Shown: positions 1 to 64,000 of the stretch, piece after piece
How the letters are laid out: the number at the start of each line of letters is the position of its first letter
Position numbering within the stretch: the first letter of the stretch is position 1
Origin: Alphaproteobacteria bacterium
GTDB taxonomy: Bacteria > Pseudomonadota > Alphaproteobacteria > SP197
Assembly (NCBI GenBank): GCA_964291265.2
Contig: OZ219747.1
Location: forward strand, 3,072,001-3,136,000
Reading direction: 5' to 3'
Length of the DNA stretch: 64,000 bases
Translations under genes and position numbers: made by a program
Notes under the pieces: generated by a model
Told to the model about the DNA's origin: nothing
The model's database searches: none
What the model saw: the letters and a program-made list of their open reading frames with translations, nothing else

Positions 1-46
1 ATGACGGGTGCGGTCGTCGACGGGGACATCGCGGCGTGACGGCGCG

Positions 47-718
47 ATGAAGCGTACTCCCTGGGGATACGGGGCCGACAACGGTCCGGCGTGCTGGGCC
101 CTGCTCGACCCCGACTACCGGCTCTGCGGCTGCGGCGCCGAGCAGTCTCCGGTCGATCTGGTGGACGCCCGCGCGGCGCGACTGCCGCCCCTTCGATTCA
201 GCTACGGACCGGTCCGCGCGGCCATCGAAGACGCCGGCCCGACTGTCCAGTTCAATCCCGCTCCCGGTCACGGCCTCATGGTCGGTCGCCACCGCCATGA
301 ACTCCGGCAGTTCCATTTTCACCATGGCAGCGAACACCTTGTCGAGGGCGCCAGGTGGCCGTTGGAACTGCACCTCGTGCACACGGACAGCAGGGGCGGA
401 CTGGCGGTGGTCGGAGTCTTCATCCGCGCAGGCGAGGCCAATTCCGCGGTGGAGCGTCTGTGGATGGCCCTCGTGGACGACCCTGAATCGGTCGGGCATG
501 TCGATATCGACCTGGCAACCCTGCTTCCGGCCACGACGAAGGCGTGGCGCTATCGTGGCTCCCTGACCACCCCGCCGTGCAGCGAGGGTGTCAGCTGGAT
601 CATCCTGGCAGACATGCTCACCCTGTCAGCCCGTCAGGTTGCCGCGTTCACGAACTTTCGTCCGCCGAACTGCCGGCCGGTCCAGCCGTTGGGCGGGCGC
701 CTGCTCACTGTCGGCTGA
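47..718 (+). CDS. alpha-class carbonic anhydrase
   Basis: QSPVDL, QFHFH, ELHLVH and GSLTTPPCSEGV motifs; start uncertain (ATG 47 chosen; could begin at 8 or before the window). Confidence 0.9.
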   Translation: MKRTPWGYGADNGPACWALLDPDYRLCGCGAEQSPVDLVDARAARLPPLRFSYGPVRAAIEDAGPTVQFNPAPGHGLMVGRHRHELRQFHFHHGSEHLVEGARWPLELHLVHTDSRGGLAVVGVFIRAGEANSAVERLWMALVDDPESVGHVDIDLATLLPATTKAWRYRGSLTTPPCSEGVSWIILADMLTLSARQVAAFTNFRPPNCRPVQPLGGRLLTVG

Positions 719-727
719 GTCCCTTGA

Positions 728-1702
728 TCAGCGGTATCCGTGGTAGTCCCGGAACCAGGCAACGAACCGCGGCATTCCCTTCTCGATGGAGGTTGACGGC
801 TCGTACCCGAGGTCGCGGCGCGAGGCCTGAATGTCGGCGCAGGTTTCCGCGACGTCGCCTGGCTGCAGCGGGGCAAGGCGAACGTCCGCGCTGATTCCCG
901 TTGCCTCTTCGAGCACATCGATCAGGTGCAGGATCGATTCACTGCGGTGATTGCCGAGATTGTAGATCGCGTGGGGAGGGGAGGTCTCGGGAGGCTTCGC
1001 CAGCGCCGCCAGGATGCCGGCGACGATGTCGTCGATCCAGGTGAAATCCCGGCGCAGACCGCCGTGGTTGTAGACCGTCAGGGGCCGTCCCTCGAAGAGA
1101 GCTTGCGTGAAGATCCAGGGGGACATGTCCGGGCGTCCCCAGGGGCCGTAGACCGTGAAGAGGCGCAGGCCGGTGGCCGGAATGCCGTAGAGATGGCTGT
1201 AGCATGAGGCCATCAGTTCTCCGGCACGCTTGGTGGCGGCATAGAGGGACGCCGGCCGGTCGACGCGGTGATCGACCGAGAAGGGAACGGTATCGTTGGT
1301 TCCATAGACAGACGAGGAACTGGCGTAGACGATGTGCTTCAGCCCCGTCATCGAACGGGCCAGTTCGAGGATGCCGAGCTGGCCTTCCACATTCGCCGCG
1401 GTGTAGTCGTGCGGAGCGACGAGAGAGTGCCGGACACCGGGCTGCGCCGCCAGGTGGACAATGCGGTCAATGTTCCTGGCGCCGGGATCCAGTCCGGCGA
1501 GCGCCTTGCCATCGGCAACGTCCATGCAATGGAACGAGAAGGCGGGCTCCCGGCTCAGCCGGGCGAGACGCGCCTGCTTGAGAGCGACGTCATAGTAGGG
1601 AGAGAGGCTGTCGATCCCGATCAGGTCTTCGCCACGCTCCAGAAGGGCCCGGGCCAGGTGGTAGCCGATGAATCCGGCGACACCGGTCACAAGCACCGTC
1701 AT
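728..1702 (-). CDS. NAD-dependent epimerase/dehydratase (UDP-glucuronate 4-epimerase-like)
   Basis: TGVAGFIG, HLAAQPGVRHSL, YAATK, FTVYGPWGRPDM motifs. Confidence 0.9.
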   Translation of the reverse strand: MTVLVTGVAGFIGYHLARALLERGEDLIGIDSLSPYYDVALKQARLARLSREPAFSFHCMDVADGKALAGLDPGARNIDRIVHLAAQPGVRHSLVAPHDYTAANVEGQLGILELARSMTGLKHIVYASSSSVYGTNDTVPFSVDHRVDRPASLYAATKRAGELMASCYSHLYGIPATGLRLFTVYGPWGRPDMSPWIFTQALFEGRPLTVYNHGGLRRDFTWIDDIVAGILAALAKPPETSPPHAIYNLGNHRSESILHLIDVLEEATGISADVRLAPLQPGDVAETCADIQASRRDLGYEPSTSIEKGMPRFVAWFRDYHGYR

Positions 1703-2721
1703 GACGGGCCACGCGCCACGAGTCCTGCGTAGACATCCGGGTCGACATTTCCTCCGGAGATGATGGCGACGACGGTCCGCCCCTTCGCCGGAACCTCGCC
1801 GCTGATGACCGACGCCAGCGCCGCGGCGCCGCCGGGTTCGGCAACAAGCTTGAAGGATGTCAGGGCTGTCATCATCGCCCTGATGACGGCCGATTCCGTC
1901 ACCACGGTTCCCGAGTGGACGAGCTTCCGGTTGACTTCGAATGTCAGTTTGCCGGGTTGGCGGGCGAGGAGGGCATCGCAGATCGAGGAGGGTGCACCCG
2001 TGACGGACTGACGCTCGCCGCGCAGCAGGGAACGGGCCGTGTCATCCCATCCCTCCGGTTCGGCGGTATGGATCGCGCAACGGGGGAACCGGTGGCTGAT
2101 GGCAAGGGCCACGCCAGCGGTGAGACCGCCGCCACCGCAACAGGCGATGACGGCGTCCGGGGTGATGCCGAGCCCGGCGCAGGCGTCGGCGATCTCCAGT
2201 CCGACGGTGCCCTGTCCTGCCATGACCATGGGATCGTCATAGGGAGGCACAATCGTCATGCCGCGTTCGAGGGCCACGGACCGGGCGATGTCCTCGCGGG
2301 ATTCGTCATGCCTGGGGTAGGTGACGATGTCCGCACCCCAGGCGCGGGTGTTTGCCATCTTGATGGCAGGCGCATCCTCGGGCATCACGATGACGGCCGG
2401 AAGTCCCAGCATGGATGCCGCGGCGGCGACCCCCTGGGCGTGGTTGCCGGACGAATAGGCAACAACGCCGTTGTCCGTCTTGCCGCCGGCAATCCGGTTG
2501 AAGGCGCCCCTGAACTTGAAGGAACCGGTGAGCTGGAGGCATTCCGGCTTGACCAGAAGACGGCAGCCGAGGGTGTCGTTGAGCCTGGGCGATTCGAGAA
2601 GCGGCGTCATGACCGCCTTTCCGGCAAGCCGCCGGGCGGCAGACTCGATGTCCGCATATGACGGCATGCCCGGCATCAACAGCTGTCCCGCTCCGTTCAC
2701 TCCGACTCTTACCCCATTCAT
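1699..2721 (-). CDS. PLP-dependent threonine/serine dehydratase
   Basis: TGSFKFRGA, SSGNHAQG, GGGGL, EPGGA, SGGN motifs; true start may be ~15 codons downstream. Confidence 0.88.
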   Translation of the reverse strand: MNGVRVGVNGAGQLLMPGMPSYADIESAARRLAGKAVMTPLLESPRLNDTLGCRLLVKPECLQLTGSFKFRGAFNRIAGGKTDNGVVAYSSGNHAQGVAAAASMLGLPAVIVMPEDAPAIKMANTRAWGADIVTYPRHDESREDIARSVALERGMTIVPPYDDPMVMAGQGTVGLEIADACAGLGITPDAVIACCGGGGLTAGVALAISHRFPRCAIHTAEPEGWDDTARSLLRGERQSVTGAPSSICDALLARQPGKLTFEVNRKLVHSGTVVTESAVIRAMMTALTSFKLVAEPGGAAALASVISGEVPAKGRTVVAIISGGNVDPDVYAGLVARGPS

Positions 2722-2820
2722 CGCCGGCGCGCGACACCAGGGAGATGCATCCGGTCTTGTCCTTGCCAGGGATTGTCATGATGATGGTCGAGAGCCAACA
2801 ACCGGTGAGGGGGACAACGC

Positions 2821-4038
2821 GTGTCGGAAGGAATCTGGTCCCTGCCCGGCGTGGGGACACACCACCAGTCGGCCAGTGCCGGGCCCTTGACATTCGTCGG
2901 TGGCGCCGGCGACCTCGATGCGACGGGCAGGATACGGAATCCGCATGACCTGGACGCTCAGGCGCGAGGCGCCGTTCGTGCCGTCGCGGAGGCCCTCGCC
3001 ACGGAACTGTGCGCCCTGGAGGATGTGGTGCGCATCAAGGCCTACTACACGGCCGAGGTCGTTGACTGGGACGTCATCGCTGCCCTGGCGCGGCACCTGC
3101 CTTGCGATCCGCTGCCGGCGATCAGCACCGTGCCCGAACCGCTGCAGCCCTTTGACGGCCAGGTCATCCAGGTGCAGGCCATCGCCTGCCGAGGCTGGCG
3201 CGGCAGTGGGGATGTCCGTTTCTCTCGCCAGACCGTGCCGGCGGCGGTGAGCGAGAGACTTGGTCTCGAGGAGGTCACGGCGGGCCTGAGAGCCGGTGAG
3301 TTCATTGCCGTGGCCAACCGTACGGCGGTCGATGACGATGGCCGGATCCTGTCTGCGGACCCCGTCGAGCAGAGCCACGCCATCATGGCCATGCACGAGC
3401 GGACACTGGACGCCCTGGGGGCCTCGCTGCAGGACTGCGTCAAGATGGAGGGATACTACTTCGGCGCCAGCCTCGAGGATTGGGCGCCCCTGGCCAAGGC
3501 GCGCGCCAGCCATTTCCGGGAACCGGGTCCGCCGGCAACTGTGGTGCCCTGCCACCGGCTTCACCCGGAAGGAGCACGCACGAAGATCGGCGTCCTGGCC
3601 ATGCGTGGCCGCCGCGGAGGTTTCGACAAGTACATCCCGCGCCTCGATGTCTGGCCGGACCGCGTGTGGGACTGGCCCATACCCCTGCCCTACAGGCAGG
3701 CCATCTGCCTGCGTGACATGATCTGGCTGGGTGGACAGGTGCCCCATACGCCCTTCACCAACGACGGTGGGCGCGTGATGCCCGGTGATCTCGTGGCGCA
3801 GACGCGATTCACGATGTCGTTCGTGGAGGATCTGCTGAGGGGCTTCGGCCGGGGCCCGGCGGATCTCAAGCTGATGGTCTGCTACTGCACATCAACGGGC
3901 GCCAGCGATACGGGCGCCTTTCTCGACACCCTGACCGCCACCATCGGAGGGACCTTGCCACCGATCACGCTGGTGCCCAAACCGATGATGCACTCTCGGG
4001 AAAACACTGTCGAAATCTGGGGTGTTGCCCAGGCCTGA
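2821..4038 (+). CDS. multi-domain Rid (YjgF/YER057c/UK114) family protein
   Basis: three ~120-aa Rid-like segments (DLDAQ..LEDVVRI; DPVEQ..LQDCVKM; DLVAQ..PADLKLM..VEIWGVA). Confidence 0.7.
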   Translation: MSEGIWSLPGVGTHHQSASAGPLTFVGGAGDLDATGRIRNPHDLDAQARGAVRAVAEALATELCALEDVVRIKAYYTAEVVDWDVIAALARHLPCDPLPAISTVPEPLQPFDGQVIQVQAIACRGWRGSGDVRFSRQTVPAAVSERLGLEEVTAGLRAGEFIAVANRTAVDDDGRILSADPVEQSHAIMAMHERTLDALGASLQDCVKMEGYYFGASLEDWAPLAKARASHFREPGPPATVVPCHRLHPEGARTKIGVLAMRGRRGGFDKYIPRLDVWPDRVWDWPIPLPYRQAICLRDMIWLGGQVPHTPFTNDGGRVMPGDLVAQTRFTMSFVEDLLRGFGRGPADLKLMVCYCTSTGASDTGAFLDTLTATIGGTLPPITLVPKPMMHSRENTVEIWGVAQA

Positions 4039-4109
4039 ACGGGCGAGTGCCCCTTGTTCCGGCTTCCCGCGGCGACTAGTCTCCACCGGAAGCCGATCTG
4101 GAAACTGTC

Positions 4110-4997
4110 ATGATCACCGAGAAGCTGAAGGGTTCCTTTGCTGCACTCGTCACGCTGTTCCGCGATGGCAAGATCGATGATGAGGGGTATCGGAACTTCA
4201 TCGAATGGCAGATTGCCCAGGGAACCCACGGCGTGCTGGCCATGGGCACGACAGGCGAATCGCCGACATTGTCCCACGAGGAGGACATGCACGTGGTGCG
4301 CCTCGCCGTCGAGGCCGTGGCAGGACGCGTACCGGTCATGGCCGGAACCGGTTCGAACTCCACCACCGAGTGCATCATGCTGACCCGCCATGCGCAGCAG
4401 GCGGGTGCCGATGTCGCGCTGATCGTCACCGGTTACTACAACAAACCGACCCAGGAAGGCCTCTTCCGTCATTTCGAGGCGGTCAACGATGCCGTCGACA
4501 TACCCATCGTTGTCTACAACATTCCCGGACGGACGGGCATCGACATCGAGCCGCTGACAATGCAGCGCATTGCCGGTCTCTCCCATGTCGTCGGATGCAA
4601 GGAATCGACGGCCGCCGCTGACCGAGTCTCGAGGCAGCGGTGGCTGTGTGGCCGGGAGTTCATCCAGATGTCGGGCGAGGACGCTGCCGTCATCGGACTT
4701 CTCGGCATGGGAGGGCACGGGTGCATTTCCGTGACCGCCAACGTGGCGCCGGCGCTCTGCGCCAGGCTGCACGAGGCCTGGCAGGACGGCGACTTCGAGC
4801 AGGCCCGCGACATCCAGGACCGGCTCATGCCGCTTCACGAGGCGCTGTTCAGCGAGACCAGTCCCGGACCCGTCAAGTACGCGGCGAGTCTGCTCGGTTG
4901 GGGTGACGGCTCCGTGCGCCTGCCCCTGACCGCTCCGGCAGAGGAGACCAGGGTCAGGGTGAGGGACGCCATGAGGCAGGCGGGAGTTCTCGCCTGA
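4110..4997 (+). CDS. dapA: 4-hydroxy-tetrahydrodipicolinate synthase
   Basis: GTTGES, YYNKPTQEG, YNIPGRT, GCKES motifs; dapA-smpB synteny. Confidence 0.93.
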   Translation: MITEKLKGSFAALVTLFRDGKIDDEGYRNFIEWQIAQGTHGVLAMGTTGESPTLSHEEDMHVVRLAVEAVAGRVPVMAGTGSNSTTECIMLTRHAQQAGADVALIVTGYYNKPTQEGLFRHFEAVNDAVDIPIVVYNIPGRTGIDIEPLTMQRIAGLSHVVGCKESTAAADRVSRQRWLCGREFIQMSGEDAAVIGLLGMGGHGCISVTANVAPALCARLHEAWQDGDFEQARDIQDRLMPLHEALFSETSPGPVKYAASLLGWGDGSVRLPLTAPAEETRVRVRDAMRQAGVLA

Positions 4998-5006
4998 CCC
5001 CATGCA

Positions 5007-5480
5007 ATGGCGGGCAAGAACATCCCGGTGGGGACGACTGTCGCCCGCAACCGCAAGGCCTTCCGCGACTATGCCATCGAGGACCGGATCGAGGCCGGCA
5101 TCGTTCTGACCGGCAGCGAGACACGGTCGCTGCGCGCCGGACGCGCCAACATCAACGGCGCTTTCGCGAGGGAACGGGATCGGGAAATCTGGCTCGAGGA
5201 CTGCCATATCTCGCCCTGGCAACAGGCGGGCCGCGACAATCATGAGCCTGAACGGCCGCGCAAGCTGCTCCTTCACCGCCGCGAGATCGAGAGGCTGGCC
5301 GGTGCCGTCAGTCGCCGCGGATACACGCTTGTTCCGCTCAGCATCTACTTCAACCCCAGGGGTGTGGCCAAGGTCGAACTTGGACTGGGGAAGGGCAAGC
5401 ATGCCCATGACAAGCGGGCGGCCATCCGGGAGCGGGAATGGAAACGCCACAAGGAACGCCTGATGCGCGATCGCGGGTGA
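5007..5480 (+). CDS. smpB: SsrA-binding protein
   Basis: [31 protein letters not shown] motifs. Confidence 0.96.
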
Positions 5481-5487
5481 TGCCGCC

Positions 5488-5922
5488 GTGAACTGGTTGC
5501 TTGCGGCCATGGGCGGAATGCTCCTGATCTGGGCACTGGCCTGGATCGGAGTCAACGCGCGTGCCTCGACCGTGCTGCGCTGGGCCAAGTGGATCATCAC
5601 GGCGGCGATCGTCGCCGGGATCGGCGTGCTGGCGGCCACGGGGCAGTTCCGCGCTGCACTGATGACCGGTCTCATGCTGCTTCCACTGCTCCTTCCGTGG
5701 AGGAGACCGCGCGGATTCCATGGCGCACCGCGCCCTTCGGCGTCCACCATGAGCGTCGCCGAAGCCGCCGAGATTCTCGGCGTCGCCGCGGACGCCGACG
5801 AGCAGACGATCACCGAAGCCTACCGCCGGATGATGGCCGAGCATCATCCCGACAAGGGCGGTTCCGCCTGGTTTGCCCGGCGGATCAACGAGGCGAGAGA
5901 CGTCCTGATGGCGGGACGCTGA
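5488..5922 (+). CDS. membrane-anchored DnaJ-domain protein
   Basis: N-terminal TM helices, C-terminal J-domain with HPDKGGS. Confidence 0.85.
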   Translation: MNWLLAAMGGMLLIWALAWIGVNARASTVLRWAKWIITAAIVAGIGVLAATGQFRAALMTGLMLLPLLLPWRRPRGFHGAPRPSASTMSVAEAAEILGVAADADEQTITEAYRRMMAEHHPDKGGSAWFARRINEARDVLMAGR

Positions 5923-5990
5923 CGATGACGCTTAGCCCACGACTTGCAGCAAGCGATCTCCCTGCAGCAGCCTGACGGGATACTTGAGGA

Positions 5991-7310
5991 ATGCGTATCA
6001 CCATGGTGGGCGCCGGCTACGTCGGACTGGTGTCCGGTGCCTGCTTTTCGGAGTTCGGAATCGATGTTGTCTGTGTCGATCGCAATGAAGGGAGAGTGAT
6101 CCGCCTGCAGTCAGGCGAGGTTCCCATCTACGAGCCTGGTCTGCCGCGTCTGATACACCGCAATGCCGAAGCCGGGCGGCTGATGTTCACCACGGAACTC
6201 GCGCCGTCGGTGCGGGAGTCCGACGCCATCTTCATCGCCGTAGGCACACCGGGTCACCGCGGCGACGGCAAGGCTGACCTCAGCTTCGTGTTCAGCGCCG
6301 CCGAGGAGGTGGCGCGGATGATCGAACGCTACGCCGTGATCGTCACCAAGTCGACGGTTCCTGTCGGTACCGGCCGCCGGGTCGAGGAGGTGATGAGGCG
6401 GATACGCCCCCGGGCGGAGTTCGATGTCGTCTCGAATCCGGAGTTCCTGCGGGAAGGCTCGGCCGTGAGAGACTTCCTGCGTCCCGATCGCATCGTCGTG
6501 GGCAGCGAGAGCGAGCGGGCGGCGCGTCTGATGGACGAGATCTACAGTCCCCTCTTCTTCGAACGCACGCCGATCCTGCACACGTCGCGGGAGACGGCGG
6601 AGCTCATCAAGTATGCCGCCAACAGCTTTCTCGCGACCAAGATCGCCCTCATCAACGAGATGGCCGACTACTGCGAGAGCGTTGGCGCCAATGTCCTCGA
6701 TGTCGCCCACGGCATCGGTCTCGATGGCCGGATCGGTGACCGTTTCCTCCATCCCGGGCCCGGTTACGGCGGCAGTTGCTTCCCCAAGGACACGCTGGCG
6801 CTTGCCGGTGGGGCAAGGGAGTGCGGCACGCCGCTTACCATCATCGAGGCGGTGATTGCCGCCAACGCCGGCCGCAAGCGTTCGATGGCCCGGCGCATCG
6901 TGTCGCTGCTCGGCGGCACCGCGGGGAAGACGGTGGCGCTCCTCGGTCTGAGTTTCAAGCCCGACACCGATGATATCCGTGAATCGCCGAGTCTCGTCAT
7001 TGCATCGGAACTGCTCGATCGCGGAGTGGGAGTGAGGGCCTTCGATCCGGTGGCCATGGAGGCCGCCAGCAGGTCCCTGGAGGAGCTGGTGATCTGTACC
7101 GGTCCCTACGAGGCGGCAGCCGGGGCGGATGCCCTTGTCATCGTCACCGAGTGGAACGAGTTCCGCTCCCTCGACCTGGCGCGGCTCAAGTCGTCGCTGA
7201 ACCGGCCCCTCATGATCGACTTGCGCAACATGTACAGCGCCGCCGACGTCGTTGATGCCGGCTTCACCTACCACGGCATCGGTCTCGGTCATCTTGACCC
7301 GTCAGCCTGA
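5991..7310 (+). CDS. ugd: UDP-glucose 6-dehydrogenase
   Basis: GAGYVG, NPEFLREG, catalytic GYGGSCFPKD, FKPDTDDIRES. Confidence 0.93.
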   Translation: MRITMVGAGYVGLVSGACFSEFGIDVVCVDRNEGRVIRLQSGEVPIYEPGLPRLIHRNAEAGRLMFTTELAPSVRESDAIFIAVGTPGHRGDGKADLSFVFSAAEEVARMIERYAVIVTKSTVPVGTGRRVEEVMRRIRPRAEFDVVSNPEFLREGSAVRDFLRPDRIVVGSESERAARLMDEIYSPLFFERTPILHTSRETAELIKYAANSFLATKIALINEMADYCESVGANVLDVAHGIGLDGRIGDRFLHPGPGYGGSCFPKDTLALAGGARECGTPLTIIEAVIAANAGRKRSMARRIVSLLGGTAGKTVALLGLSFKPDTDDIRESPSLVIASELLDRGVGVRAFDPVAMEAASRSLEELVICTGPYEAAAGADALVIVTEWNEFRSLDLARLKSSLNRPLMIDLRNMYSAADVVDAGFTYHGIGLGHLDPSA

Positions 7311-7355
7311 CCGATTCGCATCTGCCCTCGTGATCGGGACATGGAACGGCGAGCG

Positions 7356-7991
7356 TCACAGGTGATCGAGCACCTGCATGGAACCGCGCCAGATCATGTC
7401 GCCGGTGACCCACAGCAGCACCGCGAGTCCGATGTAGGCGATCCAGTGAAAGCGATGAAGAAGCCTCGCGATGGCGTTTGCCGCCACGGCCATCAGGGCG
7501 ATGGAAAGAACGAGACCGAACACCAGGAGGGCGTGATGTCCGTGCGCGGCGCCGCCGACAGCGAGCACGTTGTCCAGTGACATGGAAACATCGGCGACGA
7601 CGATCAGCTTGAGGGCATGCCGGATGTTTGTCGTCCTGTGGTCCCTGGCGGCGGGTCGGGTGCCCGGAACGGGCTCCGGATCGCCGACGAGCCTGGCGCT
7701 GCGAACATCGCGCCACATGCGCCAGCACACCCAGCCGAGAAGCAGTCCGCCGACAAGGAGAAGGCCGACGACGTTCAGGAGTTCAACCACGATCAGGGCA
7801 AAGCAGATGCGCAGAACGGTTGCCGCAACGATACCGAGGATGATGGCCCTGCGCCTCAGGATGGGGGGCAGGCCGGCCACAGCCATGCCGATCACGATGG
7901 CATTGTCGCCGGAGAGGACGATGTCGATGACGATGATGGACAGGAAAGCGGAGAGCTGGGTGGGGTCCGTTGGATCAAACAGGTCTGTCAC
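7356..7991 (-). CDS. TerC/YjbE family membrane protein
   Basis: DIVLSGDNAIVI and ADVSMSLDNVLAV motifs; GTG start inferred. Confidence 0.88.
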   Translation of the reverse strand: MTDLFDPTDPTQLSAFLSIIVIDIVLSGDNAIVIGMAVAGLPPILRRRAIILGIVAATVLRICFALIVVELLNVVGLLLVGGLLLGWVCWRMWRDVRSARLVGDPEPVPGTRPAARDHRTTNIRHALKLIVVADVSMSLDNVLAVGGAAHGHHALLVFGLVLSIALMAVAANAIARLLHRFHWIAYIGLAVLLWVTGDMIWRGSMQVLDHL

Positions 7992-8066
7992 GCCGCTCTC
8001 GCTCGATGGATGGTCCCGGGCGGCAACATGTGGCAAGAGGAGGGGGTTCACAAGGGGGGACCGGCC

Positions 8067-8903
8067 ATGGTCGCAGGCTGCGATGCCATCGGAAAGACCC
8101 GGGAATCGGTGGACGTGCTGGGCGTGACGCCCGCCCGCCACCTTGCCGCCACCTTCGACAGGGATGACGCCGATCTTGCGAGCGGCGGCCGGCTCCCCTG
8201 CGGCTGGACCCTGCTCTACTTTCTTGATTCTCCACCAACATCCCGCATGGGCCCGGACGGGCGCACGACCCCCGGTGAGTTCCTTCCCGACACCGGGCTT
8301 TCCCGCAGGATGTGGGCCGGCGGTTCGTTCACGTTCGAGCGCGATCTGGTTCTTGGCCGGCCGGCCCGCCAGACAGTCACCATGACCGGCGTCGAGAGAA
8401 AGAAGGGGCGCTCCGGAAACCTCTGTTTCGTCACCACGGAACACCGCACTGCCCAGGATGGCGAGGACGCCGTCATCGAGGTTCGCCATCTCGTGTTTCG
8501 TGACGCGCTCGGGGCCCACGGAGAGGCGCGGCGTGTGGCGCCGCCACAGGGGGCGGCCTGGCAGCGCAGCGTCGTCGCTGACCCGGTGTTACTGTTCCGT
8601 TTTTCCGCACTCACGTTCAACGCCCACCGGATTCACTACGATGTCGAGTACTGCCGCAGGGTGGAAGCCTATCCCGACCTTCTCGTACACGGGCCCATGC
8701 AGGCGCTCCTGTTGCTCGACCTCGCGGAAAGGACCTGTCCGGAACGCCGCATCAGGCACTTTCGCTACCGTGGAATGGCGCCGCTCTTCGCTCCGCACCC
8801 CTTCCTTGTCCGTGGAAAGCCGGAAACGGGTGGCGGCCTCGCATTGTGGATCGAGGATTCATCGGGTGGTCTGACGACTTCGGCGGAACTGGAATTCGCA
8901 TGA
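8067..8903 (+). CDS. MaoC/HTD2-like hot-dog acyl-CoA dehydratase
   Basis: RRMWAGG, LFRFSALTFNAHRIHYD, LLVHGP motifs; start inferred from SD-like GGGGGA. Confidence 0.85.
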   Translation: MVAGCDAIGKTRESVDVLGVTPARHLAATFDRDDADLASGGRLPCGWTLLYFLDSPPTSRMGPDGRTTPGEFLPDTGLSRRMWAGGSFTFERDLVLGRPARQTVTMTGVERKKGRSGNLCFVTTEHRTAQDGEDAVIEVRHLVFRDALGAHGEARRVAPPQGAAWQRSVVADPVLLFRFSALTFNAHRIHYDVEYCRRVEAYPDLLVHGPMQALLLLDLAERTCPERRIRHFRYRGMAPLFAPHPFLVRGKPETGGGLALWIEDSSGGLTTSAELEFA

Positions 8904-10321
8904 TGCCGGCAGACGACCTGCATCGGCTGACGGCGCTTGACCTCGTCCGGCATTACAGGGCCCGCGAGCTGTCACCCGTCGACGTCGCCGATGCCGTGCT
9001 CACCCGCCTCGATGACGTGGACGGGAATCTCAATGCCTTCTGCCATCGCGACGACGAGGCATTCCGGGCGGCCGCAGCCGGGTCGGAGGAACGCTGGATG
9101 AAGGGTGCGCCACTCGGTCCTCTCGACGGCGTGCCGACAAGCGTCAAGGATGTCTTCAGAATCAGGGGCTGGCCGACGCGCATGGGTTCCAAGGCGGTGG
9201 ATACCGGGCAGCCCTGGACAGAGGATGCTCCCGCCGTCGCGCGACTGCGCGAATCCGGCGCGCTCTTCATCGGCATGACGACGACACCGGAAATGGGCTG
9301 GAAGGGTGTCACCGACAGTCCGCTTCACGGCCAGACGCGCAATCCCTGGAACCTGCGCATGACACCGGGCGGTTCGAGCGGCGGCGCCGCAGCAGCTGTG
9401 GCTTGCGGCGTCGGTCCCCTGGCGATCGGCACGGACGGCGGAGGTTCGGTGCGCATTCCGGCGTCTTTCTGTGGCATTGTCGGCCTCAAGCCGACCTTCG
9501 GCAGAGTCGCAGCCTGGCCACCGGGCCTCTATGGCACGCTGTCCCATGTCGGACCGATGGCCCGGACGGTACGTGATGCGGCCCTGCTTCTCGACGTGAT
9601 CGGCAAGCCCGATGCACGCGACCCGTGGTCGCTTGCCGACGATGGCGTCGACTGTCTCGGGGAGACACGGCGCTCGGTGACCGGTTTGAGGGTTGCCTAC
9701 AGCCGTGACCTCGGTCACGTCAGAGTGACGTCCGAGGTCGCGGGGTTGGTGGATCAGGCGGTGCGTGGCCTCGGCGGTCTCGACATGGGGGTCGAGACCA
9801 TCGAATTCGACACGCCGAAGGCCGAGGAGGCCTTCCGCACCCTGTGGTATGCCGCCGCCGCTGCGGCCATCCGCACCCAGAGTCGGCACCGGCGGCGGTT
9901 TCTCGACCACGCTCTCACGAGGATTGCGGCCGAGGGAGAAACGGTCAGGGCGGTCGATCTTGTCGAGGCCGAGCGGGCACGCATGCGCTATTCGGCGGAA
10001 ATCGGCGCTCTCCTCGAACGCTTCGACCTTCTTGTGACGCCCACCTTGCCCATTGCCGCCTTCGAGGTGGGCCGCGAGGTTCCGCCAGGCTGGCCCCATG
10101 ACCGCTGGTACACATGGACGCCGTTCACCTGGCCGTTCAATCTCACCGGACAGCCGGCCCTGTCGGTGCCGTGCGGCTTCACCGCTGACGGACTGCCGGT
10201 AGGCCTTCAGATCGTGGGGCGGCGCCAGGCCGACGCCCTCGTCCTGAGGGCCGGCGCGGCCTACCAGGAACGGTTCCCGACCCTCTCGTCATGGCCCGCG
10301 GCGGGACGCGCTGCCGGTTGA
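8900..10321 (+). CDS. amidase (amidase signature family)
   Basis: GGSSGG, GTDGGGSVRIPA motifs; ATGA overlap with upstream gene. Confidence 0.92.
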   Translation: MMPADDLHRLTALDLVRHYRARELSPVDVADAVLTRLDDVDGNLNAFCHRDDEAFRAAAAGSEERWMKGAPLGPLDGVPTSVKDVFRIRGWPTRMGSKAVDTGQPWTEDAPAVARLRESGALFIGMTTTPEMGWKGVTDSPLHGQTRNPWNLRMTPGGSSGGAAAAVACGVGPLAIGTDGGGSVRIPASFCGIVGLKPTFGRVAAWPPGLYGTLSHVGPMARTVRDAALLLDVIGKPDARDPWSLADDGVDCLGETRRSVTGLRVAYSRDLGHVRVTSEVAGLVDQAVRGLGGLDMGVETIEFDTPKAEEAFRTLWYAAAAAAIRTQSRHRRRFLDHALTRIAAEGETVRAVDLVEAERARMRYSAEIGALLERFDLLVTPTLPIAAFEVGREVPPGWPHDRWYTWTPFTWPFNLTGQPALSVPCGFTADGLPVGLQIVGRRQADALVLRAGAAYQERFPTLSSWPAAGRAAG

Positions 10322-10557
10322 CATCGGCTGCGCTCAGGCATGGTCGGGCCTGTGGATGGATGGCCGGATCCGGCGAGATCACGCAGTCCGGAAAGGCCAC
10401 GAGATGCAGCGGCGCTGACCGGAAATGGCTCAGGAAATCCTCGCGGTATGGTCGGAATCGCCTTGCCTCCTGATTCTGTCCCTGGATCTGTGGAGGAATT
10501 TCTGGACTGGCGCGCCTCATCGTCTTTAATGAGCCACAGTCACACCTCGGGGGGTCG

Positions 10558-11811
10558 TTGATGGCCGGTCGTGTTCCCGTTTGCCGACTCCGGCGCTTCC
10601 TGGCCGGCCTCGTGCTCTGCCTTCTTGCGAGTGTGACGGGTGCCGAAGCCGCCAAGGACACGACCTACTTCGTGATCGATGCCACCAACGGCAACGTGCT
10701 CGCCCAGCGCAAGCCGGACAAGGAGATGTACCCGGCCTCGCTCACCAAGATGATGACGCTCTATCTCATGTTCGAGGCACTCGAGAAGGGCACCATCACG
10801 CCCGGGACCCGGTTCACCTTCTCACGCAAGGCGAGCAATCAGGTACCGTCGAAACTCGGCATTCCCAGAGGTGGTTCGATCTCCGCCGAGGACGCCATCC
10901 TGGCCCTCGTCATCAAGTCGGCCAACGATGTTGCCGTGGCGGTCGCCGAGGGACTTGGCGGCACCGAGGAGGGGTTCACGTCCATGATGACGAAGAAGGC
11001 CCGTGAACTCGGCATGCGGCGCACGGTCTTCACCAACGCGTCGGGCCTGCATCGCCGGAGCATGATGTCGACAGCCCGTGACATGGCGGTGCTGTCCCTG
11101 CGCCTGCAGTTCGATTTTCCGGAGTACTACCCGCTCTTCTCCACCCGGTCGTTCACCTATGGCGACAGGACCTACGGGAGTCACAACAAGCTTCTGGGCA
11201 AGGTCGACGGCGTTGACGGCCTCAAGACCGGATACACCAGCGCGGCGGGGTGGAATCTGGCGGCGTCGGCCATCGTTGACGGCAGGCGCATCGTCGGAGT
11301 CGTGATCGGGGGCAAGGACCGACTTTCCCGGGACCGGCTCATGACGGACCTGATCCGGAGAGCCTTCGTGACGGCGGCTTCCGTCGACAGGGTCGTGCCC
11401 GTTCCATCGTCGCATCCACGGCGCGACGTGGCGGCGCGGTTCAGCGCCGCGCTCGACAGTGGCCGCGAGGATGACGCGCTTGTCGCGACCCTGGAGGAGA
11501 CGCTCGGGCTGGGTTCGCAAGATGTCGCCCTCGATGAGGGAAGCGCCGGCGATGATCGCAGGTGGGCCATTCAGGTAGGCGCCTTTTCCCGGCGCGACAA
11601 TGCAGTTCGCGCCAGCGTCGACACCGGCCGGGTCCTCGCGCCCTTGCTGGCTGACGACAGCGAGACCGTCCTGGCGACCGTCGAGACGGATGGGACCACG
11701 CTCTACAGGGTGCGCATTCTCAATCTCGGCGAGGGCCAGGCGCGGCAGAGCTGCCGCATTCTCAACCGCCATGATCGTCCCTGCTCGGTGATCTACGAGG
11801 GCGACTCCTGA
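10558..11811 (+). CDS. D-alanyl-D-alanine carboxypeptidase with C-terminal SPOR domain
   Basis: signal peptide, PASLTK (SxxK), SAN (SxN), KTG; WAIQVGAF SPOR motif. Confidence 0.9.
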   Translation: MMAGRVPVCRLRRFLAGLVLCLLASVTGAEAAKDTTYFVIDATNGNVLAQRKPDKEMYPASLTKMMTLYLMFEALEKGTITPGTRFTFSRKASNQVPSKLGIPRGGSISAEDAILALVIKSANDVAVAVAEGLGGTEEGFTSMMTKKARELGMRRTVFTNASGLHRRSMMSTARDMAVLSLRLQFDFPEYYPLFSTRSFTYGDRTYGSHNKLLGKVDGVDGLKTGYTSAAGWNLAASAIVDGRRIVGVVIGGKDRLSRDRLMTDLIRRAFVTAASVDRVVPVPSSHPRRDVAARFSAALDSGREDDALVATLEETLGLGSQDVALDEGSAGDDRRWAIQVGAFSRRDNAVRASVDTGRVLAPLLADDSETVLATVETDGTTLYRVRILNLGEGQARQSCRILNRHDRPCSVIYEGDS

Positions 11812-12038
11812 ACCATCCGGCGCGACATCGCTGCGAGCGATGGTCAGCGTTCGAGGGGCGGCATGGAACCGAGCGTATGCTGGCGAAACGCGGGACATGT
11901 GCGCAGCTGCCGCCGTCACCCTCATCATCGTCACCCCGTGAGCAAACGCTTGCGATCGATGGCACCCGACTCCTTGACGGTCCGGAGTCCGGCGCGGACG
12001 GGCGCCGGGGTCTCCTGACCGCCAGCGGCCGCTCCGCT

Positions 12039-13223
12039 TCAGGACAACCCGCGGAATTCCTCGCGGTCGTCCACTCTGCCGATCATGCGGCTGATGACAC
12101 GAGAGAGCGAGTCGGGAGTGAACTCGCACGCGTCTCCCCTGAGCATCACCAGGTTCTCGGGCTCGAAGCAAAGCGAGGTGATCGCCCTGACATCCCTCTC
12201 GCCGAGGCCCTCGAGCGCCAGATCGAATCCGCTATCGGCGAGGAAACGCCGATAGAGAGACGGCGCCTGCAGCGCCGCTGCTCCCTCCGGCCCGCCAAGA
12301 GCCGCGGCGACGGCCGAATAGGCGTCAGCTGCGGCTTCGGCCGAGTGTTCCATGGTGGCGGCAAGGGCAAGGCCGACGGCGCGTCCGTGGTGAAGTCCGG
12401 CATGGTGTCCCAGGGCGTGGCCGATGGCATGGGCGACGGCGACTCCGGTCACGTCGAAGGCGATACCGGCCAGTGCGGCGGCAATCTGGACGTGACCGCG
12501 CGCTTCGCTGCAGGCCGGATTGCGCACGGCCTCCGGGAGCCACGCGCGCAGTGTCCTGATGGCGCCGAGCGCCATGGCCGAGGACACCGGATTGCGCCGT
12601 CGACAGGTTGCCGATTCGATCGCATGGACCATGGCGTCGATTCCCGTTGCGGCAGTCAGTGGCGCCGGCAGGGTCACGGTGAGGAGCGGGTCGAGCAGGG
12701 CGAGGTCGAATCGCAGGCTCTCTCCCCAGGCCCACAGCTTGCGCTCTCCCGTGCTGAAAACCGAGGTGCGCGTCACCTCGGATCCGGTACCTGCCGTGGT
12801 GGGCACGGCGATCTTGGGAAGTCCCCCGGCAGGCACGGGCGTTCCGCCAAGGGCAAAGGTCACCGCATCCCGGCCGTCAGGTGCAAGGCAGGAGGCCAGC
12901 TTGGCGGCATCGAGCGTCGAACCGCCTCCCATGGCAACGATGCAGGCGGCCCGGCGCGACCGGGCCTGTTCCGAGATGGCATCGACGGTCTCGGCTGCGG
13001 GGTCGCTGGCGATGTCGCTGAAGACACTGCAGCCATGCCCGACCTCATCGAGAGCACAGGCGGCGCGTTCGGCAAGGCCGTTGCCGGTGTGAACAGGGTC
13101 GACCACGAGGAGGACTTCGGCGCCATCGCCGGCAAGGCGTCCGACATCGCGGCCGAGCCTTGTCAGGCGATTGTCGCCGAAGGCCAGCGGTACCGGTGCC
13201 GTGAAGCTGAATGATGGAGGCAT
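12039..13223 (-). CDS. iron-containing alcohol dehydrogenase
   Basis: GGGSTLD, VPTTAGTGSEVT, DAMVHAIE, AHAIGH, HG motifs. Confidence 0.9.
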   Translation of the reverse strand: MPPSFSFTAPVPLAFGDNRLTRLGRDVGRLAGDGAEVLLVVDPVHTGNGLAERAACALDEVGHGCSVFSDIASDPAAETVDAISEQARSRRAACIVAMGGGSTLDAAKLASCLAPDGRDAVTFALGGTPVPAGGLPKIAVPTTAGTGSEVTRTSVFSTGERKLWAWGESLRFDLALLDPLLTVTLPAPLTAATGIDAMVHAIESATCRRRNPVSSAMALGAIRTLRAWLPEAVRNPACSEARGHVQIAAALAGIAFDVTGVAVAHAIGHALGHHAGLHHGRAVGLALAATMEHSAEAAADAYSAVAAALGGPEGAAALQAPSLYRRFLADSGFDLALEGLGERDVRAITSLCFEPENLVMLRGDACEFTPDSLSRVISRMIGRVDDREEFRGLS

Positions 13224-13300
13224 GGGAAGTCACAGGATGTCCGATGTCGGTTGCCTTATGATGGATGGAATCCCCTGCGTCAAACAGCCTTTCACACGTC

Positions 13301-13373
13301 ATTGTGCAGTGCACAATTATCTCTTGACGACGCCCACCAACGTGCCTATATCGGTCATGTTGCAGTGCAACAT
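13301..13373 (+). promoter_or_regulatory. sigma70 promoter of phasin gene flanked by two putative PhaR operators
   Basis: CTTGAC(13323-28)-N17-CTATAT(13346-51); 8-1-8 palindromes ATTGTGCAGTGCACAAT (13301-17) and ATGTTGCAGTGCAACAT (13357-73). Confidence 0.8.
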
Positions 13374-13405
13374 CAACGGCCAAGGAGCCAGAGAGGAGAT
13401 CAGAC

Positions 13406-13942
13406 ATGGCGAATGCCAGGACAACCGGCGAGACATCGCAGGTCGCGGGTGTGGATGAGGTGATCGAGACCGGGTTCAGGGTCTCGGAGGACGTCGTGAA
13501 GGGCAACACCGATGCCACCAGGAAGGGTTTCGAGACCATGGTCACCATGGGTCGTGATGCGTTCGACAGCGCCGCCCGGACAGGTGGCGACGACACCGTT
13601 CTCGGACAGATCAACGACATGCGGCGCGCCAACTTCGAAGCGATGGTGGAAGCCGGCGCCACGTTCATCAAGGGTGTCGAGGGATTCAACGGCCGCGTCC
13701 TCGAGATCGCCAGGAGGCGGGTTGCCGAAGGCGCCGAGACCCGCAAGGCGCTCGCCGGTGCGAAGTCGTTCGGCGAAGCGGTCGAGATCCAGCAAGGTTA
13801 CGTGCGCAAGACCCTTGACCATGCCATTCAGGACAGCATGGACATGACGACTGCCTGGCTGCGCATCGCTGCCGAGAGCGGCCAGCCGCTCGGCCAGCGG
13901 TTCACCGATGCCTGGAGCCGGGCTGTTCGCCAGACTGCCTGA
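13406..13942 (+). CDS. phasin family protein
   Basis: helical AKSFGEAVEIQQGYVRK phasin signature; SD GAGGAG; PhaR-like boxes upstream; synteny with clpS-clpA. Confidence 0.82.
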   Translation: MANARTTGETSQVAGVDEVIETGFRVSEDVVKGNTDATRKGFETMVTMGRDAFDSAARTGGDDTVLGQINDMRRANFEAMVEAGATFIKGVEGFNGRVLEIARRRVAEGAETRKALAGAKSFGEAVEIQQGYVRKTLDHAIQDSMDMTTAWLRIAAESGQPLGQRFTDAWSRAVRQTA

Positions 13943-13960
13943 TTGAGCGTTCCTTTCGAA

Positions 13961-14001
13961 CAGCGCCCCCGCAGGGTCATGAAGACCCGGCGGGAGTGTT
14001 G
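13961..14001 (+). terminator. stem-loop downstream of phasin
   Basis: imperfect hairpin with core GGGTC-atgaa-GACCC extended by CCCGC/GCGGG; no U-tract. Confidence 0.35.
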
Positions 14002-14489
14002 GCGTTCGGAAACAGGCCGGGCGGGCGGCGAGGCCTTCGAGGACGCCCGATTCCCGTGCAGGGCACGGGCTGCGATGTTCGCACTCCCCTCAGTCCATTC
14101 GAATCCACGAACGCATCGGTGGTCCTGCCGGCAGCCATCGGAATGGCGGCTGGGAGAAGAGCGCGCGTCTCCGGTAGTCTGCGAGGATTCCAGAAATCTG
14201 CCGCTCCGGTCAGCACGCACCGGATGAGTAAGCGTTCGGCCGTGCGGTGACGGCCGATTTTGGTTGGTTTTGGGATTTGCTGACAACCGTCTGAGAAAGT
14301 GCTGGCAAGCATCCTCAACCGGTGAATATCACCAACAATCATCGCGCGACCGACCGCTTACCCCGAAGCCCTATTGGCAGGAAAGGACGCCCGGGAGACC
14401 TCAAGCACGATGACCTGCAAGCGTGCGGTCTTGCCCCGGTTTTCGCTCGGCATTCTCTCAGGCGCCGTCATCCCCTCATGAGCGAACGC

Positions 14490-14876
14490 TTACCGCTGCC
14501 TGGGCCTGGCGGCCAGCACATCATCAAGACTTGGGGCGGCCAGCACCGCCTCCGCCCAGGCTTCCAGTTCGGCGGACGAGGCGTTGCGGACCCGCTCGCG
14601 GACCGCATCCGGCACATCACCGAAGCGCAAGGACAGTTGACGAAGAAGAAGTTCCGCGAGGGCCTCGCTCCGGCCTCGTTCGAGTCCCCTCTGGAGTCCC
14701 CTCTCGATACCCTCGGCTCGTCCTCTCTCGATACCCTCGGCTCTTCCCCTCTCGATACCCTCGGCTCTTCCTCTCTCGATACCCTCGGCTCTTCCCCTCT
14801 CGAGTCCCTCGGCTCTTCCCCTCTCGAGTCCCTCGGATCTTCCCTGTTCGACCCAGGTTTGTGCGATCGTGCCCAT
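14490..14876 (-). CDS. putative internally initiated small Rpn product (RpnS-like), copy 1, 128 aa
   Basis: in-frame GGGAGGT-gttg-ATG GGC ACG ATC GCA (MGTIA). Confidence 0.6.
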   Translation of the reverse strand: MGTIAQTWVEQGRSEGLERGRAEGLERGRAEGIERGRAEGIERGRAEGIERGRAEGIERGLQRGLERGRSEALAELLLRQLSLRFGDVPDAVRERVRNASSAELEAWAEAVLAAPSLDDVLAARPRQR

Positions 14877-15671
14877 CAACACCTCCCAATGGTCCGGCTT
14901 CGTCCGGCGCAAAGACGCCTCCAGCATGGCCGGCGTCAGGCCCTTGTGCTCGGTCATGTAGCGCACAATATGGTGCTCGAAGTCGCTCCCTGCAAGCAGC
15001 CCGTCCATGATCACGTCGAGAAGATCGGGCGGTACCTCCTCGGCAAAGGCAAACCTGAGCGCCAGAAGAGCGGACCGCACCTCGGGCGAGGTCGACGGCC
15101 GGTCCGGCGCCATCTCCCCGAGGTCGTGCACCACATAGGCGAACTCCCTGACGAACGACTTCAGCTTCTCGGGCGCGTCGATCATCTTCAGCACCGAGCG
15201 CGCCGCCTTCCAGCGCCCCCGGCCGTGATAGAAGACCAGGGGGATGATCGCCGGCAGCTTGATGTCGTTCCCGCCGCCCTCGCTCTTGCTCCGCTCGCTC
15301 TTGCTCCGCTCGATCTCGCGCCGCCAGATGTTGACCATGTATCCCAGAAGCTGGAGCGGCGTCTCGGCGTCGACGTAGCTCTTGTGTTCGAGCAGCACGT
15401 AAAGGCGCGCATCTTTGCCGTCCTTCAATCTCACCCGGAACAGCGCATCGCACTGGGTGGTACGGGCGGCCTTGTCGACGAAACTCTCCCCAACCGCCTC
15501 GAACGGCGCCTCGGGATCGAGGAGTTCAGCCACCTTCCGCGGCAGGTAGTCGGTGAGCAGAGAAGCGGCACGGGACGGTTCGGAGACCAGTGCCCGGAAC
15601 AGCGTATCGTGTCGATTCACCGGAAGTCTCACCGAGCGAGACCCCGGCGTTTCAACGGGCATCGTGCTCAC
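14490..15671 (-). CDS. Rpn/YhgA family PD-(D/E)XK nuclease, copy 1
   Basis: HDTLF, QCDALF, LLEHKS, IIPLVFYHG motifs; C-terminal GRAEGIER repeats (6 units) and DUF4351-like tail. Confidence 0.9.
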   Translation of the reverse strand: MSTMPVETPGSRSVRLPVNRHDTLFRALVSEPSRAASLLTDYLPRKVAELLDPEAPFEAVGESFVDKAARTTQCDALFRVRLKDGKDARLYVLLEHKSYVDAETPLQLLGYMVNIWRREIERSKSERSKSEGGGNDIKLPAIIPLVFYHGRGRWKAARSVLKMIDAPEKLKSFVREFAYVVHDLGEMAPDRPSTSPEVRSALLALRFAFAEEVPPDLLDVIMDGLLAGSDFEHHIVRYMTEHKGLTPAMLEASLRRTKPDHWEVLMGTIAQTWVEQGRSEGLERGRAEGLERGRAEGIERGRAEGIERGRAEGIERGRAEGIERGLQRGLERGRSEALAELLLRQLSLRFGDVPDAVRERVRNASSAELEAWAEAVLAAPSLDDVLAARPRQR

Positions 15672-16106
15672 GGGTTGGAAGGGGGAAGGTGTTCGTCATG
15701 GCGGCACCCTACGCCGAACAGCACCAAGGCGGCAATCGCGGCGCCTGACCCGGGGTGAGGCCTGCCAGGCGTCAAGACCTCGATGGCGCTTGTTCCTCAG
15801 GTCGCCGCCATGCCCGTACTTCACTCGGGTGGCCTCAGCCCAAGCTATGGCCCCTCCCTATGCTGGGTTGTGGAACTGATAGAAGACCAGTGATCACCCG
15901 CGATTTTGGCAACAAACTTCAAGGTCACCAACCCGCCCTCGTCCCCGCCTTCGATACCTCAAGACCGCTTCGCTGCCTGCCGAAGCCATAGTGGCAGGAA
16001 AGGACGCCCGGGAGACCTCATGCACGATGACCTGCAAGCGTCCGGTCTTGCCCCGGTTTTCGCTCGGCATTCTCCCAAGCGCTGTCATCCCCTCATGAGC
16101 GAACGC

Positions 16107-16517
16107 TTACCGCTGCCTGGGCCTGGCGGCCAGCACATCATCAAGACTTGGGGCAGCCAGCACCGCCTCCGCCCAGGCCTCCAGTTCGGCGGCCGACGCG
16201 CCGCGCACCCGCTCGCGGACCGCATCCGGCACATCACCGAAGCGCAGGGACAGTTGACGAAGAAGAAGTTCCGCGAGGGCCTCGCTCCGGCCTCGTTCGA
16301 GTCCCCTCTGGAGTCCCCTCTCGAGTCCCTCGGCTCTTCCTCTCTCGATCCCTTCGGCTCTTCCTCTCTCGATACCCTCGGCTCTTCCTCTCTCGATACC
16401 CTCGGCTCTTCCTCTCTCGATACCCTCGGCTCTTCCTCTCTCGATACCCTCGGCTCTTCCCCTCTCGATACCCTCGGCTCTTCCCTGTTCGACCCAGGTT
16501 TGTGCGATCGTGCCCAT
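16107..16517 (-). CDS. putative RpnS-like product, copy 2, 136 aa
   Basis: same internal SD+ATG; unaffected by upstream frameshift. Confidence 0.6.
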   Translation of the reverse strand: MGTIAQTWVEQGRAEGIERGRAEGIERGRAEGIERGRAEGIERGRAEGIERGRAEGIERGRAEGLERGLQRGLERGRSEALAELLLRQLSLRFGDVPDAVRERVRGASAAELEAWAEAVLAAPSLDDVLAARPRQR

Positions 16518-17313
16518 CAACACCTCCCAATGGTCCGGCTTCGTCCGGCGCAGTGACGCCTCCAGCATGGCCGGCGTCAGGCCCTTGTGCTCGGTCATGT
16601 AGCGCACAATATGGTGCTCGAAGTCGCTCCCTGCAAGCAGCCCGTCCATGATCACGTCGAGAAGATCGGGCGGTACCTCCTCGGCAAAGGCAAACCTGAG
16701 CGCCAGAAGAGCGGACCGCACCTCGGGCGAGGTCGACGGCCGGTCCGGCGCCATCTCCCCGAGGTCGTGCACCACATAGGCGAACTCCCTGACGAACGAC
16801 TTCAGCTTCTCGGGCGCGTCGATCATCTTCAGCACCGAGCGCGCCGCCTTCCAGCGACCCCGGCCGTGATAGAAGACCAGGGGGATGATCGCCGGCAGCT
16901 TGATGTCGTTCCCGCCGCCCTCGCTCTTGCTCCGCTCGCTCTTGCTCCGCTCGATCTCGCGCCGCCAGATGTTGACCATGTATCCCAGAAGCTGGAGCGG
17001 CGTCTCGGCGTCGACGTAGCTCTTGTGTTCGAGCAGCACGTAGAGGCTTAGCATCTTGGCCGTCCTTCAATCTCACCCGGAACAGCGCATCGCACTGGGT
17101 GGTACGGGCGGCCTTGTCGACGAAACTCTCCCCAACCGCCTCGAACGGCGCCTCGGGATCGAGGAGTTCAGCCACCTTCCGCGGCAGGTAGTCGGTGAGC
17201 AGAGAAGCGGCACGGGACGGTTCGGAGACCAGTGCCCGGAACAGCGTATCGTGTCGATTCACCGGAAGTCTCACCGAGCGAGACCCCGGCGTTTCAACGG
17301 GCATCGTGCTCAC
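16107..17313 (-). pseudogene. Rpn/YhgA nuclease copy 2, frameshifted
   Basis: +1 nt relative to other copies at ~17048-17050 (TAGAGGCTTAGCATC vs TAGAGGCGCGCATC); 3' part intact with 7 repeat units; may be a sequencing error. Confidence 0.75.
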
Positions 17314-17748
17314 GGGTTGGAAGGGGGAAGGTGTTCGTCATGGCGGCACCCTACGCCGAACAGCACCAAGGCGGCAATCGCGGCGCCTGACCCGGGGTGA
17401 GGCCTGCCAGGCGTCAAGACCTCGATGGCGCTTGTTCCTCAGGTCGCCGCCATGCCCGTACTTCACTCGGGTGGCCTCAGCCCAAGCTATGGCCCCTCCC
17501 TATGCTGGGTTGTGGAACTGATAGAAGACCAGTGATCACCCGCGATTTTGGCAACAAACTTCAAGGTCACCAACCCGCCCTCGTCCCCGCCTTCGATACC
17601 TCAAGACCGCTTCGCTGCCTGCCGAAGCCATAGTGGCAGGAAAGGACGCCCGGGAGACCTCATGCACGATGACCTGCAAGCGTCCGATCTTGCCCCGGTT
17701 TTCGCTCGGCACTCTCTCAGGCGCCGTCATCCCCTCATGAGCGAACGC

Positions 17749-18051
17749 TTACCGTTGCCTGGGCCTGGCGGCCAGTACATCATCAAGACTTGGGGCGGCC
17801 AGCACCGCCTCCGCCCAGGCTTCCAGTTCGGCGGCCGACGCGCCGCGCACCCGCTCGCGGACCGCATCCGGCACATCACCGAAGCGCAGGGACAGTTGAC
17901 GAAGAAGAAGTTCCGCGAGGGCCTCGCTCCGGCCTCGTTCGAGTCCCCTCTCGATACCCTCGGCTCTTCCTCTCTCGATACCCTCGGCTCTTCCCCTCTC
18001 GATACCCTCGGCTCTTCCCTGTTCGACCCAGGTTTGTGCGATCGTGCCCAT
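17749..18051 (-). CDS. putative RpnS-like product, copy 3, 100 aa
   Basis: same internal SD+ATG. Confidence 0.6.
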   Translation of the reverse strand: MGTIAQTWVEQGRAEGIERGRAEGIERGRAEGIERGLERGRSEALAELLLRQLSLRFGDVPDAVRERVRGASAAELEAWAEAVLAAPSLDDVLAARPRQR

Positions 18052-18846
18052 CAACACCTCCCAATGGTCCGGCTTCGTCCGGCGCAAAGACGCCTCCAGC
18101 ATGGCCGGCGTCAGGCCCTTGTGCTCGGTCATATAGCGCACAATATGATGCTCGAAGTCGCTCCCTGCAAGCAGCCCGTCCATGATCACGTCGAGAAGAT
18201 CGGGCGGTACCTCCTCGGCAAAGGCAAACCTGAGCGCCAGAAGAGCGGACCGCACCTCGGGCGAGGTCGACGGCCGGTCCGGCGCCATCACCCCGAGGTC
18301 GTGCACCACATAGGCGAACTCCCTGACGAACGACTTCAGCTTCTCGGGCGCGTCGATCATCTTCAGCACCGAGCGCGCCGCCTTCCAGCGACCCCGGCCG
18401 TGATAGAAGACCAGGGGGATGATCGCCGGCAGCTTGATGTCGTTCCCGCCGCCCTCGCTCTTGCTCCGCTCGCTCTTGCTCCGCTCGATCTCGCGCCGCC
18501 AGATGTTGACCATGTATCCCAGAAGCTGGAGCGGCGTCTCGGCGTCGACCTGGCTCTTATGTTCGAGCAGCACGTAGAGGCGCGCATCTTTGCCGTCCTT
18601 CAATCTCACCCGGAACAGCGCATCGCACTGGGTGGTACGGGCGGCCTTGTCGACGAAACTCTCCCCAACCGCCTCGAACGGCGCCTCGGGATCGAGGAGT
18701 TCAGCCACCTTCCGCGGCAGGTAGTCGGTGAGCAGAGAAGCGGCACGGGACGGTTCGGAGACCAGTGCCCGGAACAGCGTATCGTGTCGATTCACCGGAA
18801 GTCTCACCGAGCGAGACCCCGGCGTTACAACGGGCATCGTGCTCAC
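17749..18846 (-). CDS. Rpn/YhgA nuclease copy 3
   Basis: same motifs; 3 repeat units. Confidence 0.9.
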   Translation of the reverse strand: MSTMPVVTPGSRSVRLPVNRHDTLFRALVSEPSRAASLLTDYLPRKVAELLDPEAPFEAVGESFVDKAARTTQCDALFRVRLKDGKDARLYVLLEHKSQVDAETPLQLLGYMVNIWRREIERSKSERSKSEGGGNDIKLPAIIPLVFYHGRGRWKAARSVLKMIDAPEKLKSFVREFAYVVHDLGVMAPDRPSTSPEVRSALLALRFAFAEEVPPDLLDVIMDGLLAGSDFEHHIVRYMTEHKGLTPAMLEASLRRTKPDHWEVLMGTIAQTWVEQGRAEGIERGRAEGIERGRAEGIERGLERGRSEALAELLLRQLSLRFGDVPDAVRERVRGASAAELEAWAEAVLAAPSLDDVLAARPRQR

Positions 18847-19284
18847 GGGCTGGAAGAGGGAAGGTGTTCGTCATGGCGGCACCCTACGCCGAACAGCACC
18901 AGGGCGGCAATCGCGGCGCCTGACCCGGGGTGAGGCCTGCCAGGCGTCAAGACCTCGATGGCGCTTGTTCCTCAGGTCGCCGCCATGCCCCCGTACTTCA
19001 CTCGGGTGGCCTCAGCCCAAGCTATGGCCCCTCCCTATGCTGGGTTGTGGAACTGATAGAAGACCAGTGATCACCCGCGATTTTGGCAACAAACTTCAAG
19101 GTCACCAACCCGCCCTCGTCCCCGCCTTCGATACCTCCAAGACCGCTTCGCTGCCTGCCGAAGCCGTATTGGCAGGAAAGGACACCCGGGAGACATCATG
19201 CACGATGACCTGCAAGCGTCCGGTCTTGCCCCGGTTTTCGCTCGGCATTCTCCCAAGCGCTGTCATCCCCTCATGAGCGAACGC

Positions 19285-19575
19285 TTACCGCTGCCTGGGC
19301 CTGGCGGCCAGCACATCATCAAGACTTGGGGCAGCCAGCACCGCCTCCGCCCAGGCCTCCAGTTCGGCGGCCGACGCGCCGCGCACCCGCTCGCGGACCG
19401 CATCCGGCACATCACCGAAGCGCAGGGACAGTTGACGAAGAAGAAGTTCCGCGAGGGCCTCGCTCCGGCCTCGTTCGAGTCCCCTCTGGAGTCCCCTCTC
19501 GAGTCCCTCGGCTCTTCCCCTCTCGATACCCTCGGCTCTTCCCTGTTCGACCCAGGTTTGTGCGATCGTGCCCAT
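19285..19575 (-). CDS. putative RpnS-like product, copy 4, 96 aa
   Basis: same internal SD+ATG. Confidence 0.6.
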   Translation of the reverse strand: MGTIAQTWVEQGRAEGIERGRAEGLERGLQRGLERGRSEALAELLLRQLSLRFGDVPDAVRERVRGASAAELEAWAEAVLAAPSLDDVLAARPRQR

Positions 19576-20355
19576 CAACACCTCCCAATGGTCCGGCTTC
19601 GTCCGGCGCAAAGACGCCTCCAGCATGGCCGGCGTCAGGCCCTTGTGCTCGGTCATGTAGCGCACAATATGGTGCTCGAAGTCGCTCCCTGCAAGCAGCC
19701 CGTCCATGATCACGTCGAGAAGATCGGGCGGTACCTCCTCGGCAAAGGCAAACCTGAGCGCCAGAAGAGCGGACCGCACCTCGGGCGAGGTCGACGGCCG
19801 GTCCGGCGCCATCTCCCCGAGGTCGTGCACCACATAGGCGAACTCCCTGACGAACGACTTCAGCTTCTCGGGCGCGTCGATCATCTTCAGCACCGAGCGC
19901 GCCGCCTTCCAGCGACCCCGGCCGTGATAGAAGACCAGGGGGATGATCGCCGGCAGCTTGATGTCGTTCCCGCCGCCCTCGCTCTTGCTCCGCTCGATCT
20001 CGCGCCGCCAGATGTTGACCATGTATCCCAGGAGCTGGAGCGGCGTCTCGGCGTCGACGTAGCTCTTATGTTCGAGCAGCACGTAGAGGCGCGCATCTTT
20101 GCCGTCCTTCAATCTCACCCGGAACAGCGCATCGCACTGGGTGGTACGGGCGGCCTTGTCGACGAAACTGCCCTCGACCGCCTCCGGCTGCGCCTTGGGG
20201 TCGAGGAGGTCAGCCACCTTCCGCGGCAGGTAGTCGGTGAGCAGAGAAGCGGCACGGGACGGTTCGGAGACCAGTGCCCGGAACAGCGCATCGTGCCGAT
20301 TCACCGGAAGTCTCACCGAGCGAGACCCCGGCGTTTCAACGGGCATCGCGCTCAC
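19285..20355 (-). CDS. Rpn/YhgA nuclease copy 4
   Basis: same motifs; 2 repeat units; single ERSKS; divergent N-terminal patch DPKAQPEAVEGS. Confidence 0.9.
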   Translation of the reverse strand: MSAMPVETPGSRSVRLPVNRHDALFRALVSEPSRAASLLTDYLPRKVADLLDPKAQPEAVEGSFVDKAARTTQCDALFRVRLKDGKDARLYVLLEHKSYVDAETPLQLLGYMVNIWRREIERSKSEGGGNDIKLPAIIPLVFYHGRGRWKAARSVLKMIDAPEKLKSFVREFAYVVHDLGEMAPDRPSTSPEVRSALLALRFAFAEEVPPDLLDVIMDGLLAGSDFEHHIVRYMTEHKGLTPAMLEASLRRTKPDHWEVLMGTIAQTWVEQGRAEGIERGRAEGLERGLQRGLERGRSEALAELLLRQLSLRFGDVPDAVRERVRGASAAELEAWAEAVLAAPSLDDVLAARPRQR

Positions 20356-20889
20356 GGGTTGGAAGAGGGAAGGTGTTCGTCATGGCGGCACCCTACGCCG
20401 AACAGCACCAAGGCGACAATCGCGGCGCCTGACCCGGAGTGAGGCCTGCCGGGCGTCAAGACCTCGATGGCGCTTGTTCCTCAGGTCGCCGCCATGCCCC
20501 CGTACTTCACTCGGGTGGCCTCAGCCCAAGCTATGGCCCCTCCCTATGCTGTGTTGTGGAACTGATAGGAGACCAGTGATCACCCGCGATTTTGGCAACA
20601 AACTTCAAGGTCACCAACCCGCCCCCGCCTTCGATACCTCAAGACCGCTTCGCTGCCTGCCGAAGCCGTATTGGCAGGAAAGGACGCCCGGGAGACCTCA
20701 TGCACGATGACCTGCAAGCGTCCGGTCTTGCCCCGGCATTCGCTCGGCACTCTCCCAGGCGCCGTCATCCCCTCATGAGCGAACGCTTACCCGGATGACG
20801 GCGGTGAACAGCGACCGGCGTCTGGCCTGTTGTCTGCATTGCGGGTATGATCGATTCTCCAGACTTCGTCATGCGTCCGATGGTGCCAC

Positions 20890-21216
20890 ATGAGTGACGA
20901 CAATCGCCGGAACAGTGATGGCAGCGGGACCGGTGTCGCGACCCGGGTTCGGCAGAAGACGCGGAAGCCCTCCATGTACAAGGTGCTTCTGCTCAACGAC
21001 GACTACACGCCGATGGAGTTTGTCGTTCACGTGCTGGTCAGGTTCTTCCACAAGGGCCCCGAGGAAGCGGCTCGAGTCATGCTTCACGTGCACCGTCATG
21101 GTGTCGGCCTGTGCGGCGTCTATCCCTTCGATGTCGCCGAGAGCAAGGTGACGCAGGTCATCGACTTTGCGCGGCTCCACGAACACCCCCTGCAGGCCAC
21201 GCTCGAAAAGGAATGA
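20890..21216 (+). CDS. clpS: ATP-dependent Clp protease adaptor
   Basis: [21 protein letters not shown] motifs. Confidence 0.96.
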
Positions 21217-21223
21217 GCCCTTC

Positions 21224-23554
21224 ATGATCTCCTCCAAACTCGAACACACACTGCGCAAGGCCCTGGAACACGCCAGCATGCGATGCCACGAGTACGCCAC
21301 GCTCGAGCATCTGATGCTGGCGCTGACCGAGGACGAGGATGCGGTGGCGGTGCTCAGGGCCTGCAATGTCGATCCCGAGCGTATCCGCACCGAGGTCGAG
21401 CACTTCATCGATCACAGTCTTGATTCCATCACCCTCGAGGAGGCCGTCGAGGCGAAGCCCACCCAGGGCTTCCAGAGGACCCTGCGCAGGGCGGTGGCCC
21501 ACGTCCAGTCATCGGGGGCGGGCGAGGTGACCGGGGCAAACATTCTCGTGGCGATGTTCTCGGAACGGGAGAGTCATGTCGTCTGGTTCCTGCAAGAGCA
21601 GGACATGACGCGGCTCGATGCCGTGAGTTACATCAGCCATGGCGTTTCGAAGGTTCCGGGACAGTCGGAACCCAGGGTGGTGCGTGGAACCCAGGAAGAC
21701 GAGGAGGATGTTCGCCAGGGAGACGCGGCGCTCGAAGCCTACTGCGTCAACCTCAACGAGAAGGCGAAATCCGGCAGGACCGACCCCCTGGTCGGGCGGC
21801 AACGGGAGGTGGAACGCACCATCCAGGTGCTGTGTCGGCGCACCAAGAACAACCCCCTCCTTGTTGGCGATCCGGGGGTGGGCAAGACGGCGATCGCCGA
21901 AGGCCTCGCCCGGAGAATCACCGAGAACGATGTGCCCGAGGTGCTCGCCGGGTGCACGATCTGGGCCGTGGACATGGGGGCGCTGCTTGCCGGAACACGC
22001 TACCGGGGCGATTTCGAGGAGAGGCTGAAGTCGGTCATGTCCACGCTTGAAGCCGATCGCGACGCCATCGTCTTCATCGACGAGATTCACACGGTCATCG
22101 GTGCGGGTGCCGCGTCCGGTGGATCGCTGGACGCGTCCAACATGCTCAAGCCCGCCCTGCAGAGCGGCACGCTGCGGTGCATGGGATCGACCACCTACAA
22201 GGAATTCCGTTCCGTGTTCGAGAAGGATCGTGCCCTGTCGCGCCGCTTCCAGAAGATCGATGTGGCGGAACCCTCCATCGGCGATGCGGTGAAGATCCTG
22301 CGTGGACTCAAGCCCTGCTACGAAGAGTTCCACGGCATCCGCTACACCCACGATGCCATCAGGACGGCGGTGGAACTCTCCGACCGCTACCTCCATGATC
22401 GCAGGTTGCCCGACAAGGCGATCGACGTGATGGACGAGGCCGGCGCGGCACAGATGCTGGTGCCGAGGAGCCGGCGTCGCAAGAGCATCGGTGTGGCCGA
22501 TGTGGAAGCGGTCATCGCGCGCATGGCGCGCATTCCGCCAAGGAAGGTGTCGCGCCGTGACCGGGCGTCCCTGATCGAGCTTCCGGTGCAGCTCAAGGGC
22601 GTTGTATTCGGACAGGACCAGGCGATCGACGCGCTGACCGATGCCATCAAGCTCTCCAGGGCGGGCTTGCGGGAAACGGAGAAGCCTGTCGGCAGCTACC
22701 TCTTCAGCGGACCGACTGGCGTCGGCAAGACCGAGGTGGCGCGGCGTCTTGCCGAGTTCTCGGGCATGGAGCTCGTTCGTTTCGACATGTCCGAGTACAT
22801 GGAACGGCACACCGTATCGCGGCTGATCGGCGCTCCGCCGGGCTATGTCGGATTCGACCAGGGCGGACTGCTCACCGATGCCGTGGACCAGAATCCCCAT
22901 GTCGTCCTTCTGCTCGACGAAATCGAGAAGGCCCACCCTGACCTCTTCAATGTCCTTCTCCAGGTGATGGATTACGGCAAGCTCACCGATCACAACGGCA
23001 AGAAGGTCGATTTCAGGAACGTCATCATCATCATGACGACAAACGTGGGAGCCAGTGAACTCGCGAGATCGCCGATGGGATTCGGCAGGGCGACGCGCCG
23101 GGGTGAGGACACGGAAGCCATCGAGAAGCTGTTCACGCCGGAGTTCCGGAACCGCCTTGACGCGATTGTCCCCTTCGCCTCGCTGACGCGCGAGACTGTC
23201 GGCCATGTCGTCGACAAGTTCATCGGCGAACTCGGCACGCAGCTTGCCGAACGCAAGGTCTCGATCTCGCTGTCGCCGGAGGCGAGGGAGTGGCTTTGCC
23301 GCCACGGCCATGACGAGACCTACGGCGCCAGGCCCCTGGCGCGCGTGATCCAGGAACATGTCAAGAAGCCGCTGGCCGACGAACTCCTGTTCGGCGGTCT
23401 TGTCGGCGGCGGGCATGTCACCGTGACCGTGACCGACGACGACTCCCTTGGTTTCGAATTGCAGGTGCGGGAATTCCTCACGGAGTTCGGCGGGGGTGAT
23501 GACGCACCGGCAAAGGCAACGGGAAGCCGCGGTTCAGGCCTGCCGGAAGGGTGA
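21224..23554 (+). CDS. clpA: ATP-dependent Clp protease ATP-binding subunit
   Basis: HEYATLEHL, two Walker A motifs (GDPGVGKT, GPTGVGKT), IGAPPGYVG; follows clpS. Confidence 0.96.
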   Translation: MISSKLEHTLRKALEHASMRCHEYATLEHLMLALTEDEDAVAVLRACNVDPERIRTEVEHFIDHSLDSITLEEAVEAKPTQGFQRTLRRAVAHVQSSGAGEVTGANILVAMFSERESHVVWFLQEQDMTRLDAVSYISHGVSKVPGQSEPRVVRGTQEDEEDVRQGDAALEAYCVNLNEKAKSGRTDPLVGRQREVERTIQVLCRRTKNNPLLVGDPGVGKTAIAEGLARRITENDVPEVLAGCTIWAVDMGALLAGTRYRGDFEERLKSVMSTLEADRDAIVFIDEIHTVIGAGAASGGSLDASNMLKPALQSGTLRCMGSTTYKEFRSVFEKDRALSRRFQKIDVAEPSIGDAVKILRGLKPCYEEFHGIRYTHDAIRTAVELSDRYLHDRRLPDKAIDVMDEAGAAQMLVPRSRRRKSIGVADVEAVIARMARIPPRKVSRRDRASLIELPVQLKGVVFGQDQAIDALTDAIKLSRAGLRETEKPVGSYLFSGPTGVGKTEVARRLAEFSGMELVRFDMSEYMERHTVSRLIGAPPGYVGFDQGGLLTDAVDQNPHVVLLLDEIEKAHPDLFNVLLQVMDYGKLTDHNGKKVDFRNVIIIMTTNVGASELARSPMGFGRATRRGEDTEAIEKLFTPEFRNRLDAIVPFASLTRETVGHVVDKFIGELGTQLAERKVSISLSPEAREWLCRHGHDETYGARPLARVIQEHVKKPLADELLFGGLVGGGHVTVTVTDDDSLGFELQVREFLTEFGGGDDAPAKATGSRGSGLPEG

Positions 23555-24715
23555 CAGTTCGCGTCCGATGTAGTCGGCCTGTTCCGCGATGTGATGTCCC
23601 TCCTCGGCAAAGAACCGGGACACCGCGTCGTGCATGCTGCGATTGGCAAACCAGTGAACCGACCGGGTGGTGACCGGCATGTAACCACGCTGGACCTTGT
23701 GGCCGCCCTGGGCGCCGGCCTCGACCCGGGCAAGGCCGTTGCAGATGGCATGCTCGATCGCCTGATAGTAGCAACATTCGAAGTGAAGCATCCGGTGATC
23801 CTCGATGCAGCCCCAGTGGCGGCCGAAGAGAGTCGATGAACCCCTGACGTTGAGGGCGCCAGCGATCCAGCGGTGATCCCGCCGGCACATGACGAGGAGG
23901 ATATTGTCGGGCATGCGCTGGCCGAGCTGCTCGAAGAAGGCGCGGGTGAGGTAGGGAATGCCCCACTTGCGGTTGCCCGTATCGCGGTAGAAGCCGTAGA
24001 AGGCATCCCAGATCTCGCTTGTCAGCGCCTTGCCGGTCAACCGGTGGATCGAGATGTCACTGGCCGCGACCTCGCGGCGCTCGCGCCGGATGGCCTTGCG
24101 CTTGCGCGAGGACAGGCTGGCCAGGAAACCGTCGAAGGACGCGTATTCCCTGTTCTCCCAGTGGAACTGGATACCGGTCCGCTGGAGGAAGCCGAGACGG
24201 GCGACCACGCGCGATTCCTCCGATGTCAGGAAGTTGATGTGGGCCGACGAGACTCCGGCGTTCTTCGCCAGGTTGACAATGGCGGAGGCCAGGGCACGCT
24301 GCCGTGCCTCGTACGTCGATGCCTGTGCTTCTCCGGTCAGCAGCCTCGGTCCGGTGACCGGGGTGAACGGCACCGCGACGAGGAGTTTGGGGTAGTAGTG
24401 TCCGCCGGCACGTTCGAAGACGTCGGCAAGCCCCTGATCGAAGACATACTCCCCCATCGAATGGCTCTTGAACCAGGCGGGAGCGGCGCCGACGAGCCGT
24501 TGGCGGGAGTCCTCGAGAAGGACATGTGCGGGGCCCCAGCCCGTTTCGGGGCATGCGGAACCGCTGTCCTCGAGACAGGCGAGAAAGTCATGGAGGACGA
24601 ACGGATTGTCGGTGCCAGCGAGGCGGTCCCACGCATCCCGGCTGACGTCGTGGATGCTGTTGATGCAGCGTGCGCTGTAACGTTCCTGCCCGCCGGTATC
24701 TGATCCTGGAGCCAT
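23534..24715 (-). CDS. GNAT-fold FemAB-like (DUF482-type) protein
   Basis: KSHSMGEYVFD, YYPKL..VPFTPVTG, LHFECCYYQ, EAGAQG.HK motifs; ATG start inferred. Confidence 0.85.
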   Translation of the reverse strand: MAPGSDTGGQERYSARCINSIHDVSRDAWDRLAGTDNPFVLHDFLACLEDSGSACPETGWGPAHVLLEDSRQRLVGAAPAWFKSHSMGEYVFDQGLADVFERAGGHYYPKLLVAVPFTPVTGPRLLTGEAQASTYEARQRALASAIVNLAKNAGVSSAHINFLTSEESRVVARLGFLQRTGIQFHWENREYASFDGFLASLSSRKRKAIRRERREVAASDISIHRLTGKALTSEIWDAFYGFYRDTGNRKWGIPYLTRAFFEQLGQRMPDNILLVMCRRDHRWIAGALNVRGSSTLFGRHWGCIEDHRMLHFECCYYQAIEHAICNGLARVEAGAQGGHKVQRGYMPVTTRSVHWFANRSMHDAVSRFFAEEGHHIAEQADYIGRELSPFRQA

Positions 24716-24908
24716 CCTGTCCTCGGTTGTGGTGGCCCGTTCCGCCGTGATGTGACCGATCGGGCGGCGCAGCGCCGCCGACAGCGGCCTGGCAGGATGG
24801 ATTGTCAGGTGATGCACCGGCATAGTAAAGTGCCCGGCGCGAGAGGGCTCTAGACGACACGAGCGAATCACCGGGCCCTGATCGGTTGACGTTCAAGACA
24901 ACACCTCC

Positions 24909-26762
24909 ATGGCTTCAGACCGGACCCGAACCAGGCGTCGCATCGATATCGAGTTCGACGGCCGATACAACATCGACGTTTCGCGGGTTGACGCCGGGGT
25001 GCTGTGGCGAATCACGGCCATGGCGTTCCGCAACCGCTGGCGCATGGTGCTCGGCATCGTTGCCGCGTTCGCCGCGGGTTTCTTCCAGCTGTTCGTCCCG
25101 CAGTTCCTCGGGCGTGCGGTGGATGAGGCCCAGGGCCTGCTGGGAACCGAAACCGGCCGCGACATCGCAGGCGAGGCGCTGGCGGAGACCGCGGCGCTGC
25201 TGGTCGCCGCCAGCGTGCTGCGCGGCCTCTTCACCATGGTGCAGAACTATCAGGGCGAATCGGTGGGCCAGATCATCGGCCATGACCTGCGCATGGCCTA
25301 TTACAGGCAACTGCAGACCTTGAGCCTGTCGTGGCACGACCGGGTTCACTCCGGTGAACTGATGACAAGGGGAATCCTCGACATCGAGGGCGTGCGCCTC
25401 TGGGTGGATACCGGAATCCTGCGTTGCGTGCTGTTGTCGACCCTGATCGCCGGAGGCTCCATCCTGCTGGTTCGCATCGATCCGGTGCTGGGACTGCTGG
25501 CCCTCGGGTTCGTTCCCGTCATTGCCGTGATGGCCTCGGGCGCCCGCCTGAGACTGCGTGACGCCTGGCTCGCCTTGCAGGAGGAACTCTCGCAGCTTAC
25601 CAAGGTGATGGAGGAGAATCTCGGCGGAATTCGCGTGGTTAGGGCCTTTGCCTCGACAGCTTACGAATTGATTCGCTACGACGCCATCGCCGCACGCGCA
25701 CTCGCCTTGTCGCATCGCCGGATAGCCTTGTTCGTGCGCTCCAGCACGCGCATGACATTCATTTTTTTCGCCGCCATGGGCCTCGTCCTGTGGGTGGGGG
25801 GAGAGAAGGCGATGGCCGGCGAGATCACGCTGGGCCAGCTCGCCGAGTGCCTTGCCTTCATGGCCATCCTGCAGATGCCGGTGCGCCAGATCGGCTGGAT
25901 GATCAACTCCGTCGCCCGCGCCTCGACCTGTGGCGGACGTCTCTTCAACGTGCTGGACCTCGAACCAAGCGTTGCCGATCACCCGGATGCCCGACCGCTC
26001 GAGGTGCGCGAGGGCGTCCTCAGGTTCGAAGGGGTCGACTTCGCCTACCCCGCCTCGGCGCGCGACAGGCGCACGTTGAGCAGCATCGATTTCGAGGTCG
26101 CTCCCGGCAGGACACTCGGCATTGTCGGCCCTCCCGGCAGCGGCAAGAGCACCATTGGACAGTTGGCCGGCCGGTACTACGACGTGACCGCCGGACGCAT
26201 CACCATCGATGGCGCCGACATTCGCTCGGTGACACTCGCAAGCCTGCGCCGGCAGGTCAGCATCGTGCCGCAGCAGCCATTCCTGTTCACCGCAGGCATC
26301 GATCACAATGTGGCTTACGGCGATCCCTGGGCGGGCAGGGCGGCCATCGAGCATTCCGCCGCGGCGGCCCAGCTCCACAACTACATCAGGAAGCTGCCGA
26401 CCGGATACTCCACCCTGGTCGGCGAACGGGGGGTGTCGCTGTCGGGAGGCCAGCGCCAGCGCCTGTCCATCGCCCGCGGTGTCCTGCCGGAGAGTGCCGT
26501 GATCGTGTTCGACGATTCAACGGCAGCAGTGGACGCGGCCACCGAACAGCGCATCCATCAGGCACTGCATGACCTGACCCGCGAGCGCGCCGTCATCATC
26601 ATCGCACACCGCCTGCGTTCGCTGCTCCATGCCGACGAGATCATTTTCCTGGAGGAGGGGCGGATCGTCGAGCGCGGGTGTCACGAGGACCTGCTGACGC
26701 TCGAAGGACGCTATCGCGCTCTCTGGGACCTGCAGGCCAGCGGCGGGAGCGCACGGTCGTGA
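24909..26762 (+). CDS. ABC exporter, fused TMD-NBD subunit
   Basis: TM region; GPPGSGKS, LSGGQRQR, degenerate Walker B VFDD. Confidence 0.92.
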   Translation: MASDRTRTRRRIDIEFDGRYNIDVSRVDAGVLWRITAMAFRNRWRMVLGIVAAFAAGFFQLFVPQFLGRAVDEAQGLLGTETGRDIAGEALAETAALLVAASVLRGLFTMVQNYQGESVGQIIGHDLRMAYYRQLQTLSLSWHDRVHSGELMTRGILDIEGVRLWVDTGILRCVLLSTLIAGGSILLVRIDPVLGLLALGFVPVIAVMASGARLRLRDAWLALQEELSQLTKVMEENLGGIRVVRAFASTAYELIRYDAIAARALALSHRRIALFVRSSTRMTFIFFAAMGLVLWVGGEKAMAGEITLGQLAECLAFMAILQMPVRQIGWMINSVARASTCGGRLFNVLDLEPSVADHPDARPLEVREGVLRFEGVDFAYPASARDRRTLSSIDFEVAPGRTLGIVGPPGSGKSTIGQLAGRYYDVTAGRITIDGADIRSVTLASLRRQVSIVPQQPFLFTAGIDHNVAYGDPWAGRAAIEHSAAAAQLHNYIRKLPTGYSTLVGERGVSLSGGQRQRLSIARGVLPESAVIVFDDSTAAVDAATEQRIHQALHDLTRERAVIIIAHRLRSLLHADEIIFLEEGRIVERGCHEDLLTLEGRYRALWDLQASGGSARS

Positions 26763-28618
26763 CCGCCGGACGCAAGCCCGGTCTTGCCGTGGTCGGAGCC
26801 CAGGCGTCGCGCGACGAGGAACTCTTCGGTCGCGCCTTCGATCGCTGGGTCATCGCGCGTTTCCTGACGCACCTGGCGCCTTACCGCGCGCGGATTGTCT
26901 TCGCGGTGGTCGCCGTCCTCTTCTTCGTTGCCACCCAGCTCATGGTGCCGCTCATCATACGCTGGACAATCGACGAGGCCCTGGCGGCAGGGGACGGCGC
27001 CCGCGTGCTCCTTGTCGTCATCATGGGTGTGTTCTTCGGCGTCGTCGTCGTCAACTACGTGTCGATGTTCCTTCTCGAGAGCATTGTCGGGCGCATCGCC
27101 GGTCACCTGCTGTTCGACCTGCGCCGGGCCATGTACGCCCACCTGCAGGTCGTGTCCCTGGGGTTCATGGACCAGACGGAAGTCGGTCGGCTGATGTCGC
27201 GCCTGCAGGGAGACGTCTATGCCCTGCAGGAGTTTCTCGAGTCCTCGATCTTCGCCATCGGCGATCTGGTTCTCCTCGTGGGCATCATCACGGTCCTCCT
27301 CGTGCTGGATGTCCGGCTTGCCTCCCTGACGCTCGCAGTCCTGCCGATCCTGGTTGTCGTGCGCATGGTCTGGCTCCCCATGGCTCGCCAGGCGTTCCTG
27401 CATGCCCGCGAGACCAGCAGCGCCGTCAATGCGGCCCTGGCCGAAAACGTTCATGGCATCCGGGCCATACAGGAGCTCGGCCGTGAGGGTGTCAATCTCG
27501 ATCTCTTCGAGGAGATGACGGCCGACAATCGCAACGCCCACATGAGGGCATCACGCCTTGCCAACGTCCTCATCCCCGTGGTCGATCTCCTGACCGGCTG
27601 CGCCATGGCGATCGTTGTCGTCATCGGCGGACGACTGGTGCTGGACAACAGCCTCGACATCGGCGTCATGGTGGCTTTCCTCTTCTACGTCCAGCGCTTC
27701 TTCGATCCCATTCGATCGCTCTCCATCCAGTACAGCATCATGCAGCGTGCCATGGCGGCCGGACAGCGTATCTTCGAGGTCCTCGATGTGGACGTGGAGG
27801 TGCGTGACAGACCGGACGCCATCGAGCTCGACCGCAGCAACGGCGCCGTCGAATTCGCCAACGTCACCTTCGGATACGTCGAGGACCAGCCCGTTCTCAA
27901 GAATGTGAGCTTCGGGGTGAAGGACGGTGAAACCGTCGCCCTGGTCGGGCCGACCGGTTCGGGGAAGACCAGCGCCATGGCCCTGATTCACCGCTTCTAC
28001 GACGTCTGGGAGGGCTCCGTCAGGGTCGGCGGCCACGATGTCCGCGATGTCGCCCAGGAGTCTCTCGGTCGTCACGTGGCCATGGTCCTGCAGGAACCCT
28101 ATCTGTTTACCGGGACGGTCTTCGAGAACATCCGCTACAACAGGACCGGCGCCAGCCGGCATGCGGTGGCTGAAGCGGCGCGCGCGGTCGGAGCCCACGA
28201 CTTCATCATGAATCTGCCGAAGGGATACGATACCCTGCTGGATCAGGGTGCGGTGACCCTGTCACTCGGCGAGCGCCAGTTGCTGAGCTTTGCCAGGGCC
28301 CTGGTGGCCGATACGCCCATTCTCGTGCTCGACGAGGCAACGGCAAACATCGACAGCTACACGGAACAGAGGATCCAGCAGGCCCTTGCCCGGCTCCTCG
28401 AGGGGCGCACCGCCCTCGTGATCGCCCACCGCCTGACCACGATCAGGGGAGCGGATCGCATCATCGTGCTGCAGGACGGCCGCGTCATCGAGGAAGGGGC
28501 CCACGACGCTCTCATGGCCTCCGGTGGTCTCTACAGCATGCTCTATCGCATGAACTACGCCAGTTTCGACGATATCGGCGACGCTGGCGGCATGATGTCA
28601 ACGATCGAGGGCACCTGA
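26759..28618 (+). CDS. ABC exporter, fused TMD-NBD partner subunit (heterodimer)
   Basis: GPTGSGKT, LSLGERQ, ILVLDEAT; GTGA overlap. Confidence 0.92.
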   Translation: MTAGRKPGLAVVGAQASRDEELFGRAFDRWVIARFLTHLAPYRARIVFAVVAVLFFVATQLMVPLIIRWTIDEALAAGDGARVLLVVIMGVFFGVVVVNYVSMFLLESIVGRIAGHLLFDLRRAMYAHLQVVSLGFMDQTEVGRLMSRLQGDVYALQEFLESSIFAIGDLVLLVGIITVLLVLDVRLASLTLAVLPILVVVRMVWLPMARQAFLHARETSSAVNAALAENVHGIRAIQELGREGVNLDLFEEMTADNRNAHMRASRLANVLIPVVDLLTGCAMAIVVVIGGRLVLDNSLDIGVMVAFLFYVQRFFDPIRSLSIQYSIMQRAMAAGQRIFEVLDVDVEVRDRPDAIELDRSNGAVEFANVTFGYVEDQPVLKNVSFGVKDGETVALVGPTGSGKTSAMALIHRFYDVWEGSVRVGGHDVRDVAQESLGRHVAMVLQEPYLFTGTVFENIRYNRTGASRHAVAEAARAVGAHDFIMNLPKGYDTLLDQGAVTLSLGERQLLSFARALVADTPILVLDEATANIDSYTEQRIQQALARLLEGRTALVIAHRLTTIRGADRIIVLQDGRVIEEGAHDALMASGGLYSMLYRMNYASFDDIGDAGGMMSTIEGT

Positions 28619-28625
28619 ATCCGGT

Positions 28626-30248
28626 TCAACTGCCGGCGGCAAGGTCCCGGATGTCGGTGACCACGTGAATGAGCGCCGGGCCGTCGAGAGCGAGAGCCTC
28701 ATCGAAGGCCGGTGCGAATTCCGCGGTGCGCTCGACACGCCAGGAAGGCGCCCCGTAGGCCACGCCGATGGCCTGGAAATCCGGGCTTTCGAGAGCCACG
28801 GCGATGGTGTTCCGAGGGCCGGCGTAGCGTTGCTGGTGCATGAGGATCGTGCCGTAGTGTCCGTTGTCGCAGACGATGGCAATGACCTTGAGGGTATTCT
28901 CGACGGCGGTCGTGAGTTCCTGGCCCGTCATCATGAAACCGCCGTCTCCGGCAAAGGCGACAACCCGGGCGGCGGGCCTTGCAAGCGCTGCACCAAGGGC
29001 AGCCGGCACACCATAGCCCATGGCGCCCGACATCGGCCCGGCCTGGCTTGCCGGCAACCGGTAGCGAAAGTGGCGCTGCACCCATGTGGAGAAGTTGCCG
29101 GCGTCATTGGCGATGACATGATCGACTGATGCGAGCCGCCGGTTCACGTGACGGACGACCTCGGTCAGGTCGACGGCACCCCTGGCCGCCGGCGCTGCCT
29201 CCTGGAATCGCCTCCAGGCGTGCCTCAGGCCGGCACGCCATGCGGGCTGGGCGGGGCTCGCCCCGGCAAGCCTGTCGGCGATGGCATCGAGGGCCGGTCC
29301 GACATCCGAAACCAGGCCAAGCCGGGGACGCAGGGCGTGGACGGTGGCAGCGTCGGGGTGGATGGCGACGAGAGGCTTCGATCCGTCCCTGAAGCGGAAG
29401 TCGGCGGAACTGATGGCATCGAACCTGGCTCCGGCGACCACCACGAGGTCCGCCTCGTCCCAGGCGTCATCCAGGTAGGCCGCGCGGCCCGTGGCAAACG
29501 ATCCCGCATAGGCCTCGTGTTCGTTCGAAAGACAGTCCTGGCAGCGGAATGCCGATACCACTGCGGCCCCGGACTGCCGCGCCAGGCGGTCGAGCTGGGT
29601 GTGGACCGCTTCGTGGCGCACCATCTCGCCCGCCAGAAGGAGAATGCGGTCGGCCCTTTCGATCATCGATGCAGCGCGCTCCAGATCTTCCTCTGATGCC
29701 CTGGTCGCGGACTTGCCGACCGGTGCCGCCATGACGGGGGTTCCGGCCTCGCCGAGGGTGATGTCCTCGGGAAGGACAACGACCACCGGCCCCGGTCTAC
29801 CGGCGGCGGCGACCGAAAGGGCGCGTGCCGTCGCGTCCGCCACCTCCGCAGCGCCGGCAGGTTCGATCACCGCCTTGGCAACGGCGCCGAAGAAGGAGGT
29901 GTAGTTGATTTCCTGGAATGCCTCGCGGCCGATTTCGTGGGTCGGCACCTGGCCGATGAAGAGAACCACGGGCACGCTGTCCTGAGCGGCCGTGTGAACA
30001 CCGATGGCGGCGTTGGTCGCACCGGGGCCGCGGCTGACCAGAACAATGCCCGGGTGTGCCGAAATCTTGGCGTAGCCGTTGGCGGCGAAGGCTGCGCCCG
30101 ATTCGTGGCGATGGGTGATCAGGCGGATGGTGTTGCCGTGGCGGCGCAATGCCTCGAGAACCGCAAGGTAGCTTTCGCCAGGAACGCAGAATGCCGCTGT
30201 GACACCATGTTCGAGAAGGGTGGCGACAAGCGCCTCACCGCCGTTCAC
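28626..30248 (-). CDS. thiamine pyrophosphate-dependent enzyme (acetolactate synthase-like)
   Basis: VPGESYL, RHESGAAF, GDGGFMM..N TPP motif; GTG start inferred. Confidence 0.88.
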   Translation of the reverse strand: MNGGEALVATLLEHGVTAAFCVPGESYLAVLEALRRHGNTIRLITHRHESGAAFAANGYAKISAHPGIVLVSRGPGATNAAIGVHTAAQDSVPVVLFIGQVPTHEIGREAFQEINYTSFFGAVAKAVIEPAGAAEVADATARALSVAAAGRPGPVVVVLPEDITLGEAGTPVMAAPVGKSATRASEEDLERAASMIERADRILLLAGEMVRHEAVHTQLDRLARQSGAAVVSAFRCQDCLSNEHEAYAGSFATGRAAYLDDAWDEADLVVVAGARFDAISSADFRFRDGSKPLVAIHPDAATVHALRPRLGLVSDVGPALDAIADRLAGASPAQPAWRAGLRHAWRRFQEAAPAARGAVDLTEVVRHVNRRLASVDHVIANDAGNFSTWVQRHFRYRLPASQAGPMSGAMGYGVPAALGAALARPAARVVAFAGDGGFMMTGQELTTAVENTLKVIAIVCDNGHYGTILMHQQRYAGPRNTIAVALESPDFQAIGVAYGAPSWRVERTAEFAPAFDEALALDGPALIHVVTDIRDLAAGS

Positions 30249-30252
30249 GGGA

Positions 30253-30720
30253 TCAGGAGATCTCGGCCACGGCCTCGACCTCGGTCGCAACGTTGAGCGG
30301 CAGGGAGGCACAACCGACCGCAGCCCTCGCGTGGTGCCCCCTGTCGCCGAACACCTCGACCATCAGATCGCTGGCGCCATTGATGACCTTCGGATGATCG
30401 CGAAAGTCCTCCACGGCATTCACGAACCCGCCGAGTCTGACGATCCTGACGATCCGGTCGAGGTCACCGCCACAGGCAGCCCTGAGCTGGGCGATGACAT
30501 TGAGCCCGCACAGGCGCGCTGCTGCATAGCCTTCCTCGAGAGTGACACCCGCGCCGAGCTTGCCCTGGTGTTTCAGCGTGCCGTCGGCAAGGGTGATCTG
30601 CCCGGCCACGAACACGAGGTTGCCAGCCACTGTCCAGGGCACATAATTCGCCGCCGGGGCGGCTGCCTCGGGAAGCCTGATGCCGAGTTCGGCCAGGCGT
30701 GCATCGATCTTGCCGACCAT
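30253..30720 (-). CDS. RidA/Rid family protein
   Basis: ANYVP, GQI, INGASDL, HARAAVG, VEVEA-like motifs. Confidence 0.9.
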   Translation of the reverse strand: MVGKIDARLAELGIRLPEAAAPAANYVPWTVAGNLVFVAGQITLADGTLKHQGKLGAGVTLEEGYAAARLCGLNVIAQLRAACGGDLDRIVRIVRLGGFVNAVEDFRDHPKVINGASDLMVEVFGDRGHHARAAVGCASLPLNVATEVEAVAEIS

Positions 30721-30780
30721 TTCCGTTCCCTTTCCGAGTTCGAGCTGTCGCCAGATCGTCTGACATAAAGGAATCCATGC

Positions 30781-31659
30781 GTGAGCGTCAACGAGGCAAG
30801 GCGCCCGGCCATGGTGGCGGGCGTGCTCCTGGTCGCCGCCGGAGCCGTCTGCTACGGACTGCTGCCGCGGCCCCTGGAGATCCTGAGGGACGAGGGAGTT
30901 GGCTCGACCTCATCACTCCTGGTCCGATTCGGGGTTTCCATCGCGGCCCTTGCCGCCATCGTTGCCTGGCGACGATGCTCCGGCGGTTCCCTGCGCGCGC
31001 CTTTCCTTGCCGGTCTCGGTATCGGAGCCGCCACGATCTTTCTTTTCGAGGGCTACGCACGACTGCCGGCTTCCACGGCAATTCTCGTGTTCTACACCTA
31101 CCCGGCCTTCACGTTCGTCCTGGCGGGTCTCCTGTTCCGGGCCGGCATGGAATGGCGCATGGTCCTGGCCATCGCCCTCGTCCTGGGCGCAGCCGCACTC
31201 ATCGTCGCACCCGGCAATCTCGAGGCCACGCCGCTTGGTGGCGTGCTGATCACCTTCGGCGCGCCCCTTGGATACGGACTCTATCTCGCCTGCCTGGGCG
31301 TGGCGGACGGCCATGTCCTGTGGCGCACGCTCGTCGTCAGCATGGCTGCGCTCATGGTCACCCTGGCCTGGCATCTGGTGTCGGATGCTTCCCTGGCCTG
31401 GCCGGTTTCGACGAAGGGCTGGATCTCGCTTGGCTGGGTCGGCCTTGGCACCGGGATCCTGGCAACCTGCCTGGTGGTGGCCGGCACCGCGATGGCCGGG
31501 AGCGGACGCTCCGCCGTTGCCGGTTCGGCCGAACTCGTCACCGTGCTCTTCACCGGCTGGCTGCTGTTCGGCGAACCCCTGCACTGGGAGGCCGTGGTCG
31601 GTGCGCTCGCGATCCTGACGGCCATTGTCGTCAGCCTGCCGCGTGCCTCCCGGCGATGA
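30781..31659 (+). CDS. DMT/EamA family transporter
   Basis: ~10 TM helices, FYTYPAF, LLFGEPL. Confidence 0.85.
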   Translation: MSVNEARRPAMVAGVLLVAAGAVCYGLLPRPLEILRDEGVGSTSSLLVRFGVSIAALAAIVAWRRCSGGSLRAPFLAGLGIGAATIFLFEGYARLPASTAILVFYTYPAFTFVLAGLLFRAGMEWRMVLAIALVLGAAALIVAPGNLEATPLGGVLITFGAPLGYGLYLACLGVADGHVLWRTLVVSMAALMVTLAWHLVSDASLAWPVSTKGWISLGWVGLGTGILATCLVVAGTAMAGSGRSAVAGSAELVTVLFTGWLLFGEPLHWEAVVGALAILTAIVVSLPRASRR

Positions 31660-32275
31660 TGGTGAAGATGCGGTTGAACATCGTCCATGTCAGGCGACCG
31701 GTGTTGGTGTTCAGTCGCGAGCAGTGGTAGCTGTCGACGAGGACGATGCCGCCCGGGAGTCCATGGACGGCGCCATGGGCAAACGGGAAGGCGGAACGCC
31801 TGGCGCCGATGGCATCGAGAATGGCCAGGTGAGCGAGGCCTCCGAGGGCGAGGATGGTATCGAGGCACGGGAGTGTCTCGATCTCCCGCGAAAGGAAGGG
31901 GTTGCAGGAACGGATTTCCGCGGCAAGCGGCCGGTTCCCGGGCGGAACACAACGCACGGCGTTGGTGATCCGGCAGTTCACCAGCTCCAGACCGTCATCC
32001 GGCCGGGCCTCATAGCTGCCCCTGGCATAGCCCGACCCGATCAGCGCCGGGTAGAGGAAGTCGCCGGCGCCGTCGCCCGTGAAGGGGCGCCCGGATGCGT
32101 TGGCGCCCCTCAGACCCGGAGCGAGTCCCACCACCAGGAGGCGGGCATCCCGGGGTCCGAATGTGGGCACGGGGGCATTGAACCAGACCGGTTCCTTCTC
32201 CCGCCAGGTATGGCGAAAGGCCATGAGACGCGGGCACAGGGGGCAGTCGGGCAGGGGCTCGCCAGCGGTCATCAT
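31631..32275 (-). CDS. uracil-DNA glycosylase (Fe-S, family 5-like)
   Basis: CPLCPRL, GLAPG, GRPFTGD, NAVRCVPP, YHCS motifs. Confidence 0.9.
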   Translation of the reverse strand: MMTAGEPLPDCPLCPRLMAFRHTWREKEPVWFNAPVPTFGPRDARLLVVGLAPGLRGANASGRPFTGDGAGDFLYPALIGSGYARGSYEARPDDGLELVNCRITNAVRCVPPGNRPLAAEIRSCNPFLSREIETLPCLDTILALGGLAHLAILDAIGARRSAFPFAHGAVHGLPGGIVLVDSYHCSRLNTNTGRLTWTMFNRIFTIIAGRHAAG

Positions 32276-32355
32276 GGCGCCTTGTCCTTGTCTGTGACGG
32301 CACCTCGAACCCTTCGTCCGGAGCGAAGGCTTGCAGGTGCCCCATCGCTCTCTAT

Positions 32356-32916
32356 ATGAAGTTTCCGCAGATGTCGGCAACCCTCTCCCGCCTCCAGGGC
32401 GGCATATACATGGCGCTGGGCGCCAACCTCGCTTCGGTGATCGGGCCACCGCGGCGCACGCTCGAGGAGGCGCTGGCGCGGGTCCGCCGCGCCGGTGTGG
32501 ACGTGCTCGGCGTATCGCCCTGGTACGAAACGCGGCCCATGGATGACCGAGACCAGCCCCGGTATGTCAACGGGGTTGCAGAGCTTGCCACGGAGCACGG
32601 TCCGGAGGCCCTGCTCGAACTCCTTCACGACATCGAGGAGGGGCTCGGCCGCCAGCGTCGTCGGCGCTGGGAATCCCGCACGGTGGATCTCGACCTCATC
32701 GACTACCGGGGCCTCGAGAGAGCGGACCGGCCTCCCCTTCTGCCGCATCCAGGCGCCGCCGAGAGGCTCTTCGTGCTGCTGCCGCTCCATGACGTGGCGC
32801 CTCGGTGGAGACATCCGGTGACCGGGCAGCCGATCGATTGCCTCATCCGGGGGCTCCCCAGGCAGGCCGGCGACATCGAGCCTCTTGTCCCCGACTCTCG
32901 GAAGGGCTTGTCATGA
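32356..32916 (+). CDS. folK: 2-amino-4-hydroxy-6-hydroxymethyldihydropteridine diphosphokinase
   Basis: ALGANL, YET.P, RTVDLDLI, LPHP motifs; start uncertain. Confidence 0.9.
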   Translation: MKFPQMSATLSRLQGGIYMALGANLASVIGPPRRTLEEALARVRRAGVDVLGVSPWYETRPMDDRDQPRYVNGVAELATEHGPEALLELLHDIEEGLGRQRRRRWESRTVDLDLIDYRGLERADRPPLLPHPGAAERLFVLLPLHDVAPRWRHPVTGQPIDCLIRGLPRQAGDIEPLVPDSRKGLS

Positions 32917-32972
32917 GGGCGCGATGCTGGCATGTTCGCAGCCCGCTCCCAGCTCCCACATCGAGGTGATGA

Positions 32973-33338
32973 ATGGCCCGATTGACCGTTGAAGACTGCA
33001 TCGAGCGCGTGAGCAACCGTTTCGAGCTGGTTCTCCTGGCCGCCCAGCGGGCCCGTGACCTGGGCAAGGGGGCGGAGCTGACTGTCGACAGGGACAACGA
33101 CAAGCATCCTGTCATCGCCCTGCGCGAGATCGCCGACGACACGATTTCGCTGGATTCGGTGCGCCGCAAGCTCGTCTACGGCAGCGAGACCGAAGAGGAC
33201 GAGAATGTCGAGAGCGCCGAGGAACTCGGCCTGGCGGCGGACAATCCACTGGACCGGGCCTTCGCCAATCTCGACCTTGACAGCGATCAGCACAACGAAG
33301 CCTGGGGCACCGGCATCGAAGACGGTTCCATCCGCTAG
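32973..33338 (+). CDS. rpoZ: RNA polymerase omega subunit
   Basis: [29 protein letters not shown]. Confidence 0.96.
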
Positions 33339-33357
33339 AGGAGTGTGAGTCCGGACG

Positions 33358-35472
33358 ATGCTCCGGCAGTTCGAACTGGTCGAGCGGGTCAGGAGCTACG
33401 ACGACGGGGTCGACGAGGCGGCCCTCAACAGCGCCTACGTGTTCGCCATGGTCAAGCATGGTTCCCAGACACGCGACTCAGGCGATCCCTATTTCTCACA
33501 CCCCGTCGAGGTCGCCGGCATCCTTGCCGACATGAAGCTCGACAGCCAGTCCATCATCACGGGCCTGTTGCACGATACGATCGAGGATACCAGCACCACG
33601 CTCGAGGAAATCACCGACAGGTTCGGACCGCAGGTTGCCCAACTGGTCGACGGTGTCACCAAGCTCTCGCGCCTCGAGAGCCATGCCGAGGAAGGTCGGC
33701 GCACCATGGGCAACTACTCCAAGCTGTTCCTGGCCATGTCGGAGGACCTCCGCGTCCTCCTGGTCAAGCTGGCCGACCGGCTCCACAACATGCGCACGCT
33801 GCACCACGTGCGGCGGGTGGACAAGCGACTGCGCATTGCCCGGGAGACCATGGAGATCTATGTCCCCATGGCCGACCGGATCGGCATGCAGTGGCTCAAG
33901 GAGGAACTCGAGGATCTTGCCTTCAGCCACATCAACGCGGACGCCCGCAACTCCATCCTGGAACGCCTGCGTTTTCTGCGGCCGACCTCCAACCTTGCGC
34001 GGATCGAGCGCCATCTCGTGCGCGTGCTCGGGAAAGGCGGTCTCCAAGCCAGGGTCGACGGTCGGGAGAAGAAACCGCATGCCATCTGGCGCAAGATGCA
34101 GCGCAAGAACGTTTCTTTCGATCAGCTCTCGGATATCGTCGCATTCCGGGTGGTGGTCGCGCGGGATCCCGACTGTTATGCGGCGCTCGGTGTCATTCAT
34201 GGTGTCTGGCCGATGATTCCCGATCGCTTCAAGGACTACATCTCGACGCCGAAGCCCAATGGATACCGTTCCATCCATACGACGGTGCAGGGGCCCGAGG
34301 GCAAGCGTCTCGAGATCCAGATACGGACCCGGGACATGGATGAAGTCGCCGAGTACGGAGTCGCCGCCCACTGGAGCTACGCCGCCGGCGAGGATCGCGC
34401 CTCGGCAAGCGAGGGCAGCCAGTACCAGTGGGTGCGCCAGCTTCTGGATTCCATCAAGAGCACCTCGGATCCCGAGGAATTCATCAAGAACACCAAGCTG
34501 CAACTCTTCCAGGACAGGGTGTACTGCTTCACGCCCAAGGGCGAACTCCATGAAATGCCCCGCCATGCGACGCCTGTCGACTTTGCCTACGCCATCCACA
34601 CGAGGATCGGGGATACCTGTGTCGGCGCCAAGATCAACGGTGTACCCAAGCGACTCGACACGGTCCTGCAGAATGGTGACCAGGTCGAGATCATGCGGTC
34701 GCGCTACGCTTCACCCAATCCACTGTGGGCGCGATTCGTCGTCACCGGGCGTGCCCATTCACGGATTCGGCGTCACATCCGCATCAAGGAGCGCGGTGAG
34801 TACATCCGGCTGGGTCGGGCCATCTTGCAGCAGACATGCGCCTCGTTGCGTCGCCTGGCCGACGACGACCTTCTCGGGAAGGTCTCGGAGGCGTTGGGCA
34901 AGCGCACGACGGATGATCTCCTCGAGGCCGTAGGCCGTGGCGAGGTCACCAGCGAGAGAATTCGTCGACTCCTGACGTCGAAACGCTCGCCATCGCGCAA
35001 ACGGTTCCAGTCGTCGGGCAAGCATGCCGTCTCGATCGACGGACTGACCCCCGGAATGGCTGTGCACCATGCCGAGTGCTGCCACCCGCTTCCCGGTGAC
35101 CGCATCGTCGGCATCGTCGAGACCGGCAAGGGGGTTGCCATCCACACCATCGACTGCGACACCCTGCAGAAACACGAGAACTCGATCGAGGAATGGCTCG
35201 ATGTCTCGTGGTCTCCCGACGGCGCCGCTCCCGAACACTACGTCGGGCGCATCGCCGTTGACGTCATCAACCAGCCTGGAGCCCTTGGCGAAATCACCAC
35301 CGCGATCGGCAATCAGGACGCCAACATCACCAACCTGAAGATCAATGCGCGCACGGCCGATTTTTTCGGCATGCTCATTGACCTCGAGGTCCATGACGTC
35401 CATCACCTGACATCCATCATCGCCGCCCTGCGGTCGATCGCGATCGTCACGGACATCTCCAGGGCTCCCTGA
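33358..35472 (+). CDS. spoT: bifunctional (p)ppGpp synthetase/hydrolase (RSH)
   Basis: HD hydrolase LLHDTIED, KDYI..PKPNGYRSIHT, TGS and ACT domains. Confidence 0.94.
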   Translation: MLRQFELVERVRSYDDGVDEAALNSAYVFAMVKHGSQTRDSGDPYFSHPVEVAGILADMKLDSQSIITGLLHDTIEDTSTTLEEITDRFGPQVAQLVDGVTKLSRLESHAEEGRRTMGNYSKLFLAMSEDLRVLLVKLADRLHNMRTLHHVRRVDKRLRIARETMEIYVPMADRIGMQWLKEELEDLAFSHINADARNSILERLRFLRPTSNLARIERHLVRVLGKGGLQARVDGREKKPHAIWRKMQRKNVSFDQLSDIVAFRVVVARDPDCYAALGVIHGVWPMIPDRFKDYISTPKPNGYRSIHTTVQGPEGKRLEIQIRTRDMDEVAEYGVAAHWSYAAGEDRASASEGSQYQWVRQLLDSIKSTSDPEEFIKNTKLQLFQDRVYCFTPKGELHEMPRHATPVDFAYAIHTRIGDTCVGAKINGVPKRLDTVLQNGDQVEIMRSRYASPNPLWARFVVTGRAHSRIRRHIRIKERGEYIRLGRAILQQTCASLRRLADDDLLGKVSEALGKRTTDDLLEAVGRGEVTSERIRRLLTSKRSPSRKRFQSSGKHAVSIDGLTPGMAVHHAECCHPLPGDRIVGIVETGKGVAIHTIDCDTLQKHENSIEEWLDVSWSPDGAAPEHYVGRIAVDVINQPGALGEITTAIGNQDANITNLKINARTADFFGMLIDLEVHDVHHLTSIIAALRSIAIVTDISRAP

Positions 35473-35557
35473 GCGAACCAAGGGTTGAAGGATCATTGCG
35501 ACAGTCATCACCACTGCGCGCAGCCGCGCCACGGACAACCATCGTCATCTCCCGAGG

Positions 35558-36496
35558 GTGCGACCGGTGAAGGCGGCGCTTCGGGCCGTCATGACCCGGC
35601 TGACAGGGGGCCGCCCCGGGGGAGGAGCCTCGTCGGTCCTGCGGATGGTCATGGCCGTGCCGCTGCTTCCGTTCAGCCTGATCGGCCTTCTGCTGAGGCC
35701 GCTGGAGTGGCTCCTCAAGGTGGTGTTCAGTCCTCTGGAACGCCTGCTTCCCGCCGGCCTGAGGGGTGACGAGGGGATGGTCGGCACCGTCAAGACCATG
35801 GTCTATGCGGTCATCATTGCCCTCGCCGTGCGCACGCTGGCCTACGAGCCCTTCAACATTCCCTCGGGTTCCATGAAACCCACCCTGCTGGTTGGGGATT
35901 ACCTGTTTGTCTCGAAGTTCTCCTACGGCTACAGCGACTATTCCCTGGGATTCGGCACCGACCTCGGACTGCTTGACGGACGCCTGTTCGAAGGCGAACC
36001 GCAACGCGGGGACGTCATCGTGTTCCGCCAGCCGACGGACACCTCGGTGGACTTCATCAAGCGGCTGGTGGGTCTCCCCGGCGACCGTATTCGCATGATC
36101 GACGGTGTCCTCCACGTCAACGGCATGGCAGTCATCCTGGAAGAGGATTCCGTCTTCGAGGACCGCTCGTGTTCGTCGTCAAGGCCCATCGAACGCCAGA
36201 CCGAGACCTTGCCGAACGGAGCGCGTCACAGTGTTCTCAACATCACGGACAGTGGACGGCTCGACAACACGCCCGAGTACGTGGTGCCGCAGGACCACTA
36301 CTTCATGATGGGAGACAACCGAGACAGTTCGAACGACAGCAGGGTCACGCATCTCGTCGGATTCGTGCCAAGGGAGAATCTCATTGGCCGCGCCGAGTTT
36401 CTCTTCTTCTCCACGGACGGCTGCGGCTCGCTCATCAATCCCCTGTCGTGGCCGACATCGATTCGCTGGGAACGCCTGTTCCGGTCGCTCTCATGA
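35558..36496 (+). CDS. lepB: signal peptidase I
   Basis: IPSGSMKPTL, FIKRLVG.PGD, GDNRDSSNDSR; start uncertain. Confidence 0.93.
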   Translation: MRPVKAALRAVMTRLTGGRPGGGASSVLRMVMAVPLLPFSLIGLLLRPLEWLLKVVFSPLERLLPAGLRGDEGMVGTVKTMVYAVIIALAVRTLAYEPFNIPSGSMKPTLLVGDYLFVSKFSYGYSDYSLGFGTDLGLLDGRLFEGEPQRGDVIVFRQPTDTSVDFIKRLVGLPGDRIRMIDGVLHVNGMAVILEEDSVFEDRSCSSSRPIERQTETLPNGARHSVLNITDSGRLDNTPEYVVPQDHYFMMGDNRDSSNDSRVTHLVGFVPRENLIGRAEFLFFSTDGCGSLINPLSWPTSIRWERLFRSLS

Positions 36497-37170
36497 GCGC
36501 GGGGTCCGGCGAACTCGAGACCATCCTCGGGCATGCCTTCACCGACGGGAGTCTCCTCGGACGGGCCGTGACCCACCGCAGTGCCGCGTGCGCGGCCGAC
36601 GGCCACGGCTATCAGCGCCTCGAGTTTCTGGGTGACCATATCCTGGGCGCCATCATCGCCACCATGGTTTTCCACGACCGCGCGGAAGCGTCCGAGGGGG
36701 AGCTGACGAGGCGCTACGCGAAACTGGTTGCCAACCAGACCCTCGGCGACATCGCACTGGAGCTGGGGATTGACCGCTTCGTCGTGATGGGCCCGCACGA
36801 GAGAAAGGGCGGCATGCGGCGCAACGCCTCGATTCTTGCGGACGTCATCGAGGCCTTGATCGGCGCCCTCTACCTCGATGCCGGCTATGCCGTCGCCGAG
36901 ACCTTCGTGCGCCGCTGCTGGCAGACACGCCTGCGTCTGGAAGGCGGCAGCGGTCGCGACGACAAGACCCGTCTCCAGGAATGGGCGCTGAAACAGGGTC
37001 TTGCGCTCCCCGAATACCGGGTGGTCGACAAGACCGGGCCGGACCACGCACCGCTCATCACCGTGGAAGTGCGCATCGAGGGTCTTGCCGGCGTCAAGGC
37101 GAGCGGGCGCACCAGGCGGGCTGCGGAACAGCTGGCTGCCGCTGCGGTTCTCGTGGACGCGGCGCAGTGA
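36493..37170 (+). CDS. rnc: ribonuclease III
   Basis: QRLEFLGD, ADVIEALIGA, dsRBD KTRLQE; ATGA overlap. Confidence 0.95.
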   Translation: MSAGSGELETILGHAFTDGSLLGRAVTHRSAACAADGHGYQRLEFLGDHILGAIIATMVFHDRAEASEGELTRRYAKLVANQTLGDIALELGIDRFVVMGPHERKGGMRRNASILADVIEALIGALYLDAGYAVAETFVRRCWQTRLRLEGGSGRDDKTRLQEWALKQGLALPEYRVVDKTGPDHAPLITVEVRIEGLAGVKASGRTRRAAEQLAAAAVLVDAAQ

Positions 37171-38063
37171 CAGGGGAACGGTGCGGCCATGCGGTCATCC
37201 TCGGGGCACCGAACGCCGGAAAGTCGACCCTCGTCAACACGCTGGTGGGGGCCAAGGTCTCGATCGTCACCCACAAGGTGCAGACCACCCGAGGGCGCGT
37301 CACCGGCATCTGCAATGTCGGGCGGACGCAGATCGTGCTTGTCGACACGCCAGGCATCTTCCAGCCCGGGAAACGCCTGGAGCGCGCCCTGGTCAAGACG
37401 GCGTGGAGCGGCGCCGCGGATGCCGATGCCACACTGCTTGTGATCGATGCGCAGCGCGGCCTCGACGCCGCCGCGACATCCATTCTCTCCCGCCTGACCC
37501 GGCACAGGCGTGTGCTGTGCGCCATCAACAAGATCGACCTGGTGCCGCGCGACGCGCTCCTGCCTCTTGCCGGGCGCATCGCAAGGCATGAGGTGGTCGA
37601 GGAGATCTTCTATGTTTCGGCCCTCAGCGGTGACGGTGTCAACGACGTTGTCGATGCCCTTGCCGAAAGGCTGCCGGTCCAGCCGTGGCTGTTTCCAGAG
37701 GGCCATTCGAGCGACCAGCCGCCAGCCCGCCTTGCCGCCGAGATCACGCGCGAGAAGCTGTTTGTCAGGGTCCACCAGGAGCTTCCCTACGAACTCTCCG
37801 TGGAGACCGAGCTGTGGACCGACATTCCCGAGGAGGATGCCGTCAGGATCGACCAGGCGATCTACGTGGCGCGGCGCGGCCACAAGCCCATCATCCTGGG
37901 CCGCAACGGCCGCACCGTCCGCGAGGTCGGCAAGGCGGCGCGACGGGAACTCGAGACGCTGCTGGACTGCCGGGTGCATCTCTTTCTCCACGTCAAGGTG
38001 CGGACCGGCTGGCTCGACGATCCTGCGCGATACCGGGAGATCGGCCTCGAGTTCCCGGGTTGA
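37167..38063 (+). CDS. era: GTPase Era
   Basis: GAPNAGKST, QTTR, DTPG, NKID, QELPY. Confidence 0.95.
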   Translation: MTGERCGHAVILGAPNAGKSTLVNTLVGAKVSIVTHKVQTTRGRVTGICNVGRTQIVLVDTPGIFQPGKRLERALVKTAWSGAADADATLLVIDAQRGLDAAATSILSRLTRHRRVLCAINKIDLVPRDALLPLAGRIARHEVVEEIFYVSALSGDGVNDVVDALAERLPVQPWLFPEGHSSDQPPARLAAEITREKLFVRVHQELPYELSVETELWTDIPEEDAVRIDQAIYVARRGHKPIILGRNGRTVREVGKAARRELETLLDCRVHLFLHVKVRTGWLDDPARYREIGLEFPG

Positions 38064-38068
38064 CGGCG

Positions 38069-38821
38069 ATGGAATGGCACGACCGCGCCATCGTCCTCGG
38101 GGTGCGCCCGCACGGCGAGACCTCCGTGGTCGCCACATTGCTGACGGCCAGCCACGGGCGCCATGCAGGTTTCGTGAAGGGAGGTCGCGGCCGCCGTCAT
38201 GCCGGGGTGCTGCAGACCGGCAACATCGTTGCTGCGCGCTGGCGCGCCCGCCTGGTCGACCAACTCGGGACCCTTGTCATCGAGCCCGAGGAAGCCGTGG
38301 CGTCAACCCTGCTGGAAGATCCCTTGCGCCTTGCCTGCCTTGCCAGCGCCTGCGCGCTTGCCGAAAGGACACTCGCCGAACGCCTCCCCTGCGAGGCGCT
38401 GTTCACGGCCACGGAGGTGCTGGCGCGGCAATTGCGACGGAACGCCAGTCACTGGGACGCCGCCTATGTCAGGTGGGAGATCGGGCTGCTCGATGTCCTG
38501 GGGTACGGACTTGATCTCGAGAGCTGTGCGCTGACCGGGGCCACCGAGGAGCTCGTCTGGGTGTCGCCGCGCAGCGGTCGCGCGGTCTCGGCGGCAGCGG
38601 GAGAGCCGTGGAGGGACAAGCTGCTCGATCTTCCGGGATTTCTGGTCGGTGCGCCGGGATCCCGGCCGGTCGACATTCTCGCCGGCCTCAGATTGACCGG
38701 GCACTTCTTCGAGCGCCATGTCCTGGCCGGGGAAAGAACCGGCCTGCCTCCGGCACGACAACGTCTTGTGGAACTCCTCCCTGGACACTCCACCACATGT
38801 AGTGGCACCATGACGTCATGA
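38069..38821 (+). CDS. recO: DNA repair protein RecO
   Basis: [23 protein letters not shown]; follows era. Confidence 0.93.
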
Positions 38822-41040
38822 CCGAGAGGGAACATGGTGGCGCCATCGAGGTCGTCGGTCTGGCCGATGCGCTCACGGAACGCTATCTCGCCTACGCCAT
38901 GTCGACCATCACGTCGCGCTCGCTGCCTGACGTCAGGGATGGCCTCAAACCCGTCCATCGGCGGATTCTCTATGCCATGCGTCAGCTCCGCCTCGACCCG
39001 GCCGAGGGATTCAAGAAGTCGGCGCGCGTGGTGGGCGATGTCATCGGCAAGTACCATCCCCACGGCGACCAGGCCATCTACGAGGCGCTCGTGCGCCTCG
39101 CCCAGGATTTCGCGGCGCGCTATCCGCTCATCGACGGTCAGGGCAACTTCGGCAATGTCGATGGCGACAATGCCGCCGCGATGCGCTACACCGAGGCACG
39201 CCTGACCGATGTGGCGGTGGCCCTGCTCGAAGGCCTCGACGACGATGTCGTCGACTTTCGCGAAACCTACGACGGTTCGGATTCGGAACCGGTGGTTCTG
39301 CCATCGCGTTTCCCCAATCTTCTGGCCAACGGCGCCAGCGGCATCGCCGTGGGCATGGCGACGAGCATTCCGCCCCACAACGTCGCCGAGCTGTGTGCGG
39401 CGCTGATCCACCTCGTCGAGACTCCCGAGGCCTCCGTTTCGGACCTCGTGACGATGGTGAAGGGACCGGACTTTCCCACCGGCGGCCAGATCGTGGACGA
39501 CCCCGACATGATCCGCGAGGCCTATGAAACGGGCCGGGGATCGTTTCGCATCAGGGCGCGCTGGTCGATCGAGAAGCAGGCCCGGGGCACCTGGCGAATC
39601 GTCGTGACCGAGATGCCGTTCCAGGTTCAGAAGTCGCGTCTGGTCGAACGCATCGCCGAACTCGTCGAGGCCCGCAAGCTGCCCTTGCTGGAGAGCGTGA
39701 GCGACGAATCGACCGAAGATGTCCGCCTCGTCCTGCAACCCAGGAACCGTTCCGTGGATCCTGTCATCCTGATGGAGTCCCTGTTCCGCGTCACGGACCT
39801 GGAGTCGCGCTTCGCGCTCAACATGAACGTGCTCGACGCCTCCGGCATCCCCGGGGTCATGGACCTCAAGCGCGTGCTGACCGCCTTCATCGCTCACCGG
39901 CGTACGGTTCTGGTGCGCCGGTCACGCAACCGTCTCGCCGCCATCGCGCGCCGTCTGGAGATCCTCGAGGGGCACCGCATCGTCTTTCTCAATCTCGACG
40001 ACGTGATTCGCATCATTCGCGACGAGGACGATCCGGCCGCCGCGCTGGCCCGGCGTTTCGCTCTCACCGAGGTCCAGACCGAGGCCATACTCAACATGCG
40101 CCTGCGCTCCCTGCGCCGTCTCGAGGAGATGAGAATCGCCAGGGAGAGAAAGGAACTGAAGGCGGAAGGGGACGATCTTCGACACCTGCTGGATTCGGAA
40201 GACAGGAAGAAGGAGGCGTTGAGGGCCGAGTTCACCGACATCGCCCGCCAGTTCGGGGAGGAGAGCGGGATGGGCAGGCGGCGCACCGACCTTGGCAGCC
40301 CGCCACCGGTCGAGGACATTCCGGTTGATGCCACGGTGCACCGGGAGGCCGTCACGGTGGTCCTCTCCGACAGGGGCTGGATCCGCGCTGCCAGGGGCCA
40401 TGGCGATCAGGTGGGCGATCTGCGCTTCAAGGAAGGCGACCGCGAGAGGCTGCGTCTCGAGGCATGGACGACGGACAGGCTTCTCATCCTTGCCACCGAC
40501 GGCAAGTTCTTCACCCTTGCCTGCGAGAGGTTGCCTGCAGCGAGGGGTTTCGGCGACCCGCTGCGACTCATGCTCGACATGGGCAACGATGTCGACGTGG
40601 CCGCCATGACGGTGTTTCGGGGTGGCCGCAGGTTCCTCGTGGCGTCTTCCGGCGGCAAGGGGTTCGTGGTCGGCGAGGATCTCGTGGAGTCCCGCAAGAA
40701 GGGAGGCAAGCAGGTGCTGTCGCCCGCCGTCGGCGACGAGGCGATGGTGCTGAAGGTCGTCGAGGGCGACCACGTGGCAGTCGTCGGCGAGAACGGCAGG
40801 TTGCTCGTGTTCCCGCTCCGCGACGTGCCGGAGCAGGCGAGGGGTGCGGGCGTCATCCTGCAGCGCTACCGGGCGGGGGGCCTCTCGGATGCGACGGTCT
40901 TCGCGCTCGAGGAAGGTCTGTCCTGGCAATCAGGCACCCGCACCCGCACGCAGCATGATCTTGCGCGATGGCTCGGCAAGCGCGGTCAGGCAGGCCAGCC
41001 CGCTCCCGCCGGCTTTTCGCGGACCAACCGGTTCAGTTGA
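38818..41040 (+). CDS. parC: DNA topoisomerase IV subunit A
   Basis: [27 protein letters not shown]; no GyrA box, 740 aa. Confidence 0.93.
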
Positions 41041-41098
41041 CGCCGGGTGGCCGGGCCGGAATACTCGAAGGACGGAACCTCATCCCCGCTGAGAAGAA

Positions 41099-41686
41099 AT
41101 GCCACGGCGCCATCACCATCCCCCCTCCGCCATGGCCCTGCGCGTCGCCGCTCTCGAGCAGCTGCTGACGGACAAGGGTTACTGTGATCCCGACACGATC
41201 GATCGACTCGTGGAGCTCTACGAGACCAGGGTCGGGCCGCACCATGGCGCCAGGGTGGTGGCGCATGCGTGGAGTGACGCCGCCTTCCACGAACGCCTCC
41301 TCGCGAACGCCTCGCACGCCATGGCGGGGCTCGGCATATCGGGCATGCAGGGCGAGAACATGGTGGTCGTGGAAAACACGTCCCATGTCCACAACGTGGT
41401 CGTCTGTACCCTGTGTTCGTGCTATCCGTGGCCCGTCCTCGGCCTGCCGCCGCGCTGGTACAAGAGCGAGCCCTACCGGGCGCGCGTCGTGCGTGAGCCA
41501 CGGGCCGTGCTGACCGAGATGGGGTGTGACGTGGCGGACGACGTGGAGGTCCGCGTCTGGGACTCGAGTGCGGACCTGCGCTACATGGTCCTGCCGCAGC
41601 GTCCTCCAGGCAGCGACGATCTCACCCGCGAGGAGCTTGCCGGTCTCGTGACGCGCGATGGCATGATCGGCGTGGCCAGAGTATGA
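41099..41686 (+). CDS. nthA: nitrile hydratase alpha subunit (cobalt-type)
   Basis: metal motif VCTLCSCY; WYKS..YRAR. Confidence 0.93.
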
Positions 41687-41696
41687 CGAGAGCGCC

Positions 41697-42380
41697 ATGG
41701 ACGGCATTCACGACATGGGCGGCATGATGGGTTTCGGCGTCGTCGCGCATCAGACGGACGAGCCACTGTTCCATGACGACTGGGAGAGGGTGGCCTTCGG
41801 ACTTCTCCTTCAGGCATCGGGGAGGGTCGGCTTCTCGGATGATCACCTGCGCGCCCACATCGAGCGCATACCGCCTCTGGCCTACCTCCAGGCAAGCTAC
41901 TACGAGCGCTGGATCCGCGCGCTGGAGTCCTTTCTGGAGGAACGCGGACTCCTGTCATCGGCCGCCGTCGAGGCCTGCATGGCCGGAATGGCCGGACCGA
42001 CACGCCCCGCCGGCGGCAGGGGCGCCACTCTCGACGACATCGAGGAGGCCGTGGCAGGAGGGGCATCGACGCGGCGCGATGGCGCCGGAACGCCGGCGCG
42101 ATTCCGTTCCGGTGACCGGGTGCGGGTCCTCAACGAGCACCCGTGCCATCATACCCGTGCTCCGCGCTACACGAGGGGACGCATCGGCGAGGTCGTCCGT
42201 GATCATGGTGTCTTCGTGTATCCCGACACCCATGCCCGTGACCTCGGCGAGTGTCCGGAACACTGTTACACGGTGACGTTCGGGGCTCACGAACTGTGGG
42301 GTGCGCACACACCCCTGTCGGATGTCGTCAACGTCGACCTCTACGAGTCCTATCTCGAGGCGGTCGACCCACCCGCCTGA
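41697..42380 (+). CDS. nthB: nitrile hydratase beta subunit
   Basis: MDGIHDMGG, SYYERW, HTRAPRY, YESYL. Confidence 0.92.
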   Translation: MDGIHDMGGMMGFGVVAHQTDEPLFHDDWERVAFGLLLQASGRVGFSDDHLRAHIERIPPLAYLQASYYERWIRALESFLEERGLLSSAAVEACMAGMAGPTRPAGGRGATLDDIEEAVAGGASTRRDGAGTPARFRSGDRVRVLNEHPCHHTRAPRYTRGRIGEVVRDHGVFVYPDTHARDLGECPEHCYTVTFGAHELWGAHTPLSDVVNVDLYESYLEAVDPPA

Positions 42381-42803
42381 GGGATGCACGCGGGGATGCG
42401 TCATGGTGCTCCGGGACAGCGACAACTCACCGACGAGGTTGCCGTGATCGTGTCATGCTGAATTCCGATCACTGCCCGCCCCTGCTGACCATGGATTGAT
42501 GGCCCGCGGCGCAGGGCGCCACGGAGCGGGGCCTCGCGTTGGCGGACCCGTACGTGACGGCGGAACCTGCCTGCCTGCTCGACGATGCGCCGGCCGGCAG
42601 GAGACGACGGGGGCGATCGACGCGGTGTGCGTTTCGGCCCGGCAACCGGCCCCGACCATCCTCGATCGCCCGGTCCCCGGCGCTGCCGGGCGCGGCACGT
42701 GTTGCGGCCAGCCCGCGGACGGGTTATGGATTGCATCGATGGGATCGTTGCGCTCTTGCGGGCGTGGCGGCCTGGACTGCGCGACGGCGGGAGGACGAGC
42801 ATC

Positions 42804-45382
42804 ATGACGCGAGCGCCTCACGCGCGCGAACCCCAGAATTTCGTACCCCCCCCCCCTCAAGAGTCCGGGCGCGGGGCTGAGCCGGTGGGCGCCCTCGGGA
42901 GAACCGTCCGCCGCCTGAGCGCGGAACTCGCTGCCCTCTTCCTCATCACGCTGGCCGCCGCCCTCGCGCCCCAGGACGCACAGGCGCAGGAGAAGCCGGC
43001 GCTCACGGCAACCGCGGGTGTCGGCAGTGTCACACTCACCTGGACTCGTACCGGCAACACTGGATTTGGATATTGGGTCTACCGACAGGGGGTCACCGGA
43101 GGAGGTTACGGCGACTGGATCGATATACCGGGCGGCGCCACCATCAGAGCCCACACGGTCACAGGGTTGACCGCCGGCACCTCCTATACCTTCCAGGTGG
43201 CAAGGGCAGAAGGTACCGGTCTCAACTTTTCCGTCTTCGCTAGTGGGGGAGGGTACTCGAACGGGGCGTCAGCTACGCCGACGGCGGCCACGACCACGAC
43301 GCCCGCCGCCCCGACGAACCTGACGGCGACGGGGGCCGGCACCACACAGGTGTTGCTGACGTGGACCAAGCCGGCCGGCACGATCACCGGCTACAAGCTG
43401 CGCTACGCCAAGACACCGGCAAAGGGCAGCGCCACCTGGGCCGCCATGGCGGGTTCGGGCGCGAACACCGTGAGGCATATGGTAACGGGGCTGGAAGACG
43501 ACGCCGAATACAGTTTCATGATCCGCGCCGTGAACGCCTCCGGCGACGGCGCCGCCACGGACTGGGTGACGGCGACGCCTGCGGACAGCTGCCCTTCCGT
43601 GCTCAGCCCGACGAACCTGAGTCTCGCGCCGCGTTCGGACGGGTTTGTCGTCACCTGGACGGCGCCGACCGATGTCTTCCGCAACGGCTGGACGTTGTCT
43701 TACGGCAAGACCGGGGAAAGTTCGACCTCTGTCACCATCTCGAATGCCGCCGCGACCAGCCGCACGCTGACCGGTCTGGACGCCAACACCGAATATGAGA
43801 TCAGTCTTACAGCGACCCATTCTACTTATAATCCTTCTGCGGTCTGTCCTCCAGGCTTCCGTGTAAAAGCCACCGGCACTACCGGCGCCACCGTCGCCAA
43901 ACCCGCGGCGCCGACGGGGTTGTCGGCGGAGGCGGGCAACGGTCAGGTGGAACTGACCTGGACCGACCCGGACGACGATTCGATCACGAGGTATCAGGTG
44001 CGCCAGAAGAAGGGCGGCGCCGCCTGGGGCAGTTGGACCGCGATTCCCGATTCGGACGCCGACACCACGACCCACACGGTGACGGGTCTGACGAACGACA
44101 GCGAGTACCGCTTCCGCATCCGGGCGCGGAACAGCGGCGGCAACGGCGCCGCGTCGGCGGTGGTGGAGGCGACGCCGTCGGCGTCGGCGGCGGTTCCCAA
44201 GCCGGTGCTGAGCGCCGAAGCGGGTTACGCCAGGGTCACCCTGAGCTGGAGCGCGCTGTCGGGTGTGACGGTAGCGAGCTGGGGCTATCAGTACAAGCCC
44301 GCGGGCGGCAGCTGGATCAGGACCCGGACGGTCACGGGCGCCAGCACGACGAGCACCACGGTGACGGGACTGACGATCGGCACGGAATACACGTTCCGGC
44401 TGTTTGCGGCAGTCAGTCCCGGGGTGCAGTCGGTGTGGTCGGACCAGGTGAAGGCGACGCCGACGAATACGGTTCCCAAGCCGGTTCTGACGGCGGCGGG
44501 GGGCGATGCCTCGGTCACCCTGAGCTGGAACGCCTTGACGGGCATTCCGATCACGAGCTGGGGCTATCAGTACAAGAGCACGGCCGGCTGGAACACGACC
44601 ACGACGCTCACGGGCGCAAGCAGGACGAGCGTCCGGGTGACGGGGCTGACGAAGGGCACGGACTACACGTTCCGCCTGTTCGCGGCGGTCAGTCCCGGTG
44701 TGCAGTCGGTGTGGTCGGATCAGGTGACGGCGAAGACCGATCCGGCGGCCCCGGTGCTGACGGCGGCGACTTCGACGACGAACGGGCGGATCGACCTGAC
44801 CTGGACCCATGCCGGCGGCTCGAACGAGTTGTCGGATGCGGACGACTATGTGAAAGACGCGGCCAAGTTCCATTGGTGGAGAGCGCAGACCCGGCTGAAG
44901 GGTGAGACCGTCTGGACGGATAGCGGTCTCAACCAGGCGAGTGCCAGACAGCAACCGGGTTCTCGCAACAATCGGCTTCTGCTGAACTATCCCGACGGGG
45001 CATCGGTCGAGGTCCGGGTTCGGGCAACGGGCTATCGCATGGCGGGTGTGGCCGGGGGAACGGGGAACCTTCAGGGTCCCTGGTCGAACGTCCGTACGGT
45101 GACCTTCAAGGACGACGACACGGCGGCTCTCACGCTGACCGGGACGCCGGTGACGGTGGCGCCCGGTTCCACGGCGACCTACACGGTGGCCTTGACGAAG
45201 GCCTATGCGGGGACGCTGCGGGTGACGAGCGACGACACGGCGGCGGCGCGGGTCAGTCCGGCGAGCCTGACCTTTACCACCAGCAACTACAGCACGGCGC
45301 GGACGGTGACGGTGACCGGGGTGGCGAACGGCACGGCGGTGATCAACCACGCCTTCCGGCTGACGGGAGCTTCTGCGGATGC
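42804..45382 (+). CDS. FN3-repeat autotransporter-like adhesin, exon 1
   Basis: SD GGAGGA, signal peptide ending AQA, multiple FN3 modules (V.L.W..Y..VTGL..Y.F); ends at the intron 5' splice site. Confidence 0.85.
42846..42856 (+). repeat. C11 homopolymer in 5' end of adhesin gene
   Basis: GTA CCC CCC CCC CCT. Confidence 0.85.
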
Positions 45383-47158
45383 GTGCAGCGAGTCTAGCTG
45401 CTGTACTTGCGGGTGAAAGTCCCGCCGGCGCAATTGTCAGTTTGGCGCCGTAGCATATCCCACTGGTTTAGGGGCGACCTTGGACCAGCGAGCTGGGACG
45501 TAGAAAGCCGTTGTGGGCTGGCTGGGACACAGTGCCCAGCCGGTTCGGTCAGCCAGGGCGGCGAGCAAACCGGAGGGCCGTAGCGAAAGCGAACGATTGG
45601 ATGAAGCCACGAAATGATGCTCCCACACGAAGCTGATTTGTGGGGTGGTCGGGAATGCCAAGGGCGTGGATCCGGCCCGATGGCCAGAGTCGATGCGGAA
45701 GAACTGATGAGCACGCATCGGGTTCCCCGGGGTACAGACGGCGGCAATCCGGGACAGTACAGCAGTGAAAGGCCGGAAGGTGAGGAGGACAGACAGGATG
45801 AAGTGACCCTTGAATGTCAAGGACCGCGTCTATAACCAGGATTGGGAAAGGACGCGGAGTCCTCCTGACTGGCGGATGAGGTCGAGTAAGCGTTGACGGG
45901 CGGGACAACACAACCCGTCCCGAGCGAGGACCTCAGGGCTCAGGTGGCCTATGCGGCAGGTCAAGTCGGTACTCAGAGACCGGCACCGACCGACAGACTG
46001 CAAGGTCGAAGGACGGAGCAAACGCTCGGAGATGCCGTGGGTATGGTTGGGTCAGCCTTGACCATGGCGTGTGCGGCGGAAGGCTCCGCACCGAACTCCA
46101 AGTGGGTGCCTGATGCTTGAAGCCGTACCCGGGAAAACCGGACGTACGGAATTTTAGGGGGGCGTGCAGCGAGTCTAGCTGCTGTACTTGCGGGTGAAAG
46201 TCCCGCCGGCGCAATTCCCAGTTTGGCGCCGTAGCATATCCCACTGGTACAGGGGTGACCCTGGGCCAGCGAGCTGGGATGTAGAAGCCGCTGTGGGCTG
46301 GCTGGAACGCAGTGTCCAGTTGGTCTGGTCAGCCAGGGCGGCGAGCGAACCGGAGGGCCGTAGCGAAAGCGAACGATTGTACGAAGCCTCGAAAATGAAA
46401 TTTCCCACATGAAGCTGACTTGTGGGGTGTTGGGAACGCCAAGGGCCTGCCCCCAGCTTGGTGGCCAGAGTCGATGCGGAAGAACTGGGGAGCACGCATC
46501 GGGTTCCCCGTGGTAGAGACGACGGCAATCCGGGACAGTACAGCAGTGAAAGGCCGGAAGGTGAGGAGGACAGACAGGATGAAGTGACCCTTGAATGTCA
46601 AGGACCGCGTCTATAACCAGGACTGGGAAAGGACGCGGAGTCCTCCTGACTGGCGGATGAGGTCGAGTAAGCGTTGACGGGCGGGACAACACAACCCGTC
46701 CTGAGCGAGGACCTCAGGGCTCAGGTGGCTTATGCGGCAGGTCAAGTCGGTACTCAGAGACCGGCACCGACCGACAGACTGCAAGGTCGAAGGACGGAGC
46801 AAACGCTCGGAGATGCCGTGGGTATGGTCGGGTCAGCCTTGACCATGGCGTGTTCGGCGGAAGGCTCCGCACCGAACTCCAAGTGGGTGCCTGATGCTTG
46901 AAGCCGTACCCGGGAAAACCGGACGTACGGAATTTTAGGGAGGCTGCTGGAAACGTGGTCTATGGTAGTTCTGCGACCCCGCCCGCAATCGAAAGAGCGG
47001 TGCCGGACAAAGCCTCTGCCTACGGATGCGCGCGCCAGCGGCCTACCCGACTGCTGGAAACGTGGTCTATGGGAGAACTGCGACCCCGCCCGCAATCGAA
47101 AGAGCGGTGACGGACAAAGCCTCTGCCTACGGATGCGCGCGCCAGTGGCCTACCCGAC
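45383..47158 (+). mobile_element. ORF-less group IIB intron, outer (888 nt: 45383-46163 + 47052-47158)
   Basis: 5' GTGCAG; domain V AAGCCGTACCCGGGAAAACCGGACGTACGG (~46120-46153); 3' end CCTACCCGAC with bulged A; removal restores frame. Confidence 0.9.
46164..47051 (+). mobile_element. ORF-less group IIB intron, inner (888 nt), nested in domain VI of the outer intron
   Basis: 5' GTGCAG at 46164, domain V ~46901-46934, 3' CCTACCCGAC at 47051; EBS1 GCCCCC complements upstream GGGGGC. Confidence 0.9.
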
Positions 47159-49931
47159 GATTCCCGACGCGGGCACGGTGGACGTGACGGTGGCCGATAC
47201 GCCGGGGGTGACGGTGTCGACGGCGGCGCTGACGGTGGCGGAAGGCGGCAGCAGGACGTACACGATGCGGCTGAACACGCCGCCGTCATCGGATGTGACG
47301 ATCACGGTGGCGGGCGCGTCGGGGGACGTGACGGTGACGGGCGCGTCGCTGACCTTCACCCGGACCAACTGGAACCAGCCGCAGACGGTGACGGTGAACG
47401 CAGGCACGGACACGGACACGGCGGTGGACCCCGCCGTGACGCTGACCCACAGCGCCTCTGGCGGCGGCTACGGCTCGGTGACCATCGCCTCTGTGGTGGT
47501 GAGCGTGGCGGAGAAGGATGTGGCGCCCGGGAAACCGACAGGCCTTGCCGGCGCGGCGGGCAACGGTTCGGTGACGCTGAGCTGGACCGCCCCGGACAAT
47601 CCGACCATCACCAAGTGGCAGGTGCGGCGGAAGGCCGGCAGCGACGACTGGGGCGCGTGGGAGGACATTCCCGGCTCCGCTGCGGGCACCACCAGCTACG
47701 AGGTGAGCGGTCTGACGAACGGCACTGCCTACCAGTTCGAGGTGCGCGCGGTGAACGGGGCCGGCAACGGCGCCGGTCCGGATGCGCCGGTGACGGCGAC
47801 GCCGGCGGCGCCGGTGGCGCCCGGCGGAGGCGGCGGTGGCGGTGGCGGTGGCGGAGGCGGCACGACGCCCACCGCAGACGCAAGCGTGACGGTGACACCG
47901 ACCGCGCTGACGGTGGCGGAGGGGAGCAGTGCCGTCTACACGGTGGTGCTGGACACGGAACCCTCGGGCGAGGTCACGGTGACGGTGGGCGGCGCTTCGG
48001 GCGAGGTGACGGTGGAACCGGCGAGCCTGACCTTCACCACGGCCAACTGGGACACGGCGCAACGGGTGACGGTGCGCGCGGCCCGTGACGAGGACACGAC
48101 CGACGACACGGCGACGCTGACCCATGGTGCGAGCGGCGGGGGCTACGCTTCGGTGACCATCGATTCGGTGGCGGTGACGGTGACGGACACAACGCTCCTG
48201 CCGGTGCTGACCCTGGCGCAGGATCCGGCGGCGGTGACCGAGGGCGAGGCCATCCGCCTCGTGGTGAGCGCCGACCGGGCGCTGACGGGCAGCCTGAGGG
48301 TGAGCCTGACCCTGGCGTCCCGGGACGGCGGCGGCTTCGATGCCGGGGACGTTCCAGGCGGCCTGGGTCCGCGTTCGTTCGATGCGGTGTTCGGCGCCGC
48401 GGGGCGGCGAACGGGCGTGGTGACGATCCCGACGGCGGCCGATGCGGATGCGGAAGGCGCGGAAGCCTACCGCATCACGCTGAACGATGCGGCGGACTAC
48501 GTGGTGGGGAACGACGCCACGGCGCTTGGCGTTCTGCGCGACCGGGCGGCGGGGGCCATGGCAAGGTCGAACCGGGTGAATGCGGCGGTGCTGCCGCACG
48601 TGGCGGCGGCGGCGATGTCGCAGACCCTGGGGGCGGTGACGGGTCGCATCGAGGCGGTGGCCTCCGGCGAGGGGGGCGGCACGGTGCAGTTCGGCGCCCT
48701 GCCGTCACCGGTGGAGGACGCGTGGGCGTCGCCGCACCCGGAGGAGCCCGGCCCGAGCATGGCGGAGGTGCTGGACGGCGCCTCCTTCACCCTGGCGGCG
48801 GGCGCCGAGGGCGAGGCCTCCGCGCCGCCGCTGGCCGTGTGGGGCCGGGGCGAGTGGCTGTCGCTGTCGGGTTCGCAAGGCGGCGTGTCGTGGGACGGCG
48901 GCCTGTGGTCGGCGCAGCTGGGGGCGGACGTGCGCCTGCGCCCCGACCTTCTGGCCGGGGCGGCGCTCTCCCATGTGCGGGGCGAGCTGGACACGCAGAC
49001 GGACCAGGTGAAGGGCGTCCACGAGACCACGATCACGTCGGTGCATCCCTATGCGGCGTGGTTGCTGGCGGACGGCTCGACCCTGTGGGCGAGCCTCGGC
49101 TACGGGACCGGCGAGGTGCGGATTGCCGAGGAGGGGGCGCCGGTGATGAGCACGGACCTGGCGCAGTGGAGCGCGGCGGCGGGCGCCCGCAGCGTCCTCA
49201 TCGAGCATGCGGACCTCATCGAGGGCGGCATGACGCGCCTTGCGGTCAAGGGCGAGGGCGCGCTGGCGCGCCTGCGCACGGGGTCCGATGACGGCCTGGC
49301 GGGGCTGACGGCGAGGACGACCCGCCTGCGGCTGCTGCTGGAGGGGTCGCACGAGCACGCGCTGGCAAGCGGTGCGACGCTGACCCCGGCCCTGGAGGCG
49401 GGGGTGCGCCATGACGCGGGCGACGCCGCCGAGGGGGCGGGCCTCGAGGCCGGGGCGAGCGTGACATGGCGGGACCCGGCGGAGGGTCTGACGGCGGAGC
49501 TGCGCACGCGGCTCCTGGCGGCCCACGAGGCGGACCGTGACGAGTGGGGTGTGAGCGCCCTGGTGCGCCTCGACCCCGGGGCCGACGGGCTTGGAACCTT
49601 CCTTGCCTTCGGTCCCGCGCACGGGCGCACCGAGAGTGATCTGGGAGAACTGTTCGACCACGGCCTGCCCGCGGCGGCATCGGGTACGACATCGGCAGAG
49701 GGCCGCCTGGAGGCCGAGGTGGGCCACGGCTTCGGCCTTGCCGGTCCGGGGCCTCTCGCGGTGCTCACCCCCTGGGCGGGCTTGAGCCTGGCGGAGACCG
49801 GCGGGCGCACCCTGCGGCTCGGCACCCGCTACCGCCTCGGCGCGGGGCTCTCCCTCGGCCTCGAGGGCGCGCACCGGCCGGGGCCGGTCAGCGAAGACAG
49901 CCTCATGCTGCGCGGCGCCCTCAACTGGTAG
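47159..49931 (+). CDS. adhesin exon 2: Ig-like/FN3 repeats, Gly13 linker, C-terminal autotransporter-type beta-barrel
   Basis: in frame with exon 1 after splicing (GC|G ATT CCC = A-I-P); amphipathic beta-strand C-terminus ending LRGALNW. Confidence 0.85.
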
Positions 49932-50267
49932 GAGAGGCGGAGCCGAGCACCTTCCCGGCGGCACGGCGCCCGTCGGATACCGCCGCGTCACGGCATCCGA
50001 GCCCCGTCTGGCGCGCATCGAGGCGTTCAGCACGTCAGGGGACGGCAGTGTGATCGCCACAAGGATTCTGGAGAGTTGCGACCCGTATCTCGCGGTACGC
50101 AGGCGCCGACCGCCCGGCTCCAGCCAACCGGAACATGCGCACGCACATCCGGTTCCCGGAAGCGGGCGAGAGAAGACGCTTGACCCGAACGCCTTCCGGA
50201 CAGAGGATCAATGATCAGCAGGAGTGAGCAGTTGCGAACTCTGTAAAGTATCGGGAGAAGGAGTACC

Positions 50268-51362
50268 ATGAACAGACGCAAGTTTCTGGCTGGCACCGGT
50301 ATCGCCGCGGCAGGCGCTGCGGGCACGGTGGCCACGGCCTTTCCGACACCGGCGATTTCACAGGGGCGCAAGACCCTGACCATGGTGACGTCGTGGGGAC
50401 GCGGCCTCGCCGGCGTCCACGACGTCGCGCAGCGCTGTGCGGACAACATCACCTCGATGTCCGACGGCATGATCGACATCGATTTCAAGGCAGCAGGCGA
50501 GCTCGTCGGCGCTTTCGAGAGCTTCGATGCGGTGTCGTCCGGGCAGGCTGACATCTACCATGCCGCCGACTACTACTTCGTCGGTCAACATCCGGCCTTC
50601 GCCTTCTTCACGTCGGTTCCCTTCGGCATGACGGCCGAGGAACTGAACACCTGGTATTACCACATGGGTGGCCGGGAACTGCAGGACGAGCTCACGTCGA
50701 TCTTCAACCTGAAGACATTCCTTGCCGGCAACACAGGGGCTCAGGCCGGCGGCTGGTTTCACAAGGAAATCAACGGGCCCGATGACTTCGAGGGCCTGCG
50801 GCTCCGCATGCCCGGCCTTGGCGGCAAGGTGCTCGGTGAACTCGGCGCCTCCGTTCAGAACATCCCCGGGGCCGAGGTCTACAATGCGCTCTCCAAGGGC
50901 GAAATCGACGGCACCGAGTGGATCGGTCCATGGGCCGACGAGAAGGCGGGGTTCTTCGAGATCACGAAGATCTACTATACCTCCGGCTTCCATGAGCCGG
51001 GCGCGGGCCTGTCGCTTGCCGTCAACCGGGAGACCTTCGACGGGCTTTCGGTTTCCGAGCAGAAGATCATCGAATGTGCGGCGGGCGAGGCCAACGTCTG
51101 GAATCTCTCGCAGTACCTCGCCAACAACTCGGCCGCTCTCCAGAGGCTGGTCGCTTCCGGTGTCCAGACCTTTGCTTTCCCCGACAGTGTCTGGGAAGCC
51201 TTCGGTGCGGCCTCCGACAAGGTCTACGCGGAGAACATGGGAGATCCGCTGTTCAAGACGATCTACGAGTCCTATCGCGATTCACTCGTCAAGTCGGCCC
51301 ACTGGATTGCGCTGTCGTCCGGCACCTACACGGAGCAGCGCAACCGCGTCATGGGTATCTGA
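50268..51362 (+). CDS. dctP: TRAP transporter substrate-binding protein (Tat signal)
   Basis: MNRRKFL twin-Arg, GGWF.KEI, LRMPGLGG, FHEPG. Confidence 0.9.
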   Translation: MNRRKFLAGTGIAAAGAAGTVATAFPTPAISQGRKTLTMVTSWGRGLAGVHDVAQRCADNITSMSDGMIDIDFKAAGELVGAFESFDAVSSGQADIYHAADYYFVGQHPAFAFFTSVPFGMTAEELNTWYYHMGGRELQDELTSIFNLKTFLAGNTGAQAGGWFHKEINGPDDFEGLRLRMPGLGGKVLGELGASVQNIPGAEVYNALSKGEIDGTEWIGPWADEKAGFFEITKIYYTSGFHEPGAGLSLAVNRETFDGLSVSEQKIIECAAGEANVWNLSQYLANNSAALQRLVASGVQTFAFPDSVWEAFGAASDKVYAENMGDPLFKTIYESYRDSLVKSAHWIALSSGTYTEQRNRVMGI

Positions 51363-51368
51363 ACTCTG

Positions 51369-51401
51369 CGGCGCCCGCATCGTGACGCGATGCGGGCGCC
51401 G
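51369..51401 (+). terminator. 14-bp GC stem-loop between dctP and dctQ
   Basis: CGGCGCCCGCATCG-tgacg-CGATGCGGGCGCCG, no U-tract; probable mRNA-stabilising or attenuating hairpin. Confidence 0.65.
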
Positions 51402-51418
51402 GTCCCTGTGCGCGACAC

Positions 51419-52318
51419 ATGCCGGATGTCATCCTCTGGCCCCTGCGACAACTTCTCGACGGGCTCGCGAATCTCCTTGATCTGCTGATCGAACCCGGGG
51501 TGTGGCCCGATCCTTCCGACAGCGAGGGCCTGGTCAGGATCGTCTACTTCGGCGCCTCGCTCGAGTTCCTCTTCGTCATCATCGATCTTGCTCTCGTCAT
51601 TCTCGTGATCGGTGTCCTCAAACCGGGTTTCCTGTGGCTCGTGGTGCGCGGCATCGAGGGTCTTTCCAATCTCGTCGGCCGCATGGCCGCGTGGGCGGTT
51701 CTCGTCATGGTCATCCAGCAGATCATGATCGTCGCCCTGCAGCGCGTCTTTCTCGTTTCGGACATCACCGTGGGTCCCTTCGGTATCGTGTTCACCAGGG
51801 ATCTCAGCTGGTTCAGCGAGGAACTCAAGCTCTACAACGCCGCGATCGTGACCCTGTGCGCGGCCTACACGTTCGTCCAGGGCGGTCATGTGCGGGTCGA
51901 TCTTGTCTATGCGTCGGTGTCCTTCCGCACGAAACGGCTGCTGGACATGTTTGGTTCGGTCTTCTTCGTGATGCCGTTCTGTGGTGTGGTGTGGCTGTTC
52001 GGCTGGTTCTTCCTGTGGCGTCACCTCGTCACGCCGAAGGTGTCGGCGCTCGATACCCTCGAACTCCTGGAACGCAAGGCGCAACTGCTCCGCTGGAATG
52101 TCGAGACCATCGGGTTCTCGCCGAACGGCTTCGACGCCTACTTCCTCTTCAAGGTTCTGCTGGTTTCCTTTGCCGGACTGATGTTCCTCCAGGGACTGGG
52201 GCACTTCTACCGCAGCCTGCTGGAGTTGAGGGAAGGTGAGGCGTCGGCCAACCGCTACAAGGATCTGGACAAGCTGCCTGACCTCGCGCCGGCCGAAAGC
52301 ACGGGTGCAGGTGCGTGA
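51419..52318 (+). CDS. dctQ: TRAP transporter small permease
   Basis: GGHVRVDLVY motif, TM helices. Confidence 0.87.
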   Translation: MPDVILWPLRQLLDGLANLLDLLIEPGVWPDPSDSEGLVRIVYFGASLEFLFVIIDLALVILVIGVLKPGFLWLVVRGIEGLSNLVGRMAAWAVLVMVIQQIMIVALQRVFLVSDITVGPFGIVFTRDLSWFSEELKLYNAAIVTLCAAYTFVQGGHVRVDLVYASVSFRTKRLLDMFGSVFFVMPFCGVVWLFGWFFLWRHLVTPKVSALDTLELLERKAQLLRWNVETIGFSPNGFDAYFLFKVLLVSFAGLMFLQGLGHFYRSLLELREGEASANRYKDLDKLPDLAPAESTGAGA

Positions 52319-54672
52319 TGTTCGGAGTTGACGGCGTCGAAATCGGACTCATCATCACCCTGGCATGCCTGTTTGCCGGGATCCTCTCGGGATATCCCGT
52401 GGCTTTCGCCATCGGCGGATCCGCGCTTGTCGCCTTTGCCATCATTGCCGGTCTGAGCGAGTCCGGTCTGCTGATGAAGGACATCATCGACAGCCGCAGT
52501 GACGCCTACGCGGCGCTGATCGGTGCGGGCGTGAAGGAACACGCGATCACCCTCTTCCGCTATCCCGACCTGCCGACGCTGACCGTTCCCGTCTTCGAGA
52601 ACGGCGTCGATGGCGCCTTCTTCCGCATCCTGACGTTCATCGTCAACCGGATGAACGAACGCGTTCTTGCCGGCCCGTCCATCGAGTTGCTCCTGGCCGT
52701 TGCCATGTTCATTCTCATGGGCATCTCCCTGGAGCGTTCGAGGATCGCCCAGGACCTGCTCACGTCCATGGCCCGTGTCTTCGGCGCCCTGCCGGGAGGC
52801 CTGGCTGTCTCGGTGGTGGTGGTGGGCGCCTTTCTCGCCGCCTCGACCGGCATTGTCGGCGCCACCGTCGTCACCATGGGGCTACTGTCCCTGCCCACCA
52901 TGCTGCGCAACCGGTATTCGCCCGAACTGGCGACAGGCGTGATTTCGGCCTCCGGTACCCTGGGGCAGATCATCCCGCCATCGATCGTGATCGTTCTCCT
53001 CGGAACCCTCGCCGGCGATCTCTACTCGACAGCCCAGGAAGAACGCGCGTTGACGGCAGGGTGCCGCGACGCCCTTACCTATCTCGGCGAGGCGGCCGTG
53101 GTCTCCGTGGGCACGCTGTTCAAGGCGGCGATCGTTCCGGGCCTGCTCCTGGCCTTCATCTACGCGGCCTATGTGTTCTGCTATGCCCTCGTGCGCCCTT
53201 CCAAGGCGCCTCCCGTGCGCGTTGCCGCCGCGGGCCTGATGGATGAGGGTTCCACCCTCAACCATCGCCTCTTCTGGTTCCTCGCGGTCCCGGGTCTGAT
53301 GATGGCCCTGGCCGGGGGAATGGTGGCAGCCGGCATCGCCGGTCCGCAGACCGTCGACCGGCTGGCCCTCGTGGAGCGGCCCGAGTTACCGGAACTGCGC
53401 ACCAATGTCCCCGACGACTGCAGGGATTCCATGATCGAGCTCCACGGGCAGGAGAAGTGGGATCGGTCGGTGGCCATGGCGGAAGTCGGGGCCGCGGCAG
53501 GCTTCATCGCGCCAACGGACACAGAGCTCGATGTTCTCGAGGCCGAAGCGATCGCCTTCCTGCCGCCGGTTTCCGAGACACTGCTGATCGGTCTCGTCCT
53601 GCTGGGGCTGGTCATGTCGATCGCCTGGGGCGTCGCGCCGTCGGTCTCGCGCCGCCCCCTTCTCGTCGGCGCCGGCGGGATCGTCGCCACGCTGGCGGCC
53701 GACGCCTGGCTCGTGACACCCGTGATGAGCAGCGGAACCGCCTGGCTCATCCTCGCGCTGCCGGTGGTTGCCGCGCTCCACGGTGTGCGCCATGCCCTGC
53801 CGCGCCTCGCCGAGGTCGAGGTCCTGCGTGTCGTGTTCCCGCCTCTCGTTCTCATCGTTGCCGTGCTCGGTTCCATCCTCGGCGGCGTGACGAGCCCGAC
53901 CGCCGCAGCCGGTCTCGGCGCGTCGGGCGCACTGATGCTGTCGGCCTACCGCCGCCTCTCCGAGCGCAAGGACCGCCGCAAGGGCAGGTTCATTGTCATG
54001 TCGGCGTGGGCCGTCGTGGTGTTCCTGCTCGTGGGCACCAGTTTCGATATCAGAACCTCGATCGAAGTGGTCGGATTCGAGAACTGGCTGGCCTTCATCG
54101 TGTCCGTCGTCGCTTACCACGTCGCCTTCGCCGGGCTCATCTATTCCTGCGTCATTCTCTACCGCGAGGGGCTTCTGCGGTCAGTCGTGCGCGACACGGC
54201 GAAGGTGACGGCCATGGTGTTCGCCATCCTGATCGGCTCCCAGATGCTCAACCTCGTGGTGATCTCCTATGGCGGCGAAGAACACATCCAGGAGTTCCTG
54301 CGCTCCTTCGATGACGAGATGGTGGTGTTCCTCGTGGTCATGGCGGTGCTCTTCATCCTGGGATTCGTCCTTGACTTCCTCGAGATCATCTACATCGTCA
54401 TTCCCATCGTCGGGCCGGTGATCTATGGCGGCACGCTCGATCCCAAGTGGGTGACGATCATGATCGCCGTCAACCTGCAGACCTCGTTCCTGACGCCGCC
54501 CTTCGGATTTGCCCTCTTCTACCTGCGCGGCGTGGCGCCTCCGGGCATCACGACAGGGCAGATCTACAGGGGCGTGGTGCCCTTCGTCATCATCCAGCTG
54601 GTCGGACTCACGCTGATGTGGCTCATCCCCGACATCACCACCTTCCTCCCGGAACTCCTGCCGGAGCACTGA
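52315..54672 (+). CDS. dctM: TRAP transporter large permease (with internal insertion)
   Basis: GYPVAF, AASTGIVGA, SGTLGQIIPPS, QTSFLTPPFGFALFYL. Confidence 0.9.
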   Translation: MMFGVDGVEIGLIITLACLFAGILSGYPVAFAIGGSALVAFAIIAGLSESGLLMKDIIDSRSDAYAALIGAGVKEHAITLFRYPDLPTLTVPVFENGVDGAFFRILTFIVNRMNERVLAGPSIELLLAVAMFILMGISLERSRIAQDLLTSMARVFGALPGGLAVSVVVVGAFLAASTGIVGATVVTMGLLSLPTMLRNRYSPELATGVISASGTLGQIIPPSIVIVLLGTLAGDLYSTAQEERALTAGCRDALTYLGEAAVVSVGTLFKAAIVPGLLLAFIYAAYVFCYALVRPSKAPPVRVAAAGLMDEGSTLNHRLFWFLAVPGLMMALAGGMVAAGIAGPQTVDRLALVERPELPELRTNVPDDCRDSMIELHGQEKWDRSVAMAEVGAAAGFIAPTDTELDVLEAEAIAFLPPVSETLLIGLVLLGLVMSIAWGVAPSVSRRPLLVGAGGIVATLAADAWLVTPVMSSGTAWLILALPVVAALHGVRHALPRLAEVEVLRVVFPPLVLIVAVLGSILGGVTSPTAAAGLGASGALMLSAYRRLSERKDRRKGRFIVMSAWAVVVFLLVGTSFDIRTSIEVVGFENWLAFIVSVVAYHVAFAGLIYSCVILYREGLLRSVVRDTAKVTAMVFAILIGSQMLNLVVISYGGEEHIQEFLRSFDDEMVVFLVVMAVLFILGFVLDFLEIIYIVIPIVGPVIYGGTLDPKWVTIMIAVNLQTSFLTPPFGFALFYLRGVAPPGITTGQIYRGVVPFVIIQLVGLTLMWLIPDITTFLPELLPEH

Positions 54673-54778
54673 TCGTCCGCTATCCGGGCACCGGTCTCCC
54701 GCTCTCCGCTTGTCCGACCGTCATCAGCGAGGTGCAATTCGAGAGACGCGAGGACCTCGCTCGCCTTCCGGTCCGCGC

Positions 54779-55519
54779 TCAGGCGGACCTCGGCGGGAGG
54801 TCGGTCCAGCCTTCGCTCGTGAGGGCCTGCAGCGGGCGGAAGTTTCCCTTGTAGGACATCGTTTCACTGCCAGCGATCCAGTAACCCAGGTAGACATGGG
54901 CGCGGCCTGTCTTGAGTGCGTGCTCGATGTGCCAGAGAACGAGCCAGGTACCGAGGCTGCGGCGCGCCATGTTCGGATCGAAGAACTTGTAGACGCCCGA
55001 AAGCCCGTTCTCCATCCAGTCGCTGAGTGAGACGGCGACGAGGACTCCATCGGCGTTTCGAGCCTCGACGAGGCGGGTATCGACAGGCGTGTCACAGACC
55101 ATCTCCCTGAAGTCGTCGTAGTCCATCATCGACATGCCGCCTCCCTGGTGGCGCGCCTCGATGTAGCGGCGAAAGAGCGCATGGTGTTCCGGCGTGGCCC
55201 GAGGGGCGGTGAGGCTGACCTCGAGGTCACGGTTGCGGCGCAGGATGCGGCGGTGACTGCGCGATGCCTGGTAGTCCGCCACCGGAATCCTCACGGCGAC
55301 GCAGGCATCGCAACCGGTACACGCCGGCCTGTAGGCCACCTGGTGGGAGCGTCGGAATCCAGCCTGACTCAGCACGTCGTGGAGTCGTTCCGGCTCGTCC
55401 GCGGCCTGGAGGTCGGTCATGACCATCTGCTCCTCCCGATCCGGCAGGTAGGAACAGGTACGTTCCCGCGAGGCAGAAAACAGGACAGGCGGCCGTCCCA
55501 TGTTCCTTCGCTCCTTCAT
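54779..55519 (-). CDS. ATE1-like aminoacyl-tRNA-protein transferase (Bpt)
   Basis: CSYLP, GFRRS, YRP.C..C..C, RSLGT, YLGYWI..MSYK. Confidence 0.9.
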   Translation of the reverse strand: MKERRNMGRPPVLFSASRERTCSYLPDREEQMVMTDLQAADEPERLHDVLSQAGFRRSHQVAYRPACTGCDACVAVRIPVADYQASRSHRRILRRNRDLEVSLTAPRATPEHHALFRRYIEARHQGGGMSMMDYDDFREMVCDTPVDTRLVEARNADGVLVAVSLSDWMENGLSGVYKFFDPNMARRSLGTWLVLWHIEHALKTGRAHVYLGYWIAGSETMSYKGNFRPLQALTSEGWTDLPPRSA

Positions 55520-55640
55520 ATGATGCGACCACTCCCATTTTCCGGTTGGTCCCGGGCATGGCGTGGCGGCGCGACCCGGAATTGAACCGTGCAGTATAGC
55601 AGACCCCCTTCGGCGGACGGTCCCATGCCGGTGATCGACT

Positions 55641-55824
55641 CAAGACTATTCTTTTGTCCAGGTTCGCCCGACGAGGGGGCGGCGTAGGCAGATCTGGAGG
55701 TTCATTCGGGACCGGATTTCGTTGTCGATATGCCGGTTCCGACCTCGAGAAGGAACACCACTCACTTCAAGAACGGCCACTGACGCGGTTGTCCACCGCC
55801 GATCGCGACAACAGAATGGTCCTG
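55641..55824. repeat. MITE-like element, left copy (184 bp)
   Basis: imperfect 18-bp TIRs; direct-repeat similarity to 57627-57808. Confidence 0.8.
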
Positions 55825-55979
55825 TCTGGTCGTATCCGTCCCTTGCTCATGGACCGTCGGGCGGATAGCGTGGCCGTTGTGTTCAGGCGCGACCGCACCG
55901 GGACATTCGGAGCCTTTACAGGAGAAGTGCCGAGCTCCCGCCTCAGCTGCAGGTTCCACCGCCGCGAAGGGAGAGACCG

Positions 55980-57545
55980 ATGAGCCGTCGCCGTCTTCCG
56001 ATCGGGATCCAGGACTTTCCGACGATCCGCAGCGAGGACTTCTACTACGTCGACAAGACCTCGCTCGTCCGGCGTCTGGTGGACGAGGGGCGCCACTACT
56101 TCCTGTCGCGTCCGCGCCGTTTCGGCAAGAGCCTGCTGCTTGACACCCTGCGATCGCTGTTCGCCTGTGACGAACCCCTGTTCCGGGGACTGGACATCCA
56201 CCCCCACTGGGACTGGTCGGCGCCGCATCCGGTGGTGCGGCTGAGCTTCGGCGGGAAGTACAACGAACCGGGCGAGATCGAAGGGGACATCATCGAGCAA
56301 CTGGAGGGCGTGGAGCGCGGGTACGATCTCCCGCCAGCCCGGACATCCGATACCGGTCCGAGGCGCCTGCGGAACCTTCTCGACCGCCTTCACGGCGCCA
56401 CCGGCCGGCAGGTGGTGGTGCTGGTGGACGAGTACGACAAGCCGATCCTCGACGTGCTCCACGATCCCGGGCTTGCGAGGGCCAACCGGGACTACCTGCG
56501 CGGCTTCTACGGCATCGTCAAGGACAGCGCCAGGCATGTCCGCTTCGTCTTCGTCACCGGTGTCAGCATGTTCTCGAAGGTCAGCCTGTTCTCGGGTCTC
56601 AACAATCTCGAGGACATCAGCCTTGATTCGCGCTTTGCCACGATCTGCGGCTACCGCGAGGAGGATCTCGACCGTGTGTTCGGGCCTGAGCTTGTCGGAC
56701 TGGACCGCGAGGAGATCCGCACCTGGTACAACGGCTACCACTGGCGGGGCGGGGAACGGGTCTACAACCCCTACGATGTGCTCCTGTTCCTGCGGAGCCG
56801 CGAGTTCCGTCCCTACTGGTTCGAGACCGGGTCGCCTGACTTCCTGTTCCGCATGCTGATGGAGAAGTCGGTGAGCCCGATGGAACTGGAGGGGCGGCTG
56901 GCGGGCACGTCCCTGGTCTCGAAGTTCGATGTCGACGACATCGCCATCGAGGCACTGCTCTTCCAGACCGGCTACCTGACCATTGCGGGGGAGGAGAAGC
57001 AGGGCCACAGGACCCTCTACCGGCTGGACTATCCCAACCTCGAGGTCCGGCTCAGCCTCAACGACGAGCTGCTTGCCTGGCTGGGCAGGAAGGGGATCGA
57101 GCCGCTGGAGCGGGGCCGCGAGTTCTGCGCCCTGCTGGAGGCGAACGACTTCGCCGGCTTCGGCGAGAAGCTCCGCGCCTGGCTTGCGAGCATTCCCTAC
57201 CAGTGGCATGCGAAGGGCGACCTGGCGCGCTACGAGGCCTGGTATGCGAGCCTTCTCTATATGTGCCTGCGTTCGGTCGGGGTGAATTTGAGCGTGGAGG
57301 AGGCCTCGCACCGCGGCCGTGCGGACATGGTGGTGCGCCTCGGCGGTCAGGTCTTCGTGCTGGAGTTCAAGATGGCCGAGGGCGAGGGGGACGGCGCTGC
57401 GGCGCTGGATGCGGCGCTGGCGCAGATGCGCGAGCGGGGCTATGCCGAGACCTACCGCGACCACGCCGGCCCGGTCCACCTCGTCGGCGTGGCCTGCGGG
57501 CGCGAGGCGCGGAACCTCCTCGACATCCGCGCCGAATCTGCATGA
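55980..57545 (+). CDS. AAA-ATPase-like protein with C-terminal PD-(D/E)XK nuclease domain
   Basis: LPIGIQDF, YVDKT, RPRRFGKS, LVDEYDKP, YWFETG, GRADM..VLEFK. Confidence 0.9.
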   Translation: MSRRRLPIGIQDFPTIRSEDFYYVDKTSLVRRLVDEGRHYFLSRPRRFGKSLLLDTLRSLFACDEPLFRGLDIHPHWDWSAPHPVVRLSFGGKYNEPGEIEGDIIEQLEGVERGYDLPPARTSDTGPRRLRNLLDRLHGATGRQVVVLVDEYDKPILDVLHDPGLARANRDYLRGFYGIVKDSARHVRFVFVTGVSMFSKVSLFSGLNNLEDISLDSRFATICGYREEDLDRVFGPELVGLDREEIRTWYNGYHWRGGERVYNPYDVLLFLRSREFRPYWFETGSPDFLFRMLMEKSVSPMELEGRLAGTSLVSKFDVDDIAIEALLFQTGYLTIAGEEKQGHRTLYRLDYPNLEVRLSLNDELLAWLGRKGIEPLERGREFCALLEANDFAGFGEKLRAWLASIPYQWHAKGDLARYEAWYASLLYMCLRSVGVNLSVEEASHRGRADMVVRLGGQVFVLEFKMAEGEGDGAAALDAALAQMRERGYAETYRDHAGPVHLVGVACGREARNLLDIRAESA

Positions 57546-57626
57546 TCAAGGGTTACCATGCTCGCGATACCGTCCACATCGACCGCACCCGAACAGGAGT
57601 TTCACCGGTTCGTCAAGTCAGGGCAG

Positions 57627-57808
57627 CAAGGGCTATTTTTGTCCGGTTTCGTCCGACGAGGAGGCGTTGCAGGCAGATCGGGAGGTCCATTCGGGAGCGG
57701 ATTTCGTTATCGATATGCCGGTTCCGACCTCGAGAAGGTGCCACCAACTTCAAGAACGGCCACTCTGACGCAGTTGTCCACCGCCGATTGCGACAAAGAA
57801 TGGTCCTG
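57627..57808. repeat. MITE-like element, right copy (182 bp)
   Basis: same orientation as left copy; shares TCGATATGCCGGTTCCGACCTCGAGAAGG and ACTTCAAGAACGGCCACT blocks. Confidence 0.8.
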
Positions 57809-58318
57809 GTGATCGACTCGGGCCCCTTTTCGAACAGGCGATGGGACGGACCGATCACGGTCGGGCATGAGAGTTCGCCAATGACCTGACGGCGAAGAAT
57901 TTCTTTTCCTTCCAGATTTTTGCGGGCATGACCTGTATCGTGCAAGCAATTGGATGCACATGACCGGCCTGACGCGGCACACCGTCTTCTGCATGGCGGC
58001 GAGGGGAGTCCGCGGGGAAAGGCTTGGGCTGGTTGTTGGATCTGGGAGGACTCCTATTGCGAGAGGACAACGAGGTGACAGCCGTGCTGTTGCGAGAACC
58101 TCAGGTGTTGCCCGCCAAGCCCTGCAGCCGCTATGTCGCCGGGCGTGAAGCGCCGGCACGGCATATGAATGCCATGGTGTGGAAGGACTGCATGGCGGTC
58201 CGCGCTGCCTGACGGTCAGCCTCCACTTGTGCACAGGGGATCACGGTGCATCCCTCGTCCCATCCTCGCGTGTTGGTTATCGTGGCTGTTGTGCTCTGTG
58301 CGAATGGAAGTCTCTCGA

Positions 58319-60175
58319 ATGACCCTCATCGATGATTACCGGAATCCCTCTGCGTCTATGCTGCTCGGCTTGCTGAACATCGAGCATCTGGATGTGATGG
58401 TGCGATGGCTGTCGCCGCCACAACCATGGCCGTCACGCAAGGCCGAACTGATCGACACTGTCGAAGCCGCGCTCCACGGCGAGTCGCTTCGCCGTATCTG
58501 GCGGGAGCTCGACGAATTCGAGAGGCTCGCTGTGAGCGAGGCGCTTCACGGAGAAAGGGGCTACGACCCCGTGCGGTTTGCCGCCACGTACGGAACACTG
58601 CCCAGGGGTCATCTCCCGGTCTTCAAGTGGGCCTCGATGCCCTTCCGGTTGATCTTCCATTCGAGAGAACGTCGGGGCAGCACCAGCGACCTCTTCATAC
58701 CCCGAGACCTGGCAGATCGCCTGCGGCCCTTCGTTGACGAACCGCCGGAGACGTCCCTTGACAGTCACGATGAGGTGCCGCGAACCGTCTGGCAGCGGCC
58801 TCCCTTCCACTTCATGGATGATGACGAGGAGGAGCCGGCAATCGAGAGCGAGGTCCTGTGCCGGGGCATGGAACAGACGGCACAACGCGATCTCGTCACC
58901 GTGTTGCGCCTGATCGATCTTGGCCGGATTGGCGCCAGCGCGAAGAGCCGGCGGGCGACGGCAGCCGCCATGCATCACATCGAGGAGGGGCTCGCCGGGG
59001 GAGACTTCTATGCGGCATCCGGGCAGGAACGCGAGGCCTGGGAGCAGGAAATCGGGCCCATCAGGGCCCATGCCTGGCCCTGGCTCGTCCAGGCCGGAAA
59101 GCTCGCAGAGGTGCGAGGCGCGAAGCTGGCCCTGACCAAGGCTGGCTACAAGGCCCTGGGTGCGGCGCCGGCCGAGACCTTGCGCCTGGTGTGGCGGCGG
59201 TGGGTCGCGACCTCGCTGCTCGACGAGTTCAGCCGGATCGATGACATCAAGGGCCAGAGCAGCACCAAGGGCAAGCGCGCGAGGACGGCCGTGGCGAAGC
59301 GACGTCCCGTCATTGCCGAGGCCCTGGCGGAATGTCCCGTTGGCCGATGGGTGCTCCTCGACGATTTCTCCGATTACATGCGGGCCGAAGCCTTCGACTT
59401 CGAGATCACGCGCGATCCAGGGACTCTCTACATCGCCGACTCGTACTATGGTTCCCTGGGATACGGCAACCGTCACGAGTGGCACCTTCTCGAAGGCCGC
59501 TACCTTCTGTGCCTGCTGTTCGAGTATGCCGCCACACTGGGCCTGATCGATGTCGCCTACACGCCTCCGGTCAACGCTCGGCCGGACTTCGTGCATATGT
59601 GGGGAACCGAAAGCCTGAAATGGCTCAGCCGTTACGACGGTCTGCTCTACTTCCGACTGAACCCGCTCGGCGCGTACTGCCTGGGGCTGGTCGACACATA
59701 CGAGCCTGGCGTCCCGGAGGCGCGGACTTCGCTGAGTGTCTTTGCCGACCGCCGTGTCACGATCCGGGAATCCCTGACGCCGGAAGAAGGGCTGATCCTC
59801 GAGACGATTGCGGAATCCGAGGGGGACGGCGTCTGGCGCCTGTCCGACGAGAAGACAATGAACGCGCTCGAGAACGGGCGGGATGTCAAGGAGTTCTTGA
59901 ACTTTCTTGCGGCGCGGGATGATCAGCCCCTGCCGGAGGCGGTCGAGGGGTTCTTCAGGAATGCGGAGCGCAGGGCCCGCGCGCTCACGGTGCAGGGTTC
60001 CGCACTCCTCATCGAGTGCGCCGACGAGGAGACGGCCGCCAGGGTGGCCGGCGACCGGAACTCGGCGAAACTCTGCGTGCGCGCCGGGAAGACACTTCTC
60101 GTTGTCCGGACGCCCCAGGAGGATGCGTTCCGCAAGGCCGTGCGCAACCTCGGTTATGGAATGCCGCCCACCTGA
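58319..60175 (+). CDS. helicase-associated (XPB/Ssl2 N-terminal-like) domain protein
   Basis: C-terminal W.LS......ALENG......FL......PLP..V pattern; no Walker motifs; start uncertain. Confidence 0.55.
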   Translation: MTLIDDYRNPSASMLLGLLNIEHLDVMVRWLSPPQPWPSRKAELIDTVEAALHGESLRRIWRELDEFERLAVSEALHGERGYDPVRFAATYGTLPRGHLPVFKWASMPFRLIFHSRERRGSTSDLFIPRDLADRLRPFVDEPPETSLDSHDEVPRTVWQRPPFHFMDDDEEEPAIESEVLCRGMEQTAQRDLVTVLRLIDLGRIGASAKSRRATAAAMHHIEEGLAGGDFYAASGQEREAWEQEIGPIRAHAWPWLVQAGKLAEVRGAKLALTKAGYKALGAAPAETLRLVWRRWVATSLLDEFSRIDDIKGQSSTKGKRARTAVAKRRPVIAEALAECPVGRWVLLDDFSDYMRAEAFDFEITRDPGTLYIADSYYGSLGYGNRHEWHLLEGRYLLCLLFEYAATLGLIDVAYTPPVNARPDFVHMWGTESLKWLSRYDGLLYFRLNPLGAYCLGLVDTYEPGVPEARTSLSVFADRRVTIRESLTPEEGLILETIAESEGDGVWRLSDEKTMNALENGRDVKEFLNFLAARDDQPLPEAVEGFFRNAERRARALTVQGSALLIECADEETAARVAGDRNSAKLCVRAGKTLLVVRTPQEDAFRKAVRNLGYGMPPT

Positions 60176-60215
60176 GAAGAAGGCGACCTGGTCGCAGGAG
60201 CGAAGGAGAAGCGCC

Positions 60216-61145
60216 ATGTCGGGGCGGGTCTGTCTTGTCGGGCTGGGGACCATGGGTCGGCCGATGGTTCAGCGTCTTGCTGCAGCAGGGCTGAGCGTGG
60301 TCGGTTGGGACATCGATGCCGAAGCGAGAAGGGGTCTCGGCACTCCATCCCTCCAAGAGACGGCGCACGATGCCGAGACCGTGATCACCGTGCTTCCCGA
60401 TGGGGAGAGTGTCGCCGGCGTTGTCGAAGCCCTTCTCCGCCAGAGAGGAGGGCGCATGTTCCTCGACTGTTCTTCCATCGATGTTGCCACCACGCACCGC
60501 CTTGCCAGGGCGGCGGATGGTGCGGGTTGCGGTTTCGTCGATGCGCCGATGTCAGGCGGCCCTGAAGGTGCGCGCGACGGAAGCCTGAGCTTCATGGTCG
60601 GCGGAGCCTGCGACCACGTGGCTCGTGCCGGTCCCCTGCTCGACATCCTGGGACAGCGGATCACGCATTTCGGCGGACCCGGTTCGGGCCAGGCCGCCAA
60701 GGCCTGCCACAACATGATCTGCGGCATCACCATGCTCGGGGTCTGCGAGGCCTTTGCCCTGGCGCAGTCCCTCGATCTCGATGCCGGGAAGTTCCTCGAT
60801 CTGTGCCGCGGCGCCGCGGCGCAGAGCTGGATCCTGGACAACCGCTGTCCGGTGCCTGGACTTGCGCCCGATGTACCGGCGTCCCATGGCTATGCCCCGG
60901 GGTTTGCCGCACGGTTGATGGCCAAGGATCTGGCTCTCGCCCAGGAGGCGGCGGCGACCTGCGGTCAGATGACCCCCCTCGGCGCCGAAGCCGCCCGGCG
61001 TTTCGCCCGCTTTGCCGCGTCCGGCGACGGCGACCTCGACATCTCCGCCATCTATCGGGCCATCCGTCCCCTTGTCGATGACGGGGTGATGTCAGACTCT
61101 GAGACGGGCGTTGCCGGGGTCGTAGAAGGGCAGGGGAGACGGTGA
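60216..61145 (+). CDS. 3-hydroxyisobutyrate dehydrogenase family
   Basis: GLGTMG.PM, DAPMSGG, GSGQAAKACHN, LMAKDL; SD AGGAG. Confidence 0.88.
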   Translation: MSGRVCLVGLGTMGRPMVQRLAAAGLSVVGWDIDAEARRGLGTPSLQETAHDAETVITVLPDGESVAGVVEALLRQRGGRMFLDCSSIDVATTHRLARAADGAGCGFVDAPMSGGPEGARDGSLSFMVGGACDHVARAGPLLDILGQRITHFGGPGSGQAAKACHNMICGITMLGVCEAFALAQSLDLDAGKFLDLCRGAAAQSWILDNRCPVPGLAPDVPASHGYAPGFAARLMAKDLALAQEAAATCGQMTPLGAEAARRFARFAASGDGDLDISAIYRAIRPLVDDGVMSDSETGVAGVVEGQGRR

Positions 61146-63500
61146 CGCGGGGCAGTCCTTGCCGAGGATCCTGACGGACCAGTCTCCCTGCGGCGCGTCG
61201 GCCCTGACGTAGCCCAGGGCCAGGCGCTTCATCATGCGAAATCCGGTGCCGGCTGATGTCACATGACCGACCGGCGCCGAATCGACGAGGATCGGATCGC
61301 CGGGCAGTGCGTCCGCGTCGCTGTCGGCAATGACGAATCCGGCGAATCGCCAGGCGGATCCGGCCTTGCTCTGGCGCACGACGGCATCGCGGCCGATGAA
61401 GTCCTCCCTGTCGAAGGCAATGAAGCGATCCAGCCCGGCATCGAACGGGGTGTACTCGGTACCGATGTCGAGTCCCCAGGCGTGATAACCCTTTTCGAGA
61501 CGCAGCGAATCAAGGGCCCATGAGCCGAAGTCGACGAGACCGCAGCGCCGTCCGGAATGGCGCAGGGCATCATGGACCGTCCGGAGATCGCTGGAGGCGA
61601 GATGCAGTTCCCAGCCCAGTTCGCCGGCATAGGAGACGCGCAGCGCCGTCGCCCTGCATCCGGCGACGGTGACGCAGGCGGCGGAGAGCCAGGGCATCGC
61701 CTGGTTCCCGAGATCGGCATCGGTCACGGTCGCCAGAAGGTCGCGCGACAGGGGGCCGGCCAGCAAGAGAGTGGCGTCCCTTGCGCATCCGCGCCGCAGT
61801 TCGACACGCCATCCTCCAGGCAGGGCGTCCCGCAGCCAGTCGTGATCGCGCTGTTCAGCCAGGGTCGGGCCACACAGGAGGTAGCGATTCGTGCCCAGGC
61901 GGGTCACGGTGGCCTCGCTCCAGATCCTCCCTGATGGAGTGAGCATGTAGGCCAGACGCGTGCGTGACTCTTCCGGAATCCTGCCGCAGAACACCCGCTC
62001 CAGGTAGCGTGTTGCATCCGGCCCCTCGACTTCGAACTTGGCGAATCCGCCGTGGTCCATGATGCCGACGCCGTCGCGGACTCCCTCGCACTCCAGACGC
62101 ACTGCGTCGCGCCATGGTTCCCGGTCCCGGAAACTCAACGCTGCATCATCACGCCGGCCCTCGATGTCGAACCAGAAGGCGCGTTCCCAGCCGCCGATTT
62201 CCCCGAAGACCGCTCCTCTGGAAGCCAGGGAACGATAGAGGGGAGTTGTCCTCATGGGCCGCGACGAGGAGAGAAGGCGCCGGGGATAGGGAATGGCGTA
62301 CTGCAGGCCGTAAACCTCGACAGCCCGATCGACAGCCATCTGTCCCGTAGCCCAGTCGCCGAAGCGCCGGGGGTCCCAGGCCGCCATGTCCCACTCGGTT
62401 TCGCCTTCGCTGATCCACTCCGCCATGGCCTTGCCGACGGCGGCAGAGTGGGTGATGCCGATCTGGATGCCGCAGGCATGGAAGAAGTTCCTCAGACCAT
62501 GGGCCGGGCCGCACAGCGGCAGGCCATCCGGGGCGTAGGCGATGGGGCCGTTGACGAAACGCCGGATTCCGGCCTCCCGAAGCAGCGGAAAATGATCAAG
62601 CGCCTTGCCGAAGGCCTCCGCGATGTCATCGTGCGACTCGCTGAAGAGCTGGTGGGCAAAGTCCTGCGGCAATGCGTCAGCAAAGACCGGCCGTCCGGGG
62701 TGATCATAGGAACCGAGCAGCATTCCGGCACCCTCGCGCCTCAGGTAGAACCCGAGATCTGGATCCCGCACCAGCGGGAAGGGGGCATGCGAGTCCTTGA
62801 GGGCAGGGAGGGGTTCGGTGACCAAGTACTGGTGCCTGAGCGTTGCTACCGGAATGGACTGACCAGCAAGGCGCGCCACGGCGCCGCCATAGAAACCTGC
62901 GGCATTGACGATCGTCTGCGCCGTCACGTCCCCCTTGTCGGTCGTCACACGCCATTCACCGCTGCGTGTGGCTGAAAGACCCGTGACTCTTGTGAACCGC
63001 TCGATCGCGGCGCCGGCCTCACGGGCCTGTCTGGCGAGCGCTTGCGTGAGTTGGGAAGGGTCGATGTCCCCCTCACCGGGATCGAGGATTCCACCGACGA
63101 CATCCCGTCCGGCCGAGTAGTGGGGATGCAGCGCCTCCATCTCGCCAGGCGCGATCATCACGAGTTCCATGCCTGCGGATGTGGCCAGACCCGTGACGTG
63201 CCGGAAGAGATCCATGCGATCCTCGCCGTGTGCCGGCCAGAAGGCTCCGGTATGGTGATAGGTGATGTCCTCGCCAAGAGCGCCATAGAGCCGCCGCGCA
63301 TAGGCACCGGCCCGCAGGCCAAGCCAGCCGGTCGCATAGATCGGGATGTTTCCCGCTGCATGCCAGGTGGAACCGGACGCGAGTTCGTCCTTCTCGATCA
63401 GCATGCAGTCGGTGATGCCGACCCGGACCAGGTGCCACAGGCACGAAACACCGACGGCACCGCCACCGATGACAACGACCCTGGCCGAGTTCTGCATCAT
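61092..63500 (-). CDS. FAD-dependent dimethylglycine/sarcosine dehydrogenase-like GcvT-family oxidoreductase
   Basis: GGGAVG, SGSTWHAAG, GWER, SYAGELGWELH, SLRLEKGY. Confidence 0.9.
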   Translation of the reverse strand: MMQNSARVVVIGGGAVGVSCLWHLVRVGITDCMLIEKDELASGSTWHAAGNIPIYATGWLGLRAGAYARRLYGALGEDITYHHTGAFWPAHGEDRMDLFRHVTGLATSAGMELVMIAPGEMEALHPHYSAGRDVVGGILDPGEGDIDPSQLTQALARQAREAGAAIERFTRVTGLSATRSGEWRVTTDKGDVTAQTIVNAAGFYGGAVARLAGQSIPVATLRHQYLVTEPLPALKDSHAPFPLVRDPDLGFYLRREGAGMLLGSYDHPGRPVFADALPQDFAHQLFSESHDDIAEAFGKALDHFPLLREAGIRRFVNGPIAYAPDGLPLCGPAHGLRNFFHACGIQIGITHSAAVGKAMAEWISEGETEWDMAAWDPRRFGDWATGQMAVDRAVEVYGLQYAIPYPRRLLSSSRPMRTTPLYRSLASRGAVFGEIGGWERAFWFDIEGRRDDAALSFRDREPWRDAVRLECEGVRDGVGIMDHGGFAKFEVEGPDATRYLERVFCGRIPEESRTRLAYMLTPSGRIWSEATVTRLGTNRYLLCGPTLAEQRDHDWLRDALPGGWRVELRRGCARDATLLLAGPLSRDLLATVTDADLGNQAMPWLSAACVTVAGCRATALRVSYAGELGWELHLASSDLRTVHDALRHSGRRCGLVDFGSWALDSLRLEKGYHAWGLDIGTEYTPFDAGLDRFIAFDREDFIGRDAVVRQSKAGSAWRFAGFVIADSDADALPGDPILVDSAPVGHVTSAGTGFRMMKRLALGYVRADAPQGDWSVRILGKDCPASPSPLPFYDPGNARLRV

Positions 63501-64000
63501 TAGTGTTCTGCCAGGAGATGGCCGAAGCCATCGATCGAGTCCGAGATTCCGAGATGCCTCAGGGTCTGCCAGTAGAGCGCCGCGTTGCAGGCGACCACCG
63601 GTTTGCCGGTGAGTGCCTCCAGGGATGCGAGGAGGCCGCAGACCGGAAGCGCCGTTCCCACCTGGAGGATGGCATCACAGTCGCTGGCGGCAACCTCCAG
63701 GAATGCCGCCTCGATCTGCTCAAGGGGGGTCTCGCATATCTCCGGCAGCGATGGCGCGTTCGTACCGGCCACTGCCGCCACGGTGAACCCGGCATCCATG
63801 GCATTGCCGGCGACCACGCGGTTCGTCTCGACGTCGAAGGGGGTGACGATGGCGATCCTTCTGGCACCGAGGCGCCGCAGGGCTTCATGGCAGGCAGTCG
63901 AGGCATTGAAGACCGGAACACCCAGTAAGGAACCAAGACCACGACAGCGTTCCTGGAGTTTCTTCACGCCACCCGGCCCGGCGTCGGTGGTCAGGCCTAT
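63500..64000 (-). CDS. maleate isomerase / Asp-Glu racemase family protein (5' truncated by window)
   Basis: ALRRLGARRIAIVTPF, GKPVVACN.ALYW.LR.LG; frame open to window edge. Confidence 0.7.
   Translation of the reverse strand: MGLTTDAGPGGVKKLQERCRGLGSLLGVPVFNASTACHEALRRLGARRIAIVTPFDVETNRVVAGNAMDAGFTVAAVAGTNAPSLPEICETPLEQIEAAFLEVAASDCDAILQVGTALPVCGLLASLEALTGKPVVACNAALYWQTLRHLGISDSIDGFGHLLAEH

Follow-up and report, generated by a model that had tools for sequence, protein, structure and literature searches.

Two nested sibling ORF-less group IIB introns with site-matched guides, the inner one lodged in the branch helix of the outer

We describe a twintron whose two members are sibling group IIB introns without ORFs, each with guides that match its own site, in a 64,000-nucleotide stretch of alphaproteobacterial DNA (the window, by which we mean the whole stretch analyzed). 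We consider it likely, with a probability of roughly 0.7, that the inner intron reached domain VI (DVI) of the outer by retrohoming, using a reverse transcriptase (RT) borrowed in trans. Both introns are 888 nt long and about 94% alike, and they lie as nested direct repeats in the gene of an FN3-repeat autotransporter surface protein (Table 1), one complete intron within another, as a twintron is defined. Their removal opens a frame of 1,856 aa; among the three outer 3' ends tried only 47158 yields it, and moving this end by one base in either direction loses it. Precise removal thus restores the exon frame, and homologous exon junctions are uninterrupted in sequencing runs X2-X4. The junction between inner and outer intron is found in contigs of 4/4 sequencing runs, all from one study that may include the source of the window. 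In a contig of run X4, inner-type alleles flank the junction on both sides, a pattern for which self-nesting, a pop-out circle or an assembly-graph chimera are possible origins.

Table 1. Features of the twintron locus, in window positions.
Feature	Position	Strand	Evidence
Host gene 5' exon, FN3-repeat surface protein	42585..45382	+	ORF; Pfam fn3 E 3.8e-58
Outer IBS2 (5/7 with EBS2; weak)	45368..45374	+	sequence pairing
Outer IBS1 (6/7 with EBS1)	45376..45382	+	sequence pairing
Outer ORF-less group IIB intron, 5' part: DI-DV and 5' strand of DVI basal helix	45383..46163	+	Rfam, boundaries, fold
Outer delta' (A), partner of delta U45667	45605	+	U-A to A-U in L042/L044
Outer EBS2	45615..45621	+	unpaired in consensus fold; pairs with AGCAUC at other A-type sites
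Outer EBS1 hairpin loop (delta 45667; EBS1 45668-45674)	45666..45674	+	folds, covariation
Outer EBS3 (C), pairs with G47159	45735	+	pairing, consensus fold, covariation
Outer domain V, triad AGC 46121-46123; 3' strand is inner IBS2 (46150-46156)	46119..46155	+	sequence; fold
Outer DVI basal (branch) helix, 5' strand; 46158-46163 is inner IBS1	46157..46163	+	fold
Inner ORF-less group IIB intron, six identical genome copies	46164..47051	+	Rfam, boundaries, genome search
Inner EBS2	46396..46402	+	pairing; consensus fold
Inner EBS1 hairpin loop (delta 46448; EBS1 46449-46454)	46447..46455	+	consensus fold, covariation
Inner EBS3 (G), pairs with U47052	46516	+	pairing, covariation
Inner intron's own DVI site; A46941 in place of G, 5/6 with own EBS1	46938..46944	+	sequence, duplex scoring
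Inner bulged branch-point A	47045	+	fold
Outer intron, 3' part: remaining DVI, bulged A47152	47052..47158	+	alignment, frame, fold
Host gene 3' exon: FN3 and autotransporter beta-domain	47159..49931	+	in frame once both introns are removed; Pfam

The group II nature of the two introns is visible at several levels. Rfam returns two domain I (DI) matches (RF02003) 781 nt apart, with 68.0 and 67.9 bits (gathering score 49). The domain V (DV) hairpin has the AGC triad, a GAAA loop and the AC bulge, together with an atypical extra AA in its basal stem; pairing across this AA bulge is formed in the folds of two family members (L024o and L044) and presumably also in the outer intron at the locus. In both introns a bulged A in DVI lies 7 nt from the 3' end. 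EBS1, EBS2 and EBS3 are accompanied by a delta-delta' pair, the features of subgroup IIB, and in one clade (L042/L044) A-U has replaced U-A in this pair. Domain IV (DIV) measures about 185 nt and the longest ATG ORFs reach 37 and 73 aa, so that neither intron holds an RT ORF there. As to class, the family's DV-DVI shows no more than a weak resemblance (nhmmer E about 4e-6) to an RT-intron type seen at four loci (L099, L107, L113 and L118), which we take to be class F. The intron ends read GUGCA...AC, with a 3' end that fits AY and a position 5 that deviates from the GUGYG consensus given in the accessible text of PMC4028801. The domain V model RF00029 does not match the DV of the family, even at E up to 1. 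Such introns may therefore be under-counted, RF00029 being the model with which one large survey, as far as its accessible text goes, looked for ORF-less introns (PMC8919778).

The guides of the two introns differ, and each set fits its own site. The inner EBS1 (GCCCCC) pairs 6/6 with IBS1 (GGGGGC) and its EBS2 (UGAAAUU) 7/7 with AAUUUUA, including one G-U. The outer EBS1 pairs 6/7, with a G-G mismatch at -2, and the outer EBS2 finds a poor match at this locus, 3/6 in the -14 register and 5/7 one base further out; EBS3 is paired in both introns and sits 352 nt past the intron start in each. Scored over EBS1, EBS2 and EBS3, the inner guides reach 6+6+1 on their own site versus 4+4+0 on the outer site, and the outer guides 4+4+0 on the inner site. 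In an RNAalifold consensus of 15 aligned family members, EBS1 forms a 9-nt hairpin loop whose closing pair covaries (CG in nine, UA in five, AU in one), EBS2 is unpaired beside the Id2 hairpin, and EBS3 is unpaired next to a covarying helix. A single-sequence MFE fold had drawn the outer EBS1 hairpin correctly and mispaired the C-rich inner EBS1, and its placement of the latter was superseded by the comparative fold. Identity between the two introns is 88.7% over positions 1-375 (domain I) and 97.9% beyond. An earlier note on this DNA had proposed these pairings, the common EBS3 spacing and the clustering of differences in domain I: all twelve stretches lie where it put them, spacing and clustering were measured as described, and its loop assignments hold in the comparative fold. 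Its argument that such differing, site-fitted guides make a simple duplication unlikely also stands.

Evidence that these guides are real also comes from the whole family. We compared 45 distinct intron/site pairs of 17 EBS1 types, taken from complete members in this genome and from pattern and similarity scans; G-U was scored as a pair, six records in which the motif search had missed EBS1 or EBS3 were dropped, and partial introns were excluded. EBS1 matches at least 5/6 in 43/45 cognate pairs versus 114/1,744 non-cognate flanks, and 6/6 in 40/45 versus 16/1,744, the exceptions at the lower threshold being L137 (4/6) and L153a (2/6). EBS3 is paired in 42/45 cognate cases versus 613/1,744 non-cognate ones; the mismatches are L067, L137 and L024i, the last being a G/G in a second DVI twintron (L024/L127). 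With one representative per type the observed score is 112/119, versus 62 +/- 5.6 under permutation, a value reached in 0/50,000 shuffles. EBS2, scored in a tolerant register on an earlier set of 35 pairs (30 scored), averages 5.3/6 at cognate sites versus 3.8. Cross-scores and covariation thus agree with the earlier note in that the siblings carry distinct, site-fitted EBS1/2/3, and the 17 EBS1 types bear out its picture of a family with diversified guides. Its description of these ribozymes as RT-less is likewise accurate for every member seen; independence from RT does not follow, and we infer a helper. A common ribozyme chassis may have been retargeted by changes in EBS1/2/3 or by exchange of domain I.

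What sets this twintron apart is where the inner guides point. On folding, the inner IBS1 coincides with the 5' strand of the basal helix of DVI, in which the bulged A lies, and the inner IBS2 with the 3' strand of DV. The earlier note had named the DV-DVI junction as the target: this is right for the recognition sequence, which spans the boundary, but the cut itself falls 7 nt into the outer DVI, directly past the 5' strand of the branch helix. The inner EBS1:IBS1 duplex has a predicted energy of -12.5 kcal/mol versus -9.0 kcal/mol for the DVI basal helix. Since guide pairing and branch helix need the same bases, inner guides and outer DV/DVI helices would compete in the transcript, and the inner intron would splice before the outer, rebuilding the outer branch helix as it leaves. 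Use of the inner 3' end by the outer DI would be disfavored by the difference in EBS3 bases.

Site matching also bears on which sites are filled. The genome holds only seven 13/13 sites for the inner guides, namely the DVI of an empty sibling (S6) and six others that are unoccupied; these six suggest that a further determinant, or homology, takes part in site choice. A filled outer site remains a perfect target, its IBS3 being the first G of the intron, whereas a filled inner site loses the EBS3 pairing. This fits a tandem of two twintrons (T4a/T4b) lying head to tail at one ISAs1 site, and no tandem of inner introns was seen among the genome copies. The inner intron's own DVI site scores 5/6 and -6.2 versus -12.5 kcal/mol, and 0/6 inner copies contain a nested copy. 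Self-avoidance through A46941 is nevertheless a weak lead at best, and we rejected self-immunity as an explanation: the base is shared by members whose target is not DVI (L096/L101, L137, L142 and L148) and by L033, in the other DVI twintron it makes the match better, and the DIV-targeting L138 repeatedly self-nests.

The copies in this genome speak for recent movement. There are six twintrons, all with the same insertion base and with inner introns that are 100% identical, and this inner variant is located only in sibling DVI (6/6 copies). Five of the six outers share the guide set of the study locus (A-type). The sixth, T3, is fitted to its own flank by yet another set, the third in this genome. 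One more outer, S6, has no inner intron and carries an IS1634 element further along its DVI. The six A-type outers, five of which host twintrons, differ at 13 sites, eight of them private, and the inner copies at 0. An identical inner intron in varied outers points to recent homing by the inner, as far as sequence comparison can tell. The guides may have gained many sites by being aimed at conserved multi-copy mobile DNA, such as the sibling DVI, an ISAs1 transposase (an A-type target with 10 site copies, two filled) and the target of T3, an unnamed repeat whose 15-nt motif occurs 34 times. Naming this repeat an IS66 end was unsupported on checking. Recombination between copies is evident from their 98-99% identity past domain I. 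Gene conversion might account for the spread of the inner intron, or may have blurred the tree.

Beyond this genome, the DV of the family was found at 54 genome loci, mostly in Paracoccaceae and other Alphaproteobacteria, plus Binatia (going by record titles), and at 13 metagenome loci. Family matches occur in 8/60 relatives searched, all among the 22 genomes of the same genus. Database searches gave no significant match on plasmids and no match on viruses. When insertion sites were rejoined, 17/41 distinct ones matched an intron within 400 nt, mostly across the junction, 15 of them an RT-encoding intron of the genome's own RT type (see below) and two the family itself; of the 24/41 with no such match, three look intron-like by eye. 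Members nest in their own family in DI (L128), in DIV (L129, L138 and L143) and in DVI (the study locus and L127). The second DVI twintron, L024/L127, lies in another genome with its insertion at the homologous base. In a tree of 23 rows built with the guide columns left out, its inner intron groups with its own outer (support 100/99), and monophyly of the two DVI inners is rejected (p-AU 1.8e-5). From these sequences DVI targeting likely arose twice, unless conversion homogenized each pair. The DVI junction had 0 occurrences in JGI metagenomes and was not found in 400 other genomes of the phylum.

The supply of RT is the weakest step of our reading. The genome has 18 RT matches, consisting of 16 near-identical intact long ORFs, all from a single group II intron family, which we take to be of class-E type, and two fragments; this family also has 15 ORF-less derivatives of 660 nt. 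The helper is probably this only intact RT family, so that the RT of a distantly related class-E-type intron would mobilize our introns in trans. Five other host genomes were checked for company of this kind: they hold a protein 65-82% like the class-E-type RT or RT fragments, except G064, where the loci examined show other types only. Against such a cross-class helper counts that blastn and nhmmer detect no RNA similarity between the RT-encoding intron and the family; a shared DIV motif was not evident by eye either. This leaves two options: activity on introns of another class, which would be uncommon, or loss of a cognate RT. In the accessible parts of the published cases, trans-mobilization concerns closely related introns (PMC2882425, PMC4424553) and intron-encoded proteins usually favor close relatives (PMC4424553).

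This last preference is one argument for a different source of mobility, a cognate RT-encoding member of the lineage, since lost or visiting on a plasmid or phage. The resemblance of the family's DV-DVI to the F-like RT introns, a type not found in this genome, would fit as well. It would replace the helper step of our reading and leave the rest as it is. We regard such a source as possible, although the odds are somewhat against it: between 5' end and DV, no RT was found in members at the 54 genome and 13 metagenome loci (the DV pattern would miss diverged members), the plasmid and virus searches gave nothing, the identical inners imply recent activity in a genome with 16 intact class-E-type RT ORFs, and RTs of this type or their fragments recur in the host genomes checked, G064 excepted. 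Our preferred reading, retrohoming with a borrowed RT, has further points against it in the imperfect outer site of the locus (5/6 for EBS1, weak EBS2) and in the EBS3 G/G mismatch of the second DVI twintron.

Real guides do not by themselves require repeated homing. A single homing of the inner intron could have been followed by spread of the twintron as a unit, or by copying of the inner through homologous recombination or gene conversion. The flanking homology of about 780 and 107 nt would allow this, the T3 outer looks recombinant (91.4% identical to the T1 outer in DI and 99.0% after), and relatives contain collapsed twintrons (L059 and L033). We nonetheless find it unlikely, given six invariant inners inside outers of equal length that vary, and private outer variants that persist at 90, 106 and 84 nt from the site of insertion; in the accessible text of Mohr et al. 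the same pattern is taken as independent insertion, and separate mobility is shown (PMC2882425). Another reading concerns splicing. The outer could fold its branch helix around an unspliced inner, or borrow the inner DV/DVI, so that the composite leaves in one step, as in the 'zombie' twintrons of plant mitochondria (PMC7049729, accessible text). On modeling, one-step excision with the helix closing around the insert could occur in principle, since the whole 7-bp basal helix with its bulged A can still be formed around the insert, which follows its 5' strand. Yet this is quite improbable: the inner retains perfect guides and an intact DV/DVI, its EBS1:IBS1 pairing is predicted to be the stronger helix, splicing to the inner 3' end would leave 107 nt behind, shift the frame and put a mismatch opposite the outer EBS3, and the plant cases, as far as that text describes them, are degenerate introns in DIV. 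Chance complementarity in a tandem duplication or an assembly artefact, which copies that are 94% identical direct repeats might bring to mind, is refuted by the exact nest geometry with its restored frame, the recurrence at six loci, the junction in every run and the permutation result.

The inner intron is likely a parasite of a parasite. More tentatively, the lineage as a whole might be a protein-free hyperparasite that borrows the RT of an unrelated class and time and again re-aims its guides at the most conserved stretches of other introns, including three sites in its own family (DI in its kappa/zeta region, DIV, and the branch helix of DVI, the last hit at least twice); in DVI, mutually exclusive guide pairing and branch-helix folding would then form a natural splice-order switch. 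Whatever the history, 17 guide specificities on one compact ribozyme chassis of 850-900 nt make a natural series for retargeting studies. The system offers direct tests of whether an RT can mobilize an intron of another structural class, and of twintron splicing where the binding sites of the inner are the catalytic and branch helices of the outer.

Introns within introns are known, and the general scheme has been published for Thermosynechococcus elongatus. According to the accessible text on its TeI3/TeI4 introns (Mohr, Ghanem and Lambowitz, 2010, PMC2882425), families there are also set by diverged EBS1/2/3, an ORF-less inner is identical across twintrons whose outers differ, targets lie in other mobile elements, and RT acts in trans, as it may do here. 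Their inner sits at the start of the DIV ORF of an RT-encoding close relative, whereas our twintron joins two ORF-less partners, with the 3' strand of DV plus the branch helix as target, and no cognate RT was found. The nested introns of Methanosarcina acetivorans, as far as described in the accessible parts of PMC4424553 and PMC2882425, likewise show repeated homing into related introns, balanced by recombination, and archaeal ORF-less members, but their target is the RT ORF rather than ribozyme core domains. Closest in the part of the intron that is hit is the Euglena psbF twintron (PMC8393795, accessible text), with an inner in a catalytic-core domain (DV) that forces ordered splicing, as we infer here; it is a degenerate, single and fixed chloroplast event, unlike our guide-tuned mobile sibling. 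The lycophyte mitochondrial cox1i1149g2 also holds an intron within a near-identical copy of itself, but that insertion lies in DIV, with a degenerate inner, weakened EBS-IBS and no inner splicing (PMC7049729, accessible text). Trichodesmium T.e.I7/T.e.I8, a bacterial twintron in a protein gene for which sequential splicing was shown, joins two distantly related RT-encoding introns with the inner in DI (PMC4649490, accessible text). A full-text literature search, with some key papers outside its reach, brought up no description of a bacterial intron whose guides are tuned to the branch helix of a sibling, and the accessible parts of PMC3534033 and PMC4028801 contain nothing on DVI targets. As far as the literature was searched, it is this branch-helix target that appears to be unreported, within a scheme that Thermosynechococcus had already revealed.

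At one ISAs1 site of the source genome, two non-identical twintrons lie head to tail, and a second insertion there finds its IBS3 in the G that begins the intron already in place. Elsewhere an outer-type copy lacks the inner intron and is interrupted by an IS1634 transposase, the break falling ~20 nt beyond a DVI target that is still perfect. One target of the type used by T3, a twintron whose outer intron has a third guide set, holds just the final ~68 nt of the intron, as if an insertion had been truncated at its 5' end or a deletion had left this piece behind. The 10-nt 5' motif of the intron is matched a third time in the window, where BLAST found no intron copy, and this match is probably due to chance.

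Features by location
Feature	Location
Tandem twintrons	G000:C2:3769211-3772762 (-)
Outer-type copy, inner intron absent	G000:C2:3658598-3661441
T3-type target with remnant	G000:C2:3544635-3544718
Further intron fragments	G000:C2 3261256, 710235, 3580590, 417092, 1767898
Third match to 5' motif	window 577
FN3/autotransporter host gene	window 42585-49931
Adjoining ORFs	window 41099-42380
Domain V, both introns	window 46119-46155, 46900-46936
RT-encoding intron, example	G000:C2 1918148-1920066
660-nt derivative, example	G000:C2 857514-858175
Class-E-type 5' end (loose end)	window 46638
Triple self-nest	L138:917-2899
F-like DVI flank	L148:2145

Paralogous or allelic versions of the host gene that lack the intron at this junction occur in sequencing runs X2-X4; by their motif, the adjoining ORFs resemble nitrile hydratase alpha and beta subunits. 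In both introns the basal stem of domain V carries an extra AA, and RF00029 misses both domains.

Nesting recurs elsewhere in the family. Triple self-nesting at a DIV site in another genome (L138, L129, L143) bears signs of recombination collapse, and DI-site twintrons have collapsed at L059 and L033. The member at L148 is followed on its 3' side by the distal DVI of an F-like intron and would represent a second kind of DVI insertion. The source genome also contains a distinct group II intron that encodes an RT, in 13 complete or nearly complete copies, and its ORF-less 660-nt derivative, in 15 copies. In run X3, a loose end has a class-E-type intron starting within domain II of the ORF-less family, so nesting between the two families is reciprocal.

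Follow-up and report, generated by a model that had tools for sequence, protein, structure and literature searches.

How did two nearly identical group II introns, neither of which carries a reverse transcriptase (RT), come to be nested one inside the other in the gene for a putative surface adhesin, and does the arrangement serve the gene or the intron? A sequence-only reading of the window (the whole 64,000-nt stretch of DNA analyzed here, from a genome of two contigs and 4.83 Mb) had recognized an ORF-less twintron and proposed that it may act as a post-transcriptional gate on a surface protein. Our analysis upholds the twintron, its location in domain VI, and the restoration of the reading frame, while it speaks against the gate and brings out what that reading had overlooked, the retargeting of the exon-binding sequences (EBS) of the inner intron. 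The main point of this locus is not the adhesin but the target of the inner intron, at the junction of domains V and VI (DV/DVI) of its sibling, together with the missing cognate RT.

Layout of the twintron

The coordinates, the division into two 888-nt introns, and the insertion into the 5' strand of domain VI all held on re-reading. The outer intron consists of a 5' part at 45383-46163 (+), comprising domains I to V and the first 7 nt of domain VI, and a 3' part at 47052-47158 (+), comprising the remainder of domain VI with the predicted branch adenosine at 47152; together they make up 888 nt. Between them lies the inner intron (46164-47051, +), also 888 nt long, inserted at GGGGGGC|TGCTGG within domain VI's basal stem, on the 5' strand. 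Both introns begin with GTGCAG (45383 and 46164), a position-5 variant of the group II consensus GUGYG, and both end with CCTACCCGAC (47051 and 47158), that is, in CCGAC with the expected 3' AY. They are identical at 835 of 890 aligned columns (94%) and differ at 55. As expected of a twintron, the nesting is precise, there is no target duplication, and the host site is intact in an outer copy lacking the inner intron (S6, described below).

The Rfam search suggested by the sequence-only reading gave a divided answer. The domain I-IV model RF02003 (group-II-D1D4-4) matched both 5' parts (68 bits versus a cut-off of 49), in keeping with a multi-domain fold (z of -3.99 against 20 shuffles), while RF00029, the domain V/VI model, was silent in the window region even at an E of ≤1 and matched no copy of the ORF-less family among the 150 of 255 candidates scored in the genome. 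An ORF search found no RT or maturase frame in either intron, as had been claimed.

Public sequencing runs bear on the integrity of the locus. A 742-nt contig from run X4, which belongs to the same study as the other three runs and is not study-independent, spans the junction between outer and inner introns, extending 90 nt to one side of it and 228 nt to the other. No contig joint that skips the 888-nt inner intron was found among those listed for the runs; a loose contig end at 46965 in X1 might represent an empty outer allele. Joints in X1 and X2 that skip 1,776 nt were considered as evidence of splicing and rejected, since the intron-less paralogs described below explain them.

A variant domain V

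The outer domain V (46118-46156, +) was identified from its partition function. It has an AGC triad (46121-46123) and an AC bulge at canonical spacing, a 5-nt GAAAA loop, and an extra AA bulge (46150-46151) opposite the triad, whose bases are predicted to pair with 46153, 46152, and 46149. This variant is conserved in at least 116 loci. In domain VI, folding predicts a bulged adenosine at position -7 in both the inner intron (47045, +) and the restored outer intron. The inner intron retains an intact predicted branch adenosine along with full EBS pairing (see below), which argues against its being degenerate.

Exon-binding sites and the target of the inner intron

At the adhesin site, outer EBS1 (GGATCC, 45668-45673, +) forms five of six pairs with IBS1 (GGATGC, 45377-45382, +), and outer EBS2 (GATGCTC, 45616-45622, +) pairs with IBS2 (GAGCTTC, 45367-45373, +) with one U-U mismatch; a candidate EBS3 (C at 45735, +) pairs with the G at +1 of exon 2. 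For the inner intron, EBS1 (GCCCCC, 46449-46454, +) forms six of six Watson-Crick pairs with GGGGGC (46158-46163, +), the last six bases before the insertion, which belong to the 5' strand of the outer domain VI basal stem. Its EBS2 (TGAAATTTC, 46396-46404, +) forms nine consecutive pairs with GGAATTTTA (46148-46156, +), the 3' strand of the outer domain V opposite the catalytic triad. Its candidate EBS3 (G at 46516, +) makes a wobble with the U at 47052. The divergence between inner and outer introns is greatest in the EBS1 and EBS2 loops. Judged by sequence complementarity, the exon-binding loops of the inner intron fit its own sibling at the point where domain V adjoins domain VI.

These assignments were evaluated on 43 aligned intron copies from the window genome and other genomes, with EBS positions that were first chosen by eye in the window genome and then transferred elsewhere by alignment column. 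For EBS1, 111 of 120 positions over 20 distinct sequences were Watson-Crick paired, compared with a shuffle mean of 45.1 and maximum of 69 (none of 20,000 shuffles reached the observed value). For EBS2, the summed pairing run over 23 distinct sequences was 140, against a mean of 86.6 and a maximum of 110 (0 of 3,000). The candidate EBS3 (nt 353 of the inner intron) was Watson-Crick complementary to position +1 in 29 of 37 copies, the best among all variable columns; this count omits six copies with unresolved 3' ends and retains redundant copies. The base is C in outer introns (+1 G), G in the divergent host T2 (+1 C), and G in the inner intron (+1 U), with a mismatch in the inner intron of the second twintron described below. 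T2 has a different EBS1 and EBS2 that fit its own exon, yet it contains the same inner intron.

The inner intron has its own copy of the target (GGAGGC, 46939-46944, +), in which a G-to-A change at 46941 creates a mismatch to its EBS1 and preserves the domain VI stem. On GGAGGC as compared with GGGGGC, the EBS1 hexamer duplex weakens from -12.5 to -6.2 kcal/mol, and with flanks from -13.9 to -10.2 kcal/mol. None of the six inner copies is invaded. We propose that this substitution could protect the inner intron from self-insertion.

Copies in the genome and their spread

A search for further copies, suggested by the sequence-only reading, uncovered a total of six twintrons: on contig C2 at 486719 (-), 1366526 (+), 4091336 (-), and as a head-to-tail pair at 3772762/3770986 (-), in addition to the one in the window. 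The inner intron is 100% identical at all six loci and is always nested, never free-standing. In a seventh full-length outer copy, S6 (3658598, +), the site of the inner intron is empty; a 1.96-kb insertion sequence flanked by an 8-bp duplication, presumably IS1634-like, lies 20 nt downstream. Five of the hosts differ from one another by 4 to 8 nt, and T2 differs from them by 36 to 40 nt. There are 13 variable columns among the five near-identical hosts and 47 among all six, versus 0 in the equally long inner intron; under joint movement of the two introns as a unit, with the same rate of change in each, the 13-to-0 contrast has a P of ~2e-4. Six additional fragments of the ORF-less family are present in the genome.

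The outer introns occupy unrelated sites. T2 lies at what we take to be the end of an IS66-like element, and T4 and S6 lie in what appears to be an ISAs1-like transposase gene, in the antisense orientation; seven close empty copies of the latter element were found. At T1 and T5, no convincing reading frame spans the junction. Variable sites among the hosts are mosaic and mutually incompatible, a pattern that suggests some recombination among hosts, which could homogenize the inner copies as well. The sequences flanking the insertion (88 nt on its 5' side and 107 nt on its 3' side) hardly vary among hosts.

Several further loci were noted. At G000:C2:3769211-3772762 (-), the two head-to-tail twintrons form a four-intron stack between a single exon pair in an ISAs1-like element; their outer introns differ at five positions, which fits a second homing event at the 5' junction of the first. 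The last 68 nt of an internally deleted outer intron remain at G000:C2:3544651-3544718, at an IS66-end site of the T2 type, and a remnant at ~3580494-3580590 has both intron ends and a different EBS. Within the window, a 102-nt repeat (55652-55753 and 57637-57738) lies upstream of AAA-ATPase-like genes, and the 3' exon of T5 consists of a sequence resembling it.

GC skew places the replication origin at ~0.65 to 0.72 Mb and the terminus at ~3.25 to 3.32 Mb. With respect to these, all six filled hosts are oriented with the fork and the sole unfilled full-length host, S6, against it, a contrast that depends on this one host with its adjoining insertion sequence. The RT-encoding introns of the genome are co-directional with the fork in 15 of 16 cases (14 of 16 with a finer terminus). 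Endonuclease-minus introns use a fork-primed pathway, according to the accessible part of a review of group II introns (PMC4424553), and the orientation of the filled hosts fits such a pathway; insertion of the inner intron may likewise follow the fork.

An invariant inner intron in varying hosts, including T2, argues for recent, separate homing into pre-existing hosts, as was argued for Thermosynechococcus elongatus in the portion of that report available to us (PMC2882425). We consider it probable that the inner intron behaves as a parasite on introns like itself and that it reached siblings already scattered around the genome by retrohoming, with RT likely supplied in trans.

Splicing order

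The IBS1 of the inner intron coincides with the 5' strand of the outer domain VI basal stem, both below and above the branch adenosine (47152). Folding of 46100-47175 left this strand unpaired with its own 3' strand. Binding of IBS2 would require the triad helix of the host to be open, and the two active sites could not fold together; on this model, the inner intron likely splices before the outer. The order may not be strict, since seven pairs around the outer branch adenosine could bridge the insertion (-10.7 kcal/mol, as compared with -22.7 kcal/mol in the restored domain). In the proposed course of events, the inner intron would leave first, the rebuilt outer intron would then splice, probably inefficiently, to give the full adhesin mRNA, and the mismatched EBS3 bases would disfavor use of the partner intron's 3' splice site.

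The host gene and its paralogs

Exon 1 (42585-45382, +) encodes the FN3-repeat passenger of an autotransporter, with six stretches matching PF00041, and exon 2 (47159-49931, +) encodes one FN3 repeat and the autotransporter beta-domain (PF03797, 36.9 bits; cut-off, 26). The label adhesin is putative and derives from this architecture. Excision of both introns joins GAT GC|G ATT CCC without internal stops, and the in-frame D-A-I-P join described earlier is borne out; the ~1,783-aa length given for the product counts from Met74, while the frame from the ATG at 42585 encodes 1,856 aa. Without splicing, the frame stops at 45416 and yields 943 aa lacking the beta-barrel, so that poor splicing, if it occurs, would mainly produce a barrel-less passenger from this copy. 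An ATG in domain VI of the inner intron opens a 989-aa frame (46962-49931) through the outer tail and all of exon 2; it is probably a chance frame, although translation of unspliced RNA from it could yield the barrel alone. The adhesin gene is directly preceded by genes for the alpha and beta subunits of nitrile hydratase (41099-42380) and directly followed by a TRAP transporter. Elsewhere in the window, 14323-20791 is occupied by a tandem array of four to five ~1.5- to 1.6-kb units, each with a YhgA-like (Transposase_31) gene whose short C-terminal repeats vary; there appears to be a frameshift in the second unit, and further copies exist elsewhere in the genome.

The genome also contains five paralogs without introns, which are 95 to 96% identical over 1,200 nt around the junction and read SAD|AIP; four of the five are open to the same C terminus, and four have the identical empty site. 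They answer the question of colinearity across the A-I-P junction, raised by the sequence-only reading, and together with their empty sites they fix the splice sites independently. The adhesin site is the weakest match for the outer intron: with its incomplete EBS1 and mismatched EBS2, the predicted duplex is -6.7 kcal/mol, as compared with -10.0 to -11.1 kcal/mol at three other sites of introns with the same EBS1. The paralogs make the adhesin gene redundant. For the outer intron it is likely just one incidental place of insertion, tolerated by the host, and not a regulated switch.

A helper reverse transcriptase

The search for a trans-acting RT, which had been proposed with the twintron, did not reveal a cognate enzyme in this genome; it revealed 16 intact frames from an unrelated RT intron. 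PF00078 gave 18 matches. Sixteen are intact frames of a single 494-aa group II RT/maturase (356 bits with TIGR04416; cut-off, 300), another is a fragment of it, and the last is a truncated RT of a different kind. We assume the 16-copy intron to be of class E. Its RNA showed no similarity to the ORF-less family either by BLASTN or with a 38-sequence family profile. The truncated RT at C2:1340273 was considered as the cognate enzyme and rejected, since neither BLASTN nor the family profile gave a match. At G000:C2:1339360-1340600 (+), a truncated group II intron of a different kind, with a 206-aa RT fragment, has inserted into a fragmentary copy of the main RT intron. The 16-copy RT is the only intact helper candidate, and its assignment is a guess, because the intact frames belong to an intron without detectable RNA similarity to the family; the alternative is an RT that was lost or present only transiently.

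Among genomes bearing the family, 32 of 35 have an RT match. Within the genus, such a match is found in all eight genomes with traces of the family and in 3 of 12 without, a comparison confounded by kinship and assembly quality. One genome (G002) has a full solo copy without a close homolog of the RT of the window genome. A shared domain IVa hairpin, detected with a regular expression in 12 of 38 family members, is present in too few to count as evidence. The RT intron of this genome also has ~16 ORF-deleted derivatives of ~660 nt (for example, at C2 376771-377434), many of them inside IS66-like elements, which constitute a second, conventional non-autonomous family.

The ORF-less lineage in other genomes

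When GTDB genomes were searched for this form of domain V, the 116 or more loci were found in Pseudomonadota, Acidobacteriota, Myxococcota, Bacillota, Binatota, and other phyla. None of the 66 listed loci with at least 2 kb of upstream sequence (several per genome) has an RT frame ending near domain V, and from its sequences the lineage looks ORF-less throughout. One genome (G065, found via L051) has 37 matches in two subfamilies, 25 with GGGAGG and 12 with GGGGGG, a large gene-less expansion. Seven solo members (L033, L058, L070, L077, L091, L107, and L010 of G002) lie in domain I of RT-type introns, at several positions, and EBS1 and EBS2 match at each site.

Among the matches listed, L032, from a member of the Paracoccaceae, is a twintron with the insertion at the same position. 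Its outer intron is 849 nt and its inner intron 853 nt (795 of 853 positions identical); the inner EBS1 is CCCTCC, and its EBS2 (GAAATTCT) matches GGAATTTC of the host. When 23 of the 43 copies are placed on a tree, both inner introns group with their respective hosts (100/100), and a single clade for the two inner introns is rejected (p-AU, 2.7e-7), a result that gene conversion with the host could mimic. On the tree, the L032 twintron arose independently of that in the window genome.

The GGGAGG variant was considered as a marker of inner introns and rejected: free-standing relatives have it, and the 10 copies fetched from G065 are not nested in domain VI of a sibling. The EBS1 of the L032 inner intron fits its own site better than that of its host. 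For these two reasons, self-immunity is a local reading only, confined to the window genome. Two loci taken up as possible domain VI insertions, L059 and L074, were likewise dropped, being ordinary or decayed domain VI sequences.

The DV/DVI arrangement appears rare in the genomes searched, where incomplete and short-read assemblies could hide cases. Its junction pattern occurred only in the genome of L032 among 401 genomes of that family, and only in the window genome among 33 genomes of its order (0 of 32 others). The single match in JGI metagenomes, inside coding sequence, is attributable to chance. BLASTN of the inner intron against plasmids gave no match, and the domain V pattern had 0 matches in viral contigs.

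We advance tentatively, and with more doubt than confidence, a broader reading in which a widespread, constitutively gene-less lineage of non-autonomous retroelements lives on the RTs of other introns and has given rise at least twice to hyperparasites of the triad and branch-stem strand of their siblings, the one stretch that those siblings would be unable to alter, so that inner-first splicing would be forced by folds that exclude each other and a single G-to-A change would confer self-immunity.

Comparison with known systems

The comparisons that follow are confined to the accessible portions of the cited reports. Homing into intron ORFs of Methanosarcina acetivorans was reportedly described, going by the title, by Dai and Zimmerly in 2003. 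Nested introns of this archaeon resemble the present case in their repeated, site-specific homing into other group II introns and differ in that the flanking exons are non-coding (PMC4424553).

The closest likeness in arrangement is offered by TeI3 (F3) and TeI4 (F1) of T. elongatus, where an ORF-less inner intron is identical in all copies, the related outer introns have diverged, and the EBS diverge between them; the identical inner introns were read as recent independent homing (PMC2882425). Identical inner introns in diverged outers are also what we find. In T. elongatus, however, the outer intron encodes an intron-encoded protein (IEP) and the insertion lies between two ATGs in domain IV (PMC2882425), whereas in the window both introns are ORF-less, no related IEP is found in the genome, and the target is the domain V 3' strand and the domain VI basal stem. 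Tr.e.I7/I8 of Trichodesmium erythraeum is a bacterial group II twintron inside a protein-coding gene for which sequential splicing has been demonstrated; there, distantly related IEP-encoding introns are combined, with the inner in domain I, at a single conserved locus (PMC4649490). In the psbF twintron of Euglena gracilis, too, the inner group II intron occupies a domain of the outer that is essential for catalysis (domain V), but this twintron is organellar and degenerate, and the accessible text gives no sign of current mobility or of sibling EBS retargeting (PMC8393795). An intron within a near copy of itself is known from the lycophyte cox1i1149g2 "zombie" twintron; that insertion lies in domain IV, the inner intron is dead, and the outer splices without it (PMC7049729), while the inner intron in the window appears intact from its sequence and has multiplied.

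C.te.I1 of Clostridium tetani is also found in a surface-protein gene, in a genome without a related IEP (PMC3919590), and is ORF-less (PMC4424553). It differs in being one intron with repeated DV/DVI units and alternative 3' exons rather than a mobile element that is nested and present in multiple copies (PMC3919590). With bacterial class E/F (IIE/IIF) introns, the window introns share a 5-nt domain V loop (here GAAAA), EBS1, EBS2, and a likely EBS3 (PMC3753933), and they match RF02003; they differ in lacking an IEP, including one of lineage E/F in domain IV, and in their extra AA bulge in domain V, their 888-nt length, their long domain VI, and the absence of an RF00029 match.

As far as these partial sources go, precedents from T. 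elongatus, Trichodesmium, Euglena psbF, lycophyte mitochondria, and C. tetani cover each ingredient singly. We found no report in the open-access literature of a bacterial ORF-less intron with EBS1 and EBS2 retargeted to a sibling DV/DVI junction. Some members of the ORF-less lineage may already appear in published intron tables or in the Calgary database.

Alternative explanations

The outer intron might splice with the inner still inside it, in one step, and the 1,776-nt composite might move as one unit. The insertion lies just above the 4 bp flanking the branch adenosine, so that a 7-bp basal domain VI stem could bridge it, composites account for six of the seven full-length hosts, tandem pair included, and outer introns of plant mitochondrial twintrons can splice without the inner, as the available part of that report states (PMC7049729). 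Movement as one unit would nevertheless be expected to leave changes in both parts, not 13 in the outer and none in the inner, and the divergent T2 contains the same inner intron. The inner intron also lacks decay, the reported zombie case involves a dispensable domain IV in the text accessible (PMC7049729), and the 46100-47175 fold leaves the outer 5' strand apart from its partner; we regard this account as unlikely. Another possibility is that a single inner insertion was followed by DNA-level gene conversion among outer copies, without any RT. The absence of a cognate RT, the near-invariant 88 and 107 nt around the insertion, and the mosaic variable sites would all be accommodated. Conversion, however, gives no reason for the excess of filled alleles (six of seven) or for the fork direction, and the outer introns themselves, found at five exon junctions that are unrelated to one another and each fitted by its EBS/IBS pairs, call for reverse splicing and an RT, which makes conversion alone quite improbable.

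We give very little credence to the remaining biological alternative, that the twintron has been domesticated by its host to control adhesin expression through splicing. The twintron does lie in the sense strand of a surface-protein gene, its removal restores the frame, and an ORF-less intron shapes surface-layer isoforms in C. tetani, according to the accessible portion of that study (PMC3919590). Exact frame restoration is no evidence of selection, since any precise group II insertion gives it, and the gate proposed by the sequence-only reading does not sit well with the five paralogs that lack introns (four of which stay open as far as the same C terminus), with five twintron copies elsewhere, with the weakest EBS/IBS match of the four sites compared, or with a junction pattern missing from all 32 other genomes of the order. 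An assembly artefact or plain tandem duplication, the possibility that the sequence-only reading had itself held out against its parse, could give two near-identical 781-nt blocks and two 107-nt blocks. The order of the blocks is nested, not tandem, and the two copies differ mostly in clusters at the EBS loops, which fit the nested junction; the 55 differing columns, the recurrence at six loci with different outer introns and in a second genome, and the contig from run X4 that bridges the junction make an artefact so unlikely that it can for practical purposes be set aside. Retrohoming of the inner intron into scattered siblings is the account that we retain.

Implications

Judged by its sequences, this family has a variant domain V, escapes RF00029, and was recently mobile in the window genome without a related IEP. 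The twintron offers a compact natural pair of introns, 94% identical and differing mainly in their EBS loops. It raises the questions of whether a non-cognate maturase or RT can mobilize an intron, whether one ribozyme, in binding its exon, can inactivate another whose domain V it unzips, and whether a single base can confer self-immunity. It also leads to the prediction that censuses based on RF00029 would undercount such elements and that their host genes would be annotated as broken.
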